From: a virus
Direction: 5' to 3' (one strand)
Virus record (IMG/VR): IMGVR_UViG_3300035181_001114
Coordinates: 1 to 45,226 of that record
DNA: 45,226 nucleotides
In this document: one piece after another, positions 1-45,226 of the stretch
Layout of the letters: each line of letters starts with the position of its first letter
How positions within the stretch are numbered: the first letter of the stretch is position 1
Made by a program: the position numbers and the translations under genes
The notes under the pieces: generated by a model
Told to the model about the DNA's origin: nothing
Database searches by the model: none
What the model saw: only the letters and a program-made list of their open reading frames with translations

Positions 1-127
1 TGAAGTAGATTCACTTATTATTGAAAAGCCTCATTTAAATTTATGGTACATTTGTAAACTACCGGGTGTTACTCATTCTGCATAGTGCAAATTCATGCCA
101 CTTTTATTTTGAACAATGAGGAAGTAG
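1..127. repeat. Terminal direct repeat copy 1 (identical to 45100-45226); circular-overlap signature
   Basis: The first 127 nt (tgaagtagattcactt...caatgaggaagtag) recur exactly as the last 127 nt. This copy holds the last 27 codons plus stop (83-85) of the ORF that ends at 45184. Confidence 0.95.
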
Positions 128-175
128 TGGAATTATTATATATCATATGAAAATCTTGTTTTGTGTAATTAAAAA

Positions 176-1636
176 ATGAAAATTACCCCTCAACCCGGCC
201 CACAAGAAAGATTCTTGGCATGTAGTGCCGATATTTGCGTTTATGGTGGACAGGCCGGGGGTGGTAAAACACATGCTTTAATCATGGAGCCCTTACGCCA
301 TTATAATGTTAAAGGTTTCAAAGCATTAACATTTCGCCGAAGCGGTGTGGAAATACGAAGCCCCGGTGGCCTCTGGGATGCATCTCAAGAGCTATATAAT
401 CAATTACCAGAAAAAATCAGGCCAACTCCTCGTGAGCAGCAGCTTGATTGGAAATTTCCATCCGGCGCAACAATTAAATTTGCGCATCTAATGAATGATA
501 ATACTGTATATGAGTACCAAGGTACAGAGATATGCTTGCTGTGTTTCGATGAAGTAACTCATTTTACTTTCAAGCAATTTACTTATTTGCTAACCCGTAA
601 CCGTTCTACGTGTGGCATTAAACCATACGTGCGCGCAACATGTAACCCTGATAAAGATAGTTGGGTGCGTAAGATGATCGAATGGTGGATTGATCCAGAT
701 ACTGGGCTTGCAATACAGGAACGTAGCGGAATAATTAGATATTTTATTATACAAGACAATCAATTTATCTGGGGCGATAGTGAAGACGAATTACGCGAGT
801 ACTATAGCGATTTAGAATGGAATGGAGGCGCTAGACCTCGCAGCTTTACATTTATACCCGCGAGCATTTATGATAATAAGATATTGCTTGAAACTGATCC
901 TAATTATCTAAGCTCTTTAAAGTCACAGAATAAAGTTGAAAGAGAAAGGTTACTAGGCGGTAACTGGAATATTAGCTATGCTGATTTTGGTGCTGTGCTT
1001 AATCGCAATGATTTTAATAGATATGATTTGCAAGAAAAACTACGCATTCCGGGCTATTTCAGGGAGTTTTATTTTGTGTTAGATGGCGCTAGTCGCACCA
1101 AAGAAGCTAACGATTATAGTGTACTGGGGCTATTTGGTAAATCTAAGATTGAAGAAGGTAAGTTTTTTATAATTGACTGGATGCGCGTAAAATTAGAAGA
1201 GCCTGATTTAGAGCAATTAATCATTGATAAATGGCATCAATGGAAACATCTTGGCGCTAAAGGTGTTAATGTGGAGCGCGGTTCTTGCGGTATTGGTATG
1301 ATGCAAAGACTTCCACGCAAAGGGATTCCAGTCTTTGAATTAATACCTGAAAAAGATAAATTCTTGCGCTTAAACGATGGTCTTGGTATAATTAAGTGCG
1401 GATTTGTAAATGTACCCGTGGATGCAAGTTGGGCGGCCAAATTTTTTGAAGAATGCGAATGTTTTAGAGCTGATTTAAAACATGCGTTAATGAATGGTGA
1501 AACTATGCCACATGATGATCAGGTAGACGTTTTGGCGTATGGTTTAAGTTCTCAAATTAACCAACGTGCACAAGTAAGTATTTTTGTTAAAAAGCCTATG
1601 CAGCAACAGCGCAGGCATGGATTAGGATTGATGTGA
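176..1636 (+). CDS. terL: Terminase large subunit
   Basis: 486 aa. Walker A GGQAGGGKTH, Walker B-like LLCFDEVTH, and C-terminal nuclease-type acidic motifs (FVLDGAS, HDDQVD). It sits at the head of the morphogenesis block. Confidence 0.9.
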   Translation: MKITPQPGPQERFLACSADICVYGGQAGGGKTHALIMEPLRHYNVKGFKALTFRRSGVEIRSPGGLWDASQELYNQLPEKIRPTPREQQLDWKFPSGATIKFAHLMNDNTVYEYQGTEICLLCFDEVTHFTFKQFTYLLTRNRSTCGIKPYVRATCNPDKDSWVRKMIEWWIDPDTGLAIQERSGIIRYFIIQDNQFIWGDSEDELREYYSDLEWNGGARPRSFTFIPASIYDNKILLETDPNYLSSLKSQNKVERERLLGGNWNISYADFGAVLNRNDFNRYDLQEKLRIPGYFREFYFVLDGASRTKEANDYSVLGLFGKSKIEEGKFFIIDWMRVKLEEPDLEQLIIDKWHQWKHLGAKGVNVERGSCGIGMMQRLPRKGIPVFELIPEKDKFLRLNDGLGIIKCGFVNVPVDASWAAKFFEECECFRADLKHALMNGETMPHDDQVDVLAYGLSSQINQRAQVSIFVKKPMQQQRRHGLGLM

Positions 1637-2319
1637 TGAGTTATAACAACATAAAAAAAATACGCAATTATCATCCAAAATCAATGCGTTTCGAGCATCA
1701 ATATGCTGATGATTTACTTATACCCTTTGGTACGCTATTAAATGAATTAAATGATATTAAAAATTTAACTAAACCTAAAATTGATGAAACTGTTAAATTC
1801 TGGCGCATTGAAAATTTTGGCACAATACAAGATATAAATGCTGAATACGTCGGAAAAGCCGACGAGCTGGCTGCATCATTAATCAAACCTGTATCAGATT
1901 ATCAAAACGATAAAAAAGCTAATCAGCTCGTTGTTGCCAACGATGAAATGCTAAATGTCACTACGGAATATATCAAACAAAAATTTATTGAATTATCTGT
2001 ATTAGAACAAAATTACAGCTATACAGATCAATTAAGTACAGAATTTGTGCATAAGATTGTTAAAAACACAGAAGACAAAATTGTGCTTTTTACAACTATG
2101 TCAACGATTGGGAATGTGAGAGAGTTTTTATTTGATAACGCTATCTCAAACGGTTATACTGAATATCAATGGCATACTCAAATGGATAGCAGAGTACGCC
2201 CTACGCATGCCCGCATGAATTTTCAATGGGTTTCTTTATTTACGCCGCCCCGAGAAACTGGAGGTTATCACGTTGGACAAGATTATAATTGTCGCTGTTG
2301 GGCTTCTAAATTTAGATAA
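1633..2319 (+). CDS. Minor head protein, Mu F / SPP1 gp7-like
   Basis: C-terminal RVRPTHARMNF...YNCRCW matches the conserved RxxPxH...NCRC signature of the Phage_Mu_F family. The GTG 1633 / ATG 1636 start overlaps the terL stop. Confidence 0.7.
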   Translation: MMSYNNIKKIRNYHPKSMRFEHQYADDLLIPFGTLLNELNDIKNLTKPKIDETVKFWRIENFGTIQDINAEYVGKADELAASLIKPVSDYQNDKKANQLVVANDEMLNVTTEYIKQKFIELSVLEQNYSYTDQLSTEFVHKIVKNTEDKIVLFTTMSTIGNVREFLFDNAISNGYTEYQWHTQMDSRVRPTHARMNFQWVSLFTPPRETGGYHVGQDYNCRCWASKFR

Positions 2320-2754
2320 TTATTGGTATACAACGTGAAAAGTCATGCCAATTAATTTATCCCGAGAAGGGTTGCTACCAAACACACTCGTGCCAATATA
2401 AATATAATTGTAGCTTGCTATAGTATTTACTTTGACTTCGGTGTAGTACTGATTTTGATTTGGCATCGTTAAAGTAATAATACCACTTTCGTTCATGGTT
2501 GCAGGATTTAATGCTATTCCATTTTTAACTAAATCAATTGTAGCTTGTTGTCCCATTAGATCAAATGGATTGTACATGCCAGAACCATCTATTACGAGGG
2601 ATGTGCCGGGAAAATTACCATCTAAACTCATGACAGTCAAATTCCATTTCCACCCATAATTATCAACAATATTTGTGAATTGTTTGATTATAGGGTCAGC
2701 ATAATTAAAAGAAAATAAAAGAGACGACGTAATAATAAATAATAATTTTTTCAT
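2320..2754 (-). CDS. Secreted protein of unknown function (reverse-oriented moron)
   Basis: ATG at 2754 is preceded by an AAAGG RBS (the ORF track extends to TTG 2769). It has a signal-peptide-like MKKLLFIITSSLLFSFNYA and is the only minus-strand gene inside the head module. Confidence 0.6.
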   Translation of the reverse strand: MKKLLFIITSSLLFSFNYADPIIKQFTNIVDNYGWKWNLTVMSLDGNFPGTSLVIDGSGMYNPFDLMGQQATIDLVKNGIALNPATMNESGIITLTMPNQNQYYTEVKVNTIASYNYIYIGTSVFGSNPSRDKLIGMTFHVVYQ

Positions 2755-2846
2755 AGAATTACCTTTCAAAAATGAAAATTACTAAATATTATATTTATTT
2801 AACTGGCATAATAAAGCGGGTGAAAGTTAAAGAAATATAATAACCA

Positions 2847-2855
2847 ATTATACCA
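2847..2855 (-). promoter_or_regulatory. Extended -10 promoter (TGgTATAAT) for the moron
   Basis: The reverse complement of 2847-2855 reads TGGTATAAT, about 93 nt upstream of ATG 2754. No good -35 element. Confidence 0.35.
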
Positions 2856-2903
2856 CATCTAGGAATTGACTATTAATTATATTTCACAATATTTAAAAAA
2901 TAT

Positions 2904-2933
2904 TTGCCCTGTATTAAAATAACATGTTATAAT
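2904..2933 (+). promoter_or_regulatory. sigma70-type promoter with extended -10 (TTGCCC-18-TGtTATAAT)
   Basis: TTGCCC 2904-2909 and TGTTATAAT 2925-2933, in the intergenic gap upstream of the protease/scaffold gene. Confidence 0.45.
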
Positions 2934-2984
2934 GTGGCAATAATTAACATCAAGACGTTGTGATAACGCCTCGGAGTAATAACA

Positions 2985-4160
2985 TTGACAATCAATTACG
3001 TTAAGCATGACCGCGAGGTTACATCTGACCAGCTTCAAAAGTATGGCAAATTTGCTACGCATGATATACATGTACCTGTCCTATTGTTGTATGAATTAGG
3101 TCATATAAAAGATAAAAACGGTACACCCGTTAATATTAATGCTGATTTTCTTAATGATACTCTAAAAAAAACTAACGCTTGGATTAAAAAGCGTTACATG
3201 TCACCTTTTGCGAAATTAAAATCCTTTTGGTCTAAACCGCTCGAAAATGTCGAAGTAATTCCAATTATCAAAAATCATGATACATCAGATGTTGATAATA
3301 CAGTAGGACATCTTAAAGGTCTTTTACGTATTGAATCTATTGATGGGATACAGTCGTTAATTGCAGATGCTGTTATTAAAGACCCAGATGCGAAAGAAAA
3401 AATTAATGGTGATTTATTGCGTAATACTTCTGTAGGTATACGTGATGATGGATCAATCAAAGAAGTGAGCTTCGTAATTAATGAAGCTGCTCCCCATGGC
3501 GGTTTACTCATGAGTGAAAACGAATCTAAAAAAAAGGAAAAAAAGAAAAAAGTTGAAAACTCTACTGCAAATATTAAAAATAAAGAAATGCAATTTGCAG
3601 AAAAAATCAGTGAATTACAGTTTGAAGAATATCAACTAGAAAATGTAATCATACCTAATCATATGATGTTATCTCGTATGATTAAAACCGGAAAAATACC
3701 TCCGTGGAAATATGAAGAATTAATTAATAAACCATCAAATGGCATATTGCAAATGATGGAAACCTCATTGCCAAGCGTTGATTTAGGGCTAATGATCGGC
3801 ACAAAGAGGCATCCGCAAAAAATTGATGCATCCGATATGATGATTGATAACATAATTGCAAAATATCAAAAAAATACAGACGTTGCAAAGAAAGCTAAAC
3901 TCGAACCACCCAAACAACAAATTGAGATTATTAATCAAGCGCAATCTTTTGAAGAAACACGCACTAAAGAATTAAAACATCTCTTAGAATTATCAGAACA
4001 TTCGCCACAAATATTAAGCAAGTACTTAAAAATTGAATTGGGCGAACCACAATCAACCGAAGATTGTGAGTTACACGATACGCTGCTTGCAGAGTATATC
4101 CAAAAATCGAAAGATATTAAAATCCAACTTAAACAATTAGAATTAGGAGAAATGGAATGA
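2985..4160 (+). CDS. Prohead serine protease (HK97/S78-like) fused to a scaffold-like C-terminal region
   Basis: TTG start with GGAG (2973-2976) 8 nt upstream. IIKNHDTSDVDNTVGHL...LLRNTSVGI...IKEVSFVINEAAP follows the His/Ser motif layout of S78 prohead proteases. The C-terminal ~200 aa is K/E-rich and helical. Confidence 0.65.
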   Translation: MTINYVKHDREVTSDQLQKYGKFATHDIHVPVLLLYELGHIKDKNGTPVNINADFLNDTLKKTNAWIKKRYMSPFAKLKSFWSKPLENVEVIPIIKNHDTSDVDNTVGHLKGLLRIESIDGIQSLIADAVIKDPDAKEKINGDLLRNTSVGIRDDGSIKEVSFVINEAAPHGGLLMSENESKKKEKKKKVENSTANIKNKEMQFAEKISELQFEEYQLENVIIPNHMMLSRMIKTGKIPPWKYEELINKPSNGILQMMETSLPSVDLGLMIGTKRHPQKIDASDMMIDNIIAKYQKNTDVAKKAKLEPPKQQIEIINQAQSFEETRTKELKHLLELSEHSPQILSKYLKIELGEPQSTEDCELHDTLLAEYIQKSKDIKIQLKQLELGEME

Positions 4161-4465
4161 GTCTACGTATAGATTTATCACGTGCCGAAAAGATAGTTAA
4201 ACAATTCGCAGAAGCCGAAGACCGCGAAAAAGAAAAAGAAGAAGAAAAGAAAATCACTAAGGAAGAAGGCGAAGGCAAAAAAGAAATGTCCGAAGAGGAA
4301 AAATCCAAAGCTAAAGAAGAGAAAAAAGAAAAGGATTTTTCTGAGCGCTTTTCTCGTAAATTTAGCGAACATGCAAAGGATATTGATAGCCGCATGGTTG
4401 CGCTTGAAGAAGGTTATGCAAAAATCCTCGACATGTGTGAAAAACAGTTTAGTAAAAAGAAATAA
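4157..4465 (+). CDS. Highly charged Lys/Glu-rich protein (possible scaffold/head assembly factor)
   Basis: 102 aa dominated by E/K runs (EKEKEEEKKITKEEGEGKKEMSEEEKSKAKEEKKEK). The ATGA overlap with the upstream gene indicates coupling. Confidence 0.5.
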   Translation: MSLRIDLSRAEKIVKQFAEAEDREKEKEEEKKITKEEGEGKKEMSEEEKSKAKEEKKEKDFSERFSRKFSEHAKDIDSRMVALEEGYAKILDMCEKQFSKKK

Positions 4466-4477
4466 GGAGTAAACATT

Positions 4478-5008
4478 ATGGAATTACCAGTTAATGGTTC
4501 AACGTTATATACCGTCTCTAATGTTACGTTATATACAAAACAGGGTACATCTTTTATTGCGGGTGGGAATTTTACTACTACATCAGGCGTGCCAAGTCAA
4601 GAATTATTACCAAGCACTAACACAGTTTTGGGCTATTACAACGGTCAAATGCTTGCACGCGCTGCGGGTGACGGCAGTGGTAGTTTTGCTGGTTTGACAG
4701 CTGGCGCACTAATTAATTTTGACCCAGCATCAAGTGATACTGGACAAGCCAAGTGGAATGGCTTTGTTATTTGTGATGCAGGGCTTAAAGCGCCTCTTGC
4801 TGTTGGTACAACATTTCCCGGCTCACTGCAAATTGCTACCCCATTGCAAGGTTGGATTTTAAGACAACAATATTTATATGCTGGTGGTACTCCTTCATCC
4901 GATGCCACTGTTGTTAATACCGCTGTAACTACAACTGTAGGCGTTACATGCGTACAAACACAAACGATGAACTCTAGTGGTTCAACTGAAACAATTTTTT
5001 CATACTAG
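4478..5008 (+). CDS. Putative head decoration/accessory protein
   Basis: 176 aa with AAGGAG RBS (4464-4469). It lies immediately upstream of the capsid gene, as lambda gpD precedes gpE. Function is inferred from position only. Confidence 0.3.
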   Translation: MELPVNGSTLYTVSNVTLYTKQGTSFIAGGNFTTTSGVPSQELLPSTNTVLGYYNGQMLARAAGDGSGSFAGLTAGALINFDPASSDTGQAKWNGFVICDAGLKAPLAVGTTFPGSLQIATPLQGWILRQQYLYAGGTPSSDATVVNTAVTTTVGVTCVQTQTMNSSGSTETIFSY

Positions 5009-5019
5009 GAGCCGAAATT

Positions 5020-6414
5020 ATGGAACGTATAGAATATACAGATTTACCTGAACATAAGTTTCGTTTAAAAACTGACATTTCAAAAGCTCAACAAGAAATC
5101 GTTATGAAATGCTTAGAGTTTAACGAAGCTGTAAGAAAAATACCTGAACTAACTCAAGGTGATAAAGCCAAAGATAAGCAGATTAAATTAGCCGAAGGCT
5201 TAGAAATGAGCGAATCCACACTTAATACTCTTGAATTTGCTGGTTTTGATGGACAAACTGCACCAATCGGCAACTGGACATTTGGCTCTCTAAATATGTT
5301 GATTCAAGAAGTTGGCTCATCAGTTGAAAAAGACACAATTTTATCTTTAGCATTTCCCGACAAATCTTTACCAATGTACGAATCATTAGTTGATCGTATT
5401 GTTGGCAACACTGGTATTTTACCTGAGTTTGGTAGTGATAGCTCAACTTTGCCAACAGTTAGAAATCTTGATACTTATGGCGTAATATTTCAACCCGGAT
5501 TATGGGGTGGTCGTACTATGTTAAATGCAAAAGATATTATGTTTGCGCGTAAACGTGGTAATACGTCTTTTGATGATCGGGGTATCGGTCAACTAGTTGC
5601 TTATAACTCTGTAAATATGGTTACTCAAGCAATGACGCGTAAAAAATATTTGCTTAATCAAGCCATTTTCTTTAATGGGTTTAGCTATGCGGGAGGCACT
5701 ATTGCATCAAATATACCTAATGGAAATTATATTGCTATGTATGAGCCTTTGGGTACTTTAAATGCCGATGGTTCGGTTACTTATTCAAATACTGACCCGC
5801 TTTATAATCCATTTATCGCATTTACAAATATTTTAAATAATCCAATTTTCTTAAAATATCGTAGATACATTCGTGGCTTGATTTGTAATGGTGCAGATTT
5901 ACAAGCAATTATGAATCATCCAAACGTTAAAGCAACTACCAATTTATTGATGGCTGCTGGTACATCGCTTGGCAATAAAAAAATGGAAGTACAAATTGGC
6001 GATATGGTTAAAGAACTTAATGCATATTATGCACCAAGTTTTGAATTTCCGTTGCTTGCTGATGATGATGTATGGGTTGGTCAAAATGCGGATGGTACTA
6101 CTAAAGTTACACCAAATGATGCAACTAGTGCTAACAGTGCTCAGAATTTCTTTGTGCCACGTGGCAAATTATATGTATTGTTAGATTTAACTCCGATGGG
6201 GGGCCAAGTTGGTGCATTTCACTTGACTTACAATGAAGTTGATCCTAATATTGATGCGCCTTCAATGGGTTTATTTACTGGTGTATTTAATCGTAATTTG
6301 AATAATTCAGATACAGTTAATAGACTTGATATTGTAGCTGCATTGGCAGGTGCTCCGGCTGTATACATGCCAGAGGCAAACTTTGTTTTAACTGGTTTAT
6401 ACGATAACGTATAA
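5020..6414 (+). CDS. Major capsid protein (lambda gpE-like by position and size)
   Basis: 464 aa with a GGAG RBS, located after the protease/scaffold/decoration genes. The charged N-terminal ~90 aa could be a cleaved delta domain. No search was run. Confidence 0.6.
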   Translation: MERIEYTDLPEHKFRLKTDISKAQQEIVMKCLEFNEAVRKIPELTQGDKAKDKQIKLAEGLEMSESTLNTLEFAGFDGQTAPIGNWTFGSLNMLIQEVGSSVEKDTILSLAFPDKSLPMYESLVDRIVGNTGILPEFGSDSSTLPTVRNLDTYGVIFQPGLWGGRTMLNAKDIMFARKRGNTSFDDRGIGQLVAYNSVNMVTQAMTRKKYLLNQAIFFNGFSYAGGTIASNIPNGNYIAMYEPLGTLNADGSVTYSNTDPLYNPFIAFTNILNNPIFLKYRRYIRGLICNGADLQAIMNHPNVKATTNLLMAAGTSLGNKKMEVQIGDMVKELNAYYAPSFEFPLLADDDVWVGQNADGTTKVTPNDATSANSAQNFFVPRGKLYVLLDLTPMGGQVGAFHLTYNEVDPNIDAPSMGLFTGVFNRNLNNSDTVNRLDIVAALAGAPAVYMPEANFVLTGLYDNV

Positions 6415-6461
6415 TTAACTGGCTATGCGCCCAAATTTTTTATAGTGATTATTACTAAATG

Positions 6462-6470
6462 TGTTATAAT
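6462..6470 (+). promoter_or_regulatory. Extended -10 promoter element TGtTATAAT
   Basis: TGTTATAAT lies in the 100-bp gap after the capsid gene. It is followed by hairpin TGTCGCA-gtgat-TGCGACA (6489-6507), RBS GGGGG and ATG 6520. Confidence 0.35.
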
Positions 6471-6519
6471 AACTTAAAGTTAAACTTATGTCGCAGTGAT
6501 TGCGACACGGGGGCAAAAA

Positions 6520-7113
6520 ATGGGCGCACCAGTTCCATCACCACAATATATTGATTATAATACTAATATCAAACCCTTAATTGGCACTGATAAAATATTA
6601 GTATCTGATTTAGATTCAACCGCAATTCCTACCGGGCAAGCAAATGCATTAATTGCTGCTGGCGAGTCCATTGCACTATTAGATTTATCACCCTATTATG
6701 TCACTGATCCAGCATTAATTACTCTTGCTGGGGGAGATTGGACTACATTACCTTCATATACTTATGAAGTAGTATATAATATGTTTGTATATCAAGCCTC
6801 TATTCAACTCATTGGAGCTTTTATAGCGCGCAATACAGACGAAGAGAGTCGCACTCTTTCTTATTTTCAAAAAGATTTTGCTACAGAATATGCAAAGATT
6901 ATAAATAGATTAGTTGATAAATTGCCAAATGGTGGTTATAAATATATTTTAACTGGCTTACAACCATTAATTGACGGTGGTATTAAGCGTAGATATAACC
7001 GCTCTGTATCTAGTGGCAGATTAGGCGCATGTAATTACACAAATAGACAATTAACAAACCCAGAAACTAATTTTAGTGGTGGCTGGCCTATTGGATGGGT
7101 ATGGACACAATGA
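6520..7113 (+). CDS. Head completion/connector-type protein (unknown)
   Basis: The ORF track starts at GTG 6496, inside the hairpin. ATG 6520 with a G-rich RBS is more plausible. Function is inferred from position only. Confidence 0.4.
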   Translation: MGAPVPSPQYIDYNTNIKPLIGTDKILVSDLDSTAIPTGQANALIAAGESIALLDLSPYYVTDPALITLAGGDWTTLPSYTYEVVYNMFVYQASIQLIGAFIARNTDEESRTLSYFQKDFATEYAKIINRLVDKLPNGGYKYILTGLQPLIDGGIKRRYNRSVSSGRLGACNYTNRQLTNPETNFSGGWPIGWVWTQ

Positions 7114-8660
7114 CAATTATTAATGCTGTTAAACAAGCCAAGCAGCCGGATAAATTGCCTGCTGAAATGCTTACCAATAATACGCAAAAAACCGTAAAAG
7201 TTAGATCGCCAAAACCACGTTTTGAGGTAAGCACGGTAATAGATGAATTTCAGGGCATGAATGAAAATCTAATAGTCAATGATGGCGAAAAAGGTGTAAT
7301 TGGTACAGCAAACCCTTATCAATTTAATTTGTTTAGTGATTTAATTACTAATCCATCATCTATTAGTATCTCTGAATTTCAAAAAATGGTTTACACGCAG
7401 CCAATATTATCAGCTGGTTTAACTATTTTAAACAATTTAATTAAAAACGAATTTGGCTCATTTCAACATAAAAATAAAAAATATCAAGAATTTATTCAAA
7501 TCATGTTTGATAATTTTGATCGCCCTTTTGATGAGATTTTAATAGACATGCAAACCGCATGGTGGGCAGGTTTTTCAGTTGGCGAGAAAAAATATAAAAG
7601 CGATGGACGTTATGTATATATCACGGATATTGAGCCACGTCCGGCACAGTCTATCATATATCGTGTCGACTCACAGGGTCATCTAAAAGATGATGGCATT
7701 ATACAATATTATTTTAATAATTTGTGGATAGGCTACGGTAATTTATTATCATTTAATTCAATTGGGCCAAATGGTCGGGTTACTCCAAATCCTTACGCAT
7801 CACGTGGTGATTTTGATTATCCTTGGCGGACAGTATGGGCGCAGCCAATTGGTACAGTTATTATACCCAAAAACAAATGCGTACATTTTGCTTACAAGGG
7901 CTTAGATGGTTTGACATCACCTTATGGTCGTAGTTTATTGCGTGCCGCATATGATTCATACTTAGTGCGATCAGATATGAACAGAATATTACACAATAGC
8001 GCAAATTATAAAGCATCTCCAATACCAGTGGTTATTATAGATCCGAACCAAGCTAACGATCCAAGCGGTTATGATGTATTTGAAGAAACTGAATTTGCAT
8101 TGCAAAACCTAGGGGTTGCGGGTGGTGGAAATTCTTATCTATTATTTAGAGGTACAAAAGAATCTGTAATAATGGATAAAATGGATAGTACAGCTAACTT
8201 ACAAGATTTAGTTGGTGTTAGTGAATATTTTGACAAGATGATGTTAACAGCAATTTTATTCCCAAGCGAATTGGCTGGCTTATCTGATAAAGGTAGTTAT
8301 GCGCTAGGTAAAACACAACAGGATTTATTGGGTAGAAATGTTACATCAATGTGCGAAATGCTACGTAACTGTATCATTGAACAAGTAGTTAAACCAACCT
8401 TGCAATTAAATTTCAATGAACAAGAAGATTTTGGCAGTTTTGAAGTTACTGATAATGTTGCGGAAGATGTGGCGCTTAATTTAGACAAATTAAATTCATT
8501 ATTGAATTATGGCATTAAATTAAAACCCGGTGCAATTGCGGCAATGCTTGATATTAGTGAGGATTCAATTGAATCATGGAATAATCCAGTGGTTGATAAT
8601 AACCCTGATAATCGGGGTATAAATACTAATTTTATGCGTACTAGAGGTATTGAATCATGA
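7095..8660 (+). CDS. Portal protein (Mu gp29 / DUF935-like)
   Basis: 521 aa. The segment PILSAGLTILNNLI...DMQTAWWAGFSVGEKKY...ITDIEPRP resembles the conserved core of Mu-type portals, and it co-occurs with a MuF-like gene. Judged by eye only. Confidence 0.5.
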   Translation: MGMDTMTIINAVKQAKQPDKLPAEMLTNNTQKTVKVRSPKPRFEVSTVIDEFQGMNENLIVNDGEKGVIGTANPYQFNLFSDLITNPSSISISEFQKMVYTQPILSAGLTILNNLIKNEFGSFQHKNKKYQEFIQIMFDNFDRPFDEILIDMQTAWWAGFSVGEKKYKSDGRYVYITDIEPRPAQSIIYRVDSQGHLKDDGIIQYYFNNLWIGYGNLLSFNSIGPNGRVTPNPYASRGDFDYPWRTVWAQPIGTVIIPKNKCVHFAYKGLDGLTSPYGRSLLRAAYDSYLVRSDMNRILHNSANYKASPIPVVIIDPNQANDPSGYDVFEETEFALQNLGVAGGGNSYLLFRGTKESVIMDKMDSTANLQDLVGVSEYFDKMMLTAILFPSELAGLSDKGSYALGKTQQDLLGRNVTSMCEMLRNCIIEQVVKPTLQLNFNEQEDFGSFEVTDNVAEDVALNLDKLNSLLNYGIKLKPGAIAAMLDISEDSIESWNNPVVDNNPDNRGINTNFMRTRGIES

Positions 8661-9217
8661 TAGCACAAATGAGTAGCGCAAGTTTTGGTGCAAATGGTCG
8701 CGTATTGATTGAATTAAGCACAAGCACAATTAATGCTTATACAAATTTAGTTGAGCAATATAGTACATACGGCATCATGTCTGTGCCGCTTCCAAAACAA
8801 TTGGTTAACATTGAAGAGCAATCAGCTACACAAGTGATGATGACGGGTTATAACAATGCTATTACTGATAGCGCATTTAGTATCAGCCCCGGAGAAATTG
8901 CAACATATTCACAAAATTGGTATAACTTTACTGCCAATGCTGGCATTTACATGCAGCCTGTAAGTGCTAGTGATAAAGAAAACGCTATGATGGGCCAAAG
9001 TACAAACGGAGTAATTACCGATATTTTAAATTTATTAGTTGATATCGTTAATTATTTAGGCTCTCACGTACATACTGGCGTACAAACTGGTACAGATAAT
9101 ACAGGCCCGGTATTTGCTACACCTCCCCTACCGGACGATAGCAATGTTGTAAGTGATCAAGGCTACATAAGTGATAATAAAAATCTGGCAATAACTGGCA
9201 CATATACGCCGCATTAA
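8657..9217 (+). CDS. Virion protein, possibly gpV/Mu gp45-like spike
   Basis: 186 aa. SPGEIATYSQNWYNFTANAGIYM and C-terminal GSHVHTGVQTGTDNTGPV recall baseplate spike proteins, but the location is atypical. Confidence 0.25.
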   Translation: MIAQMSSASFGANGRVLIELSTSTINAYTNLVEQYSTYGIMSVPLPKQLVNIEEQSATQVMMTGYNNAITDSAFSISPGEIATYSQNWYNFTANAGIYMQPVSASDKENAMMGQSTNGVITDILNLLVDIVNYLGSHVHTGVQTGTDNTGPVFATPPLPDDSNVVSDQGYISDNKNLAITGTYTPH

Positions 9218-9218
9218 A

Positions 9219-9686
9219 ATGATTTTGCAAGATTTTATTACTGAAATAATGGTTTTTTGTGAAAAAGAAACGCAGAAAATAATTGCTGAATTGCAATGGA
9301 ATAGGTTTGAAAATGATGGGCAATTTAATGATAATGAGCGATGGCAGGGAAATAGCCCCAAGGTTATAAAAGATAAGGGATTTGATATACCGCTGCAAGA
9401 TACCGGGCATTTAAGAAATGAACTTGAAGACCCAGAAAATTGGGATTTAAACCCTAAAGTTGATAAATTAACATTAACTTTAACAATCCCAGATATAGAG
9501 CAGTTTACAGAATCAAAATATGATGTGCTGCAAACTGGTGGCAATGTAGATCCTTATGTCAGCGTTAGGGGAAACAAGATTAATATATCGACAGTGCCAG
9601 CGAGAAATTTTAAAAATTTAAGTGCTGCTGATATGAAATGGATTGAAGATAAATTGATACAGGCTATTATTAGAAAGTTTACATGA
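9219..9686 (+). CDS. Neck/head-tail joining protein (HK97 gp10-like / Mu G-like)
   Basis: 155 aa. The QDTGHLRNEL motif resembles the DTGxLRxS signature of HK97 gp10-family head-tail adaptors. It lies between the head and tail genes. Confidence 0.45.
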   Translation: MILQDFITEIMVFCEKETQKIIAELQWNRFENDGQFNDNERWQGNSPKVIKDKGFDIPLQDTGHLRNELEDPENWDLNPKVDKLTLTLTIPDIEQFTESKYDVLQTGGNVDPYVSVRGNKINISTVPARNFKNLSAADMKWIEDKLIQAIIRKFT

Positions 9687-9837
9687 TGAATTACACTTAT
9701 ATCACAGTTATACGCAACGGTGTAGATAATTCTGTGAAGATTGGAGCATTGGAGTGACTTCGCTAACGCAAGCACTCCCTTAAGGTTCATTAACCAAAGG
9801 GATTGATAATCAATTATGTTTTTTAATAGTTGACTAT

Positions 9838-10362
9838 ATGACTAATGTTAATGTGTGGACTAAGCAAGTATTTGTATCTGCACAATATGCATATATTAAA
9901 GATGACTTGGCGAGTAAGCAAAGGCCCGGTATATTTTGTTATCCACTCCGCTCACATAAAAATAGTTTTGGATATTCTCAAGATGGAAAAATTTGCATGG
10001 AATTACACTTTAGCTTACAAGAGCAGCGTGTTGACTTGGCTCAAAATGTTATCCAAATTGCTAACTTAATTCAATTGATGAATTTGAATTTAGATTTTAC
10101 AACATATTGCCAACAGTTTATGCCGGGCTTATTTTGGATTGGTAAAGAATGTAATACTGATTATACTCGCGTGTACGCCAAAGAATCAGTGGTTAAAATT
10201 GAAATGGATTATAAAATAGATTTACTTGCTTATCAGCAAGAATTGCAAAAAGGTGGATTTGATATTACAAGTCCGGATGAACAAATTTATGTAGCAGCGC
10301 AGGCACTATTTGAACAAGTTGCTATTTTAGATAATGAATTAAACCCCGTTATTGTTGTTTAA
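9838..10362 (+). CDS. Tail-proximal structural protein (unknown; possible tail terminator)
   Basis: 174 aa, immediately upstream of the sheath gene. No clear RBS. Confidence 0.3.
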   Translation: MTNVNVWTKQVFVSAQYAYIKDDLASKQRPGIFCYPLRSHKNSFGYSQDGKICMELHFSLQEQRVDLAQNVIQIANLIQLMNLNLDFTTYCQQFMPGLFWIGKECNTDYTRVYAKESVVKIEMDYKIDLLAYQQELQKGGFDITSPDEQIYVAAQALFEQVAILDNELNPVIVV

Positions 10363-10375
10363 GGAGACAAAAAAG

Positions 10376-13270
10376 ATGAATTCATTCATGAGATATTTAA
10401 TTGTTAACACACAGCTTACGCCAAATCCCACATCTGGTTCTACAAGTAAGCAAACGTTATTACTTGGTCAAAGAATTACTGGTGGTAAGTTAATTTTATC
10501 GCAAAATGGTTTTTCACAACCTGATTTATATAAACCTCTGCAGGTACCATCATTTGCAACTGGTACCGCAGCTACAAATTATTTAGCATACTATGGCTTA
10601 GTGACATCAATTGGTATTAACTTTACTCTTGATTTACCAGCTCCAACCACTGTAAGCAACGTAGGGGCACAAACTATACTGACATGGTCAAGTATTCCGG
10701 CTGGATTTAGTCAATTAACAGGATTTGCATTGGCTGGTATATTGAGTCAAGATGTGATTAATGGATCCGTAGTCTCAGCACAAATTATTAGTGGTGTGGC
10801 AACGTTAACAGTACAAGGCAATGTTGCATTTGTAACTGCTGGTGATAGTGGCGATCCTTTGGTATTATCTGGATTAAATAACGTACAATATCCAGACCCT
10901 AATATTTCAGACCCAATTACATTAATGACGTGGGATTATTACCAAACTGCATTATCTGCTGCGCCTCCAACTCAAGGTACCCCATCTAGCTATTTATCTA
11001 TTTTAAGCGATAGAGATACTACAATCAATGCTAATCCAGCCCCTTTTAATTTGCCAGCGCCTAATTCTGTACAAATCTCAGGTTCAACAGCGACATTAAC
11101 TTACACTTATACAAGCGGTGATGTTACATTATTGACCAATCAAATTGATACAATACTTACTGAGTCAGGTTTAAGTAGTGGTTTACCTCAATATTATATT
11201 GCAAATTTAACCAATTTTGGTTATTTGCCTACAACTGCATATGGATCAAGTTCTCTCACACAAAATGTTACATTACCAAGTGACTCAACTCAAACATTAT
11301 ATTATGCAAATGGTGTTTATTTACGCGGTAGCGCTGATAGCGCAGGTATTGATCATTCTACCGATGGTATTAATTGGGTGCATAGTAATATCACTACTCA
11401 TACAGTAAATAAATTTTACTGGAATGGGTCTGTATATGTAGCTTGTACAAATGCTGGTTTATATTATTCAGTTAATGGCTCAAGTTGGACAGTTAGCTCT
11501 ATTAATAGCGGTATCTTTACTGATATTTATTTTGCAAATACTAAATGGGTTACAACAAGTACAGCTGGTTTATTTTATTCTAGTGATGGTATTACTTGGA
11601 CTGGTTGCTCTGGTGATGATAATGCCAGCTTTACAGCTATAACTTATGGCGTGGGAACCTCTGGCGGTGTGTGGGTGGCCGTAACTGCTTCCGCAGATGC
11701 TTATAATTCTACAGATGGTATAACATTTGCAGCATTAACACTAAGTACAGCTGGTTTCTTTTCAGCTTATTTTGCAAATGGATTATTTCAATTAGGTGGA
11801 AATACGACAGGTATTGTTTACTCTACAGATGGCACAACGTTTACGCCAAGTAATTTAACTACTTTAAGTGTAAAAGCAATTGCATTTAATTCTACTTTAG
11901 ACGTATGGAATGCTGCAACTACAGTTGGCATTTATTATTCAACAAATGGCATTGCTTGGACAATCACAACTGGTGCGTCAAGTGGCTCGTTTACATCATT
12001 ATCAGTAAATGGCACTACATTAATTGCGGGTAGTGGCTTAGGTGTTTATCATTCTGCGAATGGCACTACTTGGGCATTATCCAGCGGTGCAGGCGCAACA
12101 GGTGCATATGTGGCAGTATTATATGCTAACAATATTTATTTAGCGGGCTATCCAAGTGGCATAATAGCATCATACAATGGCTCAGCTTGGAACTCCGGCA
12201 GCACTACTGCAACGGCAACATTCAATGGTTATACTATTAACCCAACTGATAGCGGTGGAACTGTTGTAATAAGCTTAAGTAATGTTGTCGGTGGCTTTAA
12301 TACGTTAGGTACTATAGCTGTATCATTAGATAATACTTTGAGTGTGTTTGATTATTTAGATAATATTAATTTATATGGTGCAGTATTGCAGTTTCCAATA
12401 ACCACATTATCGCAAATTACAACAACACAGGCAGCGTTTTATAATGGTATTACTGCAATTAATAATCCTAATGAAGTGTTAAATAATCATTATTTAACAT
12501 ATGGTGCTGCGGGTAATATCTCTGTATTGCCTTCTCAAGCTTCGACATTGCCGAATAGAAATAACAATCAGAATATTTTAGTTACTTATCCATATGTTGC
12601 CCAGTTTGGTAATATTCCTTACGAAAATACTGCTGGTACTGTAGCTGGGGGTCGTGTAACTTCTGCCGTTATGTATATGCTTGCAAATGGTGATACTCCA
12701 TATCCATCATTAGGTGGATCAACAATTAACCACCTACCAGTTTCTAGCATTGCTAATACAACTAGTTACCAATCAACTCAAGGCGGAACTGGTGATATAG
12801 CAGTTAATCAAGGCTGGATGCCTTTAGCGCCAAACTCTGGGGGTGTGGTACAAATATTGCAATCTAATACCACATTAACCACTATACCTAATACAACAAC
12901 CCCAGATATTGAATTTAGATATACTCATATTTGGGATTGTGTAAGATGGTTAAAGCAACAAGTAGCGCAATTTTATCAAACAATTAGTGTATTGCCAAAT
13001 AACGCTGGTAGCGCTTTGATATCACCACAATTTATTCGTCAATTTAGAAGTGGTATTATTGCGATTCTCAATCAAGGTCAATTGTTGGGTGTTGTTGAAA
13101 ATGTAGAGGCTTATCAAAACTTAGTTAGAGTTACTCCAGATCAAACTAATCCAAACCAAGTAGATGCTTACATACCGAGTCAAATCATACCTCAATTGAA
13201 TGGTGCAAATATATTAATTAATGTATTTAGCTCATTATATCAATTTAATAATACAGCTACAGGAGTTTAA
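10376..13270 (+). CDS. Tail sheath protein with a large Asp-box beta-propeller insertion
   Basis: ATG 10376 follows AAGGAGA (the track start at 10352 is upstream). The N-terminal and C-terminal regions look sheath-like (IEFRYTHIWD...LNGANILINVF) and a 140-aa tube gene follows. The middle carries 8 SxDGxxW-type repeats. Confidence 0.6.
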   Translation: MNSFMRYLIVNTQLTPNPTSGSTSKQTLLLGQRITGGKLILSQNGFSQPDLYKPLQVPSFATGTAATNYLAYYGLVTSIGINFTLDLPAPTTVSNVGAQTILTWSSIPAGFSQLTGFALAGILSQDVINGSVVSAQIISGVATLTVQGNVAFVTAGDSGDPLVLSGLNNVQYPDPNISDPITLMTWDYYQTALSAAPPTQGTPSSYLSILSDRDTTINANPAPFNLPAPNSVQISGSTATLTYTYTSGDVTLLTNQIDTILTESGLSSGLPQYYIANLTNFGYLPTTAYGSSSLTQNVTLPSDSTQTLYYANGVYLRGSADSAGIDHSTDGINWVHSNITTHTVNKFYWNGSVYVACTNAGLYYSVNGSSWTVSSINSGIFTDIYFANTKWVTTSTAGLFYSSDGITWTGCSGDDNASFTAITYGVGTSGGVWVAVTASADAYNSTDGITFAALTLSTAGFFSAYFANGLFQLGGNTTGIVYSTDGTTFTPSNLTTLSVKAIAFNSTLDVWNAATTVGIYYSTNGIAWTITTGASSGSFTSLSVNGTTLIAGSGLGVYHSANGTTWALSSGAGATGAYVAVLYANNIYLAGYPSGIIASYNGSAWNSGSTTATATFNGYTINPTDSGGTVVISLSNVVGGFNTLGTIAVSLDNTLSVFDYLDNINLYGAVLQFPITTLSQITTTQAAFYNGITAINNPNEVLNNHYLTYGAAGNISVLPSQASTLPNRNNNQNILVTYPYVAQFGNIPYENTAGTVAGGRVTSAVMYMLANGDTPYPSLGGSTINHLPVSSIANTTSYQSTQGGTGDIAVNQGWMPLAPNSGGVVQILQSNTTLTTIPNTTTPDIEFRYTHIWDCVRWLKQQVAQFYQTISVLPNNAGSALISPQFIRQFRSGIIAILNQGQLLGVVENVEAYQNLVRVTPDQTNPNQVDAYIPSQIIPQLNGANILINVFSSLYQFNNTATGV

Positions 13271-13272
13271 TA

Positions 13273-13695
13273 ATGGCTACACAATATTTTTATGATCGGG
13301 TTGAAATTTATGTTAACGGTATTCAATATTTGCCAAATGGTCAAATTCGCAATTTTAGAATGAGTGCACGTTATAACACAAAAGTTCAACAAGGTATGAC
13401 CCCGACAGGTAACCCCGCAGGTAAAACAATCGGTAACTCAATGATTGATTCAATGTCTTGGACTGAGCTAATGCCTGATTTAAATGATTATGTAAATTGG
13501 CGTACATTTTGTATAGCAAATCCTGATGCAACATTTACCATTGTACCAGTTTCATTATCAACTGGAGCGCAGATAGCTCCAGATTTTGCAGTTACCGGAG
13601 TTGATCCAACAGATCAAACCGTAGCGGCACCTGGCGAGGGCGACGTTATGACAAGAGATTGTACGTTTAATGCAGTAACATCAAGTAATTTATAG
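13273..13695 (+). CDS. Tail tube protein
   Basis: 140 aa, directly after the sheath gene (2-nt gap). Assigned by the standard sheath-tube synteny. Confidence 0.55.
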   Translation: MATQYFYDRVEIYVNGIQYLPNGQIRNFRMSARYNTKVQQGMTPTGNPAGKTIGNSMIDSMSWTELMPDLNDYVNWRTFCIANPDATFTIVPVSLSTGAQIAPDFAVTGVDPTDQTVAAPGEGDVMTRDCTFNAVTSSNL

Positions 13696-13705
13696 GAGTA
13701 AATTC

Positions 13706-14083
13706 ATGAATAAAACATCTTTTTTAAATCCACAAGGTGCTTGGGATCCAGATACACCATATGCAGCTATTCCGATTACTGGAGCTGCTGCAATTGGTCT
13801 TAATTATGTAACATTACCTCTTGTAACTGATAAAGGTAGCATGTGGTTTACTAATGGCCTCAGTAAACCAGTAGAGGGCACTCATCCGGCAAATGATGCT
13901 GGTTGGACTTTATTGCAAGCTGGTACTGTGTTTTCTGCATCTGCGCCAACATCTAGCAATGATAAAACTCAAGGTTATGCTGTGGGTACTTTATGGCTTG
14001 ACACTGCTAACGGTGATGCTTTTGTTTGTACTGCTAATACTGCTACATCTGCGGTATGGACTGCTTTTGCAGGTAACATATAA
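13706..14083 (+). CDS. Hypothetical tail-module protein
   Basis: 125 aa with a GGAG RBS. Its stop overlaps the next start (ATAATG). Confidence 0.5.
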   Translation: MNKTSFLNPQGAWDPDTPYAAIPITGAAAIGLNYVTLPLVTDKGSMWFTNGLSKPVEGTHPANDAGWTLLQAGTVFSASAPTSSNDKTQGYAVGTLWLDTANGDAFVCTANTATSAVWTAFAGNI

Positions 14084-14706
14084 TGAATAAGCAAGAAGTT
14101 TTGGATACTATTAAAAATATCAAAAACACGCCAATTGCGCCGCAGAAGAAAGATTTACATTCTAACTCAAACGGCACTAATCACAAAGCACTAATGCGCT
14201 ACAATGCAATGCTTGATAACATTACTATTGGAGCGCATTCAAGAAAAACTTTTAGTTTAAACGGGATTGAATGGGATTTTAGATTATTAACAGCTTCTGA
14301 GCAAAATGCTATTAGAAAAGAAGTTATACTAATGGCCAAAAAAGATGATTGCTTTGAAGATTTTAACTTGCAATATTTGGAAATGGTTAAAATAGTTACT
14401 AAAGCATTATCACCATCACCATTTAAAACCGAAGGTAAAGAGGTGTGGAGTGAAGAAGATGTTGGAATGATACCCTATGCCATGTTAGAAGAATTGTTCA
14501 AAGAATACATTGATTTTGATAGCTTAGCAATGACTAAACCAAGCGATTTGCCAATCGATGAAGTGGAGGCATTAATTGAAATCATAAAAAAAAAGCCAGA
14601 GGCATTGAGAGAATTAGAGCGCAAGAAATTATTAGCAACCAATATATATCTGCTCAATTATTGCAAACAGCTGGAGAAGATAACAAAATCCGCTACGAGC
14701 AGTTAG
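14083..14706 (+). CDS. Tail assembly chaperone (gpG/gpE-like), with a candidate -1 frameshift extension to 14750
   Basis: 207 aa, immediately upstream of the tape measure gene. It contains A_AAA_AAG at 14589-14595, and the -1 frame is open only from 14580 to 14750. Confidence 0.5.
   Translation: MNKQEVLDTIKNIKNTPIAPQKKDLHSNSNGTNHKALMRYNAMLDNITIGAHSRKTFSLNGIEWDFRLLTASEQNAIRKEVILMAKKDDCFEDFNLQYLEMVKIVTKALSPSPFKTEGKEVWSEEDVGMIPYAMLEELFKEYIDFDSLAMTKPSDLPIDEVEALIEIIKKKPEALRELERKKLLATNIYLLNYCKQLEKITKSATSS
14589..14595 (+). promoter_or_regulatory. Candidate -1 programmed ribosomal frameshift heptamer A_AAA_AAG
   Basis: The zero-frame codons are ata aaa aaa aag (IKKK) within an A9 run (14586-14594). 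The heptamer is the same as in E. coli dnaX. Confidence 0.4.
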
Positions 14707-14742
14707 TTTTCTTAAAAATCATTTATCAAAGAATAGAAGAAA

Positions 14743-16479
14743 ATGGCTGACATTAATATACGTTTTGATCAGGGCAACAATGGCACTGGCGGCACTACAA
14801 GCAGCAGCAATGAATATTTAATTGGAGTTTTACAAAAATTAAATACGACATTAGATAAACTTGCTAATGCTAATGCACGTTCATCAAATGCCCCCACTAA
14901 TATTAAAAGTCCATATGATATTAATAGTAAACCATTTGAACAAATAACCAAAGATTTTGAAAAAGCCGTTGGCGAGTATAATAATTCGGTCTCAAAGAAA
15001 TTAGAATTACTTGGCAATCGCATGGGCAATTCTTTGATGACTGGAGCACTTGCGGGCGCTACCGTATTGGCTACTAGATATGCCGGGGCTGAAACAAGCG
15101 CTATAATTGCTAGAGCCACTAGCAGGGGATCTTTTGCTGCTGCGGGTATACAGGGTGCAGCTAATCAAGAGTTTGGCAATTATGTTGGCTCTTATTTTGA
15201 CATTGAAAAAACTAGAAGACAAACCGAGCATAGCGGAAATTACGAAGCAGCCGGGTCAGCTATTGGCGCAGCTATTGGCGGGTTTTTAACCAAGACTCCA
15301 ACTGGTGCCATTATTGGCGCTGATATTGGCAAAGAGTTAGTTAATAAAGCTGCTGGATTTTTAGGTGGTTATGAAGGTGGTAAATATTTTGCCGCTGGCG
15401 GTAATGCTTTAACAGAAGAGCAAATGTTACAACGCAGAGCTTTGGCAACTAGTCAAGCTAATGCATCAATATCACAATGGCGTACTGGATTTAGTCGCTT
15501 TGGTTTAAAAATGTCTCAGCAAGAAATTGCGGGCAGTGATATAACAGGTGGGGCATCGATCAGTGTACCATTGGCACAAGAATTTGAAAAACGTTATCGT
15601 GGCTCTCAAAATTATAATTCAATTTTAAATAATATTGTGCCTAATTTAAATACTAATCCACTTGATAGGGGGAAAACAGGCGATCTTAATAATGTAGCCC
15701 AGAATTTTTTAAAAGCAGGCTTTGCGGTAGGTGAGTTTGGTAAATTAACATTACAATCAGCGCAATATACTGCTATATCCAATAAAAACATAGAACAATT
15801 TTCAGAAGAAATTAAACAAGCTCGTAAAAAATTTGGTGAAGGTTATGATACTGGAACATTACAAAACGCATTGAATTTAATGTCATTAGGATACGGAAAA
15901 GAGCAGGCAAATAATATAGCTTATCAATCTCAGTTTAATCAAGGAATGTCTGGCAATCTTGGGCGATATGCAAATCAGGGTTATAGTGATTTTTACCGTA
16001 ATCAAGCGCTAAACGGAGTTTTGGGGTTAAATGTTAATGAAACATTACGCACTGGCAGCTTTGTTGGCAGCAAAGAATCTAGAGCAAAATATACGAAAGA
16101 ATTAGAAGATTATTTTCAGAATGGAAAGCTTGGACCAAATTTAGGCTTGGCAACAGCTACAGGCGCATTTACTCCAGCATCCCTAAGGTCAACGTTACAG
16201 AATAAAGTTGCTGTCAATACGACTAGCGGAAATGCAGGCACAGAATCAAATTTATCACCGGGGCAGGAAAAGAGTATAATAGGTGCTATTACAGATGGTT
16301 TAAAAAATGTGCAAAACATGAATGTAACAGCGCAAATTGTAAATATTGCGGGGCAAGCTTCAGGCACAATATTTGGAGGTGGAAGCCCATTGGGTAAAGA
16401 TTTGAGTACACTGGCGCGTAATATAATATCTCCACCTAGTGCTCAAGGTAGCAAGGTTTCACCAGCTGCAAAGCCCTAA
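14743..16479 (+). CDS. Tail tape measure protein
   Basis: 578 aa, Gly/Ala-rich with hydrophobic GxxxG-type stretches (GSAIGAAIGGFLTKTPTGAIIGADIG). It lies between the chaperone and the baseplate genes. Confidence 0.7.
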   Translation: MADINIRFDQGNNGTGGTTSSSNEYLIGVLQKLNTTLDKLANANARSSNAPTNIKSPYDINSKPFEQITKDFEKAVGEYNNSVSKKLELLGNRMGNSLMTGALAGATVLATRYAGAETSAIIARATSRGSFAAAGIQGAANQEFGNYVGSYFDIEKTRRQTEHSGNYEAAGSAIGAAIGGFLTKTPTGAIIGADIGKELVNKAAGFLGGYEGGKYFAAGGNALTEEQMLQRRALATSQANASISQWRTGFSRFGLKMSQQEIAGSDITGGASISVPLAQEFEKRYRGSQNYNSILNNIVPNLNTNPLDRGKTGDLNNVAQNFLKAGFAVGEFGKLTLQSAQYTAISNKNIEQFSEEIKQARKKFGEGYDTGTLQNALNLMSLGYGKEQANNIAYQSQFNQGMSGNLGRYANQGYSDFYRNQALNGVLGLNVNETLRTGSFVGSKESRAKYTKELEDYFQNGKLGPNLGLATATGAFTPASLRSTLQNKVAVNTTSGNAGTESNLSPGQEKSIIGAITDGLKNVQNMNVTAQIVNIAGQASGTIFGGGSPLGKDLSTLARNIISPPSAQGSKVSPAAKP

Positions 16480-16868
16480 AGGCAGATGTACAGGCTGCCA
16501 TTAGTAGAGTAGCGGCAAAAGCTGGAGTTGATAGAAATGCACTGGAAAGATTAGTGTGGAATGAATCGCGAGGTAATCCAAGCATTGGAATGGATAGGAG
16601 TGGTTATTCGGCTGGTATTGCTCAAGTTAGTAGACTAATTTGGCGTACATATAGCGATTTGCCGTACAGTGAAGCTATTAAACCCGAGCGATTTGAAGAA
16701 AATATGACCGTTGCAGCTAAATATTTAAAACATAATTATCAACATTATGGTAGCTGGAAATTGGCATTACAAGCATATAATGAAGGTGAAACAGTTATGG
16801 ATAAAGTATTAAAAGGTCAGCGCCAACTTAGCCCAATTACTGTAAATTATACTAAGGGTTTTAATTAA
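16452..16868 (+). CDS. Lytic transglycosylase (SLT-like) domain; the full domain lacks its own canonical start
   Basis: LERLVWNESRGNP...YSAGIAQVS...ALQAYNEG match the SLT ES / GxxQ / AYNxG motifs. The frame is open from 16452, but the only start is GTG 16554, just before the catalytic Glu. The frame is -1 relative to the tape measure. Confidence 0.7.
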   Translation, partial: QGFTSCKALKADVQAAISRVAAKAGVDRNALERLVWNESRGNPSIGMDRSGYSAGIAQVSRLIWRTYSDLPYSEAIKPERFEENMTVAAKYLKHNYQHYGSWKLALQAYNEGETVMDKVLKGQRQLSPITVNYTKGFN

Positions 16869-16879
16869 AGGAAATTATT

Positions 16880-17056
16880 ATGCCATCAAATTTTATTAAA
16901 GATATTGTAAAACAAACGGGTGTTAAAGAAGAAAAAATAGAGCATACCTTTAAAAAAGTAGAAGAAAGTGCTAAAAAATCAGGTGCAACTAATCCGTATG
17001 CTGTGGCAACTGCGGCAGTTGAACGCATGTCGGGTTATAAGCCGCATAGCAAATGA
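16880..17056 (+). CDS. Small hypothetical protein (58 aa, below the ORF-track cutoff)
   Basis: ATG 16880 follows AAAGGAAA and encodes MPSNFIKDIVKQTGVKEEKIEH...SGYKPHSK. Its stop overlaps the next ATG (ATGA at 17053-17056). Confidence 0.5.
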   Translation: MPSNFIKDIVKQTGVKEEKIEHTFKKVEESAKKSGATNPYAVATAAVERMSGYKPHSK

Positions 17057-18429
17057 GAAATTTAACTATTAATATTTATCCACGGCCAAATGCTGTAAAT
17101 GCAAATGGACAAATTGATAATAGCTATGTATTTAGTTCGTTAGATACTTTACAAAGTCTAATTACTCCAGATTCACCATTTCAATTTATAGCTGCTAATT
17201 TAAATTATTCTTTGGTTAGTAGTGGTATTACGTCAATGTTAGTTTTATCAATGGATGAACCGCCCGACCAATCCAATGTTTTGCGTAGCGGCCAACCGAT
17301 TGAAATAACTGATAATGATGATGTAGTGTTTCAAGGTGTATTATTGACATGTAAATATCAACTAATTCCAATGACTGAGAATAGCAGAACGGGCGGCATT
17401 TATTTAATTGCTACTTTAGCGCCAAGTATATTTCAGCTCACTACAACGCCAGTTTTATTTGATTCGGTACAAACAAATCAAATACAAGAATTAACTGGCA
17501 TAAATATTCAAAGTATATTAGCGGGTGGAGTTGTCCAAAACATAACTAGCGACTCATTAATTAATTACATGATAAGCAATACTGATTATTCTTCATTTTT
17601 TAATCAAACTGTTAATGTATCTGATTTGAGTGATAGTGTGTTTATAATGGCATCATCTGGACAAAGTAGAGATAGCGTGTTAAGGTCTAGCATTGATTTT
17701 AATAACGTGGTTTTATATCAAGCTGAAAATGGTATAATTAACATTAGACAATTAGATTCTACACTTGCCGCGCCGTTTAATGTCGATTTAACAAATCAAT
17801 TTAACGATACTGAAACTAATGATGCAACACCTACAGTGCCATTATTAGAATATGAATATGGCGATAATGCCGCCCTTACGCCAAGCATTGTTAGCAATTA
17901 TAATATGTTATCTCCAAATTTGGGCGTAGCAGCTAATGCCTCACGAAATTTGTTAAGTTATACTCCTAATCCTCAATTTTTTTCACGAGTTAACCAATTG
18001 GCTACTACTGGGTGGTTTACTGGTTTGATAGGTACTACACAAATAAATGAAAATATTATTACTGATCCTACCGTAGCAAAAGTAATAAGCGGTTATTTGG
18101 CTTATCCCGATAAATATATGACAAGTTCACAACAATTTGGTGCAGCTGAAAACGCCACAGCATCATATCAAGCATTATTGACGGGTAAAGAGTTGGCCGC
18201 ATCTTTGAATGATTATGCTACATTACAGGGTTTAATATCATTAGATGATCCAAATATAAGCATTCAGCAAAACATGGATGCAGTGCTTGGAACTATAATA
18301 AAAATTCAAAATTGTGACATGCAATCTGGTATAATTACAACATGTACCCGTAGTTATAGTACAGCCGGTAGTTATCTTAATTTTAACGCTACCCCACTTG
18401 GCTCAATAACCGGGTATTGGAAATCATAA
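17053..18429 (+). CDS. Baseplate hub-type protein (P2 gpD / Mu gp44-like by position)
   Basis: 458 aa, the first large gene after the tape measure/SLT. Assigned by synteny with Mu/P2-type baseplate modules. Confidence 0.4.
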   Translation: MRNLTINIYPRPNAVNANGQIDNSYVFSSLDTLQSLITPDSPFQFIAANLNYSLVSSGITSMLVLSMDEPPDQSNVLRSGQPIEITDNDDVVFQGVLLTCKYQLIPMTENSRTGGIYLIATLAPSIFQLTTTPVLFDSVQTNQIQELTGINIQSILAGGVVQNITSDSLINYMISNTDYSSFFNQTVNVSDLSDSVFIMASSGQSRDSVLRSSIDFNNVVLYQAENGIINIRQLDSTLAAPFNVDLTNQFNDTETNDATPTVPLLEYEYGDNAALTPSIVSNYNMLSPNLGVAANASRNLLSYTPNPQFFSRVNQLATTGWFTGLIGTTQINENIITDPTVAKVISGYLAYPDKYMTSSQQFGAAENATASYQALLTGKELAASLNDYATLQGLISLDDPNISIQQNMDAVLGTIIKIQNCDMQSGIITTCTRSYSTAGSYLNFNATPLGSITGYWKS

Positions 18430-18447
18430 CGTTGGGAAACGATAAGA

Positions 18448-18813
18448 ATGACACAATCACCATTGATACAAAATGGCGAGCTAGTTTTAACCGATCAAGG
18501 ATTGTTACAGGCTGCACCAGATATACAAACGCAAATGAATATTTCTGTTAGTGCGTATGATTGTATTTATAATTCAAAGCTTCAAAGTGACTTAATCCCT
18601 TATTTATCTGGTATACCAAGAGGTGGCTGGAATCTCAATGCAATTAATAATATTGTTGTAGCTGCTTATGCATTAACAATGATACCGCAAAAATTAATAT
18701 CAAATCTAACCGTTACAACTATACCGCAAACGTTAAATTTTATTACAATAAAAATATCAGCATTAGATCGCGAAAATAACCCGATTCAATTAACATGGAA
18801 TAATGCACAATGA
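18448..18813 (+). CDS. Small baseplate wedge protein (gpW/gp25/XkdS-like)
   Basis: 121 aa, immediately before the Baseplate_J-like gene, with overlapping stop/start. Confidence 0.4.
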   Translation: MTQSPLIQNGELVLTDQGLLQAAPDIQTQMNISVSAYDCIYNSKLQSDLIPYLSGIPRGGWNLNAINNIVVAAYALTMIPQKLISNLTVTTIPQTLNFITIKISALDRENNPIQLTWNNAQ

Positions 18814-20084
18814 CAACACCTGTAACAATTAACTCTTTACAAAATGATTATTTAACCTATTTGCAAGCTCAAAGCTCACAAATAAATGCGTTTTCGCCAA
18901 ATACATATTGGTCAATTCAAGCGGGCGCGATGGCTGCTACGTTATTAGATTTATATGGTAATTTAAATTTAGTACAAAATTCGATTTATGTTCAAAATTC
19001 ACAAGGCAATCAATGTGATTTATGGTTGTATTCACGCGGCTTAACAGCCAGAGGCGGTCAAACTTATGGTACTATTGATACTACAGTTATAAGTAGTGTA
19101 CCCGTTACAATTCCGGCTAATACAATATTTACAGATAATAGTTCCAATAATCAATATCAAACACTTCAAGAGGTGATTATTCCAGATAATGTCACTGTTT
19201 TAACTTTATACGCAATACAACCCGGCAACAATTACATTGAACCAACAGGAGCAACCTTGGCCGCAGGTAATATTACAGTTACAGTTTTAACAAGTACAAA
19301 CGGACAATTATTAGAGTCAGATCAAAGCTGTATTGCACGTACATTGCAATCTGTTCGTGTACCGCAGGGTGGATCTAGAACAACGGATTATTTTGAATTT
19401 TGTTTGCAATCTAATCAAACATTACCTATTCCATTAGTGACAAATGCAATTATTGAACCTAATTTTATAACAATTAATTCAGTTAATATTTTGGGAGCTT
19501 TTGTACTTGTTGGCACCGCAATCACAGAGTATCAATTAAATAAAGGTTTATTGCCAGCAACTACTTTTGTGGGATATAGTAGGCAGGCGCCAACTTATGT
19601 TATAAATAACGCTAATACATTTATACAATCACAAAGATTAGTTGGTTTGACAGTTATAACGGGTACGACTATTACATATCTAGCAACAAATAGCGGTTCA
19701 CCATTTAATTTAACTGTATCATTGGTGGAGGGATATACTTTATCTACACCAATAACAGTAGAATCGCAAGATAATAATGATAATCCAATTACCATCACAC
19801 TAACGGTAACACAATTAATTCAGCGGGAAACGCGTAGAGCTATATGTAATCAGCCTTTTGGCGGAGTTAATATAGGTGGCCAAAATTATATAACTACTGA
19901 TAGTATTATATATGCGTTAAATATTCAACTATCTGCGACAAATGGCGCGCTGGCTCAAATATTAACGAATATATCAACATCTAATGCAGATATAGTAATA
20001 CCTAATTTAGATTATTCAGGAGTGGATTTATATTATACATATGATGTAACCGATTATAGTGATATAGAAATAACGGCGGTATGA
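18810..20084 (+). CDS. Baseplate J-like protein (P2 gpJ / Mu gp47)
   Basis: 424 aa. The N-terminal pattern FSPNTYWSIQAGAMAATLLDLYGNLNLVQNS...LWLYSRGLTARGG...IPANTIFTD follows the Baseplate_J layout. Confidence 0.55.
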   Translation: MTTPVTINSLQNDYLTYLQAQSSQINAFSPNTYWSIQAGAMAATLLDLYGNLNLVQNSIYVQNSQGNQCDLWLYSRGLTARGGQTYGTIDTTVISSVPVTIPANTIFTDNSSNNQYQTLQEVIIPDNVTVLTLYAIQPGNNYIEPTGATLAAGNITVTVLTSTNGQLLESDQSCIARTLQSVRVPQGGSRTTDYFEFCLQSNQTLPIPLVTNAIIEPNFITINSVNILGAFVLVGTAITEYQLNKGLLPATTFVGYSRQAPTYVINNANTFIQSQRLVGLTVITGTTITYLATNSGSPFNLTVSLVEGYTLSTPITVESQDNNDNPITITLTVTQLIQRETRRAICNQPFGGVNIGGQNYITTDSIIYALNIQLSATNGALAQILTNISTSNADIVIPNLDYSGVDLYYTYDVTDYSDIEITAV

Positions 20085-21070
20085 GTGTGATAGTAAAAGC
20101 ATCAATTAATAATTTGCCATTAATCGGAAATGTTTTACCGATTTATATGACAGTAATATTAAATGATAATAGTTTAAATCAAATAACTATCACATCTTTA
20201 AAAACATTATATGGTAATGTAACATTACATCAGCCAAATGTTCTTATAATTAATGATGTTAACCCTATCGCTGTTTTAGTAATTGGGACATATTCCGGTA
20301 CTGAATATATAAATATTATTTATTTAAACGGTATTCGACAACCACAAACCCCAAATAATTTTGCTAAATTAGTTCAAAAAATACCAAAAGGTATATTTAA
20401 TGATATAACTACCGAAACAGTGGTGGGGCAAGATTTTAACGCTAGGGCATTAATGATTAATGATTATTATGATCAATATTTTAATGTAGCAAAACAAGTG
20501 TATTCTTTTAATTATTCTCCACAATTGGAGTTTGAATATAACGGTACAGTAGGTTTATTGAGTAATAACTATGATAGCACAAACTTATTTTTGTGGTTTA
20601 GCTCATTGAATATTGTAGCATTAAATAGTTATGATTTAGAATTAGCAATAAGTCAATATATTTGGTTTAGACTTGGCATAAGTAGTCCTGTATATATTAA
20701 TGATCATGTATTTAGCGTAGAGGGATATTGGAATTTAGGGATACCAACTTTAACAGAATTAGATTCAACAACTATTTTGGCGCCTGAAAGTGTAGCACCT
20801 GCAATATATAATTTAGTCTGGACTATTTATAATAGCAACTCTTTCAGCAATGAATTTAAACAAGAAATTACTAATTTAATTTTAAGAATTAGTCGCGCAG
20901 ATATAGGAAATATTGTTACTTTTAGCAATATTGTTGATCCTCTTGATGATAAGTTTACTCTTGTTGGATATACATATCCAAATGACCCGCGAACATTATA
21001 TAATAAATGCACACAATTTTTAGGTACAGCGGATTACCCGTTGAACATTGTGGCATATATAAAAACTTAA
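20081..21070 (+). CDS. Baseplate/tail protein (gpI / Mu gp48-like by position)
   Basis: 329 aa, overlaps the upstream stop (ATGA). Assigned by synteny only. Confidence 0.35.
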   Translation: MSVIVKASINNLPLIGNVLPIYMTVILNDNSLNQITITSLKTLYGNVTLHQPNVLIINDVNPIAVLVIGTYSGTEYINIIYLNGIRQPQTPNNFAKLVQKIPKGIFNDITTETVVGQDFNARALMINDYYDQYFNVAKQVYSFNYSPQLEFEYNGTVGLLSNNYDSTNLFLWFSSLNIVALNSYDLELAISQYIWFRLGISSPVYINDHVFSVEGYWNLGIPTLTELDSTTILAPESVAPAIYNLVWTIYNSNSFSNEFKQEITNLILRISRADIGNIVTFSNIVDPLDDKFTLVGYTYPNDPRTLYNKCTQFLGTADYPLNIVAYIKT

Positions 21071-21082
21071 GGAATAAAAAAC

Positions 21083-22249
21083 ATGGATAATCAACAATCA
21101 TATTGGTATACGGATCAAGTTGTAACTGCCATCCAAATGAATGACTTTAGTCAAGATTTATATGCGCGGTTAACTGATATAACAGAACAGCAAGCGCCCT
21201 GTATTTTAAATATTGGTGCAATTAGTCAAGCAGGTAGTAATGTAACTATTGGCGCTGGAGCATTTAGATTTGCAGATGCACATTATGCGTTTTTGCCATA
21301 TGACACTGGTATTTTTGGTAATGCGCCAAGTGCAACCATCGCAGTAACCGGGAATGGTTTTGTTGTTGCCAGATACTCTATTATGCCAACATCAGCCAAT
21401 CAAACAAATTATACTTTTCTAACTCAATATTTATTTGTAGCTAGCGTCAATCCGATTACAGATGTAGTGGTTGCTGTAATAACTAGTGGGGTAATTAGTG
21501 GCTATGGAACTTATTTAAATTATTATCCTGACATACAAGATGATACTTTTACAAATACTGTATCCATTACTGGCGTCGGCGGCTTAAGTGTTCCAAATGG
21601 TACTACTTCAGTTACCGATTTTCTATCTTCTTACACTTCTATGGGGATTACGAGTTCAATATCCAATAATAGTCTTAATTCAACGATAATGAGTGAAAAT
21701 AATTCCTTGGGAAATTATGCTCAGCTTATAGTTGCCGGTGGAAGCTCTAATTCTGTAGTGCAATCAAATGCATATACTGCAGGCGTGCTTCAATATACTA
21801 TGAATGTTGAAAATGATAGACGCCCATCCATAGCGGTTAGTGGAACAGGCTCAACTTCCGGAGTTCCCACTTCTGATGATATTGTAGTTGGTCAAAATTT
21901 ACCTAAGACTCAAGCATTTACAGTAAATGACAGTGCGGGCAATACATGGGCGCTTACTTGCATTGATTTGGCTGGCGGTGGGTTTCCATCAGATAATTTT
22001 TTAATTTCTGGAAATTGCGGATATGGTTACGCTGCTTCTACATCTTCTCGCACTATTGATTTAGTAGGCGCTGGTATAGGTGTAAGTGGTGGTGTATCTA
22101 TTGGGGCAGTAACATCTTTGCAAAATCCTACCTTAGCTGGAAATTTTACTAATTTTGTAATTGCAGTTTCAAGATCTGTTGTTATAATTGATACAATTGC
22201 AGCAATGGGAGGAACGATAGGAGTTACATTTTTTGGAATAGTGTATTAA
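21083..22249 (+). CDS. Structural protein of unknown role (baseplate/fibre associated)
   Basis: 388 aa, Ser/Thr/Gly/Asn-rich, with an AAGGAA RBS. Confidence 0.3.
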   Translation: MDNQQSYWYTDQVVTAIQMNDFSQDLYARLTDITEQQAPCILNIGAISQAGSNVTIGAGAFRFADAHYAFLPYDTGIFGNAPSATIAVTGNGFVVARYSIMPTSANQTNYTFLTQYLFVASVNPITDVVVAVITSGVISGYGTYLNYYPDIQDDTFTNTVSITGVGGLSVPNGTTSVTDFLSSYTSMGITSSISNNSLNSTIMSENNSLGNYAQLIVAGGSSNSVVQSNAYTAGVLQYTMNVENDRRPSIAVSGTGSTSGVPTSDDIVVGQNLPKTQAFTVNDSAGNTWALTCIDLAGGGFPSDNFLISGNCGYGYAASTSSRTIDLVGAGIGVSGGVSIGAVTSLQNPTLAGNFTNFVIAVSRSVVIIDTIAAMGGTIGVTFFGIVY

Positions 22250-22963
22250 ATGGCAACAACACTAAGCACATTAAACAGTATAAATGAGATAGCGTATCTA
22301 ACGGGTATATTTAATTGGCAAATGAATAATGCTAGTTATACAAACCCTAACGATTCGACCGTGTCATTTATGGTAGTTGATACTCAACAAGTACCAATTG
22401 AGCAGTATGTAAATGGTGCTGTTAATGCGTTTAATTTATTTACGGGTGGTAGCTCGGTTGACCCTAACACATTTTTGTTTAATACTAGTTTATATGCTCA
22501 AGGTGTCAGAGAATCTATAAGACGGAAATATGTATTAAATAGAGTACCGTTAGCCAATTATGATGTGCCAGTTGATTTGGGTGTGGGCTCTCAAAATATA
22601 ACGTTTAATGTAGTTTTTGCTGGTACAATGTATCAAAGTGCAATGCGTAATTTTGTACAAGCATTATTCAACAATGAGACTGGTGGATTAGGGACTTTAA
22701 CACATCCATTTTATCAAAAAATAATGAATGTGCTTCCCATTTCTTTTGATGTTAGTTATACATTTGATAGTTTAAATTGCATGATTTGCGAAGTTACTTT
22801 TTTAACATCAGATATTACACATTTAGATCCGGGTAGCATAAATACGACTACAACCAGCGAGATATCACAATATTTTATTGGCACTCAAAATGCTGTTACT
22901 TCAATCGGTGGCACAATTTCGGCTACTCGTGCAATTGGCAATAACTTGGTGGGTGGGCTATGA
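22250..22963 (+). CDS. Mu gpN (DNA circularisation protein N-terminal domain)-like tail protein
   Basis: YDVPVDLGVGSQNITFNVVFAGTMYQSAMRNFVQALFNNETGGLGTLTHPFY resembles the conserved DNA_circ_N core (eDlG...f.l...f.G..y...L..al...G.L.hP). Confidence 0.4.
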   Translation: MATTLSTLNSINEIAYLTGIFNWQMNNASYTNPNDSTVSFMVVDTQQVPIEQYVNGAVNAFNLFTGGSSVDPNTFLFNTSLYAQGVRESIRRKYVLNRVPLANYDVPVDLGVGSQNITFNVVFAGTMYQSAMRNFVQALFNNETGGLGTLTHPFYQKIMNVLPISFDVSYTFDSLNCMICEVTFLTSDITHLDPGSINTTTTSEISQYFIGTQNAVTSIGGTISATRAIGNNLVGGL

Positions 22964-23481
22964 ATAATACATTTATAATTGATTCATTAACGATAATATT
23001 AAATACATATTTATCAATGCGGGCATATTTTTATCAACGAATAAATCAAACAGTATATACAAATCAAGCATTGGGCAAGTATGTTATAGATTATACTTTA
23101 TTGTTACCATCTTCAGAATTTATATTTAATTTGAATGAAAGTCAGGTTAATGCTCAAATTCAAGAATATATTGATATTTGCAATGTGTTAGTTGATTATT
23201 TAACAACTAATGTTACCACGCAAACTAATTTGTTTTTTGAAAATATTCAAAATCAATTAAATTATAGCATTACTCAAATTAATGGTTTTTCTGTTGCTTT
23301 GTTACGCGCAGAGTATGCTAATTTATTTACTTACACAGTGCCATACGATATGAGTTTATCAGTAGCTATGTATTTAAATAATATAAATTTCAACACTTAT
23401 AATTTTCAAGTACAATTAAATGCTACACTTGGAGATTTAAATAACATTCGTCAAAATGTTAAAATGGTTTTATCTAAATAA
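22960..23481 (+). CDS. Hypothetical structural-module protein
   Basis: 173 aa with an ATGA overlap to the upstream gene. Confidence 0.4.
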   Translation: MNNTFIIDSLTIILNTYLSMRAYFYQRINQTVYTNQALGKYVIDYTLLLPSSEFIFNLNESQVNAQIQEYIDICNVLVDYLTTNVTTQTNLFFENIQNQLNYSITQINGFSVALLRAEYANLFTYTVPYDMSLSVAMYLNNINFNTYNFQVQLNATLGDLNNIRQNVKMVLSK

Positions 23482-23496
23482 GGGGGTACAAAAATA

Positions 23497-23895
23497 ATGA
23501 GAACAAATATTTTACTAGCAGCAAATGGAACATTACTAAATCCAAATCAAAATAATTTTATAATTACAAGTTCAATCAATGGCAATGCGGGATATACACA
23601 ATTTCAAAATCAAATTACTGCATGTTTTTATAATCAAGTTACGCAATTAGATAACGGTTTGTATGTACCACTCAAATCAAGTGTTATAAAAGCTGGGCTA
23701 TCTGGCACAATACAAATAAAAGCATTTGCAGCGGATGATGCACCATATGCTACTGATATTACGCCAACCGATAGCATTAATATTGCATCAACTTGTATCT
23801 TACAATTTTATGGAGTTGTAGAATCATTAAATATAACTTGTACTGGAATCACTGGCGCAGCATTCATTAATCTTTTAATTGATCGGAGTTATTAA
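23497..23895 (+). CDS. Hypothetical structural-module protein
   Basis: 132 aa with a GGGGG RBS, directly upstream of tail fibre 1. Confidence 0.4.
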   Translation: MRTNILLAANGTLLNPNQNNFIITSSINGNAGYTQFQNQITACFYNQVTQLDNGLYVPLKSSVIKAGLSGTIQIKAFAADDAPYATDITPTDSINIASTCILQFYGVVESLNITCTGITGAAFINLLIDRSY

Positions 23896-23971
23896 GATGA
23901 GTAACACATATCCAAATGGCGGGAATATATATCCTAATCCAACCTCTGGAGGTGGAGGTGGTGCAACTGCT
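23894..23971 (+). repeat. 78-bp direct repeat, copy 1 (5' end of fibre gene 1)
   Basis: aagATGagtaacacatatcc...ggtgcaactgct is identical to 25764-25841 apart from one synonymous T/C difference (23935 vs 25805). Confidence 0.9.
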
Positions 23972-25723
23972 GATGCGACTTATATTACTAAATTAAATGA
24001 GATTGTAGCTTTGCCTAATTCCCTACCACTATCTAGTCTTGCAAGTGGCCTACTTGCAAATACTACAGGAACTGGTGATTTAAATCCTGTTACATTAACG
24101 GGTACAATAAATCAAATAACAGTATCCGGGGGTGATGGTTCATCTACGCCAACATTTAGCCTCTCGTCAACGTTAATTTTTCCGGGAACTATAACATTGG
24201 GGGGGGCTTTAAATACAGCTGGTAATACTATATCACAAGATAGCGGTTCAATGAATTTAACAGCGCCCTCAAGTATTGATTTAATTACCCCATTTGCTTC
24301 AATGAATGGATTACGACATTATGGCGAATCAACAAATAAAATTCTTTTTGGCACGGGGATACAACAATTTCTACCAGATAATTTTTTACAATTTCAAATT
24401 AGTGCAAATGGAATTAATCTAGCTTCTGGGCCCACAGTTAATAGTATAACAACAAGCTCTACTAGTACGTCAACAACTGCTTTAATGACTGCGAATACTA
24501 TCCAATCTGCTATAGCTTCCGCTATTGTATCGGGTAAATCTTTCCGTGGTGGTTGGGATGCATCGGGCGGTTTATATCCTGCTACGGGCGGTAGTGGTGT
24601 CGGTGGTGCGATAAATATGGGTGATTGGTGGTATATAACGATTGGAGGAACGGTCGGCACAAATCCAGTCCAACCCGGAGATCAGATTTATGCTTTACAA
24701 GATATCCCGGGTCAAATTGATGCGAATTGGTTAGTTGTTATTTCAAAAGTCGATAGCGTATTTGGAAGAACCGGAGACGTGGTTGCTACAATTGGGGATT
24801 ATAATTTTAATCAATTATCAGGAAGTGCCAGTTTATTGCAAGGCGGTACGGGGAATACCACTGTAGGCGCTACTGGAACTTTCGCATATTCCGACGGTAC
24901 AAAATATGTTTTTAGCGCTATGGCTGTTCCTCTTATCGCTGGAACTGCTGGAACGTATTGGCGCTCAAACGGTACAGCAGTTCTATCTAGTACGATACAA
25001 GCCGCGGATGTGCCAACGCTTAATCAAAATACAACGGGGCAGGCTGGAAGTGTTGCAAATGCTGCTACATTTAATAATAGCGGCACAGGTGATGCAAGTG
25101 GCTCCGCATTCGATGGTTCTGCTGCTAGAACCATTTCATACAATACTTTCGGAGCATCTCCTCTCGCTGGAAGCTCGTCATTAACAACGGTAGGAACGCT
25201 AACAAGCGGGGTTTGGAATGCTACTCCAATTACGGCCGCATATGGAGGTGCTTCGTATGGAATATTTGTTCCTTTTTTAGCAAATAAAATTATAAGTGGA
25301 CCGGATTGGGATACCGTTCCCTTTGGAACTGATACAGCAAAAGGAATATGTCCGGGCGGTGTATCTGCCGCACAATTTGTTTACCATTATTTTTTATATT
25401 TAAAAGTTGGAATTACTTATAGATTTAGTTTCTCTGCTTTAAAATTTAATTCAGCTGGCATCTTACAATTTTCAGTTCAATCAAGTAATCAATCAGTAAC
25501 ATATAATACTTTATCAAGTGTAGATTTATATTCCTCTTCAGCGGGAGTAGTGTCGATAAATAAACAAACATTTACATTTTCTCCCAGTGGCTTTAACGCT
25601 GGAGATTGGGTTGAATGTACATTTGTTTATTCTTGTTCAACTAAAAACGTTTCGTCAAGTGGCTATTTTGCGCCGGTGATTGATGGAAACGCTGGATTTT
25701 CATTTTATGAAAAATATAGCTAA
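23897..25723 (+). CDS. Tail fibre 1
   Basis: ATG 23897 follows GGAG (the track start at 23879 is upstream). Gly/Ser/Thr/Asn-rich fibre-like sequence (LNQNTTGQAGSVANAATFNNSGTG...). It shares a 25-aa N-terminus with the next gene. Confidence 0.65.
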   Translation: MSNTYPNGGNIYPNPTSGGGGGATADATYITKLNEIVALPNSLPLSSLASGLLANTTGTGDLNPVTLTGTINQITVSGGDGSSTPTFSLSSTLIFPGTITLGGALNTAGNTISQDSGSMNLTAPSSIDLITPFASMNGLRHYGESTNKILFGTGIQQFLPDNFLQFQISANGINLASGPTVNSITTSSTSTSTTALMTANTIQSAIASAIVSGKSFRGGWDASGGLYPATGGSGVGGAINMGDWWYITIGGTVGTNPVQPGDQIYALQDIPGQIDANWLVVISKVDSVFGRTGDVVATIGDYNFNQLSGSASLLQGGTGNTTVGATGTFAYSDGTKYVFSAMAVPLIAGTAGTYWRSNGTAVLSSTIQAADVPTLNQNTTGQAGSVANAATFNNSGTGDASGSAFDGSAARTISYNTFGASPLAGSSSLTTVGTLTSGVWNATPITAAYGGASYGIFVPFLANKIISGPDWDTVPFGTDTAKGICPGGVSAAQFVYHYFLYLKVGITYRFSFSALKFNSAGILQFSVQSSNQSVTYNTLSSVDLYSSSAGVVSINKQTFTFSPSGFNAGDWVECTFVYSCSTKNVSSSGYFAPVIDGNAGFSFYEKYS

Positions 25724-25763
25724 AACATTATGATGAAATAATAGAATAATAAACAGGATTTAA

Positions 25764-25841
25764 AAGATGAGTAACACATATCCAAATGGCGGGAATATAT
25801 ATCCCAATCCAACCTCTGGAGGTGGAGGTGGTGCAACTGCT
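25764..25841 (+). repeat. 78-bp direct repeat, copy 2 (5' end of fibre gene 2)
   Basis: See 23894-23971. Confidence 0.9.
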
Positions 25842-27461
25842 TTAACCGTTATATCTGGTGATGGTACTGTGGTGCAAAATGGGCTATCATCTTATGATTC
25901 TGGCACCCAAACAATTACTGTAGATTTAGCGGCTACCGCATCATTAAACGCGCATTCACCTTTTATTGCATTTAATCAATTAACAGATGCACCATTTAAT
26001 AATAATTATCAATTTTCAGCTTATGGAGATGGTATATTTTTAACATGCACTGCGGCTGGAGATGGTACCGGGGTATTGTCTTATACAATAGATAACGGTA
26101 AAACTTGGATAACAGGCACACCAATTAATGCCGGAATTACAAAAATTACCGGAATTGCTTACGGAAATGGTACTTGGGTAATAGTAGGTGATGCTGGGCA
26201 ATATGCGTATTCATATAATTTGACGATTTGGCAAAATAGTTTTTTTGATATGGGTATTAATTCTGTCAATGATATAACTTTCGGTAATGGTTATTTTGTT
26301 GTAGTCGGAAATGGTGGGCAGTGTAGTACATCTACAGACGGTAATAATTGGGTACCAATTACGCTACCGTCTTCGGATGATTATACAAATATAGCGTATG
26401 CAGATTTTTTTGGTTTTGGAAATCCTTATGCCCCTACATTTGTGGCAATTTCTATTAATAGCGGTAGTACGGCTTACAGTATAACAAATGGACAATATTG
26501 GCAATCTACAACACCTTTACCGATAACAACATACACGGCGGCTAAATTATGTGCAAGCCCAACGTTATTTTTATTGATCGATACAGGAGGCGGAACGCCA
26601 ACAAATGATTATATGTATTTTGATTATTTTGGCGTATGGACTGATGGTTCGGCCAATCCATTCCCAACTGCTGAAACATGGAGTGGGGCTGCTTATGACC
26701 CAATTAATAGAGTTTTTTTGTTATTTGGCTCTGATGGTTTTTCTACAACAGCGGTGCAAGGTGTATTATCATCTCCAGATTCGTCCACATATTCGTTAAC
26801 ATGGTCATCTATAACGCAACCACAGGCGGCAAAATGGCTGACTCCTGTTTATGGTGCATTTGGTTTTATGTCATTTAATACATTAAATGCAGCTAATGCA
26901 TATTTTGCTTTTTGGTCTTTTGCTCCGCAAATAGATGGTGAAGCGGGAAATAATCAAATAGTTAGTCAAAATGATTTAGCAATCGGCCTTAATTTTTTTG
27001 CAAAAAAATTACCTTCAGAGGGTAATCCGGTAGTTTCTCAATTAGTTTCATTTTTAAATAATTTTAGTTACTCGTCCGGTAATAATCAAGTTTTAAAATT
27101 TGATACAATAGTAGGGAGCGGGATGGCTAATCTTTATAATACAATTAGTGGGAATTTTGTTGTGCCATATTCAGGTATATATTTAATTCAACTGCAAGGA
27201 CAATGCACAAGCAATTCTGTAACTGCTTTAAAATTAATATCAATAATAGGCGCTTTTAATTATTTGGTTGGGTATACTCGTCCGTTAGTTAATAACTCAA
27301 GCGGTTCCACTGATAGCTGTGTTTTTTCTACCTGTTTAACTTTAGTCGCTGGTGCACAATTTCAGGTGCAATTTGATGCAAACGCGTCTGGTGATTGGGA
27401 GGCTGGAGTTGGTGCGCAAAGTCTCTATACAACAAATATAATGGTCACTTTTATTGGATAA
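25767..27461 (+). CDS. Tail fibre 2: shared N-terminal anchor, Asp-box propeller and C1q-like C-terminal domain
   Basis: Same MSNTYPNGGNIYPNPTSGGGGGATA N-terminus as fibre 1. The middle has repeats (IDNGKTWI, STDGNNWV, ITNGQYWQ). C-terminal KFD...LYNTISGNFVVPYSGIYLI matches the C1q spacing (FD..Y...SG.F.....G.Y). Confidence 0.65.
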   Translation: MSNTYPNGGNIYPNPTSGGGGGATALTVISGDGTVVQNGLSSYDSGTQTITVDLAATASLNAHSPFIAFNQLTDAPFNNNYQFSAYGDGIFLTCTAAGDGTGVLSYTIDNGKTWITGTPINAGITKITGIAYGNGTWVIVGDAGQYAYSYNLTIWQNSFFDMGINSVNDITFGNGYFVVVGNGGQCSTSTDGNNWVPITLPSSDDYTNIAYADFFGFGNPYAPTFVAISINSGSTAYSITNGQYWQSTTPLPITTYTAAKLCASPTLFLLIDTGGGTPTNDYMYFDYFGVWTDGSANPFPTAETWSGAAYDPINRVFLLFGSDGFSTTAVQGVLSSPDSSTYSLTWSSITQPQAAKWLTPVYGAFGFMSFNTLNAANAYFAFWSFAPQIDGEAGNNQIVSQNDLAIGLNFFAKKLPSEGNPVVSQLVSFLNNFSYSSGNNQVLKFDTIVGSGMANLYNTISGNFVVPYSGIYLIQLQGQCTSNSVTALKLISIIGAFNYLVGYTRPLVNNSSGSTDSCVFSTCLTLVAGAQFQVQFDANASGDWEAGVGAQSLYTTNIMVTFIG

Positions 27462-27474
27462 GAAAGGTTTTATT

Positions 27475-27912
27475 ATGCAACAAGTTTTTCAAATGGGTTT
27501 ATTGGCCTGGTTTTTTTTTAGTTTATATGCTGTATTCAATGACCCTACTTTAAGTAATTCATTAAAAGGAATAGGGGAAATCACGAATTTATTGGCAATT
27601 GGTTACATTACTTCAAATATGTTTTCTCAAAATGAAAGTTTATTATTTTATGAAATTGGTATTTTATTATTAATTTGGTATTTATATTACACTCCGAAAG
27701 ATATAGCTAATCCGGGTTATACACATAAGCAAAAGTTTATTTATGTATTAGTTGATCTTTGCATGATACTTTATTTAATTACAACGCTCAGCGTTGCATT
27801 TAAAACAAAACAAATGGCTCATTTTTACACTCAGATAGATAATTTTAAAGATAATTTTAAATTTAATGTAGCAATAAATTACTTCTTAAGGGGTTTAATA
27901 TGTTTAATTTAA
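27475..27912 (+). CDS. Multi-pass membrane protein (holin-class or other lysis/exclusion role)
   Basis: ATG 27475 follows AAAGG. About 4 hydrophobic segments (LLAWFFFSLYAVF, LLAIGYITSNMF, IGILLLIWYLYY, FIYVLVDLCMILYLITTLSVAF). It is the first gene of the lysis cluster. Confidence 0.4.
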   Translation: MQQVFQMGLLAWFFFSLYAVFNDPTLSNSLKGIGEITNLLAIGYITSNMFSQNESLLFYEIGILLLIWYLYYTPKDIANPGYTHKQKFIYVLVDLCMILYLITTLSVAFKTKQMAHFYTQIDNFKDNFKFNVAINYFLRGLICLI

Positions 27913-28277
27913 GTCCTTACGAAACAATGACGATAATTTTTGGTGCTGGTTTTTTTGTGTGCACATTGGGATATATTAACAAAGAATTTAAAACTTTTAA
28001 CAAAGATTTTGAATATTTTAAAACATTAATTTTACAAAATTTTGAAAAACTTGAAGATAAAGTTGACGAAGTGAAACTGGAGCAAGTTCAGCATCAATCT
28101 ATTACTAACACTAAAGTAGATCAAATTCAGCATGATATTAAAAATATTAGAGGGTTAAATACTGTAAAAAATAATTTGATTGAACGAATTGAGAAATCTA
28201 CGTTAGAAAATCTTTTAAAACAACAAATGTTGGAAGAAAAAATTAATAATATTGAAAGAGAAAGGCGTGCGATATGA
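27900..28277 (+). CDS. Single-pass membrane protein with a coiled-coil ectodomain
   Basis: N-terminal TM segment MTIIFGAGFFVCTLGYI followed by K/E/Q-rich heptad-like sequence. Overlapping start and stop codons on both sides. Confidence 0.4.
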   Translation: MFNLSPYETMTIIFGAGFFVCTLGYINKEFKTFNKDFEYFKTLILQNFEKLEDKVDEVKLEQVQHQSITNTKVDQIQHDIKNIRGLNTVKNNLIERIEKSTLENLLKQQMLEEKINNIERERRAI

Positions 28278-28537
28278 TTATACATACACCAAAATCATTT
28301 TGTCAATATGGTTGGAAACAATTAAGTACGTGGATAGGATTAGTTTTGCTTGCTATGTTTTTTGTATGTATTTTTTATCAAGACTTACATACATTAGTAC
28401 ATAATGTATTAACAAGCAATAGTCTTTCTGAAAAAATTATTACGGGTCTTGGCGGAGCTGTATTTATTGCATTTAATCGGTTTAATGGTAAAAACGATAA
28501 GGATAATTCAAATGATAATCAATCTCCTGCTGAATAA
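28274..28537 (+). CDS. Holin candidate (2 TM, charged C-terminus)
   Basis: 87 aa. TM segments LSTWIGLVLLAMFFVCIFY and IITGLGGAVFIAF, followed by a polar tail NGKNDKDNSNDNQSPAE. It lies immediately upstream of the spanins. Confidence 0.5.
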   Translation: MIIHTPKSFCQYGWKQLSTWIGLVLLAMFFVCIFYQDLHTLVHNVLTSNSLSEKIITGLGGAVFIAFNRFNGKNDKDNSNDNQSPAE

Positions 28538-29093
28538 TTGGAAAAAAATATTATTTGGTGGAGTAATAACTATAGGGGTCGGATATTATTTATTTTTAAA
28601 AGAAGACATTACACATTTAAAAAATAATATAGCAAATCTTAAAGAATTATCAGCACAACAAAAGGCCCAAATTATAAGCCAAAATTTAGCTTATGAGGAA
28701 TTACAAAATCAAATGCAATTAAGAGAATCAGCAATCCAAACGCTTAATCAACAAGTAAATATTATTGAAGGTAATTATAAAAATGCGCAACTTGAAATCG
28801 CAAATAATCGTGATAAACTTAATCTTGATAATCGCATCACTCCTTATTGGCTGCGCCTCGCAAGCGGGGATAGAATGCCCAGCGTATCCGCTACCGCCAA
28901 AAGATTTAATGCAAAAGAATCAGTTACAGAGTTTATCATCCCTAGTGCAGCAGCGGCAGGAATCAATGACTACGTTAATCAATGTGAAATAATTGCTAAT
29001 AGATGTAATGTTTTGATTGACTATATAAACGATAGCAATAGAAATTATAACCAGATACTAAAAAAATATGATAAAATATCTACACTTAATTAG
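28512..29093 (+). CDS. Rz: Inner-membrane spanin (Rz-like)
   Basis: ATG 28512 gives MIINLLLNNWKKILFGGVITIGVGYYLF (N-terminal TM) followed by a long coiled coil. It contains the embedded lipoprotein ORF in the +1 frame. Confidence 0.65.
   Translation: MIINLLLNNWKKILFGGVITIGVGYYLFLKEDITHLKNNIANLKELSAQQKAQIISQNLAYEELQNQMQLRESAIQTLNQQVNIIEGNYKNAQLEIANNRDKLNLDNRITPYWLRLASGDRMPSVSATAKRFNAKESVTEFIIPSAAAAGINDYVNQCEIIANRCNVLIDYINDSNRNYNQILKKYDKISTLN
28783..28992 (+). CDS. Rz1: Outer-membrane lipoprotein spanin (Rz1-like), embedded in Rz
   Basis: MRNLKSQIIVINLILIIASLLIGC has a lipobox (LIGC). The mature part is Pro-rich (CPAYPLPPKDL). The ORF lies entirely inside the i-spanin gene in another frame. 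Confidence 0.7.
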   Translation: MRNLKSQIIVINLILIIASLLIGCASQAGIECPAYPLPPKDLMQKNQLQSLSSLVQQRQESMTTLINVK

Positions 29094-29125
29094 GAATTTT
29101 AACCATTTTTACGGAGACTTTTAAA

Positions 29126-29386
29126 ATGAAAAAATTATTAACAATATTTTTGGCAAGTGTTGCTTTTGCTGCTTTTGCAATTAATTATCAAGTTTGGTAC
29201 GTTGGACCTTGGACACCTCTTGGCAAGTACAATACTCAACCGATTGCAAACTCTAGCAATAGAATTGCAGAAATGGTATTTGAATCTCAAAATGGTAAAG
29301 TATATTTAACAAGTGGCGCAAGTACTCCAATTGTAGGTGTTAAACCTGAAAGTCAACCAGCAGCATGGATTAATATTAGCGGATAA
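29126..29386 (+). CDS. Small secreted protein of unknown function
   Basis: 86 aa with signal peptide MKKLLTIFLASVAFAAFA and an ACGGAG RBS. It lies between the spanins and the endolysin. Confidence 0.55.
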   Translation: MKKLLTIFLASVAFAAFAINYQVWYVGPWTPLGKYNTQPIANSSNRIAEMVFESQNGKVYLTSGASTPIVGVKPESQPAAWINISG

Positions 29387-29802
29387 TGATTAACTCAAGA
29401 AAAATTGAAGACCTGCATCCAAAAGTGCAGGCTTTATGCAATCAATTTATTGCTAAATGTAAAGAAGAAGGCATTACAGTAATTATTACTGCAACATATC
29501 GAGACTATGAATCACAAAATGCGTTATATGCGCAAGGTCGTACTGAACCGGGCAAAATTGTTACTAACGCTAAAGGTGGGCAATCTTTTCATAATTTTAA
29601 AGTTGCTTTTGATTTTTGCCCCATGCTTGATAATCAAGCTGCTTGGAATGATACTCTTTTATTTATTAAATGTGGCCAAATTGGTAAAAATATCGGTTTA
29701 GAATGGGGCGGTGATTTTAAATCTATAAAAGATATGCCGCATTTACAATACACTGCAGGATTAACTTTAGCTGATTTTCAAGCTGGTAAAACTATTGATT
29801 AA
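29386..29802 (+). CDS. Endolysin, M15-family peptidoglycan peptidase (VanY / L-Ala-D-Glu peptidase-like)
   Basis: ITATYRDYESQNALYAQGRT...GGQSFHNFKVAFDF...EWGGDF...MPHLQY follows the Peptidase_M15 His/Asp/His layout. It is the last gene of the rightward block. Confidence 0.8.
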   Translation: MINSRKIEDLHPKVQALCNQFIAKCKEEGITVIITATYRDYESQNALYAQGRTEPGKIVTNAKGGQSFHNFKVAFDFCPMLDNQAAWNDTLLFIKCGQIGKNIGLEWGGDFKSIKDMPHLQYTAGLTLADFQAGKTID

Positions 29803-30148
29803 GATATTTAATTAATAATTCTTTAGCTTCATACCAGCCATAGCAAACAAAAGTTAAAAAACCTTGGGATTTTACATATTCCAAAAACTCTTTTTGTTCT
29901 TTAGTTAATTTGTTTTTACCATATTTCATTTCTATGTAAAGTCCTGAATATTCTCCACGTTTTGCAGGTAAAAATAAATCTGCTATTCCAGCTTTCATGC
30001 CTTGACTTTTTGCAATCTTGGCCTGAACTGGTGTCAAATTGACACCGTTTAATGAACAATGTAACCATTTTAAATCAGGATATACATTAATTGCTAAGGT
30101 TGTCCAATATATCAATGATGCCTGTTCTTTAGATTCGTTATGCTGCAT
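29792..30148 (-). CDS. VRR-NUC domain nuclease
   Basis: GIADLFLPAKRGEYSGLYIEMKYGKNKLTKEQKEFLEYVKSQGF matches the VRR-NUC PD-(D/E)xK core (D...E.K...Q). Its 3' end overlaps the endolysin 3' end by 11 nt. Confidence 0.75.
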   Translation of the reverse strand: MQHNESKEQASLIYWTTLAINVYPDLKWLHCSLNGVNLTPVQAKIAKSQGMKAGIADLFLPAKRGEYSGLYIEMKYGKNKLTKEQKEFLEYVKSQGFLTFVCYGWYEAKELLIKYLNQ

Positions 30149-30152
30149 GTTT

Positions 30153-30362
30153 TTACGCTTTTATAAGATCAATAGTTCGAATTGTTTTAGTATGTTCTTT
30201 AATATATCCCATTTGCTTAAGTTTAGTTATAATTTTACGCGGCTCCTTAACTCCAAAATTTTCAATTATAAAAATATATAAGTTATCGCGACTGATCTTT
30301 CCATTTGATTTTTTTAAAAAATCAATAATTGGTTTATAATAGAATTCTCGTTTTATTGGCAT
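30153..30362 (-). CDS. Hypothetical protein
   Basis: 69 aa. The start overlaps the upstream stop by 1 nt. Confidence 0.5.
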   Translation of the reverse strand: MPIKREFYYKPIIDFLKKSNGKISRDNLYIFIIENFGVKEPRKIITKLKQMGYIKEHTKTIRTIDLIKA

Positions 30363-30619
30363 TATATTTTCTTTCCATAATTTTTGCTAAATACATAAAA
30401 TAATTCTAATTGATTATCTAACTCTAGTTTACGCGGAATGCGTTCAATCCAAAATTTATCTGGGTTCGTTGAGTTAAATATAATTGTAAACTGCGTAACA
30501 AAATCTATTTGAATCATAATATCTTGTTCTTGATTTAAAATTGTAGTAACATTAATTTGCTCCCAATCATCTTGATTTAAACATGCATTCCATAGATCAC
30601 ATATTTGACTTTGCTTCAT
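30362..30619 (-). CDS. Hypothetical protein
   Basis: 85 aa with an AAGGGAG RBS upstream of ATG 30619. Confidence 0.5.
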   Translation of the reverse strand: MKQSQICDLWNACLNQDDWEQINVTTILNQEQDIMIQIDFVTQFTIIFNSTNPDKFWIERIPRKLELDNQLELFYVFSKNYGKKI

Positions 30620-30642
30620 TTAAAAACTCCCTTAAAAATAAA

Positions 30643-32193
30643 TTATTTTTTTAATTTAATCATATAATTGTTCAATTGTTTATTAATTTGTCCGCGTATT
30701 TTATGTAATGTAGTTTTATTAATGGTATTACAATTACCGCTATCATATACCGTTATTAATTCACCTATTATTTCATCATCAAAACTCACTTGGTCATGAA
30801 GCACATATTCACCATCGATAAAATCAACATTTAAAAAACCTCTAGCAGACTTTTTAGTACCAGAATCAGTTTTTGGCTCTTTAAATATTTCTCGTTTTTC
30901 ACCATTTACAATGCCACAAGTTGATTTTACTGCCATGCCAAAACTATCTCGGGTAGAGTATTGATATGTATAACTTCCAATGCCAAACACAACATTACTG
31001 CTCGCAAAACCTTTCTTCTCAAGTTTATCTAATATAATGTTAGCTCGCTCAAGTGTGATACTGTCGCCATAAATTAAACCAATATGGGTGTCTAAAACTT
31101 TATAGCCTTTTCCGTTAATTGTACCGCCAAAAGTATCCCATAAGCATTGTATGGCTCCTTTCCCTTCTGGAGTATCTGGGTAAAATTCCTCATAATTTCC
31201 ACTTGGCAAGCGTGTTTCTTCTAGTTTGCCGCATATAATATCTACAGGATCGCCGGAATCAGGTCTAATAACCACTTTACCATCTCGTGACATGATTACA
31301 TCTTTTAGTTTTGGTAAATAATCTGTTATAACTTGCCAAAAATCCCAAGTATCACTGACTATTGAAACTATTTTTTTTGGATAAGTTTTGGTTATTAACC
31401 TCTCAAATAATTCTATCTCATTATCTTTGCCATTAAGGCTCATAACGGAATGTTCTGTTGCTGGAACACTACACCCAATGGTAGTGTGTAAATCAGCATT
31501 ATAATAATACTGCAACATAGGAATTGCCGGAATTGTGTCAGTGCCTAAAAAACAAGTTAAATGCGCCATTCCTGACGTTGCGGCATCCATGTGCCCACTC
31601 ATCCCCCTAAAGCTAAAATCATGTGCTTGGAAATCGACTGCGCTTAAATCTGAGCCAGTTTTAACTGCATAGTGAATTAATATCTTTTTATACTCAAAAG
31701 CTATAGTTGCGTTAGTGCATAATTTCCAAATATCTGCCGACATCCATGTTTCGAGAAAATTAGTAAGCCAATAAAATTCCGATAACGTATTGCATATTGT
31801 CAGTATGGGAACTTTCATATTAACACGTGATCCCTCTGGTAAAGCTTTAATATGAATTGGTAAATAACCCAATTTATGGAGCGCCTCAATATGATCGAAT
31901 GTTATTGCATTTTTACCCAATCCGTGTTCAATAATTTGTTTATAATCACTTAAAACCTCATTAAGAGGTAATTTAAAAAAGTTATCCTCAAAACTATCGT
32001 GTAAATTTTTAATAAAATATTGAATTCCAAACACAATCATTTTCCCATCGTAAAAAGGGCTTTGTTTACAAGTTGATAATTTATCGCTCCTAGGTGTTAA
32101 ATTACTGTAAACCAATTCTGTGCCTTCTGGATATTGAAATTTATGTCCAATTTTGTAAAAATCACACATATACATAGGATTTAATTTAATCAT
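30643..32193 (-). CDS. Nicotinamide phosphoribosyltransferase-family enzyme (Nampt/NadV-like; candidate Namat of NARP1)
   Basis: 516 aa with family landmarks CDFYKIGH, HLTCFLGTDT, VPATEHSVM, IRPDSGDP, IYGDSIT and VVFGIGS. The start overlaps the stop of the Prs-like gene (TAATG). Confidence 0.9.
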   Translation of the reverse strand: MIKLNPMYMCDFYKIGHKFQYPEGTELVYSNLTPRSDKLSTCKQSPFYDGKMIVFGIQYFIKNLHDSFEDNFFKLPLNEVLSDYKQIIEHGLGKNAITFDHIEALHKLGYLPIHIKALPEGSRVNMKVPILTICNTLSEFYWLTNFLETWMSADIWKLCTNATIAFEYKKILIHYAVKTGSDLSAVDFQAHDFSFRGMSGHMDAATSGMAHLTCFLGTDTIPAIPMLQYYYNADLHTTIGCSVPATEHSVMSLNGKDNEIELFERLITKTYPKKIVSIVSDTWDFWQVITDYLPKLKDVIMSRDGKVVIRPDSGDPVDIICGKLEETRLPSGNYEEFYPDTPEGKGAIQCLWDTFGGTINGKGYKVLDTHIGLIYGDSITLERANIILDKLEKKGFASSNVVFGIGSYTYQYSTRDSFGMAVKSTCGIVNGEKREIFKEPKTDSGTKKSARGFLNVDFIDGEYVLHDQVSFDDEIIGELITVYDSGNCNTINKTTLHKIRGQINKQLNNYMIKLKK

Positions 32194-33050
32194 TATTCTT
32201 GATCTCCTTCTTGAAATACCACTTGTTCAACTTCTAGGCCTGATATATTATTGTATTTGTTCACAATAAAATTATAACTATCTTTATTAATAATTTTTAA
32301 TTTGTTGATTCCCTCTTCTATTAAGTTATCAAAACCGTAAGTACCAAATTGATGATAAACCATCAGTTCGATTTCAATATTAAGCCTTTCTGAGTGTTCA
32401 AACTCTTTTCTCAATGCTTTTGCGCATTCTACAAATGTACGGTTGCCATCGCCAATATCATCACAAATTAAAAATGGTTTATATAAATCAATTTTATAAG
32501 GCATACGGAATGCGTCCAATTCTAAATGAGGCGTCCCAAATTTATTTCTAACTTTATTAAAAGTTATCATTTTATCATCCGAATAATAATAATGATGTCT
32601 GGCCGATGCATCGGGAAACACAATATTATATTGCGATTGCAATTCCATTAAATTATAGCGGTCTATATTTATATAGTTCTTGCCAAATGCATAATAATTG
32701 TGACAATGTAACGCCTGGGTTCTTACAACATCAAAATTTAAAAAAATGATTTTCGTAAAATCTATAAATGCAATTGATTGTCCGGCCTCAAATACTCGAT
32801 CTTGTCTAGCGTATGGCAAATAAGGTGCATCTAAAATAATTTGAATTCTATCGCCATACGTATGCCTAATTGCCGCCGCTTTTAACATTGGTATCATAAT
32901 ATCTTTTTGCGTGAAGTAATCCCAATGGATATAAACTATTCTGTCATATATGCGTTCTGTTAACGTGATTTCATACTCTCCTGAATTATGTTGTTTTATT
33001 TTAAATATATTTATTTCTTTTGTTAGTTTCAAAAATTCGTTTTCGTTCAT
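32193..33050 (-). CDS. Ribose-phosphate pyrophosphokinase-like enzyme (Prs-like; candidate Adps of NARP1)
   Basis: 285 aa with LPYARQDR, VFPDASA and the PRTase ribose-phosphate loop LICDDIGDGNRTF. ATGA overlap with the upstream ORF. Confidence 0.75.
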   Translation of the reverse strand: MNENEFLKLTKEINIFKIKQHNSGEYEITLTERIYDRIVYIHWDYFTQKDIMIPMLKAAAIRHTYGDRIQIILDAPYLPYARQDRVFEAGQSIAFIDFTKIIFLNFDVVRTQALHCHNYYAFGKNYINIDRYNLMELQSQYNIVFPDASARHHYYYSDDKMITFNKVRNKFGTPHLELDAFRMPYKIDLYKPFLICDDIGDGNRTFVECAKALRKEFEHSERLNIEIELMVYHQFGTYGFDNLIEEGINKLKIINKDSYNFIVNKYNNISGLEVEQVVFQEGDQE

Positions 33051-33352
33051 TCTTTTACCTTCACTTTCATTAAAACATAAGCGTAATCGTCATTTTTCAA
33101 TTCAGGAGCAATTTCTCCTGTTTCGGATCTGCCAGAAAAATGTTCATATTCTCCAGTATGTAGATTACTGTTTCCAATCCACAAAACCTCACCCTTGACA
33201 ACATGCTCGGTATAAAGTTTTATATGCGTAAATTTAATATTATTGCCTAATTCATTAATAAAATGAATAGATTTTGATTTGCTAAAACCATCCATACGAG
33301 GATCTTCTATTATTGATTTTATAAACAATAGCTTTTGCTCTTCAAATGTCAT
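33047..33352 (-). CDS. Hypothetical protein translationally coupled to the Prs-like gene
   Basis: 101 aa. Its stop overlaps the Prs-like start (ATGA). It contains VKGEVLWIGNSN, which recurs in the micro-ORF upstream. Confidence 0.55.
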   Translation of the reverse strand: MTFEEQKLLFIKSIIEDPRMDGFSKSKSIHFINELGNNIKFTHIKLYTEHVVKGEVLWIGNSNLHTGEYEHFSGRSETGEIAPELKNDDYAYVLMKVKVKE

Positions 33353-33456
33353 TGATTTTTTCCTTTAACTGTTGTATTTCCATAATCAATTCTTGCTATT
33401 ATACTGCTGCCAATCCATAAAACTTCACCTTTGATAATATTTAATAGAATTATCAT
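33349..33456 (-). CDS. Micro-ORF (35 aa), partial paralogue of the 101-aa ORF
   Basis: MIILLNIIKGEVLWIGSSIIARIDYGNTTVKGKNQ, with ATGA overlaps at both ends. At the DNA level, CCAATCCAyAAAACyTCACCyTTGAyAA is shared with ~33172-33199. Confidence 0.3.
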   Translation of the reverse strand: MIILLNIIKGEVLWIGSSIIARIDYGNTTVKGKNQ

Positions 33457-33617
33457 TTTTTAATCCCTTTTAATAAAAACCACATTGCCCCAAACAAACT
33501 TGGCATCATAGTTGCATTAAACCTTGATTCTTTGCACCTTTTTATCGCAATAGGCAATGCGTGTTGCCAATTGGTAGCGTAACGCACGTCTTCATAATAT
33601 AAGCCTTGTCTGCTCAT
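33453..33617 (-). CDS. Small hypothetical protein (54 aa)
   Basis: ATG 33617 follows an AAGGAG RBS and encodes MSRQGLYYEDVRYATNWQHALPIAIKRCKESRF... It is below the ORF-track cutoff. Confidence 0.45.
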   Translation of the reverse strand: MSRQGLYYEDVRYATNWQHALPIAIKRCKESRFNATMMPSLFGAMWFLLKGIKK

Positions 33618-33627
33618 TTTTTACTCC

Positions 33628-33840
33628 TTAAGATATATTTAATAAAACACAATACTGATTTTTACCATGGATACGCAAATTAATATGATCAACAGAATCC
33701 AATAAGGCAAAATCATGATCATAAATAACAACTGGTAACTCCGGGTCTTCATTTTGGAGTATTGTAATCAATTCTTTAACTGTCATTTTACATACACTCA
33801 CTTTCACAATACGGGCACATATCATCAATTGGGGTTCCAT
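33628..33840 (-). CDS. Hypothetical protein (the start may be the internal ATG 33786)
   Basis: 70-aa track ORF. A 27-aa Cys-rich micro-ORF (33788-33871, MKSLKPQPCKHGTPIDDMCPYCESECM) overlaps its 5' part and ends just before ATG 33786. Confidence 0.45.
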   Translation of the reverse strand: MEPQLMICARIVKVSVCKMTVKELITILQNEDPELPVVIYDHDFALLDSVDHINLRIHGKNQYCVLLNIS

Positions 33841-33867
33841 GCTTACATGGTTGTGGTTTTAATGATT

Positions 33868-34047
33868 TCATTTGCCCATTATCCAACAAATATCATCGCT
33901 ACCCTCTTCTCCATCGCTGGTCATTTCTGGGTCAACGTCTACATTTTCTATATACCAACCTTCATCATCATAACCGATTCTAGTTTCCAAATCACCGTAA
34001 GTTTTTTTGATGTTTTCAAGGTCTTTTATTAATTCGCTAATTTTCAT
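33868..34047 (-). CDS. Small acidic protein (59 aa)
   Basis: MKISELIKDLENIKKTYGDLETRIGYDDEGWYIENVDVDPEMTSDGEEGSDDICWIMGK. One codon below the ORF-track cutoff, with an ATGA-type overlap downstream. Confidence 0.5.
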   Translation of the reverse strand: MKISELIKDLENIKKTYGDLETRIGYDDEGWYIENVDVDPEMTSDGEEGSDDICWIMGK

Positions 34048-34075
34048 TTTATAATTTCTACAAATTGATTAATAT

Positions 34076-34324
34076 TTAGGAAAAGCCATCGCCAGAGCCA
34101 TCGCCAGAGCCATAGCCATCGCCATAACCATAACCATAACCAGAGCCATCGCCAGAGCCATCGCCATAACCATAACCATAACCATAACCATAACCAGAGC
34201 CAGAGCCATCGCCAGAGCCATCGCCAGAGCCATCGCCATCGCCATAACCATAACCATAACCATAACCAGAGCCATCGCCATAACCAGAGCCATAACCATA
34301 TTTAATAAATGCAATTTTATTCAT
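34076..34324 (-). CDS. Gly/Tyr/Asp/Ser dipeptide-repeat protein
   Basis: GGAG lies 5 nt upstream of ATG 34324 (the track starts at GTG 34330). After MNKIAFIKY the product contains only G, Y, D, S and a terminal F: blocks of GYGYGY alternate with GDGSGDGS. Confidence 0.6.
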   Translation of the reverse strand: MNKIAFIKYGYGSGYGDGSGYGYGYGYGDGDGSGDGSGDGSGSGYGYGYGYGYGDGSGDGSGYGYGYGDGYGSGDGSGDGFS

Positions 34325-34721
34325 TTTCACTCCAATTTGGAATTGAATTAATATTATTAATACATTTTTTAGAACATATCAATATTTCAACCACTCCCAA
34401 CACAAGATGATTATCTGTAGGAACGCTTAATTTACTCTCTGACTTATTTTTTACTCCATTTTCTGCTAGATCAGATAACTCTGTTGCACCAGACCATTTC
34501 CAAATTCTTCTACATTTTGAAAGAATAGCATTTGCGTGCCCAATATATCCAGCTTTTTCAATTTGTATAATTTTTGCAAAAAATACTCCAGCTGCAAATG
34601 TGCGAACGATTGCTATTTTATTTAAATAATTAGCATAGATTGATGAAGATTCACTGTTAACTTCTTCATCAAGTAAACGATCTATTATTTTATCCAAAAT
34701 GTTAACACGTAAATTTGACAT
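34317..34721 (-). CDS. Hypothetical protein downstream of RecT
   Basis: 134 aa with an AAGGAAA RBS. No recognisable motif. Confidence 0.55.
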   Translation of the reverse strand: MSNLRVNILDKIIDRLLDEEVNSESSSIYANYLNKIAIVRTFAAGVFFAKIIQIEKAGYIGHANAILSKCRRIWKWSGATELSDLAENGVKNKSESKLSVPTDNHLVLGVVEILICSKKCINNINSIPNWSENE

Positions 34722-34741
34722 TTTATTTATTTCCTTTAAAC

Positions 34742-35584
34742 TTATTTCAATTCAGTTAAAAATGCTTCTTGTTCTTGCAATTCAGCCAATGTTTTACCTA
34801 CAAAGCAATTATCGATTAAAGAGTCCATAATCCTTATTGCATCGGCAGAAAATTTTCTAGATATAACATCTTCTTTGGATTTTCTCAATGTTCTGATAGA
34901 TGTTTGCAATTTTAGCATTTGATTCATTTCATCAAGACTTAAATTTAAATCTTTAGATTCTGGATGTTCACTAACAATTTCTGATTTATTTTCATTTAAT
35001 ACACTTTCAAATTTTTTAGGCTCAACATTAACAGCATTGGGATACGGATTTACATAATCTTGCACTTCTTCAGCGATTTGCATACCTTTTAAAACATCGG
35101 CAAAAGAATCGCGTAATGCAAATGCTCTATTACGCATTTGTAACATGCGTTTTGGATATTGCTTCCAAGGCCCCTCTTTTCTAGTTAAACCAGCTAATGC
35201 CGCATCTTCCATGCTAAAATACGTTGTTTTAGGTTTTTTGCCTTTTCTTATAACTGTACATTGCCCCGGAATTGATTCGTCAATGTCGTCTAATAGCCCA
35301 CTGGCCATTACTACAGCTAATGCCGCATCACCCCAGAGGGTAGGCATTCCATTAATTACAGCAATTCCCTGCAATGATTGCATTAAACCTAGCCCTAAGC
35401 TACCACCAAAATCCCACGCTGCAAGTATAGCGCCCGGATTATTTATATAATTTTTGGGCACCATTCCAGACTTAGAATAACGCTCTGCAAGATCTGTGGC
35501 TTCTGTCAAATTTTGTGGCAAAAGAGTAAAGTATTTTTTCTCTGCTACTTCTGTTTTTGTGTTAGTATTTTGTAATTCATTCAT
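34742..35584 (-). CDS. recT: RecT-family single-strand annealing recombinase
   Basis: GGSLGLGLMQSLQGIAVINGMPTLWGDAA...GPWKQYPKRMLQMRNRAFALRDSFADVLKG matches the RecT core. It is paired with an exonuclease gene. Confidence 0.8.
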   Translation of the reverse strand: MNELQNTNTKTEVAEKKYFTLLPQNLTEATDLAERYSKSGMVPKNYINNPGAILAAWDFGGSLGLGLMQSLQGIAVINGMPTLWGDAALAVVMASGLLDDIDESIPGQCTVIRKGKKPKTTYFSMEDAALAGLTRKEGPWKQYPKRMLQMRNRAFALRDSFADVLKGMQIAEEVQDYVNPYPNAVNVEPKKFESVLNENKSEIVSEHPESKDLNLSLDEMNQMLKLQTSIRTLRKSKEDVISRKFSADAIRIMDSLIDNCFVGKTLAELQEQEAFLTELK

Positions 35585-35587
35585 ATA

Positions 35588-36424
35588 TTAATTTCCTAAA
35601 AAGTTTAAATATTTTTTCATTTTATAAGTCGATAATCTGGCTTCTCTTTCTCGTACCTGAGGGTTATACCATTCTCCGCTATTTTGTGCATGTACATATT
35701 TGCTAAGAGCATAATCAAAAACTTTAAAACCAGTATCCGCTTGCACCTCATTCATTTTTATAAACGCCAAATTAAACGGTTCATTTTTGCTGCAAAATAC
35801 AAATCTAAAAATACAAGGTTTACCAAAATGCTTTTCTGCTACAAATTTGTAAAAAGCAAATTGCAGCAAATAATCATAATCTGCTATTGCATCATCAAAA
35901 TCGTTATCGTTATCTTTAGATGTTGATTTTATATCGTCAACATACACAACATTTGCATGCTCTATGCAACGATCAAGCATTACCTTTAATTTTGTGCCAT
36001 TTTCTAAATCTAATACAATAACCACCTCGCTATAAATATTTATAGCATCTTGATGATATTTACTCCATTCGTATTGTTCCGGCAATTCGGCTGCTATAGA
36101 TTTACACAATAAATGCTCATCTACACTAATTAGTGACAATCCAGCTTCTTGCGCTATAGCATGATTTGCAATGCCAATTTTAGTGCTTTTTCTACGCTCG
36201 CCAACCATAAAGTTTTTATCAAATTCTTCTGGCTCTAAAACTAAACAATGTATTGCCCGTCCAACCACAAAATGGCGATCCTCTTCTGGCTTTTCAACAG
36301 TTTTTGCAATATATATTTTATAAAATAATTTTGCATCTGCAAAAAAATCACGAAGTTTTGAGCTATTAATTGCATCTATTTCGCAATAATTTTTAAAAGA
36401 TATTTTTATTAGTTCTGTTCTCAT
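35588..36424 (-). CDS. PD-(D/E)xK exonuclease (RecE/exonuclease VIII C-terminal-like)
   Basis: FVVGRAIHCLVLEPEEFDKNF and VYVDDIKSTSK (D..D-x-K) fit PDDEXK exonucleases that partner with RecT. It is the first gene after promoter module A. Confidence 0.65.
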   Translation of the reverse strand: MRTELIKISFKNYCEIDAINSSKLRDFFADAKLFYKIYIAKTVEKPEEDRHFVVGRAIHCLVLEPEEFDKNFMVGERRKSTKIGIANHAIAQEAGLSLISVDEHLLCKSIAAELPEQYEWSKYHQDAINIYSEVVIVLDLENGTKLKVMLDRCIEHANVVYVDDIKSTSKDNDNDFDDAIADYDYLLQFAFYKFVAEKHFGKPCIFRFVFCSKNEPFNLAFIKMNEVQADTGFKVFDYALSKYVHAQNSGEWYNPQVREREARLSTYKMKKYLNFLGN

Positions 36425-36532
36425 TTTGTTTATCTCATTTTGTTTTTTGCTGGCAAACCATTTACCAGCTCATGACCGTATTATGCCATAACTAAAATCT
36501 AAATGTCAAGTCTTTTTTACATTTATTTTTAA
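36421..36532 (-). promoter_or_regulatory. Early leftward promoter/operator module, copy A
   Basis: On the minus strand: TTGACA (36509-36504), 18-nt spacer, TGgCATAAT (-10 hexamer at 36485-36480), then palindrome GCTGGTAAATGGTTTGCCAGC (36469-36449), RBS and ATG 36424. An 84-bp core is identical to copy B. Confidence 0.6.
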
Positions 36533-36570
36533 ATTTTGATTGTGCGACGTAAAATGTTTTATGTGAAACA

Positions 36571-36861
36571 TTAATTACCAACAGTTATCCAACTAAAATA
36601 CCCGGTGTATTGGCAATTGCTTTCATCGCGAGACACTAAAATTGAAGCGCCCCCGTTTGTGCCAATTGCGGCAAATGCATAAATAGGTAATCCACTGCTT
36701 CCCTGAGATGTCACAGAAATTGCAAAAGATGTGGCGCTAGTGTATTTTTGAGGCAAATTAATTGTTATGCTACAACCATTAATTTGTCCCGAACCGTATT
36801 GCGTAAAGTCTGCAAAAACTGATGAACATAAAAAACATAATATTATAAAAAATTTTATCAT
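36571..36861 (-). CDS. Small secreted protein of unknown function
   Basis: 96 aa with signal peptide MIKFFIILCFLCSSVFA. It is the last gene of the 39.9-36.5 kb operon. Confidence 0.55.
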   Translation of the reverse strand: MIKFFIILCFLCSSVFADFTQYGSGQINGCSITINLPQKYTSATSFAISVTSQGSSGLPIYAFAAIGTNGGASILVSRDESNCQYTGYFSWITVGN

Positions 36862-38504
36862 TAAATAAACTCCACACTTAAACCATTTGCTTTTAATTTA
36901 GCTACAGCCTGTATTATTAAATTTTGCTTTTCAGCGCCGAGACGAAGATTTTGAAAAATTAATTGTGGCTTTTCTACTTGTTCCAAACTTTGTGTAACCT
37001 TAACAACAGCTTCAGATTTATCAGTAACCTCATAGTTATTTTTAATTATTTCCATATCTGCTTGAGCTTTTTTAGCTAATTTTTCCCGATTTTCCATATC
37101 TTTTTTGATATAATCAGCAGCAACTTCATAATCTGTAAATTTTTCAATTGGATAATTAGCATAAGTATAAGATGTCATATAATTATTATTAAGATGCTCA
37201 ATTAAACGTGTGCGGCTCTCAATTTGAGTGTTTTTTAATTCACTCTGAATACGTTCATAATCTTGTTGTTTAAACAATGCTTCAGCTCTATTATCAATAT
37301 CAATTTTGATTTTTTCTAAAGTCCATTTTTGTAAAAAATATTCGTCTGAACAAACTAATAAACCAGCATATTTTGAATTTAACATAAATTTAATTGATGC
37401 TTGCTTCAATAGCTCATCAATTTTTACGCCTTTTGCGGCTTTTGCAATTGCTTCAATTTTTTTCAATTCTGCGTCATATTTACTAATATAATTTTCAATT
37501 TCAGCATCACCTTTTTTAATTTTATTTTCTAAATCAGTGATGGGAGCTTTAATCTCTTTAACAATTGCAATTCTGCGGTCGCTTATCTCTTTTTGAAATT
37601 TACGCAATTTAGCCAATGTATCAGTTAATATTTCTTTAGTTAAATTAGTGCCTAATTCTTTAATTGGCATAATTACTTGATTAATACTTTCTTTAAATTT
37701 GTTTTCATCAAATGTAATTTCTGGTTGTTTAAATACAATATCAAATGTAATTTCTGTGTTTAATTGATAAGTATTGTTAATAATTTCTGGTTGATTTGTC
37801 ATAATAATTTGTGAATCCTCTTCTTTAAATGAGATTAAGTTTGATATATCGCATGCCATTAGAATGCCGTCAATATTAATTTTAGCAACTGTCGTGCCAA
37901 ATATCATGCGTTGAAAAACCCCTGTTTTACCATAATTTGTAGGTTCATTGCCCACATATTTTACAATCATGCCTGAATGCATAAAATCTAATTTTGAATT
38001 GACTGTTTTAATTAATCTTAATGTCATGTTACAATCTGCCAACGCTCTATGCGCTAATATATCTGATATATCAATTTTCATGTGTTCGCATGCTTTAGTT
38101 AATTTTATCCATTTTGTTGATTCAGTAAATTGTTGATACCATTTCATTACACATATACTTGATGCTCTAAATGTATCAAATGCTTTTGCATCATTAGCGC
38201 ATTGCATTAATAATCTTATATCATAATCTGCATTGTAGATAACAATTTTTTTATTATACAAAATGTTAAAAATTTCGTCTTCAATCTCAATAAACGTAGG
38301 AGAATTTGCTACCATTTCATTAGTAATACCATGTATTTTAATAGCTTCTTCAGGAATGGGATTAATAGGTTTAACTAACGTATTAATTAAAGGCTTCCCA
38401 TTACTATCTATTATTGTAATTTCGCATATTTCTGCTTTACTATCTAGTCCTGTTGTTTCAGTATCTAAGATTAGTGTATTTTCGTTTAAAATTATTTTAT
38501 CCAT
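36861..38504 (-). CDS. DnaQ-like DEDDh 3'-5' exonuclease fused to a long coiled-coil C-terminal region
   Basis: LILDTETTGLD (Exo I), VIYNADYDIRLL (Exo II) and HRALADCNMTL (Exo III, His type) lie in the first ~170 aa. The remaining ~370 aa is K/E/I-rich and helical. Confidence 0.8.
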   Translation of the reverse strand: MDKIILNENTLILDTETTGLDSKAEICEITIIDSNGKPLINTLVKPINPIPEEAIKIHGITNEMVANSPTFIEIEDEIFNILYNKKIVIYNADYDIRLLMQCANDAKAFDTFRASSICVMKWYQQFTESTKWIKLTKACEHMKIDISDILAHRALADCNMTLRLIKTVNSKLDFMHSGMIVKYVGNEPTNYGKTGVFQRMIFGTTVAKINIDGILMACDISNLISFKEEDSQIIMTNQPEIINNTYQLNTEITFDIVFKQPEITFDENKFKESINQVIMPIKELGTNLTKEILTDTLAKLRKFQKEISDRRIAIVKEIKAPITDLENKIKKGDAEIENYISKYDAELKKIEAIAKAAKGVKIDELLKQASIKFMLNSKYAGLLVCSDEYFLQKWTLEKIKIDIDNRAEALFKQQDYERIQSELKNTQIESRTRLIEHLNNNYMTSYTYANYPIEKFTDYEVAADYIKKDMENREKLAKKAQADMEIIKNNYEVTDKSEAVVKVTQSLEQVEKPQLIFQNLRLGAEKQNLIIQAVAKLKANGLSVEFI

Positions 38505-38822
38505 TTAATTACTTTCTTCAATTAGATCACAATCGTTTAAATGTGATTCATTCTTATTACATAGCCGTGTTTCACTTTCACCAATATATAAATCTAATGG
38601 TATTTCGCTATCATTTGATCTGACAATTGGTCCATGAAAATGAATATTAACACTCTGATTTTGGTTTTCATAATTTTGGGGAGTCGCTGGATTTGAACCT
38701 GCACCACACATTGTAGGACTTAATTCTTCATCCATAACAGAGATTGCTAATTTTGTAAATTCATCCTCATATTTTTTTATAATAAAATCTACACTTAAGG
38801 AAGTTTCCTTTATAATTTTCAT
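38505..38822 (-). CDS. Hypothetical protein
   Basis: 105 aa with start/stop overlaps on both sides. Confidence 0.5.
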   Translation of the reverse strand: MKIIKETSLSVDFIIKKYEDEFTKLAISVMDEELSPTMCGAGSNPATPQNYENQNQSVNIHFHGPIVRSNDSEIPLDLYIGESETRLCNKNESHLNDCDLIEESN

Positions 38823-39160
38823 TTTATTTCTCCTAAAATAAAGTTGTTATAATGCTCTTGGGCCACTGCTTGTGCTTCTTCTATTGTATTAAAAAGCCCC
38901 ATTGGCTCCGGGACTTCATAACCAGGAGTATCATAAATATTTAAGATAAATCTACCGCTATATATCCTCAAGTTTATGCGTTCTGGTGTAATTGCATATT
39001 GTTGAGCAGAGTTAAATTCATTCCATTCTAACGCTTTTACTTGCGGGGTCAAACAACATATCTTAGCTATAATATCATATTTAAGATTCTCGGATATTTC
39101 ATCATCAAATTGATTGATTAAATCAATAAGTTTTTGTTTCTGGACTTTAAATTGTTTCAT
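38819..39160 (-). CDS. Hypothetical protein
   Basis: 113 aa, adjacent to the small membrane ORF. Confidence 0.5.
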   Translation of the reverse strand: MKQFKVQKQKLIDLINQFDDEISENLKYDIIAKICCLTPQVKALEWNEFNSAQQYAITPERINLRIYSGRFILNIYDTPGYEVPEPMGLFNTIEEAQAVAQEHYNNFILGEIK

Positions 39161-39328
39161 TTAAAATTCTCCATAAAACATTAAACTTAATCCAATTATG
39201 AAAAATAATGGAAGGAAGAATATTAGCCAAAAAAAGATTAAATCTTGATTAGTTGCATTAATATGAATTAAATCCAATATGCCTATAAAAATAATTAATT
39301 GTTGGAGAAACATAATTTTATTTATCAT
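39161..39328 (-). CDS. Small hydrophobic membrane protein (50-55 aa)
   Basis: (MINKI)MFLQQLIIFIGILDLIHINATNQDLIFFWLIFFLPLFFIIGLSLMFYGEF has two hydrophobic segments. ATG 39328 overlaps the upstream stop (ATGA). Below the ORF-track cutoff. Confidence 0.45.
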   Translation of the reverse strand: MINKIMFLQQLIIFIGILDLIHINATNQDLIFFWLIFFLPLFFIIGLSLMFYGEF

Positions 39329-39582
39329 TTGTTATACTCTTTATTTAAATATAAATATTTCATAGTGCGGCCTTTACGTTGTATAAATAGTTTCCTACCT
39401 AATTCAAAAGCTTTATAACATTTGCGTCTGCTAATCCCCTTATCGCGATAATTTTCTTCTGCAACATTTTTAATCTTATGATATCGGGCAACCACACATT
39501 CAGAGTAAAATTCCATTAAATTTTCTTTAAGTTCAGTTAAATTTTTCATCTCATTATTCCGTTTCGTTAAATTAAAAATCAA
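39325..39582 (-). CDS. Hypothetical basic protein
   Basis: 85 aa, Lys/Arg-rich. Confidence 0.5.
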   Translation of the reverse strand: MIFNLTKRNNEMKNLTELKENLMEFYSECVVARYHKIKNVAEENYRDKGISRRKCYKAFELGRKLFIQRKGRTMKYLYLNKEYNK

Positions 39583-39782
39583 TTAATCGTTAAATTTATT
39601 ATATTATTGTCAATATTAAAAACTTTATAAAAAAAATATGTTTTATCTAATTTAGTATTATTTTCAAAATTTTGCTCAACATTAACAAACTGTATAATAC
39701 GCTTCAAGCTTGTTGTTTGATACTTTTTTTGAAGTGTATCAATATTATATTGCTTATCATTAATTATTATTGTTTTCAACAT
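39579..39782 (-). CDS. Hypothetical protein
   Basis: 67 aa with an ATGA-type overlap downstream. Confidence 0.5.
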   Translation of the reverse strand: MLKTIIINDKQYNIDTLQKKYQTTSLKRIIQFVNVEQNFENNTKLDKTYFFYKVFNIDNNIINLTIN

Positions 39783-39871
39783 TATAAATTCCTAAATTTA
39801 TCGTTATTCCAATAATTGCAATGTTTTGCAATTTTAGTGTTATATATTTTTTCGTCAATAATTTCTTTCAT
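39782..39871 (-). CDS. Leader micro-ORF (29 aa) at promoter module B
   Basis: ATG 39871 occupies the same position in the repeat as the exonuclease ATG in copy A, with a GAGGT RBS. It encodes MKEIIDEKIYNTKIAKHCNYWNNDKFRNL. TAATG overlap with the next gene. Confidence 0.35.
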   Translation of the reverse strand: MKEIIDEKIYNTKIAKHCNYWNNDKFRNL

Positions 39872-39980
39872 TTTGGTTACCTCATTTTGTTTTTTTGCTG
39901 GCAAACCATTTACCAGCTCATGACCGTATTATGCCATAACTAAAATCTAAATGTCAAGTCTTTTTTACATTTATTTTTAA
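39868..39980 (-). promoter_or_regulatory. Early leftward promoter/operator module, copy B
   Basis: TTGACA (39957-39952), 18-nt spacer, TGgCATAAT (-10 hexamer at 39933-39928), and palindrome GCTGGTAAATGGTTTGCCAGC (39917-39897). 39897-39980 is identical to 36449-36532. Confidence 0.6.
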
Positions 39981-40032
39981 GTTTTTTATTTAAAAAATTA
40001 ACTTTAATGATCGCAATGGTTTATATTTGTTT

Positions 40033-40060
40033 TTGCATTTAAATAAATTTGTGTTATAAT
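40033..40060 (+). promoter_or_regulatory. Rightward early promoter (TTGCAT-16-TGtTATAAT)
   Basis: TTGCAT 40033-40038 and TGTTATAAT 40052-60. It is followed by the perfect palindrome TTAACGTTAA (40067-40076), then the RBS and GTG 40091. Confidence 0.5.
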
Positions 40061-40090
40061 CATTACTTAACGTTAAAAGGATAATTTATT

Positions 40091-40321
40091 GTGAAAATGA
40101 ATAAAACAAAACAAAACATATTGAAAAAATTAAAGATTGGAGAAAATAAAATATTTTTAGGTGTTATTGCAAATAAATTAAAAATAACTAGACCTACTCT
40201 TAATAAATATTTAGCTCAATTAACAGAGGAGGGGTATTTAAATAAAAAGATTAATGCTGGAATAAACGGTGGCACGATGGGAGACGCCAAATACTGTACA
40301 TTGATTGTGAGATTAAAATAA
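40091..40321 (+). CDS. Winged-helix/HTH DNA-binding regulator
   Basis: 76 aa. LGVIANKLKITRPTLNKYLAQLTEEGYLNKK is a typical HTH plus wing. It is the first gene of the rightward early operon, divergent from promoter module B. Confidence 0.6.
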   Translation: MKMNKTKQNILKKLKIGENKIFLGVIANKLKITRPTLNKYLAQLTEEGYLNKKINAGINGGTMGDAKYCTLIVRLK

Positions 40322-40743
40322 TGTCTACAAAATTAGAAAATCCATTTAAAAATTTAGGGGCTAGTATTACAATGAAAGTTTGGCATAAAGGGCATGAAAA
40401 TTGCCAAAAAAAATATGGATACGATAATTGTAAAAAAGATACAATAACGTTTAAAATGCCGGATATACTTGATACTAAAGTTGATGATTTCTGTCAACGG
40501 CACCAAACATATTTTGATAATGAATTACATAGATTTCCATCTGGAAATATCAAATGGATTGGTTGTCCAATCTGTAAAATAAATGATAAAAAATTTAGAG
40601 ATAAAGCCGATTTCATATATGTTATGCAAGAAGCCGGAATGCGCTTAAATCAAGATACAAAAGAATGGTTTATGCCCGGAGAACCCGGAGAAGAAACATT
40701 AGAAAAAGGTCGCTATAAAAGCGTAGGTTTTAAACGTGATTGA
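40321..40743 (+). CDS. Cys/His-containing (possible zinc-binding) protein of unknown function
   Basis: 140 aa with CQRH...(24 aa)...CPIC. The start overlaps the upstream stop (TAATG). Confidence 0.5.
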   Translation: MSTKLENPFKNLGASITMKVWHKGHENCQKKYGYDNCKKDTITFKMPDILDTKVDDFCQRHQTYFDNELHRFPSGNIKWIGCPICKINDKKFRDKADFIYVMQEAGMRLNQDTKEWFMPGEPGEETLEKGRYKSVGFKRD

Positions 40744-40754
40744 AGGATAATTGT

Positions 40755-41672
40755 ATGAACATTGGTAAAAAAAATAATTGGCTAAAATTAAAAGTAGATT
40801 TTTTCAGTTCTCCTGCTGTAAAAAAGTTACGAAAAATTGCAGGTGGTGATAAATATTTAATCATTTATCAAAAATTAATGTTGCTTACAGTTAATACCGA
40901 AGGTCACTACGAATATCAAAAATTAGAGGAAAAAATCGAAGATGAATTGGCTTTAATTTTGGATGAAGAGGTAGATAATATCAAAATGGCGTTAAGTTTT
41001 TTGCGCAGCACAAATTTAATGCAAGATATTGATATTAATACAGTTTTCTTTAATGATGTGCCTAAACTCATTGGTAAATATGACGATTCATCGGAAAGGG
41101 TTGCAAAATATAGGCTTCGCAAAAGGTCAATAGACGAATGTAACGCGTTACAAAATGTTACATGTAACGAATGTAACGGCGATGTAACATGTGAGTGTAA
41201 CGAATGTAACGCTCCTAGAGAAAGAGAAAGAGAAAGAGAAAGAGAAAGAGTAGTACAAGTACAGCGCGTGCGCGCTACTTCGGAAAAACCCGAGCCAACA
41301 AATTTGGACTCACCTGATTACATCAAAAAAATGGCAAATAATAGTTTTGAAAATTGGAAGCAAATTGCAAAAGAACAAAATACAAAATTTACAAACTCAG
41401 AGTGGGACACAATCTATGGTTACATTTTAGCTAAACCATCATTACAACCGCATCAAATACGATCAACAATAATCACTCTCAATAAATGGGCAAATGAGGC
41501 TTTAGACATTGAGGATGCACTACTTACAGGACAAAACTACAGAGCATTAGTTAAGCCTCGACAGCGTATCATGATTGACAAAAAAAATAATCGTCTTTAT
41601 GGCAATTTATTGATTGATCATCGCAATAAACTCATTGAGATTGAAGAGTTTGAGGTAAAACAACAACAGTAA
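40755..41672 (+). CDS. Phage replisome organizer / replication initiation protein
   Basis: ATG 40755 follows GAAGGA. The N-terminus NWLKLKVDFFSSPAVKKLRKIAGGDKYLIIYQKLMLL matches the Phage_rep_org_N pattern (w.kl..dff.d.ki..l....G..y.liY..l). The gene carries an internal iteron array. Confidence 0.6.
   Translation: MNIGKKNNWLKLKVDFFSSPAVKKLRKIAGGDKYLIIYQKLMLLTVNTEGHYEYQKLEEKIEDELALILDEEVDNIKMALSFLRSTNLMQDIDINTVFFNDVPKLIGKYDDSSERVAKYRLRKRSIDECNALQNVTCNECNGDVTCECNECNAPRERERERERERVVQVQRVRATSEKPEPTNLDSPDYIKKMANNSFENWKQIAKEQNTKFTNSEWDTIYGYILAKPSLQPHQIRSTIITLNKWANEALDIEDALLTGQNYRALVKPRQRIMIDKKNNRLYGNLLIDHRNKLIEIEEFEVKQQQ
41139..41210. repeat. Iteron-like array of TGTAAC(G) motifs (candidate origin of replication)
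   Basis: Six direct TGTAAC copies (41139, 41163, 41172, 41183, 41196, 41205) and two inverted GTTACA copies (41147, 41157). This includes the 12-bp palindrome GTTACATGTAAC (41157-41168). Confidence 0.6.
41217..41250. repeat. (AGAGAA)n purine microsatellite
   Basis: agagaaagagaaagagaaagagaaagagaaagag, about 5.5 hexamer units. It encodes RERERERERER. Confidence 0.9.
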
Positions 41673-41685
41673 TTCAAAAAATAAT

Positions 41686-41714
41686 TTGACAAATAGAAAA
41701 TCTCAAGGTATAAT
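41686..41714 (+). promoter_or_regulatory. Perfect-consensus sigma70 promoter (TTGACA-17-TATAAT)
   Basis: TTGACA 41686-41691, a 17-nt spacer and TATAAT 41709-41714, in the 158-bp gap after the replication gene. Confidence 0.7.
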
Positions 41715-41720
41715 GCAGTC

Positions 41721-41813
41721 TGTACTTTGAATTTATGTATCGAAACGGATAAATTGAATGTACGCATTCATCGAAAAACCCCGCTCCGTTTCAATTCTCA
41801 GTGGGGTTTTTTT
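41721..41813 (+). ncRNA. Candidate ~93-nt structured leader RNA / sRNA ending at an intrinsic terminator
   Basis: The RNA runs from the predicted TSS (~41721) to the U-tract at 41813. It contains hairpin UGAAUG-UACG-CAUUCA (41755-41770), pairing of 41742-49 with 41785-92, and a terminator hairpin. No ORF. Confidence 0.45.
41778..41813 (+). terminator. Rho-independent terminator
   Basis: ACCCCGCU (41778-85) pairs with AGUGGGGU (41800-07), with one G-U pair and a 14-nt loop. It is followed by U7 (41807-13) and preceded by A5. Confidence 0.55.
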
Positions 41814-41830
41814 ATTTAAAAAGGATAATC

Positions 41831-42106
41831 ATGCAAATATCAGAAATTTTAACAGTTAACGAAACAACAATACCAAATTTGGTTTTTACAAAAATAATTT
41901 TGGCCGATAACAGACTCGTGATCAAAGTTACTCACGGTGAAGATTCGCAATTAACACAATCTGGTGGTGGAATGGCTAGGTTTGTATTAGACCAACAGCC
42001 CGCAGCAGCTCCGAGAGATTTAACACAAGAAGAATTACAGCAAATTGCTAAAGATGTAGCCGCTGAAGCACAACCAGAGCAAACAGCTTCAGAAAATCAA
42101 GCGTAG
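41831..42106 (+). CDS. Hypothetical protein (first gene after the leader terminator)
   Basis: ATG 41831 follows AAAGGA (the track start at 41801 lies inside the terminator). 92 aa. Confidence 0.55.
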   Translation: MQISEILTVNETTIPNLVFTKIILADNRLVIKVTHGEDSQLTQSGGGMARFVLDQQPAAAPRDLTQEELQQIAKDVAAEAQPEQTASENQA

Positions 42107-42115
42107 GCAGTTAAA

Positions 42116-42493
42116 ATGATGATTTTGTGTGATCTGCATGGCACTTTATTAAACGAAAACGAACAAATTAATGATGTTGTTGCTGATTGTTTAAGAGGTT
42201 TTGCATACAGAAAATACGATATTTGTTTGATTACTGCTGCAAATTTACATCCACTAGATAAAGCAAAAATAGAAAATTTGTTAAAAGTTGCTTGCCTTCC
42301 GTGGGATAATATTTATTCACCTAATGAAGAGAGTAAAGATGATGTTAAAACTAAGGAAACTTTACTGAATCAAATCATAAAATCCTATGGCGACCCTATA
42401 TCTTTAGCAATTGATAACAGAAAAGATGTATGTAAAATGTATCGTAAACACAGGATTGATACTATGCGGTTTAAAGAATCTGATTATGATTGA
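42116..42493 (+). CDS. HAD-fold-like protein with an atypical motif I (DLHGTL)
   Basis: MILCDLHGTL resembles HAD motif I (DxDGTL) with His in place of the second Asp. ICLITAAN and AIDNRKD are plausible motifs II and IV. Weak assignment. Confidence 0.3.
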   Translation: MMILCDLHGTLLNENEQINDVVADCLRGFAYRKYDICLITAANLHPLDKAKIENLLKVACLPWDNIYSPNEESKDDVKTKETLLNQIIKSYGDPISLAIDNRKDVCKMYRKHRIDTMRFKESDYD

Positions 42494-42885
42494 AAACATT
42501 GAGATAGGGGATTAAGCAAAATCCGCGTGATCTAACGCAAGATGGTTTCATTAAGGCGATCAAATCACTTGAAGACTTTCCAGAAATGTTGGAAGTTAGA
42601 ACTTTAGTAGTTGTACCTGTAGTAATTGGCGGCAATCAACGTTTAAGAGCATTAAAGCATTTTGGGTATTATTCTAAGGTGCCATGCTGGGATACCGAAT
42701 TATTACTTGATTGGGGTATGGATTTACCAGTTAATTTAAATGCATTAGATATTGAAGATACTGCCGTTGTTAATAAAGATTCAATATTTGGGATTAAAAT
42801 TGAAACAGAAAATAAAATGAATTTTGATAGCATAAAAAAAGAACTAGACAGATTAAAAATTTCTTATACTGAGTTTGAAAAATAA
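42486..42885 (+). pseudogene. ParB-like nuclease-domain gene interrupted by a +1 frame break at a G4 run
   Basis: ATG 42486 gives MIENIEIGD then a stop at 42513. The next frame reads IKQNPRDLTQDGFIKAIKSLEDFPEMLEVRTLVV..VIGGNQRLRALKHFGY. Removing one G of GGGG (42507-42510) joins them into a typical ParB-N start. Confidence 0.6.
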
Positions 42886-43203
42886 ATGTATATTACACGT
42901 TCTCCTAATTTAGTTTATATTCCGCTTGATGTGTTTAATAAAATTAGAACAAACACATTAATAAAAATTATTTTTATTGGTAAAGAAAATCAACAAATAT
43001 CTTTAGATTTATTAAAGGGCGTAGTAGTAACCGATCAAATAAAATCTAAACCTAAAATGTTTCCGGTATCAAAAAGAATTGGTAACGGTTTAATTGAGCA
43101 AATAATACATGGAACATTGAACCAATTCAAAATTGGTAATTTACTTATAAAACCCATTTCAGAATTATTTAAGGAGCCCGCTGATGAAGAAAGTAAAATT
43201 TAA
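42886..43203 (+). CDS. Hypothetical protein
   Basis: 105 aa. The start abuts the upstream stop (TAAATG). Confidence 0.5.
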   Translation: MYITRSPNLVYIPLDVFNKIRTNTLIKIIFIGKENQQISLDLLKGVVVTDQIKSKPKMFPVSKRIGNGLIEQIIHGTLNQFKIGNLLIKPISELFKEPADEESKI

Positions 43204-43591
43204 TGTAACCACATCCGTTCATATGATACCCGATGAAGTTTATCAAGATTTTAAAGATAAAATGTTAGAAATGAAATTTAAATCATTTAAAGACTATCAG
43301 CAACGCTTATTAGCGGGATCTGAATTTGAGATGAAAGATGTTCGCATTGGTGACATAGTAGAAGTGCCAGATTGGTATTTTGAAGCTCATAAAAACGATA
43401 TGCTAACGACTAGTGTGTTTATCGAAAATTATAAAGACAAAATGGGGCGTCCGCATTCTTTTGATATGCAAGATGCTATCAAGCATGGTCATGTTACAGA
43501 AGATACTAAACCTACTCGTCAAATCTCTAGATTTACAATCATAGAAGAGCCAGCATTAACTCATAAGAAAAGCACACAAAGAGCTGAATAA
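43184..43591 (+). CDS. Hypothetical protein
   Basis: 135 aa with an AAGGAG RBS. It overlaps the upstream gene by 20 nt. Confidence 0.5.
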   Translation: MKKVKFNVTTSVHMIPDEVYQDFKDKMLEMKFKSFKDYQQRLLAGSEFEMKDVRIGDIVEVPDWYFEAHKNDMLTTSVFIENYKDKMGRPHSFDMQDAIKHGHVTEDTKPTRQISRFTIIEEPALTHKKSTQRAE

Positions 43592-43766
43592 TGGGTAAAT
43601 ATTTATCAATCATCTGAAAAGTTGAAAAGTTATTAGCTATACAAATTAAAAAATTGTTTTAATAGTGAATTAGAAAAATTAAATTTAATAAAAGAAATTT
43701 ATATTTATTGCGTCAAAATTTTATTGAATCTCAATTAGGCTGTACTTTCAAAAGGATTATCATTTA

Positions 43767-44288
43767 ATGGCTTACCCCTTAAAAATTTGGAAAGAAGCCC
43801 AAGCGTTATTTGAGATGGGGGAAAGTTGTGCGGAAGTGTCAAAAAAAGTCAAAATACCTCGCACCGCGATTGTAATGAGAGCAAAAAAAGAGCACTGGGA
43901 TAATAAAAAATTGACAACTATTGTGGCTGAAAAGGCTGAGGCTCTAACGATGTTACATAATGTGCAAGAAAAAATTGACAAAATTGATGAAAAGGCGCAG
44001 GCATTAGTTAAAAATAAAGTTGATGAAATTTTACAGTTAAATAATATTGTTGATAATTTCATTAAAGACGCTGTTAATTTAAATATGAAGAATCTCAGAG
44101 CTACTTTAAATGAGCCGGACGATTTTAAACGTATTATTATGGCTAATAAAATGAAGGCTACTATGCCAGATTTAGCTTCAATTGCAGGCAATAGACCTTC
44201 TATAAAAGCGCCTAACGATGAGGATGACGAAGAGAAAAGCGAAGGCATACATTTTTATTTACCAGATAACGGAAGGGGTAAGAAATGA
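43767..44288 (+). CDS. Putative terminase small subunit (HTH N-terminus)
   Basis: 173 aa. IWKEAQALFEMGESCAEVSKKVKIPRTAIVMRAKKEHW is an HTH typical of small terminases, followed by a coiled-coil middle and an acidic tail. It lies upstream of terL across the junction, with one gene between them. Confidence 0.4.
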   Translation: MAYPLKIWKEAQALFEMGESCAEVSKKVKIPRTAIVMRAKKEHWDNKKLTTIVAEKAEALTMLHNVQEKIDKIDEKAQALVKNKVDEILQLNNIVDNFIKDAVNLNMKNLRATLNEPDDFKRIIMANKMKATMPDLASIAGNRPSIKAPNDEDDEEKSEGIHFYLPDNGRGKK

Positions 44289-45184
44289 ACATATTACAAG
44301 AGATTAGAAAATTAACAAACGAATGTTTGGTGCTTTTAGAAAAAAATAATAAGCAAAAATTTAAAAAAGGCGATCAAGTTAAAATTAAAGGCCCTACAAT
44401 CGGCAAGAGTAATGAGCGTTACGATGGAATAATTGGAACAGTTACAGAAAATAAGGTTAACTCATTTGGAAATTTAATAGTGGGTGTTGAAATTACAATT
44501 GCCACATTTATTAATTTTGGTTTTAGTGATGTAAGACATACAGAGAGTGAAACAATGATCCAATATTTTTCCCCAGATGCTTTAGAGTTATTTGAAGCAA
44601 CTGATAAACCAGAACTTAACTTTAAGAGGGGTGACAAAGTAAAGATTTTGAAGGATCCTTATCAAAATCATATCAACTATAAAGTAGGCGATAAGGTAGA
44701 AATACTGTCGGATGCTTTAATAAAAGAATTAGAAACCGTTTGCAGCAGTGGTGTAATAAAAAGCGCGGTTGGAAAAATTGGGGTGATTGAATCTTTCTCA
44801 GATTCAGGAGTGAGAGTTAAAGATTTACCACCTGAATGTGTGAGTTATTTTTGCCCAACGTGGTTTTATAAATTTGACCAAGTGAAACTTGTTGATTCAG
44901 AAATTGACACATCAGGGCAATCAGAACGTAAGAGCAACGCTAAAAGAATGGTAAATGAACTATCAAAAACCAAAGAAATCAAATATTTCGATTTTGCCAA
45001 AGCCTTGAAATATGCGAAAAAAGGATATACGATTGCTGATAAAGACGATGAAAATAACAAATTTTGGTATGAAGATAAAGTATATTACAATTCAAATGGT
45101 GAAGTAGATTCACTTATTATTGAAAAGCCTCATTTAAATTTATGGTACATTTGTAAACTACCGGGTGTTACTCATTCTGCATAG
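44285..45184 (+). CDS. Multi-domain protein: repeated KxGDxVKI SH3/KOW-like modules plus a C-terminal DUF2829-like segment
   Basis: 299 aa. FKKGDQVKIKG, FKRGDKVKILKD and KVGDKVEILSD recur. C-terminal FDFAKALKYAKKGYTIADKD loosely resembles the DUF2829 start (F.eAl.alk.Gk.v.R). The ORF ends inside the terminal repeat. Confidence 0.5.
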   Translation: MNILQEIRKLTNECLVLLEKNNKQKFKKGDQVKIKGPTIGKSNERYDGIIGTVTENKVNSFGNLIVGVEITIATFINFGFSDVRHTESETMIQYFSPDALELFEATDKPELNFKRGDKVKILKDPYQNHINYKVGDKVEILSDALIKELETVCSSGVIKSAVGKIGVIESFSDSGVRVKDLPPECVSYFCPTWFYKFDQVKLVDSEIDTSGQSERKSNAKRMVNELSKTKEIKYFDFAKALKYAKKGYTIADKDDENNKFWYEDKVYYNSNGEVDSLIIEKPHLNLWYICKLPGVTHSA

Positions 45185-45226
45185 TGCAAATTCATGCCAC
45201 TTTTATTTTGAACAATGAGGAAGTAG
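45100..45226. repeat. Terminal direct repeat copy 2 (identical to 1-127)
   Basis: Exact 127-nt match to the window start. Confidence 0.95.

Follow-up and report, generated by a model that had tools for sequence, protein, structure and literature searches.

A predicted NARP1 cassette with a very divergent Adps-like protein in the genome of an uncultivated tailed phage

Do three overlapping genes of an uncultivated phage encode a route for rebuilding NAD+, and if so, which of them belong to it? This question is raised by positions 30643–33352 of a stretch of viral DNA comprising 45,226 nucleotides (the window). NARP1 is an established counter-defence that occurs in ~4% of sequenced phages, and a further instance is therefore unsurprising in itself. 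A preliminary description of the window had assigned two of the genes to NARP1 and had proposed the third one, together with a truncated paralogue, as an extra component. The first part of this proposal was borne out, the second was not. With a probability of roughly 85%, the region 30643–33050 is a two-gene NARP1 cassette (Adps plus Namat), that is, an accessory module that would rebuild NAD+ from ADP-ribose and nicotinamide.

The three ORFs overlap on the minus strand of the 45.2-kb genome, exactly as had been described. Since the ends of the genome carry an exact direct terminal repeat of 127 bp, its earlier designation as complete is supported. ORF101 (33047–33352, 101 aa) is located upstream of the adps-like gene (32193–33050, 285 aa), which is followed by namat (30643–32193, 516 aa). 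ORF101 and adps share the four nucleotides ATGA (33047–33050). At the second junction, TAATG (32191–32195), the adps stop codon TAA (32195–32193) and the namat start codon ATG (32193–32191) have one base in common. Shine-Dalgarno-like GAAGG(AG) sequences precede the start codons of both downstream genes by 7–10 nt; that of namat (GAAGGAG, 32204–32210, minus strand) lies within the 3' end of adps, 10 nt 5' of the ATG. Genome-wide, 29 of the 61 same-strand junctions overlap; in 21 cases, the shared stretch measures 1 or 4 nt. The overlaps around the cassette are therefore not special. A scan for promoters and terminators yielded nothing above the shuffled expectation, and thus no cassette-specific signals. 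The 45-kb phage is without a close cultured relative; its terminase reaches 41% identity over its full length. When the region was compared by megablast with 50,697 phage records, no match was obtained. All landmark peptides listed previously are present in the translations, namely CDFYKIGH, HLTCFLGTDT, VPATEHSVM, IRPDSGDP, VVFGIGS, LPYARQDR, VFPDASA, and LICDDIGDGNRTF.

Judged by its sequence, the 516-aa protein is clearly a Namat, i.e. a predicted nicotinamide ADP-ribose transferase that would convert ADPR-PP and nicotinamide to NAD+ and PPi. It matches NAPRTase and NAMPT_N in Pfam, phrog_448 in PHROG, and NF006629 in NCBIfam (540 bits). The best matches in the PDB are the crystal structures 9W5X and 9W5W of SPbetaL1 Namat with 523 bits; the Nampts from human, mouse, and Xcc score ~210 bits. 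The sequence identity is 54–55% to the enzymes of SPbetaL1 and FADO, 51% to that of ICP1, and 55–65% to hundreds of further proteins. In an alignment to SPbetaL1 Namat, all mapped residues of the NAM/NMN site are conserved. Identical are D13, Y15, F189, S190, R192, D215, A242, R306, D308, and G360-D361 (SPbetaL1 numbering), and the catalytic His is present within PATEHS (VPATEHSVM).

A motif that is specific for Namat and forms the ADPR-PP clamp has been published (PMC12774641). The SCH clamp GSYTYQYSTRD of the 516-aa protein fits this motif, GS-X-phi-X-phi-X-phi-TRD, at each position. The corresponding sequence is GSFTYQYNTRD in SPbetaL1 Namat and GGALLQKVDRD in Xcc Nampt. Among the best 120 Namat homologues listed, 103 contain the strict motif. 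In Namats, the SCL loop contributes an auxiliary residue for adenine stacking. Its third position is an Arg, Lys, or Tyr, and where it is one of the latter two, stacking falls to the fourth residue. Here, the third residue is an allowed Lys and the fourth is a non-aromatic Leu, as in Aeromonas phage PhAER-3. The loop is seven residues longer than that of SPbetaL1.

The 285-aa protein is less readily classified. Its Pfam match is Pribosyltran_N with 27.5 bits, and it scores 110 bits with phrog_619 and 40.4 bits with TIGR01251. Since a phrog_619 match by itself cannot tell Adps and Prs apart (E. coli Prs reaches 193 bits and thus ranks above the Adps-like protein), the ratio of both scores was considered along with a tree; the ratio is the same as in proven Adps. 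Both cut-offs for canonical Prs are missed, with 40.4 of 113 bits for TIGR01251 and 27.4 of 297 bits for NF002320, compared to 423 and 533 bits for E. coli Prs. More generally, the Adps-like protein misses all NCBIfam cut-offs for Prs, as do the proven Adps. Pairwise BLASTP scores are 29–32 bits to the Adps of ICP1, SPbetaL1, and FADO, and 30 bits to E. coli Prs.

At the level of individual residues, the catalytic and acceptor residues R87, H121, D161, K185, D212, D213, and D216, the adenine contact F92, and F221 (ICP1 numbering) are retained. The adenine-stacking F18 is replaced by a His, which is also found in the subfamily sequences P0005 and P0006. The PP loop reads DDIGDGNRTF and contains an Asn-Arg pair, where ICP1 has Ala-Ala; this pair is restricted to the closest members of the subfamily. 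In Adps, a remodelled PP loop and a Phe lid build the donor site for ATP. G217 of the PP loop and the lid residue F221 are common to Adps-clade sequences (DDICDGGRTF, DDICDGAASF), whereas the loop of cellular Prs follows the pattern DDM-x-(S/D)TGGT(M/L). The protein comprises 285 residues compared to 315 in E. coli Prs, and its C-terminal tail cannot be aligned with that of Prs. An AlphaFold2 (AF2) model (pLDDT 83.9) has the PRPS fold with TM values of 0.6–0.65, and predicts for the tail a short helix and a strand; in Adps, the C-terminal alpha11-alpha12 regulatory/filament module of PRPS has been lost.

For the phylogenetic placement, a neighbor-joining (NJ) tree was computed from 56 sequences and 179 columns with 300 bootstraps by means of a numpy implementation; Bas63 was represented by Felixounavirus skuden, which belongs to the same genus. 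In agreement with the preliminary assignment, the protein groups with Adps and not with the 21 cellular Prs. This split has a bootstrap value of 98%, and of 100% in a smaller tree. The Adps side comprises the subfamily of the Adps-like protein, the Adps of ICP1, SPbetaL1, and FADO, the types found in Felixounavirus and in Aeromonas phages, two MAG loci with a neighbouring Nampt, and L018. Within the Adps side, the position of the Adps-like protein is poorly supported. The tree as a whole is a simple distance tree, and the branch is long. The protein is at most 34% identical to any sequence outside its own subfamily, including the phage Adps in GenBank. A scan of IMG/VR for close relatives gave none, and the subfamily is missing from 185,579 reference genomes of prokaryotic species. 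By these comparisons, the Adps-like protein is a member of a previously undescribed, very divergent Adps subfamily with 13 members, in which the catalytic residues are kept across a span of 37–61% identity.

Given this divergence, it is conceivable, albeit unlikely, that the specificity of the subfamily has shifted relative to characterised Adps. The low identity of at most 34%, the replacement of F18 by His, the G-D-G-N-R-T sequence of the PP loop, and the absence from reference genomes all leave room for such a shift. For example, the substrate might be a modified ADPR (ADPR-1''-phosphate or 2'-phospho-ADPR), or the pyrophosphate might come from another NTP donor. If true, this would extend NARP1 to defences that now escape it. 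An alternative, likewise unlikely, is that ORF101 and the adjacent ORF35 represent a new family of small proteins for anti-defence or host takeover, located in this accessory region.

The genomic context of related cassettes points to an intact pair of the NARP1 type. In four of four relatives from the subfamily (L004, L006, L007, and L008), namat is located directly 3' of adps, and each of these Namats bears the clamp, which is GSYTYQYSTRD in the first three and GSYTYQYNTRD in L008. The genes 5' of the cassette differ in all four. The conserved pairing agrees with the published observation that genes of the Adps clade have a Namat next to them in 97% of cases (10.1101/2024.02.11.579819). The earlier statement that the phage encodes neither an Nmnat nor a Nudix enzyme also held: Pfam scans of 36 ORFs revealed no CTP_transf_like and no NUDIX domain. 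These ORFs cover essentially all non-structural genes as well as those of the structural half that have the size of a Nudix or Nmnat gene. NARP1 and NARP2 have never been found in the same phage (10.1101/2024.02.11.579819). The NARP1 reading is therefore supported by the placement in the Adps clade (98%), the catalytic residues, the Adps-like PP loop, the missed Prs cut-offs, and the pairing with Namat in relatives. Together with the clamp motif and the lack of a detectable Nmnat, these findings uphold the original assignment at the level of the sequence.

From these findings, we infer the following activities of the two enzymes and the following role against host defence. The cassette would be situated as a swappable accessory module within a long leftward early/middle operon. 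A defence system of the NADase type (Thoeris, DSR, SIR2-HerA, and similar) would cleave NAD+ to ADP-ribose and nicotinamide. The PRPS-fold Adps, presumably an ADP-ribose pyrophosphokinase, would then move the beta,gamma-pyrophosphate group from ATP onto the C1'' hydroxyl group of ADPR, which yields ADPR-PP and AMP. Namat, in which a Nampt-like catalytic core is complemented by aromatic residues clamping the adenine (Y-x-x-x-Y within GSYTYQYSTRD) and by the SCL loop, would finally join nicotinamide and ADPR-PP directly to NAD+, such that no Nmnat would be required.

Some of the above observations can also be accommodated by classical salvage. In this case, the 285-aa protein would be a genuine PRPP synthetase. 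The 516-aa protein would function as a Nampt and produce NMN, which a host NMN adenylyltransferase of the NadR or NadD type would convert to NAD+; the pair would act as a general booster and not in ADPR recycling. The Pfam and NCBIfam names of both proteins agree with these functions, the YARQDR motif is Prs-like, and the pairwise score of the Prs-like protein to Adps is no better than that to Prs. Moreover, SPbetaL1 Namat also forms NMN from PRPP in vitro (PMC12774641), and some PRPP-dependent flux is therefore possible whatever the sequence. However, the complete ADPR-PP selectivity clamp of Namat, the position of the Prs-like protein on the Adps side of the tree with a PP loop deviating from the cellular D-T/S-G-G-T-L/M, and its score of only 40 bits with the general Prs model, for which the cut-off is 113 bits, all argue against salvage. 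Furthermore, the equivalent operon of Bas63 was functional in a host without pncC and nadR (10.1101/2024.02.11.579819). Taken together, classical salvage is quite improbable.

The preferred reading, a NARP1 pair, does not assign a role to ORF101. The preliminary description had regarded this gene as lying outside the published two-gene scheme. This view is out of date, because extensions with a Macro-domain Adpp (NARP1-AP) or with the RyR-domain protein RyDEP have been published, so that some NARP1 operons comprise three genes (10.64898/2026.01.28.702374; 10.64898/2026.05.28.727677). ORF101, alone or with ORF35, could thus feed or regulate the pathway like Adpp or RyDEP, and its location directly upstream with the 4-nt ATGA overlap would fit such a three- or four-gene system. 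None of the four related cassettes, however, is accompanied by a homologue of ORF101, and the genes upstream of them differ in every case. In contrast, the sister phage L001 contains a homologue at the syntenic position, where six small unrelated ORFs take the place of Adps and Namat; no protein of its 46.8-kb contig (JGI 3300038435, Ga0394682_112814) occurs among the Adps search matches or the best 120 Namat matches listed. In the relative L002, too, just small ORFs are found downstream. As genes typically overlap in this genome, translational coupling is a poor argument for membership of ORF101. In compact phage genomes, operon adjacency and ATGA coupling by themselves are no evidence that a gene belongs to a pathway.

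The sequence of ORF101 likewise offers no link to the known third genes. It has no Pfam or PHROG match, and a tblastn search against the 50,697 phage records at E <= 1 gave no match. Full-length relatives number only two in 5.8 billion proteins. When its alignment was used as a profile against 1.84 billion representatives, eight matches were obtained, just five of which were additional; these are weak, and none is annotated. Four of the five comprise 56–101 aa and cover the C-terminal domain only, which makes up nearly the whole of three of them (56–61 aa). The fifth is a doubtful repeat protein. An AF2 model based on a three-sequence alignment has a pLDDT of 49.6, with the two N-terminal helices alone being moderately confident, and its quality is insufficient for comparisons by fold. 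Pfam searches detected no Macro domain in ORF101, ORF35, ORF54, ORF85, or ORF69, and no RyR domain (Repeat12, PF02026) at E <= 0.1 in ORF101 or its neighbours. The only phosphatase among the scanned ORFs is a HAD-family protein (42116–42493), which is encoded on the opposite strand at a distance of 9 kb. It may be an Adpp analogue, the one observation pointing that way being a homologue two genes 3' of Namat in a single relative.

ORF35 (33349–33456, minus strand) is indeed a truncated paralogue, as had been noted, and corresponds to an internally shortened version of the C-terminal domain of ORF101. The two genes share a direct repeat of 39 nt with 82% identity (33402–33440 and 33166–33204), and ORF35 contains both the invariant KGEVLWIG core of the family (NIIKGEVLWIGSS) and the C-terminal VK.K (tail VKGKNQ). 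The absence of ORF101 homologues from related cassettes and their retention in L001 without the cassette argue that ORF101 is not a component of the pathway. ORF101 and ORF35 thus appear to be neighbouring backbone genes unrelated to the cassette; the idea of a third component is not supported, and an extended NARP1 system is very unlikely. The comparison with the sister phage rather suggests that the cassette is an accessory module which can be exchanged at a fixed position of the genome.

That the cassette is decaying, with Namat alone active and the Prs-like protein diverging under relaxed selection, is hardly credible: although the Adps-like protein (at most 34% identity outside its subfamily) is far more divergent than Namat (55–65%), its ORF is intact, its catalytic residues are kept in the 13 subfamily members, which indicates purifying selection, its AF2 model is confident, and the pairing with Namat is preserved in four of four relatives.

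As a system, the cassette has already been described; what appears to be new is a divergent member. The NARP1 operons of Bas63, SPbetaL1, FADO, and ICP1 (NrsAB) have the same order adps-namat with abutting or overlapping genes (10.1101/2024.02.11.579819; PMC12774641; PMC13586617). Common features are the Namat catalytic core, the SCH clamp, the PRPS fold with the catalytic Lys and Asp residues, a PP loop resembling that of Adps with the lid Phe, the clade, the lack of a detected Nmnat, and a phage-restricted lineage. The present cassette differs from these operons in the strong divergence of its Adps with the F18 to His replacement and the G-D-G-N-R-T loop, and from SPbetaL1 additionally in the longer SCL loop of Namat with a Leu at the auxiliary stacking position. 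NARP1-AP of Vibrio phage Gary (order Adps, Macro-domain Adpp, Namat) and the RyDEP-type NARP1 of phage DyoEdafos likewise combine the NARP1 core with an extra small gene in the same operon. In contrast, ORF101 matches neither Macro nor RyR, is located upstream of the pair, and does not co-vary with the cassette. NARP2 (PRPP-preferring Nampt plus Nmnat/Nudix of KVP40) also relies on a phage enzyme of the Nampt family for restoring NAD+, whereas here no Nmnat/Nudix was found, the clamp is that of a Namat and not a Nampt-type loop, and an Adps partner is present, which NARP2 phages lack. With cellular Prs (TIGR01251) and Nampt/NadV, the two proteins share the folds and the core chemistry, i.e. 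pyrophosphoryl transfer from ATP and phosphoribosyl-type transfer to nicotinamide. The N-terminal beta-alpha unit of Prs is missing from the Adps-like protein, whose PP loop also differs and whose score stays far below the family cut-off; the aromatic clamp of Namat has no counterpart in Nampts. An Adps lineage that is missed by ordinary pairwise similarity, yet keeps the catalytic residues and a clamp-bearing Namat partner, can inform annotation rules and help to map those Adps positions that tolerate change.

The genome comprises 45,226 bp with a GC content of 33.7% and is complete, as indicated by an exact direct terminal repeat of 127 bp (positions 1-127 and 45100-45226), which corresponds to a terminally redundant or circularly assembled molecule. 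It contains no tRNAs. The closest match of its terminase, full-length with 41% identity, is found in Rhizobium phages, and the phage is without a close cultured relative. The cassette lies on the minus strand and consists of genes for a 516-aa protein (30643-32193) and a 285-aa protein (32193-33050); on the same strand follow the genes for the small proteins ORF101 (101 aa, 33047-33352), ORF35 (35 aa, 33349-33456) and ORF54 (54 aa, 33453-33617). ORF translations and reading of the sequence confirmed the coordinates and peptide landmarks of a preliminary description, as well as its overlaps (ATGA at 33047-33050, TAATG at 32191-32195). At both overlap junctions, a Shine-Dalgarno-like GAAGG(AG) precedes each start by 7-10 nt. 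Scans yielded 75 promoter-like sites (67.6 ± 9.3 by chance) and 6 terminator-like sites (4.7 ± 2.5 by chance). As neither number is above chance, the cassette appears to be read within a long leftward operon, whose top promoter-like site is located at about 39957-39928.

Sequence comparison identifies the 516-aa protein as a Namat, the enzyme that joins ADPR-PP to nicotinamide in the phage NAD+ rebuilding pathway NARP1. The protein matches NAPRTase (2.8e-41) and NAMPT_N in Pfam and phrog_448, nicotinamide phosphoribosyl transferase, in PHROGs (1e-196). Among all PDB sequences, the top matches (523 bits) were 9W5X and 9W5W, the crystal structures of SPbetaL1 Namat-nicotinamide and Namat-NAD+, compared to about 205-210 bits for each of the canonical Nampts. 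Identity is 54% to the Namats of SPbetaL1 (biochemically characterised) and FADO (validated by deletion), and 51% to ICP1 NrsB. The Namat-specific clamp motif is matched at all positions: the protein contains GSYTYQYSTRD and SPbetaL1 Namat GSFTYQYNTRD, whereas the Xanthomonas Nampt contains GGALLQKVDRD. The strict motif is present in 103 of the 120 closest homologues (best 120 matches, 5.8-billion-protein database). The mapped nicotinamide/NMN-site residues D13, Y15, F189, S190, R192, D215, A242, R306, D308, G360 and D361 are identical. In the SCL, the loop with the auxiliary adenine-stacking residue, which exceeds that of SPbetaL1 by 7 residues, the third residue is a Lys, one of the permitted Arg, Lys and Tyr; the fourth is a non-aromatic Leu at the position where stacking is expected when the third is Lys.

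Two further observations concern this family. A hypervariable insertion site lies at residues ~320-342 (about 31170-31235), directly past the conserved PVDIICG; here the protein has ~22 residues more than SPbetaL1 Namat, and the homologues of two relatives (L007, L008) and of Escherichia phage skuden, a Felixounavirus, carry insertions of 70-100 aa. PDB entries 9ke8/9keo, deposited as 'nicotinamide phosphoribosyltransferase', score 440 bits, far above Nampts; in their clamp, GAQTYQRNTRD, neither position 3 nor position 7 is aromatic.

The weak point of the NARP1 reading in the preliminary description was the Adps, the Prs-like enzyme that produces ADPR-PP. In Pfam, the 285-aa protein matches Pribosyltran_N alone, barely over the cut-off (27.5 bits), and in PHROGs phrog_619, ribose-phosphate pyrophosphokinase (1.8e-31). 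The top matches in GenBank phages are "Prs" genes of an Aeromonas phage, Felixounavirus and Vequintavirus with at most 34% identity. Pairwise BLASTP gave 30.0, 28.9 and 32.3 bits with the proven Adps of ICP1, SPbetaL1 and FADO, and 30.0 bits with E. coli Prs. Despite these equal scores, the protein can be assigned to Adps by profile scores, residues, PP loop and phylogeny. The phrog_619/TIGR01251 scores are 110/40 bits for the 285-aa protein, 287/98, 248/106 and 246/96.5 for the Adps of ICP1, SPbetaL1 and FADO, and 193/423 for E. coli Prs; none of the NCBIfam Prs cut-offs is reached, and the same is true for proven Adps. In the numbering of ICP1 Adps, whose structures are described in PMC13586617, R87, F92, H121, D161, the essential K185, D212, D213, D216 and the lid residue F221 are kept; F18 is replaced by a His, which is still stacking-capable. 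The PP loop, DDIGDGNRTF, resembles the Adps type, which in the aligned clade is mostly DD-[IL]-[CGS]-D-G-x-x-[TS]-F; the 21 cellular Prs, some of them archaeal or CPR, have DD-[MI]-x-x-[TG]-G-[GS]-T-[MLI]. The Asn-Arg pair is restricted to the closest relatives, and SPbetaL1 and FADO deviate at two middle positions (DDLSSFGGTF).

In a neighbour-joining tree of 56 sequences (179 core columns), an Adps side was separated from all 21 cellular Prs at 98% bootstrap; a smaller tree containing three Prs gave 100% for this split. The Adps side comprises the subfamily of the 285-aa protein, the Adps of ICP1, SPbetaL1 and FADO, sequences from skuden and Aeromonas phage PhAER-3, the database matches P0017-P0031, two MAG loci with a Nampt-like neighbour, and L018. 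The subfamily (13 sequences, 37-61% identity) is monophyletic at 100%, and the tree gives no placement of it within the Adps side. AlphaFold2 predicts the PRPS fold with its two domains (pLDDT 83.9, pTM 0.81), with TM values of 0.6-0.65 to Prs structures at 14-19% identity. The 285-aa protein is best classified as a very divergent Adps-clade member.

Genomic context supports a two-gene unit. In all four subfamily relatives with examined contigs (L004, L006, L007, L008), the Adps-like gene is directly followed by a Nampt-like gene whose product bears the same clamp motif. No close relatives of the Adps subfamily were found in 185,579 prokaryotic species (one genome each), where all substantial-span matches had about 30% identity or less and were mostly archaeal or CPR Prs; this is consistent with the phage-restricted distribution reported for Adps. 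As previously noted, an Nmnat (CTP_transf_like) or Nudix domain was not found in Pfam scans of 36 ORFs, which covered nearly all non-structural genes plus the Nudix/Nmnat-sized ORFs of the structural half. It has been reported that 97% of Adps-clade genes have a Namat neighbour, that 94% of phages with a NARP2-type Nampt encode an Nmnat, and that no phage has both pathways (10.1101/2024.02.11.579819).

Several variations were seen around such pairs. Skuden has an HNH homing endonuclease between adps and namat (L016:3157-3648), and PhAER-3 a 123-aa protein with a PHROG 'phosphoheptose isomerase' match (L017:3226-3597). On contigs of a Bdellovibrio MAG (L021) and a Caulobacterales MAG (L026), a Prs-like gene of the Adps type sits next to a gene whose Nampt-like product is 47-49% identical to the 516-aa protein; these are bacterial NARP1 loci or else phage or prophage DNA binned with the MAGs. 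Weak homologues of ORF54 and ORF69 (30153-30362) lie beside the cassette in L004 and L006 in shuffled positions, a sign that small genes are exchanged in mosaic fashion around the mobile module.

Established here are the pairing of the two genes, their assignment to family and clade, the intact catalytic and specificity residues and the lack of an Nmnat route among the scanned ORFs. Judging from characterised homologues, the NARP1 mechanism would operate with a probability of about 0.85. A NADase effector would split NAD+ into ADPR and nicotinamide. Adps would pyrophosphorylate ADPR at its distal ribose, taking the beta,gamma-pyrophosphate from ATP, with the donor organised by K185 and the PP loop, and Namat would join ADPR-PP to nicotinamide, yielding NAD+ in two steps; its aromatic clamp would hold the adenine and thus favour ADPR-PP over PRPP. 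The main rival, a classical Prs plus Nampt supplying a host NMN adenylyltransferase, is disfavoured by the Namat clamp, the Adps-clade placement and the failure of the 285-aa protein in all Prs models. Together with the pairing in the relatives, these findings support the NARP1 reading proposed earlier.

The proposal that ORF101 could be a third component is not supported. ORF101 has no match in Pfam or PHROG and no tblastn match at E ≤ 1 in 50,697 phage records, and only two full-length relatives exist among 5.8 billion proteins searched. One (P0002, 52% identity) is encoded on the 46.8-kb contig of a sister phage, which shares 80-88% identity with the present phage in its tail, baseplate, endolysin and VRR-NUC proteins. 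It occupies the same syntenic slot, 5' of the ORF85, ORF69, VRR-NUC and endolysin homologues, and up to the ORF85 homologue six unrelated small ORFs (52, 72, 103, 56, 124 and 89 aa) replace Adps and Namat; no protein from this contig was among the Adps search matches or the best 120 Namat matches. The second relative (L002) is followed by small ORFs alone. No ORF101 homologue occurs within 5 kb on each side of the four related cassettes, whose 5' genes encode mutually different proteins of 49, 75, 66 and 82 aa. Because the sister phage has ORF101 without the cassette and related cassettes lack ORF101, ORF101 belongs to the backbone of this phage lineage, and Adps-Namat is an accessory module inserted directly downstream. 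The ATGA coupling carries no weight, since overlaps occur at 29 of the genome's 61 same-strand junctions and measure 1 or 4 nt in 21 cases.

When 1.84 billion representatives were searched with a profile of ORF101, its C-terminal half (LY.EN..GEV.W.G ... Y.YV.MKVKV) was the sole part recurring elsewhere, in most cases as an independent protein of 56-61 aa. The structure prediction for ORF101 is of unusably low confidence (pLDDT 49.6). ORF35 retains both ends of this domain and has a 39-nt repeat in common with ORF101 (82% identity), and its earlier designation as a truncated paralogue is borne out: it is a shortened tandem paralogue.

Elsewhere in the genome, the hexamer AGCCAT is repeated 36 times in tandem (34084-34300, 78% matches), which gives an 84-aa ORF (34076-34330, minus strand) without a family match; its product is composed almost exclusively of the dipeptides Gly-Tyr, Gly-Asp and Gly-Ser. 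Two adjacent plus-strand genes for tail-fibre-like proteins (23879-25723, 614 aa; 25767-27461, 564 aa) have the near-identical N-terminus MSNTYPNGGNIYPNPTSGGGGGATA and therefore resemble a receptor-binding module that has been duplicated; in the sister phage, one 668-aa gene takes their place. A small HAD-family phosphatase (42116-42493, plus strand; HAD_PNKP 4e-7, PHROG 'polynucleotide kinase') has a homologue with 38% identity two genes 3' of Namat in L004 (L004:8105-8527). In view of its position in this one relative, a role in processing phosphorylated ADPR species, comparable to that of the Macro-domain protein Adpp, is conceivable.

Third genes are known from NARP1 operons, namely the Macro-domain ADPR-1''-phosphatase Adpp (NARP1-AP), found in ~15% of NARP1 phages (10.64898/2026.01.28.702374), and the RyR-domain glycosidase RyDEP (10.64898/2026.05.28.727677). 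In contrast to these extra genes, ORF101 matches neither domain, and a third component, the would-be novel element, is not supported. It is conceivable but improbable that the divergent Adps subfamily has altered specificity, or that ORF101 and ORF35 form an unrelated new small-protein family. The cassette adds an unusually divergent case of the known NARP1 and not a new kind of system.

Follow-up and report, generated by a model that had tools for sequence, protein, structure and literature searches.

A PeSL-like pair of early promoter-leader cassettes in an uncultivated non-T4 phage family: evidence for concerted evolution and a leader hairpin confined to one sub-clade

Promoter-early stem-loop (PeSL) cassettes have been described in T4-like phages (Arbiol et al. 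2010, PMC2839356; Comeau et al. 2014, PMC4122927). Each PeSL unit is about 100 bp long and combines a strong sigma-70 promoter with a stem-loop; it begins at a stop codon, includes an AT-rich tract and ends in an SD with the start codon. Such cassettes recombine with one another, which leads to modular gene shuffling (PMC2839356, PMC4122927). Stem-loops at the 5' end are treated as an established class of stabilisers in the part of PMC7509114 that cites Emory et al. 1992 and Sharp & Bechhofer 2005, with the ompA leader and the ermC/aprE-type 5' structures in Bacillus as examples. Stabilisers of this kind are found on highly expressed transcripts. Another 5'-terminal stem-loop that stabilises its mRNA is that of the T7 gene 10 leader. 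Furthermore, the lac O1 operator is centred near +11, and the lambda nutL/nutR boxB hairpins lie downstream of two early promoters.

Here we compare these systems with a duplicated element of an uncultivated phage. The window, i.e. the whole stretch of DNA analysed (45,226 bp, 33.7% GC), makes up a complete virus record and carries direct terminal repeats of 127 bp. Neither an integrase nor a tRNA nor an Rfam family was found among the ORFs and the sequence scanned (Rfam at the gathering threshold). DNA and protein searches against cultured phages gave distant matches only (31-53%), which allow no host inference, and the sole match of the exonuclease profile in the GTDB genomes (26%) is to a Sulfuricurvum MAG and reveals no prophage or host. 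The collections searched contain no close cultured phage or prophage. The genes are SD-led and the promoters are of the TTGACA/TATAAT type, which argues for a host with a standard sigma-70/SD system, and a weak Rz-like spanin match hints at a diderm host. At 41686-41817, upstream of the late block, lies a perfect TTGACA-17-TATAAT promoter; the RNA after it is folded over about 95 nt (-26.8 kcal/mol, z -3.8) and has a strong intrinsic terminator at its end. The 76-aa wHTH gene has a rightward early promoter ahead of it (TTTGCA-17-TATAAT, 40032-40060). A few nucleotides past the -10 of this promoter, at 40068-40077, there is a perfect 10-bp palindrome, TTAACGTTAA, a candidate autoregulatory operator of the 76-aa wHTH protein.

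The duplicated element is present in exactly two copies, 3.4 kb apart, termed copy A (downstream) and copy B (upstream) (Table 1). A script found the longest exact run between them to be 90 bp (36443-36532 and 39891-39980), and within it lies the 84-bp identity (36449-36532 and 39897-39980) of the original prediction. A repeat search recovered two blocks, 36438-36537 versus 39886-39985 (100 nt, 97% without gaps) and 36421-36448 versus 39868-39895 (28 nt, 93%), which are offset by a 1-nt indel in an A/T run. With this indel and two substitutions the similarity reaches both ATGs, in agreement with what had been reported for the stretch up to each start codon. The reading of each copy on the minus strand as TTGACA, an 18-nt spacer, TGgCATAAT, palindrome, RBS and ATG is likewise as described, the transcription start being a predicted one. 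Allowing up to 3 mismatches, the 21-mer dyad is found at these two sites only (expected 0.01). Beyond it, the long repeats of the window comprise a 78-bp one within the tail-fibre genes and the 127-bp terminal repeat; as the former is coding and the latter terminal, the genome has no comparable non-coding repeat, which was also claimed originally.

Both copies score 11/12 plus TG in the promoter scan and are the joint best leftward matches in the early arm, consistent with the proposal that each is a promoter/leader/RBS unit heading a predicted leftward early transcription unit. An UP-like A-tract lies upstream of the -35 in both. The -10 is followed by ACGGTCA, whose final A, 7 nt past the -10, is the predicted start (36473 in copy A, 39921 in copy B). 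In both window copies the stem begins 4 nt past this position, and across the hairpin versions it begins at predicted +5/+6. From the stem an A-rich linker leads on to GAGR and the ATG. The promoter and the ..GTCA initiation region are conserved across the phage family. Domain assignments place a PD-(D/E)XK/DUF3799 exonuclease, RecT and DUF6948 behind copy A and an RNase_T(DnaQ)-DUF1351 fusion behind copy B, which agrees with the earlier gene calls for the two operons. The 96-aa ORF that precedes copy A ends 60 nt before its -35. Terminator-like matches in the early region are not above chance, and the single one on the minus strand in the arm of copy A lies at 31577-31564.

Table 1. Positions of the cassette copies, their predicted elements and the surrounding features in the window.
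Feature	Position	Strand	Content or basis
Rightward genes	~40,091 across ends to ~29,800	+	Replication, late promoter/leader/terminator unit, packaging, head, tail, lysis
Leftward early genes	39,871 down to 29,792	-	
Late promoter-leader-terminator unit	41686-41830		Lambda PR'-like design
76-aa wHTH gene	40091-40321		Adjoins copy B
Cassette copy B (upstream)	39868-39985	-	Divergent early control region; same elements as copy A, with start codon of 29-aa ORF; repeats, exact run, nhmmer
Copy B promoter (predicted)	39928-39957	-	TTGACA 39957-39952, 18-nt spacer, TGg + CATAAT 39933-39928; promoter scan
Copy B hairpin/palindrome	39897-39917	-	Identical to that of copy A; fold
Copy B start codon	39871-39869	-	
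Gene block between the copies, predicted to be fed by copy B	36571-39871	-	29-aa ORF, five small ORFs, DnaQ-DUF1351 fusion, 96-aa ORF
Upstream flank of copy A, position-specific	36534-36572	-	Weak AU-rich hairpin after 96-aa ORF stop, then GCACAA-type box
Cassette copy A (downstream)	36421-36537	-	A-tract, promoter, leader hairpin, A-rich linker, SD, exonuclease start codon; repeat families, exact run, nhmmer match 36567-36416
Copy A promoter (predicted)	36480-36509	-	TTGACA 36509-36504, 18-nt spacer, TGg + CATAAT 36488-36480; promoter scan
Copy A -10 hexamer CATAAT	36485-36480	-	
Copy A hairpin/palindrome	36449-36469	-	9-bp stem, one G-U pair, 3-nt loop, from predicted +5; fold
Copy A start codon	36424-36422	-	
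Transcription unit predicted to be fed by copy A	29792-36424	-	Exonuclease, RecT, DUF6948, Gly-Tyr repeat protein, small ORFs, NAD+ cassette, Holliday-junction resolvase-like gene

Of the known systems, PeSL cassettes come closest. As in that system, a composite unit of about 100 bp with the same parts is repeated ahead of unrelated early genes, the sequence of the stem-loop varies by phage lineage, and relatives differ in the genes next to the cassettes, which fits recombination between them. The downstream copies also start immediately past the stop codon of the gene before them. However, the window phage is not T4-like; it measures 45 kb, has direct terminal repeats and is without a close cultured relative. 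It has two copies, compared to about 50 in T4-like phages, where they lie in hyperplastic regions. Moreover, its stem lies in the leader after the predicted start, whereas the five PeSL classes have theirs upstream of, inside, or just before the start. Finally, there is no U-tract here, and the stem is missing from part of the phage family. By this comparison the arrangement can be classed as PeSL-like, although the phage is not of the T4 type, and its leader hairpin as clade-specific.

Relatives were collected through the exonuclease (14, at 60-85% identity) and, for further ones, through the DnaQ fusion, and the contigs were compared. The closest (L009/L011, hereafter L011; exonuclease 85% identical) is a complete 46.8-kb IMG/VR phage. 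It also has exactly two cassettes, 3.28 kb apart, and they are its best promoter matches. L014 (exonuclease 74%), L015 (68%) and L031 have two copies each, 4.2-6.0 kb apart. Two copies are thus found in four relatives whose sequence spans both positions. In L017 one copy is visible, on a contig that begins too late to cover the other position. Four Logan contigs (L016, L024, L025 and L030) have both ends inside the cassette, as happens when an assembly breaks at a repeat. No cassette was found in L019, L021 and L026, nor within the 1.4 kb of L029 (exonuclease 70% identical). Searching IMG/VR for the dyad, exact or degenerate, gave six matches, all of them coding and in unrelated phages of 56-63% GC, and the -10/initiation motif recovered from IMG/VR one true relative, the other three matches being chance promoters. 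A promoter-anchored pattern matched one unrelated contig in the JGI metagenomes and nothing in the GTDB genomes.

Wherever it is present, the downstream copy lies directly after the DnaQ/DUF1351 gene or is separated from it by a single small ORF, and the upstream copy is found at the point from which the replication genes diverge. The constant place of the downstream copy means that the duplication is old and its position fixed. On the contigs compared, it appears to predate the divergence of this uncultivated 43-47-kb phage family. Comparison with related phages therefore extends the original prediction in two ways: the duplication would be ancestral to the family, and the hairpin occurs in one sub-clade only. 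The likeness to PeSL cassettes had not been part of that prediction either.

The two copies of a genome resemble each other more than they resemble those of other genomes. Within-genome identity is 89-100% in the window, 94% in L011, 76-91% in L014 and 98% in L015; between genomes, the window copies are 74-79% identical to those of L011, 60-69% to those of L014 and about 50% to those of the L015 clade. In the comparison of the window with L011, the tally of informative columns is 17 for grouping by genome against 0 for grouping by position. Cassette conservation between the same two phages is about 80%, with values of 80% for the flanking exonuclease/RecT and 73% for DnaQ. Because the copies group by genome and the cassette is no better conserved than its flanks, purifying selection alone cannot explain the 90 identical bases. 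Recent recombination had been named beside selection as a possible source of the identity, and it is this part that the 17 versus 0 columns and the similar conservation of the neighbouring genes bear out. The pattern indicates that the copies probably undergo concerted evolution, either by gene conversion or by replacement of one copy by the other, and that the latest homogenisation in the window would be very recent. We infer gene conversion as the process, which the phage exonuclease/RecT, driven by copy A, could catalyse as an exchange between the copies; repeated independent copying of the cassette would be an alternative not formally separable from it. Concerted evolution of an old duplication, and not the hairpin, is the strongest new element of this analysis.

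Positional identity is kept only in flanking sequence that lies more than about 25 nt ahead of the -35. Here copy A and the downstream copy of L011 have a common flank with an AU-rich hairpin and a GCACAA box, and 36575-36418 of the window aligns to 10850-11007 of L011. The AU-rich hairpin lies directly past the stop codon (36553-36572 in the window, -5.1 kcal/mol; 10852-10873 in L011, -7.6 kcal/mol) and is followed by UUUU. Before the downstream copy it is conserved only between the window and this closest relative, and it is possibly a weak terminator between the two leftward units. The box, GCAC(N)GCACAA(Y)(M)(R)AAA, is found in most family members about 36 nt upstream of the -35, at roughly -77 to -60. 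Its sites are 36534-36548 in the window (copy A), 7603-7620 and 10880-10897 in L011, 5738-5755 and 10728-10745 in L015, ~3790-3806 in L017, and ~4609-4625 and ~10645-10661 in L031. Among the cassette elements of the family, only the -35 and the initiation region are better conserved than the box; it is degenerate in copy B of the window and absent from one of the L014 copies (L014b). The box could be a site for an activator or an architectural protein.

The cassettes also appear to mark points at which neighbouring genes were reshuffled. Homologues of the second and third ORFs after copy B are found in L011 behind the downstream and the upstream copy, respectively. In L011 and L014 three small ORFs lie between the downstream copy and the exonuclease, compared to the window, where the exonuclease directly follows copy A. 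In L015, L024, L025 and L031 the exonuclease precedes the DnaQ gene, and the downstream copy there heads RecT. At the divergent junction, the 76-aa wHTH gene is an insertion specific to the window phage; in L011 a 140-aa gene abuts the cassette, and L014 is without such an ORF. The first codons of the 29-aa ORF (39782-39871) weakly resemble the start of a 101-aa ORF behind the downstream copy of L011 (tblastx 44% over 25 aa, partly cassette sequence), and the 29-aa ORF may be the remnant of a longer gene.

The GC-rich leader hairpin is confined to a sub-clade of three phages, namely the window phage, L011 and L014. Its stem is formed by GCUGGUAAA/UUUGCCAGC with the loop UGG in the window, by GUUGGCAA/UUGCCAGC with the loop AUUGG in L011 and by UUGGCAGU/ACUGCCAA with the loop GUGGG in the first copy of L014 (L014a). 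The version in L014b is bulged, contains two G-U pairs and one C-A mismatch and needs the bulge to fold. The leader hairpins of the three phages have predicted energies of -11.8, -10.9, -13.7 and -10.8 kcal/mol, and the z-scores of the window leaders are -3.2 (copy A) and -2.2 (copy B). In L015 and L017 the leaders are no more structured than shuffles (z ~0), and by inspection those of L025 and L031 have no GC-rich stem. Since this distant clade is without leader structure, the hairpin is dispensable for cassette function. A palindrome in the spacer, in the style of PeSL classes, was considered for the non-hairpin clade and rejected, its inverted repeats not being above shuffles (P 0.08-0.96). 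In this clade, the cassette of L015 (5790-5850) holds several TAACTT/AAGTTA copies, in the spacer, over the -10 and twice in the leader, and AACTTT precedes the SD in all leaders. A leaderless mini-ORF at the predicted 5' end of the window transcripts, AUG AGC UGG UAA, is not conserved in relatives and was discarded.

Within the sub-clade, 93.8% of the cells are paired over eight aligned pairs from the three phages. The changes include wobble intermediates, in the pair series CG/UG/UA and AU/GU/GC, and one double-sided change; a shuffle control for such double-sided (compensatory) changes among three phages was not significant (174/500). In 4/4 distinct hairpin versions the sense strand folds more stably than the antisense strand (-11.8/-6.8, -10.9/-6.8, -12.4/-11.3 and -8.3/-4.8 kcal/mol), by 1.1-5.0 kcal/mol, since G-U pairs on the sense strand make up four of the five internal imperfections. 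The pairing is suggestive of a constraint at the RNA level, from three lineages and with the proviso that symmetric changes would also keep a DNA dyad. Selection had originally been read in two ways, as acting on a 5' RNA hairpin or on a shared operator. The wobble intermediates and the sense-strand folding mildly favour the former, and the latter fares less well.

Taken as a whole, the locus is best explained, with a probability of roughly 55%, as a pair of early expression cassettes that is homogenised by conversion and that in the sub-clade carries a 5'-proximal RNA stem-loop. The repeat, its motif content, the conserved duplication, the grouping by genome and the preserved pairing are the observed part of this explanation. 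The 112-117-bp unit would be a self-contained early expression cassette, of which copy B would start leftward transcription at the divergent early control region and copy A would re-initiate and boost transcription into the exonuclease/RecT/NAD+-cassette genes. Gene conversion, plausibly helped by the phage exonuclease/RecT, would keep the direct repeats identical or nearly so. In the window sub-clade the leader would have gained a GC-rich stem-loop 4-5 nt past the predicted start, which would protect the A-rich leader and the mRNA from 5'-end-dependent decay. Promoter activity, the start site and a role of the hairpin at the RNA level are what we infer from the motifs and the folds. Its most likely role, to which we give about even odds, would be that of a 5'-proximal mRNA stem-loop. 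As in 5' stabilisers, a short stable hairpin lies a few nucleotides from the predicted 5' end, before an unstructured leader and the SD. In contrast to them, the function is a predicted one here, and 4-5 predicted unpaired nucleotides precede the stem. Four to five unpaired nucleotides before a stem are at the edge of the range reported to be protective in E. coli.

The dyad could instead act as DNA. Under this reading, the main rival, which is possible although we consider it unlikely, the 21 bp from +5 to +25 are a lacO-like operator at which a dimeric phage or host repressor shuts off or times early transcription, and the copies are identical because they fit the same protein. As at lac-type downstream operators and phage early operators, a 21-bp imperfect, near-perfect dyad of typical size lies just past the start of a strong promoter, and it does so at both, and at exactly two, early promoters. 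Its arms change symmetrically between phages, as a co-evolving protein would also require. The small wHTH gene that adjoins copy B had been proposed to encode the partner of the palindrome. However, there is no homologue in L011 or L014, both of which keep the hairpin, so that the wHTH protein is not conserved with the dyad and is not supported as the partner. No cognate repressor and no small ORF confined to the hairpin clade were found. The 85-aa ORF (39325-39582, third after copy B) and the 113-aa ORF (38819-39160, fifth after copy B) were considered as clade-specific partners and rejected, the former having a weak match in L015 too and the latter being widespread. A repressor other than the wHTH protein is possible. 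Moreover, other promoters show no further dyads, and half-sites are not enriched. Unlike in lac-type operators, the half-site spacing varies, the distance between the TGGCA/TGCCA cores going from 7 to 9 bp in L014, and on the sense strand the imperfections (four of the five internal ones) are of the G-U type. As DNA, L014b makes a poor dyad, with 5/9 symmetric positions by eye, yet it folds as RNA. A role as RNA that differs from stabilisation seems improbable to us: the hairpin, with a conserved UGG at the 3' side of its loop, would be a cis-acting signal at both early promoters, read by the transcription complex or a small phage protein (nut/put- or RegA-like), and would coordinate early expression with the lambda PR'-like late switch, the pair being kept identical by the RecT/exonuclease that it drives. 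Like lambda nut, the window has two near-identical small RNA hairpins from two predicted early promoters, together with a lambda PR'-like late unit. The differences from lambda are the lack of a boxA-like element and of an N-like ORF rich in Arg, a longer stem (8-9 bp), loops that do not resemble GNRA, and early terminator-like matches that are not above chance.

As an attenuator or processing signal of the PeSL type, for which we see little chance, the hairpin would act on read-through from copy B, trimming or insulating it before copy A, and would be passive in copy B itself. PeSL stem-loops did reduce downstream expression (PMC2839356). The window has no convincing intrinsic terminator between the two units, and read-through transcripts would therefore carry the copy A hairpin internally. 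However, the stem is followed on the transcribed strand by an A-run and not a U-run, and it is therefore not a canonical terminator; nor did the scan call it terminator-like. Since the hairpin lies within the cassette's own transcript, it would attenuate that transcript too. RNase III requires stems longer than 9 bp. Equally doubtful is that the hairpin has no function of its own and is a neutral passenger of a recently copied or converted promoter cassette. Conversion alone would explain the perfect identity in the window, and the distant clade is without the hairpin while its cassettes are otherwise equivalent. Against this, three phages that differ at 17-32 cassette columns keep a stable stem in the same place with other sequences and loops, and the hairpin is a GC-rich island in a 34% GC genome. 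Very unlikely, finally, is a sigma-54-type -24/-12 element (TGG-N9-TTGC) hidden in the dyad, which would provide a second, activator-dependent start in the leader. The sense strand of the window and L011 does read TGGYA-N6-TTGC with the canonical GG-N10-GC spacing. In L014, however, the spacing is 2 nt longer, so that the element is not conserved while the stem is; a TGGCA/TGCCA dyad resembles the motif by construction, and there is no enhancer-binding protein among the ORFs scanned.

If the locus is indeed a pair of conversion-homogenised early expression cassettes, movable and self-homogenising promoter-leader cassettes would not be peculiar to T4-like phages. They would also structure the early region in an uncultivated family unrelated to those phages, where they would drive recombination genes and NAD+-restoring counter-defence genes. 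The locus would also be a clean natural case of concerted evolution of a regulatory element, in which each copy follows its genome rather than its position. A ready series for separating RNA- from DNA-level function of a promoter-proximal dyad exists in the natural G-U variants, and the cassette is a candidate for a compact strong promoter/leader. The repeat also breaks the short-read assemblies of these phages: short-read contigs of the family are fragmented at the cassette, and the repeat can mimic circular elements of 4-6 kb.

Follow-up and report, generated by a model that had tools for sequence, protein, structure and literature searches.

At the entrance of the rightward operon in the genome of an uncultured phage, a sigma-70-type promoter of perfect consensus opens into a short leader that ends in an intrinsic terminator, and the loop of this terminator is complementary to the loop of a hairpin that precedes it in the same RNA. 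The pattern of substitutions in relatives argues that the helices of this leader are under strong selection, and the same design recurs in a second phage contig. We read the element as a cis-acting terminator gate that depends on RNA structure, a reading to which we give an even chance, and the leader design probably helps to decide the transcription of the 33-kb block of packaging, head, tail and lysis genes behind it. The gating of phage late genes by a terminator close to the promoter is a classical arrangement, and all understood cases known to us use either a protein (Q or N) or a polymerase-binding RNA (put). The conserved and co-varying feature here is the contact of an upstream hairpin loop with the loop of the terminator hairpin.

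Promoter, terminator and gene context

The analysis covered the whole stretch of 45,226 bp, hereafter the window (Table 1). The initial annotation had singled out the promoter as the best sigma70 match, and this choice is well founded, as it is the sole 12/12 consensus match on the + strand of the window. When TTGACA/TATAAT matches of 12/12 with a spacer of 16-18 nt are counted on both strands, two are observed in the whole window against 0.11 expected from dinucleotide shuffles; the second lies on the - strand at 28306-28277. A scan of the whole window for promoters of at least 11/12 found none elsewhere on the + strand. In the related loci L001 and L124 the two hexamers recur unchanged at the same 17-nt distance and about half of the spacer bases are changed, and the DNA 5' of the -35 hexamer differs altogether between the window and its relatives, which makes the spacer and the upstream flank the least conserved parts. 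Invariant hexamers at an invariant distance, amid a drifting spacer and flank, are the signature of a promoter in use, and on these grounds the promoter is near-certainly functional, with a predicted transcription start near 41721-41722. An A/T-rich tract lies immediately 5' of the -35 hexamer.

The co-directional upstream neighbour of the promoter is the replisome organizer gene, and the predicted early-right transcripts, which would start from the divergent promoter region around 40032-40060 and read through this gene, should also meet the terminator. Downstream, genes follow one another on the + strand at 41831-45184 and 176-29802, so that the uninterrupted co-directional late block described earlier, from terminase to lysis, is indeed present; this array comprises the small and large terminase, the structural genes and an M15 peptidase endolysin. 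L001 has no counterpart of the 176-nt gap that precedes the small-terminase gene, which fits one transcription unit that runs from the promoter into the packaging genes. The first protein encoded behind the terminator (91 aa) forms just four clusters in 5.8 billion proteins, each of which adjoins the RNA element where DNA is available. An open reading frame at 41758-41859 was considered as a leader peptide and rejected, as it is reduced to 13 codons in L001 and has no good Shine-Dalgarno sequence. As to the host, the similarities of terminase, endolysin and RecT point to scattered and uninformative candidates.

The terminator, T, begins about 60 nt past the -10 hexamer and consists of AAAAACCCCGCU, a 14-nt loop and AGUGGGGUUUUU, which gives a promoter-to-T transcript of about 93 nt. 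Its 13-bp stem holds five G-C pairs (-16.3 kcal/mol) and runs into U7, in agreement with the usual form of an intrinsic terminator, in which a G+C-rich stem leads straight into five or more U residues. A standard scan, which allows loops of 3-8 nt, overlooks T owing to its 14-nt loop; with larger loops allowed, T is the sole strong intrinsic terminator on the + strand in 45 kb. A G-U pair in the stem renders the terminator specific for the + strand. The hairpin and its U-tract, proposed from the first reading, are thus present, and they are conserved in L001, L124 and L123. The ribosome-binding site and ATG were likewise placed correctly: the ATG at 41831 follows the U-tract after 18 nt, and this adjacency is repeated with 18-23 nt across L001, L124, L123 and L149. 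Because only 18 nt separate the two, no separate promoter fits before this ATG; transcription of 41831 onward must cross T, and T thereby acts in cis on the operon.

Table 1. Coordinates of the leader element and its neighbours in the window, with the corresponding parts of L149.
Feature	Position	Strand	Description
Phage replisome organizer gene	40740..41672	+	Pfam PF09681 E=4e-18, PHROG 5968
Sigma-70-type promoter	41686..41714	+	-35 TTGACA 41686-91, 17-nt spacer, -10 TATAAT 41709-14
Hairpin P1	41722..41763	+	arms 41722-36 / 41749-63, 14 pairs, two internal mismatches, 12-nt loop 41737-48
Long-range helix, 5' strand	41737..41749	+	core GAAACGG 41742-48; in P1 loop, abuts P1 3' arm
UACG hairpin (UGAAUG-UACG-CAUUCA)	41755..41770	+	alternative to P1 3' arm
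Predicted intrinsic terminator T	41773..41813	+	5' arm 41773-85, 14-nt loop 41786-99, 3' arm 41800-12, U7 41807-13
Long-range helix, 3' strand	41785..41797	+	core CCGUUUC 41786-92; 5' part of T loop, abuts T 5' arm
Shine-Dalgarno AAAGGA and ATG of first downstream gene	41820..41833	+	from sequence
First gene behind terminator	41831..42106	+	91 aa, no known family (ORF list, Pfam, PHROGs)
L149 promoter			extended -10; TGATATAAT
L149 first hairpin			13-bp P1, loop AGGUGAGAGC
L149 terminator			arm AAGCCUCUCC, 12-nt loop GCUCUCACAAUU, arm GGAGGGGUUU; U7 begins in 3' arm

Fold of the leader and conservation of its helices

The RNA from 41721 to 41815 is unusually stable for its composition, with a minimum free energy (MFE) of -26.8 kcal/mol and a z-score of -3.99, and 0/200 shuffles were as good; the opposite strand reaches z = -1.5. 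Two hairpins, P1 and T, make up the fold, both in the MFE structure of the window and in RNAalifold. P1 was overlooked in the first reading of the sequence and is mutually exclusive with a hairpin that was noticed there, the one with a UACG loop. This UACG hairpin is present and appears in the MFE structure of nascent RNA, but it competes with P1, and once the RNA is complete its ensemble probability is 0.005. Its closing pair is G-C, and the exceptional stability of UNCG loops needs a C-G closing context. As the UACG hairpin is invariant in all relatives, no covariation signal is possible for it.

The long-range helix, in turn, is genuine, with its 3' arm inside the terminator loop as had been described, and the question of whether helix and terminator form a pseudoknot or competing folds was well put. 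The helix joins the apical loop of P1 to the 14-nt loop of T, and the corresponding loop-loop duplex is worth about -9.5 kcal/mol. With P1 closed, it is limited to a contact of 7-9 bp between the loops, which overlaps the terminator stem by 1 nt in the window and hence leaves the T stem unsequestered; such a contact could raise termination, lower it or leave it unchanged. Once P1 is open, the extended helix of 13 columns leaves 2 nt to span and would sterically exclude T. In nascent RNAs of 72-79 nt, a stage at which the T loop is transcribed and the T 3' arm is still missing, the MFE structure is the long-range helix enclosing a small hairpin in the window, L001 and L149, the hairpin being the UACG one in the first two, and at full length it is P1 and T. 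The full-length energies are -25.3 kcal/mol for P1 and T and -11.5 kcal/mol for the alternative fold, i.e. the former is strongly favoured at equilibrium and the alternative would matter just kinetically.

Testing the helices for covariation, as the initial annotation had proposed, was possible with few variants. L126-128 carry identical copies of the element, L001/L088 (a 46.8-kb IMG/VR contig) are about 80% identical, L124/L125 are L001-like, and in L123 the contig end leaves just the terminator 3' arm. The pairs of P1, T and the long-range helix were predicted from the window alone before the comparison with L001, which differs from it by 20 substitutions in 93 nt. All pairs remain intact (33/33), whereas random placement of the substitutions would preserve 22.9 +/- 2.1 (P about 1e-5). 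Changes hit 11 of 27 unpaired and 9 of 66 paired positions, and each of the nine paired changes keeps its pair, either by compensation or as G-U. P1 shows two double-compensatory pairs (A-U to G-C and U-A to C-G) together with a U-A to U-G change in L001/L124, and the long-range helix shows three double-compensatory pairs, at RNA positions 17-77, 20-74 and 28-66; with two diverged sequence variants and one analogue, each compensatory pair counts as a single evolutionary event. When the long-range helix is extended over the P1 loop (RNA 17-29 with 65-77), 89.7% of the cells in its 13 columns are paired. Sliding the 3' partners by 1-3 columns lowers pairing from 99% to 30-57%, and the compensatory pairs are lost. 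An explanation of P1 and the long-range helix as palindromes at the DNA level, i.e. operators, is disfavoured by the strand-specific G-U pairs in L001 and in T, the TTGAAT repeats aside.

Exact-pattern scans of IMG/VR, JGI metagenomes and GTDB for further relatives of the RNA returned nothing but chance matches, as checked by BLAST, and the remoter relatives of the replisome organizer (L129-133, L148 and L150-152) carry different intergenic DNA with no such element.

Recurrence in L149 and comparison with other cassettes

A covariance model built from P1 and T, with both loops unpaired and the loop-loop pairing not encoded, was run over 742 kb of loci and recovered the family of the window plus one weak match, L149:2464-2552 (20.2 bits, E = 0.37). 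L149 is a 46-kb Logan contig that encodes a HAD/PNKP phosphatase as well as a replisome organizer with 58% identity across the N-terminal domain. The L149 element combines an extended -10 promoter with two hairpins (Table 1) and with a Shine-Dalgarno sequence and ATG 23 nt beyond the U-tract. Its two loops match perfectly over 8 bp (GUGAGAGC/GCUCUCAC, -14 kcal/mol), the 3' eight bases of loop 1 being complementary to the 5' eight of loop 2, in a register shared with the window. Such a match would arise by chance with a probability of 1.5e-5 for the fixed register and 2e-4 for any register. The stems of P1 and T hold 14 and 13 pairs in the window, and 13 and 10 in L149. The L149 cassette follows a small early gene and precedes the replication genes rather than the late genes, and no relatives of the L149 element were found. 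Judging from the unrelated sequence, L149 represents an independent recurrence of the design.

Consensus promoters with a terminator some 100 nt downstream are common in phages: a control scan of IMG/VR with the pattern TTGACA-16..18-TATAAT-70..100-GGGTTTTTT yielded at least 117 cassettes in at least 64 clusters. What sets the present element apart is the relation between its loops. Among the control matches listed, terminators with a clean stem have loops of 3-7 nt in 54 of 69 cases, which makes the 14-nt loop of T atypical. When the terminator loops of the 69 listed controls are compared with their leaders, the longest complementary stretch measures 6 nt in one case and 5 nt in eight, and 60 have none; in the window it is 7 nt, in L001 9 nt and in L149 8 nt. 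We defined the design as a promoter, a hairpin of 13-14 bp with a 10-12-nt loop, a terminator whose loop measures 12-14 nt, a Watson-Crick match of 7 bp or more that joins the 3' portion of the first loop to the 5' portion of the second, and a Shine-Dalgarno sequence and ATG within about 25 nt. It was found in the window, L001/L088, L124/L125 and L149, and in 0/69 of the listed control cassettes, most of which have no co-directional gene start within 150 nt. In 1.35 Mb of mixed phage loci, a large-loop terminator with an upstream complement of at least 7 nt occurs in the family, L149 and L085 only; L085 was set aside as a further example, given that it is isolated and that its relatives do not keep the loop-loop match.

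No family of Rfam 15, in which put-like and c4-like RNAs are presumably included, matched at the gathering threshold, either for the whole window or for L149. The best scores below threshold (Arrc14 with 20.9 against 99 bits for the window, Yfr10 with 28.2 against 43 bits for L149) are mainly driven by the terminator.

A proposed terminator gate and competing explanations

In the mechanism that we propose, a constitutive sigma-70 promoter of maximal strength fires into the 93-nt leader that ends in T. By default the leader would fold into P1 and T, so that transcription would stop and an abundant RNA of about 93 nt would be released; T would also halt transcripts that arrive from the early-right operon. 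The regulated feature would be the 7-9 nt over which the P1 loop and the unusually large T loop are complementary, and it may act in one of two ways. Either the loop-loop contact, as a kissing interaction or pseudoknot, organises the terminator fold, or P1 opens and the long-range helix with the small hairpin serves as an alternative fold that delays or blocks T; this alternative is the most stable predicted nascent structure just before the T 3' arm emerges, with 2 nt bridging the 13-bp helix. Read-through into the 33-kb block would occur once the balance is shifted by a phage or host factor or by the accumulated RNA itself. We infer these switching steps, as well as actual termination at T, from sequence, conservation and covariation.

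The gate reading is favoured by the selection on RNA helices, among them a terminator-loop contact that is missing from ordinary cassettes. A strong promoter with a merely leaky T would, however, explain downstream expression without any switch. The terminase operon of the related phage L129 also counts against the need for a gate, since a similar promoter alone precedes it: a consensus promoter in the same ATTTGACAAAT context stands directly before the terminase gene, without leader or terminator. If the contact between the loops tunes termination, it would provide a novel and highly compact means of controlling intrinsic terminators, and the whole device of 130 bp, with no identifiable protein part, would be easy to test and to put to use in synthetic circuits. 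Should it have no such role, the element would still represent an undescribed family of structured phage RNAs, made from the strongest promoter of its genome.

An unlikely alternative to the gate is that the cassette is a stand-alone sRNA gene, whose 93-nt product pairs in trans, by way of its exposed loops or its linker, with host or phage mRNAs and whose downstream genes are expressed by leakage or by read-through from upstream. Promoter, compact stable fold and Rho-independent terminator are the standard anatomy of sRNA genes, and the abundance of control cassettes demonstrates how common such units are in phage contigs. Moreover, exposed nucleotides in the loops of Rho-independent terminators can pair or kiss functionally, as in OxyS-fhlA and in SdsR, RseX and ArrS (PMC11979758). 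Those contacts are made in trans, whereas the conserved partner of the terminator loop is here an upstream loop of the same RNA. Target searches in the phage genome were unconvincing: no exact complement exceeds a single 12-mer, of which chance would give about 0.4, and a duplex-energy scan was dominated by composition. Both of the best seed candidates, the two loops, complement and co-vary with each other, which points to selection on intramolecular (or self) pairing. In addition, the co-directional gene start 18-23 nt past the U-tract, found in all members unlike in most controls, implies that T necessarily acts on the transcription of that gene. A further possibility is a protein-free switch that titrates itself, akin in its logic to the CI RNA immunity of phage P4 or to antisense attenuation in plasmids: terminated RNA would kiss nascent leaders in trans and alter their termination, which we regard as very unlikely. 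Its version as a timer, in which the accumulated RNA disturbs the contact between P1 loop and T loop and flips T to read-through, seems no more probable; if true, no antiterminator protein would be needed to open a 33-kb late operon. Working in the reverse direction, such a switch would act as negative feedback or as RNA-based immunity that enforces termination. Since the two loops are mutually complementary, any molecule can pair with another, and coaxial end-to-end kissing would be sterically easier between molecules than within one. The promoter of maximal strength, the lack of an identifiable protein regulator and the recurrence in L149 with a stronger loop pair (8 bp, -14 kcal/mol) are consistent with it, and a precedent exists in IsrK, of which a short terminated isoform acts on the read-through isoform (PMC4825925). 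The idea is purely inferential, however, its effect could be of either sign, and the similar lengths of the P1 and T stems suit a side-by-side contact within one molecule.

Control by a protein of the Q type is the reading that the initial annotation drew from lambda PR'-tR', and we consider it distinctly improbable. In this scheme a phage DNA-binding protein would load on polymerase at a sigma-dependent, -10-like promoter-proximal pause, the modified polymerase would read through T and later terminators, and the short RNA, like 6S RNA, would be functionless. The architectural likeness stands, and it is conserved in L001/L124: as in lambda and in phages 21, 82 and P22, a constitutive strong promoter is followed by a short transcript, a strong nearby terminator and a long late operon, and the short terminated RNA is the default product there as is proposed here. 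What was not found is the protein part of the comparison. Early and neighbouring proteins gave no match to Q, N or another antiterminator in Pfam, PHROGs and NCBIfam, which is weak evidence given that Q proteins comprise several unrelated families. Of the two regulator candidates named at the outset, the wHTH protein (40091) has no counterpart in L001/L088, where the RNA element is conserved. The other, the Cys/His protein (40321), is one of a small family marked by an invariant C-x2-H ... C-P-x-C signature. L129 and L133 likewise encode a member of this family just upstream of their replisome organizer, and since neither has the RNA element, the protein looks like a replication partner. An AlphaFold model of the Cys/His protein reached pLDDT 85 with 28 remote homologues (45 with two sequences), and it matched no PDB or BFVD structure at E<=0.001, Q proteins included; profile searches of Pfam and PDB were empty, and a scan of a genome collection found no prophage copies. 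We accordingly rejected this protein as a Q analogue. The pause site suggested at 41734-39 (TATGTA) is not conserved; it reads UGCAUU in L001 and lies within P1. A different motif, TAC(T/A)TT at about +3 to +8, in which both variants share T1, A2 and T6 with a -10 hexamer, could speak for a Q-like pause. Further points stand against control by Q: the promoter spacer, where lambda has its Q-binding element, is among the least conserved parts, the element lies behind a replication gene rather than a Q gene, and in L149 the analogue stands before replication genes. Control by Q, finally, neither predicts nor needs selection on leader RNA helices or a helix between an upstream loop and the terminator loop. 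Least probable of all, and barely worth entertaining on present evidence, is a put-like action, in which the folded nascent RNA binds polymerase and renders it resistant to termination without a protein. The putL and putR RNAs of HK022 are antiterminators of about 70 nt with two stem-loops that require no phage antitermination protein (PMC9378689), and the leader resembles them in its two hairpins, its comparable size and its position just downstream of a strong phage promoter with no phage antiterminator identified. The put RNAs, though, whose stem-loops bind the beta' zinc-binding domain of the polymerase and bring about processive antitermination, are not terminators and lack loop-loop pairing, whereas the second stem-loop here is a canonical terminator with U7, and no sequence or model similarity to known RNA families was detected. 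A terminator of its own would also be pointless for such an RNA unless folding is regulated.

The proposed gate can further be set beside systems in which RNA-RNA pairing controls premature termination, such as the CI RNA of phage P4 (seqA/B/C), the c4 RNA of phages P1/P7 and antisense attenuation in pT181 and pIP501. There, as is proposed here, short complementary segments, located within one leader transcript of a constitutive promoter or in two such transcripts, decide whether a leader terminator is used, and the first contacts are made between loops. The regulator in those systems, however, is a separate processed or antisense RNA whose targets lie outside the terminator loop, whereas both partners are here contained in one 93-nt sense transcript and one of them is the terminator loop itself. 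Another likeness is offered by the pRNA of phi29, in which the loops that join molecules hand in hand are mutually complementary and co-vary between related phages (PMC2582624); in both cases two complementary loops of one phage RNA have changed together as the sequence changed. The pRNA pairs between molecules and forms a ring on a packaging motor without terminase, while the phage studied here encodes an ordinary large terminase and the terminator that closes its RNA stands before a gene.

Consensus promoter-terminator cassettes in viral contigs

A perfect consensus promoter followed 70-100 nt downstream by GGGTTTTTT is very common in the viral contigs of IMG/VR, where we count at least 117 instances in at least 64 clusters (L153-L269). 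Among the matches listed, the majority have no gene immediately 3', and these cassettes therefore constitute a large untapped pool of candidate phage small RNAs. A look-alike of the loop-loop pairing was encountered in the unrelated contig L085, in which the hairpin loop GGACUGAA complements eight of the nine loop bases of the next terminator. This match may be a coincidence, since it is not kept in the related contigs L271 and L275.

Features of the window and of other contigs discussed in the text
Feature	Position	Strand	Remarks
Hairpin and terminator	L085:2938-3073	-	Between NinI-like phosphatase gene and ninG; lambdoid-like contig
CTGTACWTT copies	window 35254, 40294, 41720, 43740	+	
NAMPT-like (NAPRTase family) and ribose-phosphate-pyrophosphokinase-like genes	window 30643-33050	-	Adjacent
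Perfect consensus promoters	L129:9148-9177; L129:9291-9319	-; +	Divergent
Intergenic DNA 3' of replisome-organizer gene	L129:5895-6006; L133:2435-2518; L148:3937-4084; L151:2416-2580		
Tandem repeats in replisome-organizer gene	window 41134-41250		33-nt unit x2.4, then AGAGAA x5.7
Cys/His small protein family	window 40321-40743; L129:4630-5004; L133:1146-1523		
Second perfect promoter, TTGACA-18-TATAAT	window 28277-28306	-	Within putative lysis cassette

Replication and small-terminase regions

The tandem repeats, whose AGAGAA part codes for an (ER)n run, are likely to mark an origin or iteron region; they lie some 450 nt 5' of the element's promoter. A small Cys/His protein with the invariant signature C-x2-H...W-x-G-C-P-x-C is always encoded immediately 5' of the replisome-organizer gene, with which its own gene overlaps. 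This family has 28 representatives among 1.8 billion proteins and no match in Pfam or PDB, and no structural neighbour was found for the protein's confident AlphaFold model. Downstream of the same replisome-organizer gene, the distant relatives L129, L133, L148 and L151 share short motifs, namely CTAG... and, about 15 nt before the SD, TATGTTTAA; going by these, the intergenic DNA may hold another regulatory element at the equivalent genomic position.

The rightward L129 promoter has the ATTTGACAAAT context in common with the window's own. Between it and an Sf6-type small terminase gene, 39 nt downstream, there is neither leader nor terminator. CTGTACWTT occurs four times in the window against 1.06 expected; one copy coincides with the element's predicted transcript start and a further one lies about 25 nt 5' of the small-terminase ATG. 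The AT-rich 176-nt gap upstream of this small-terminase-like gene (43591-43767) does not represent a conserved promoter region, because the orthologues of its flanking genes (6624-7034 and 7040-7540) in L001, a diverged relative that carries the element, are just 5 nt apart.

Early and putative lysis regions

No integrase or repressor was recognised across the whole window genome. In the leftward early block, the NAMPT-like and ribose-phosphate-pyrophosphokinase-like genes together make up an NAD-salvage pair. The second perfect promoter match overlaps the 5' end of the rightward ORF 28274-28537 and faces ORF 27900-28277 in the antisense direction; it may be either an antisense promoter or a product of chance, the expectation for such perfect sites being 0.11 per genome.
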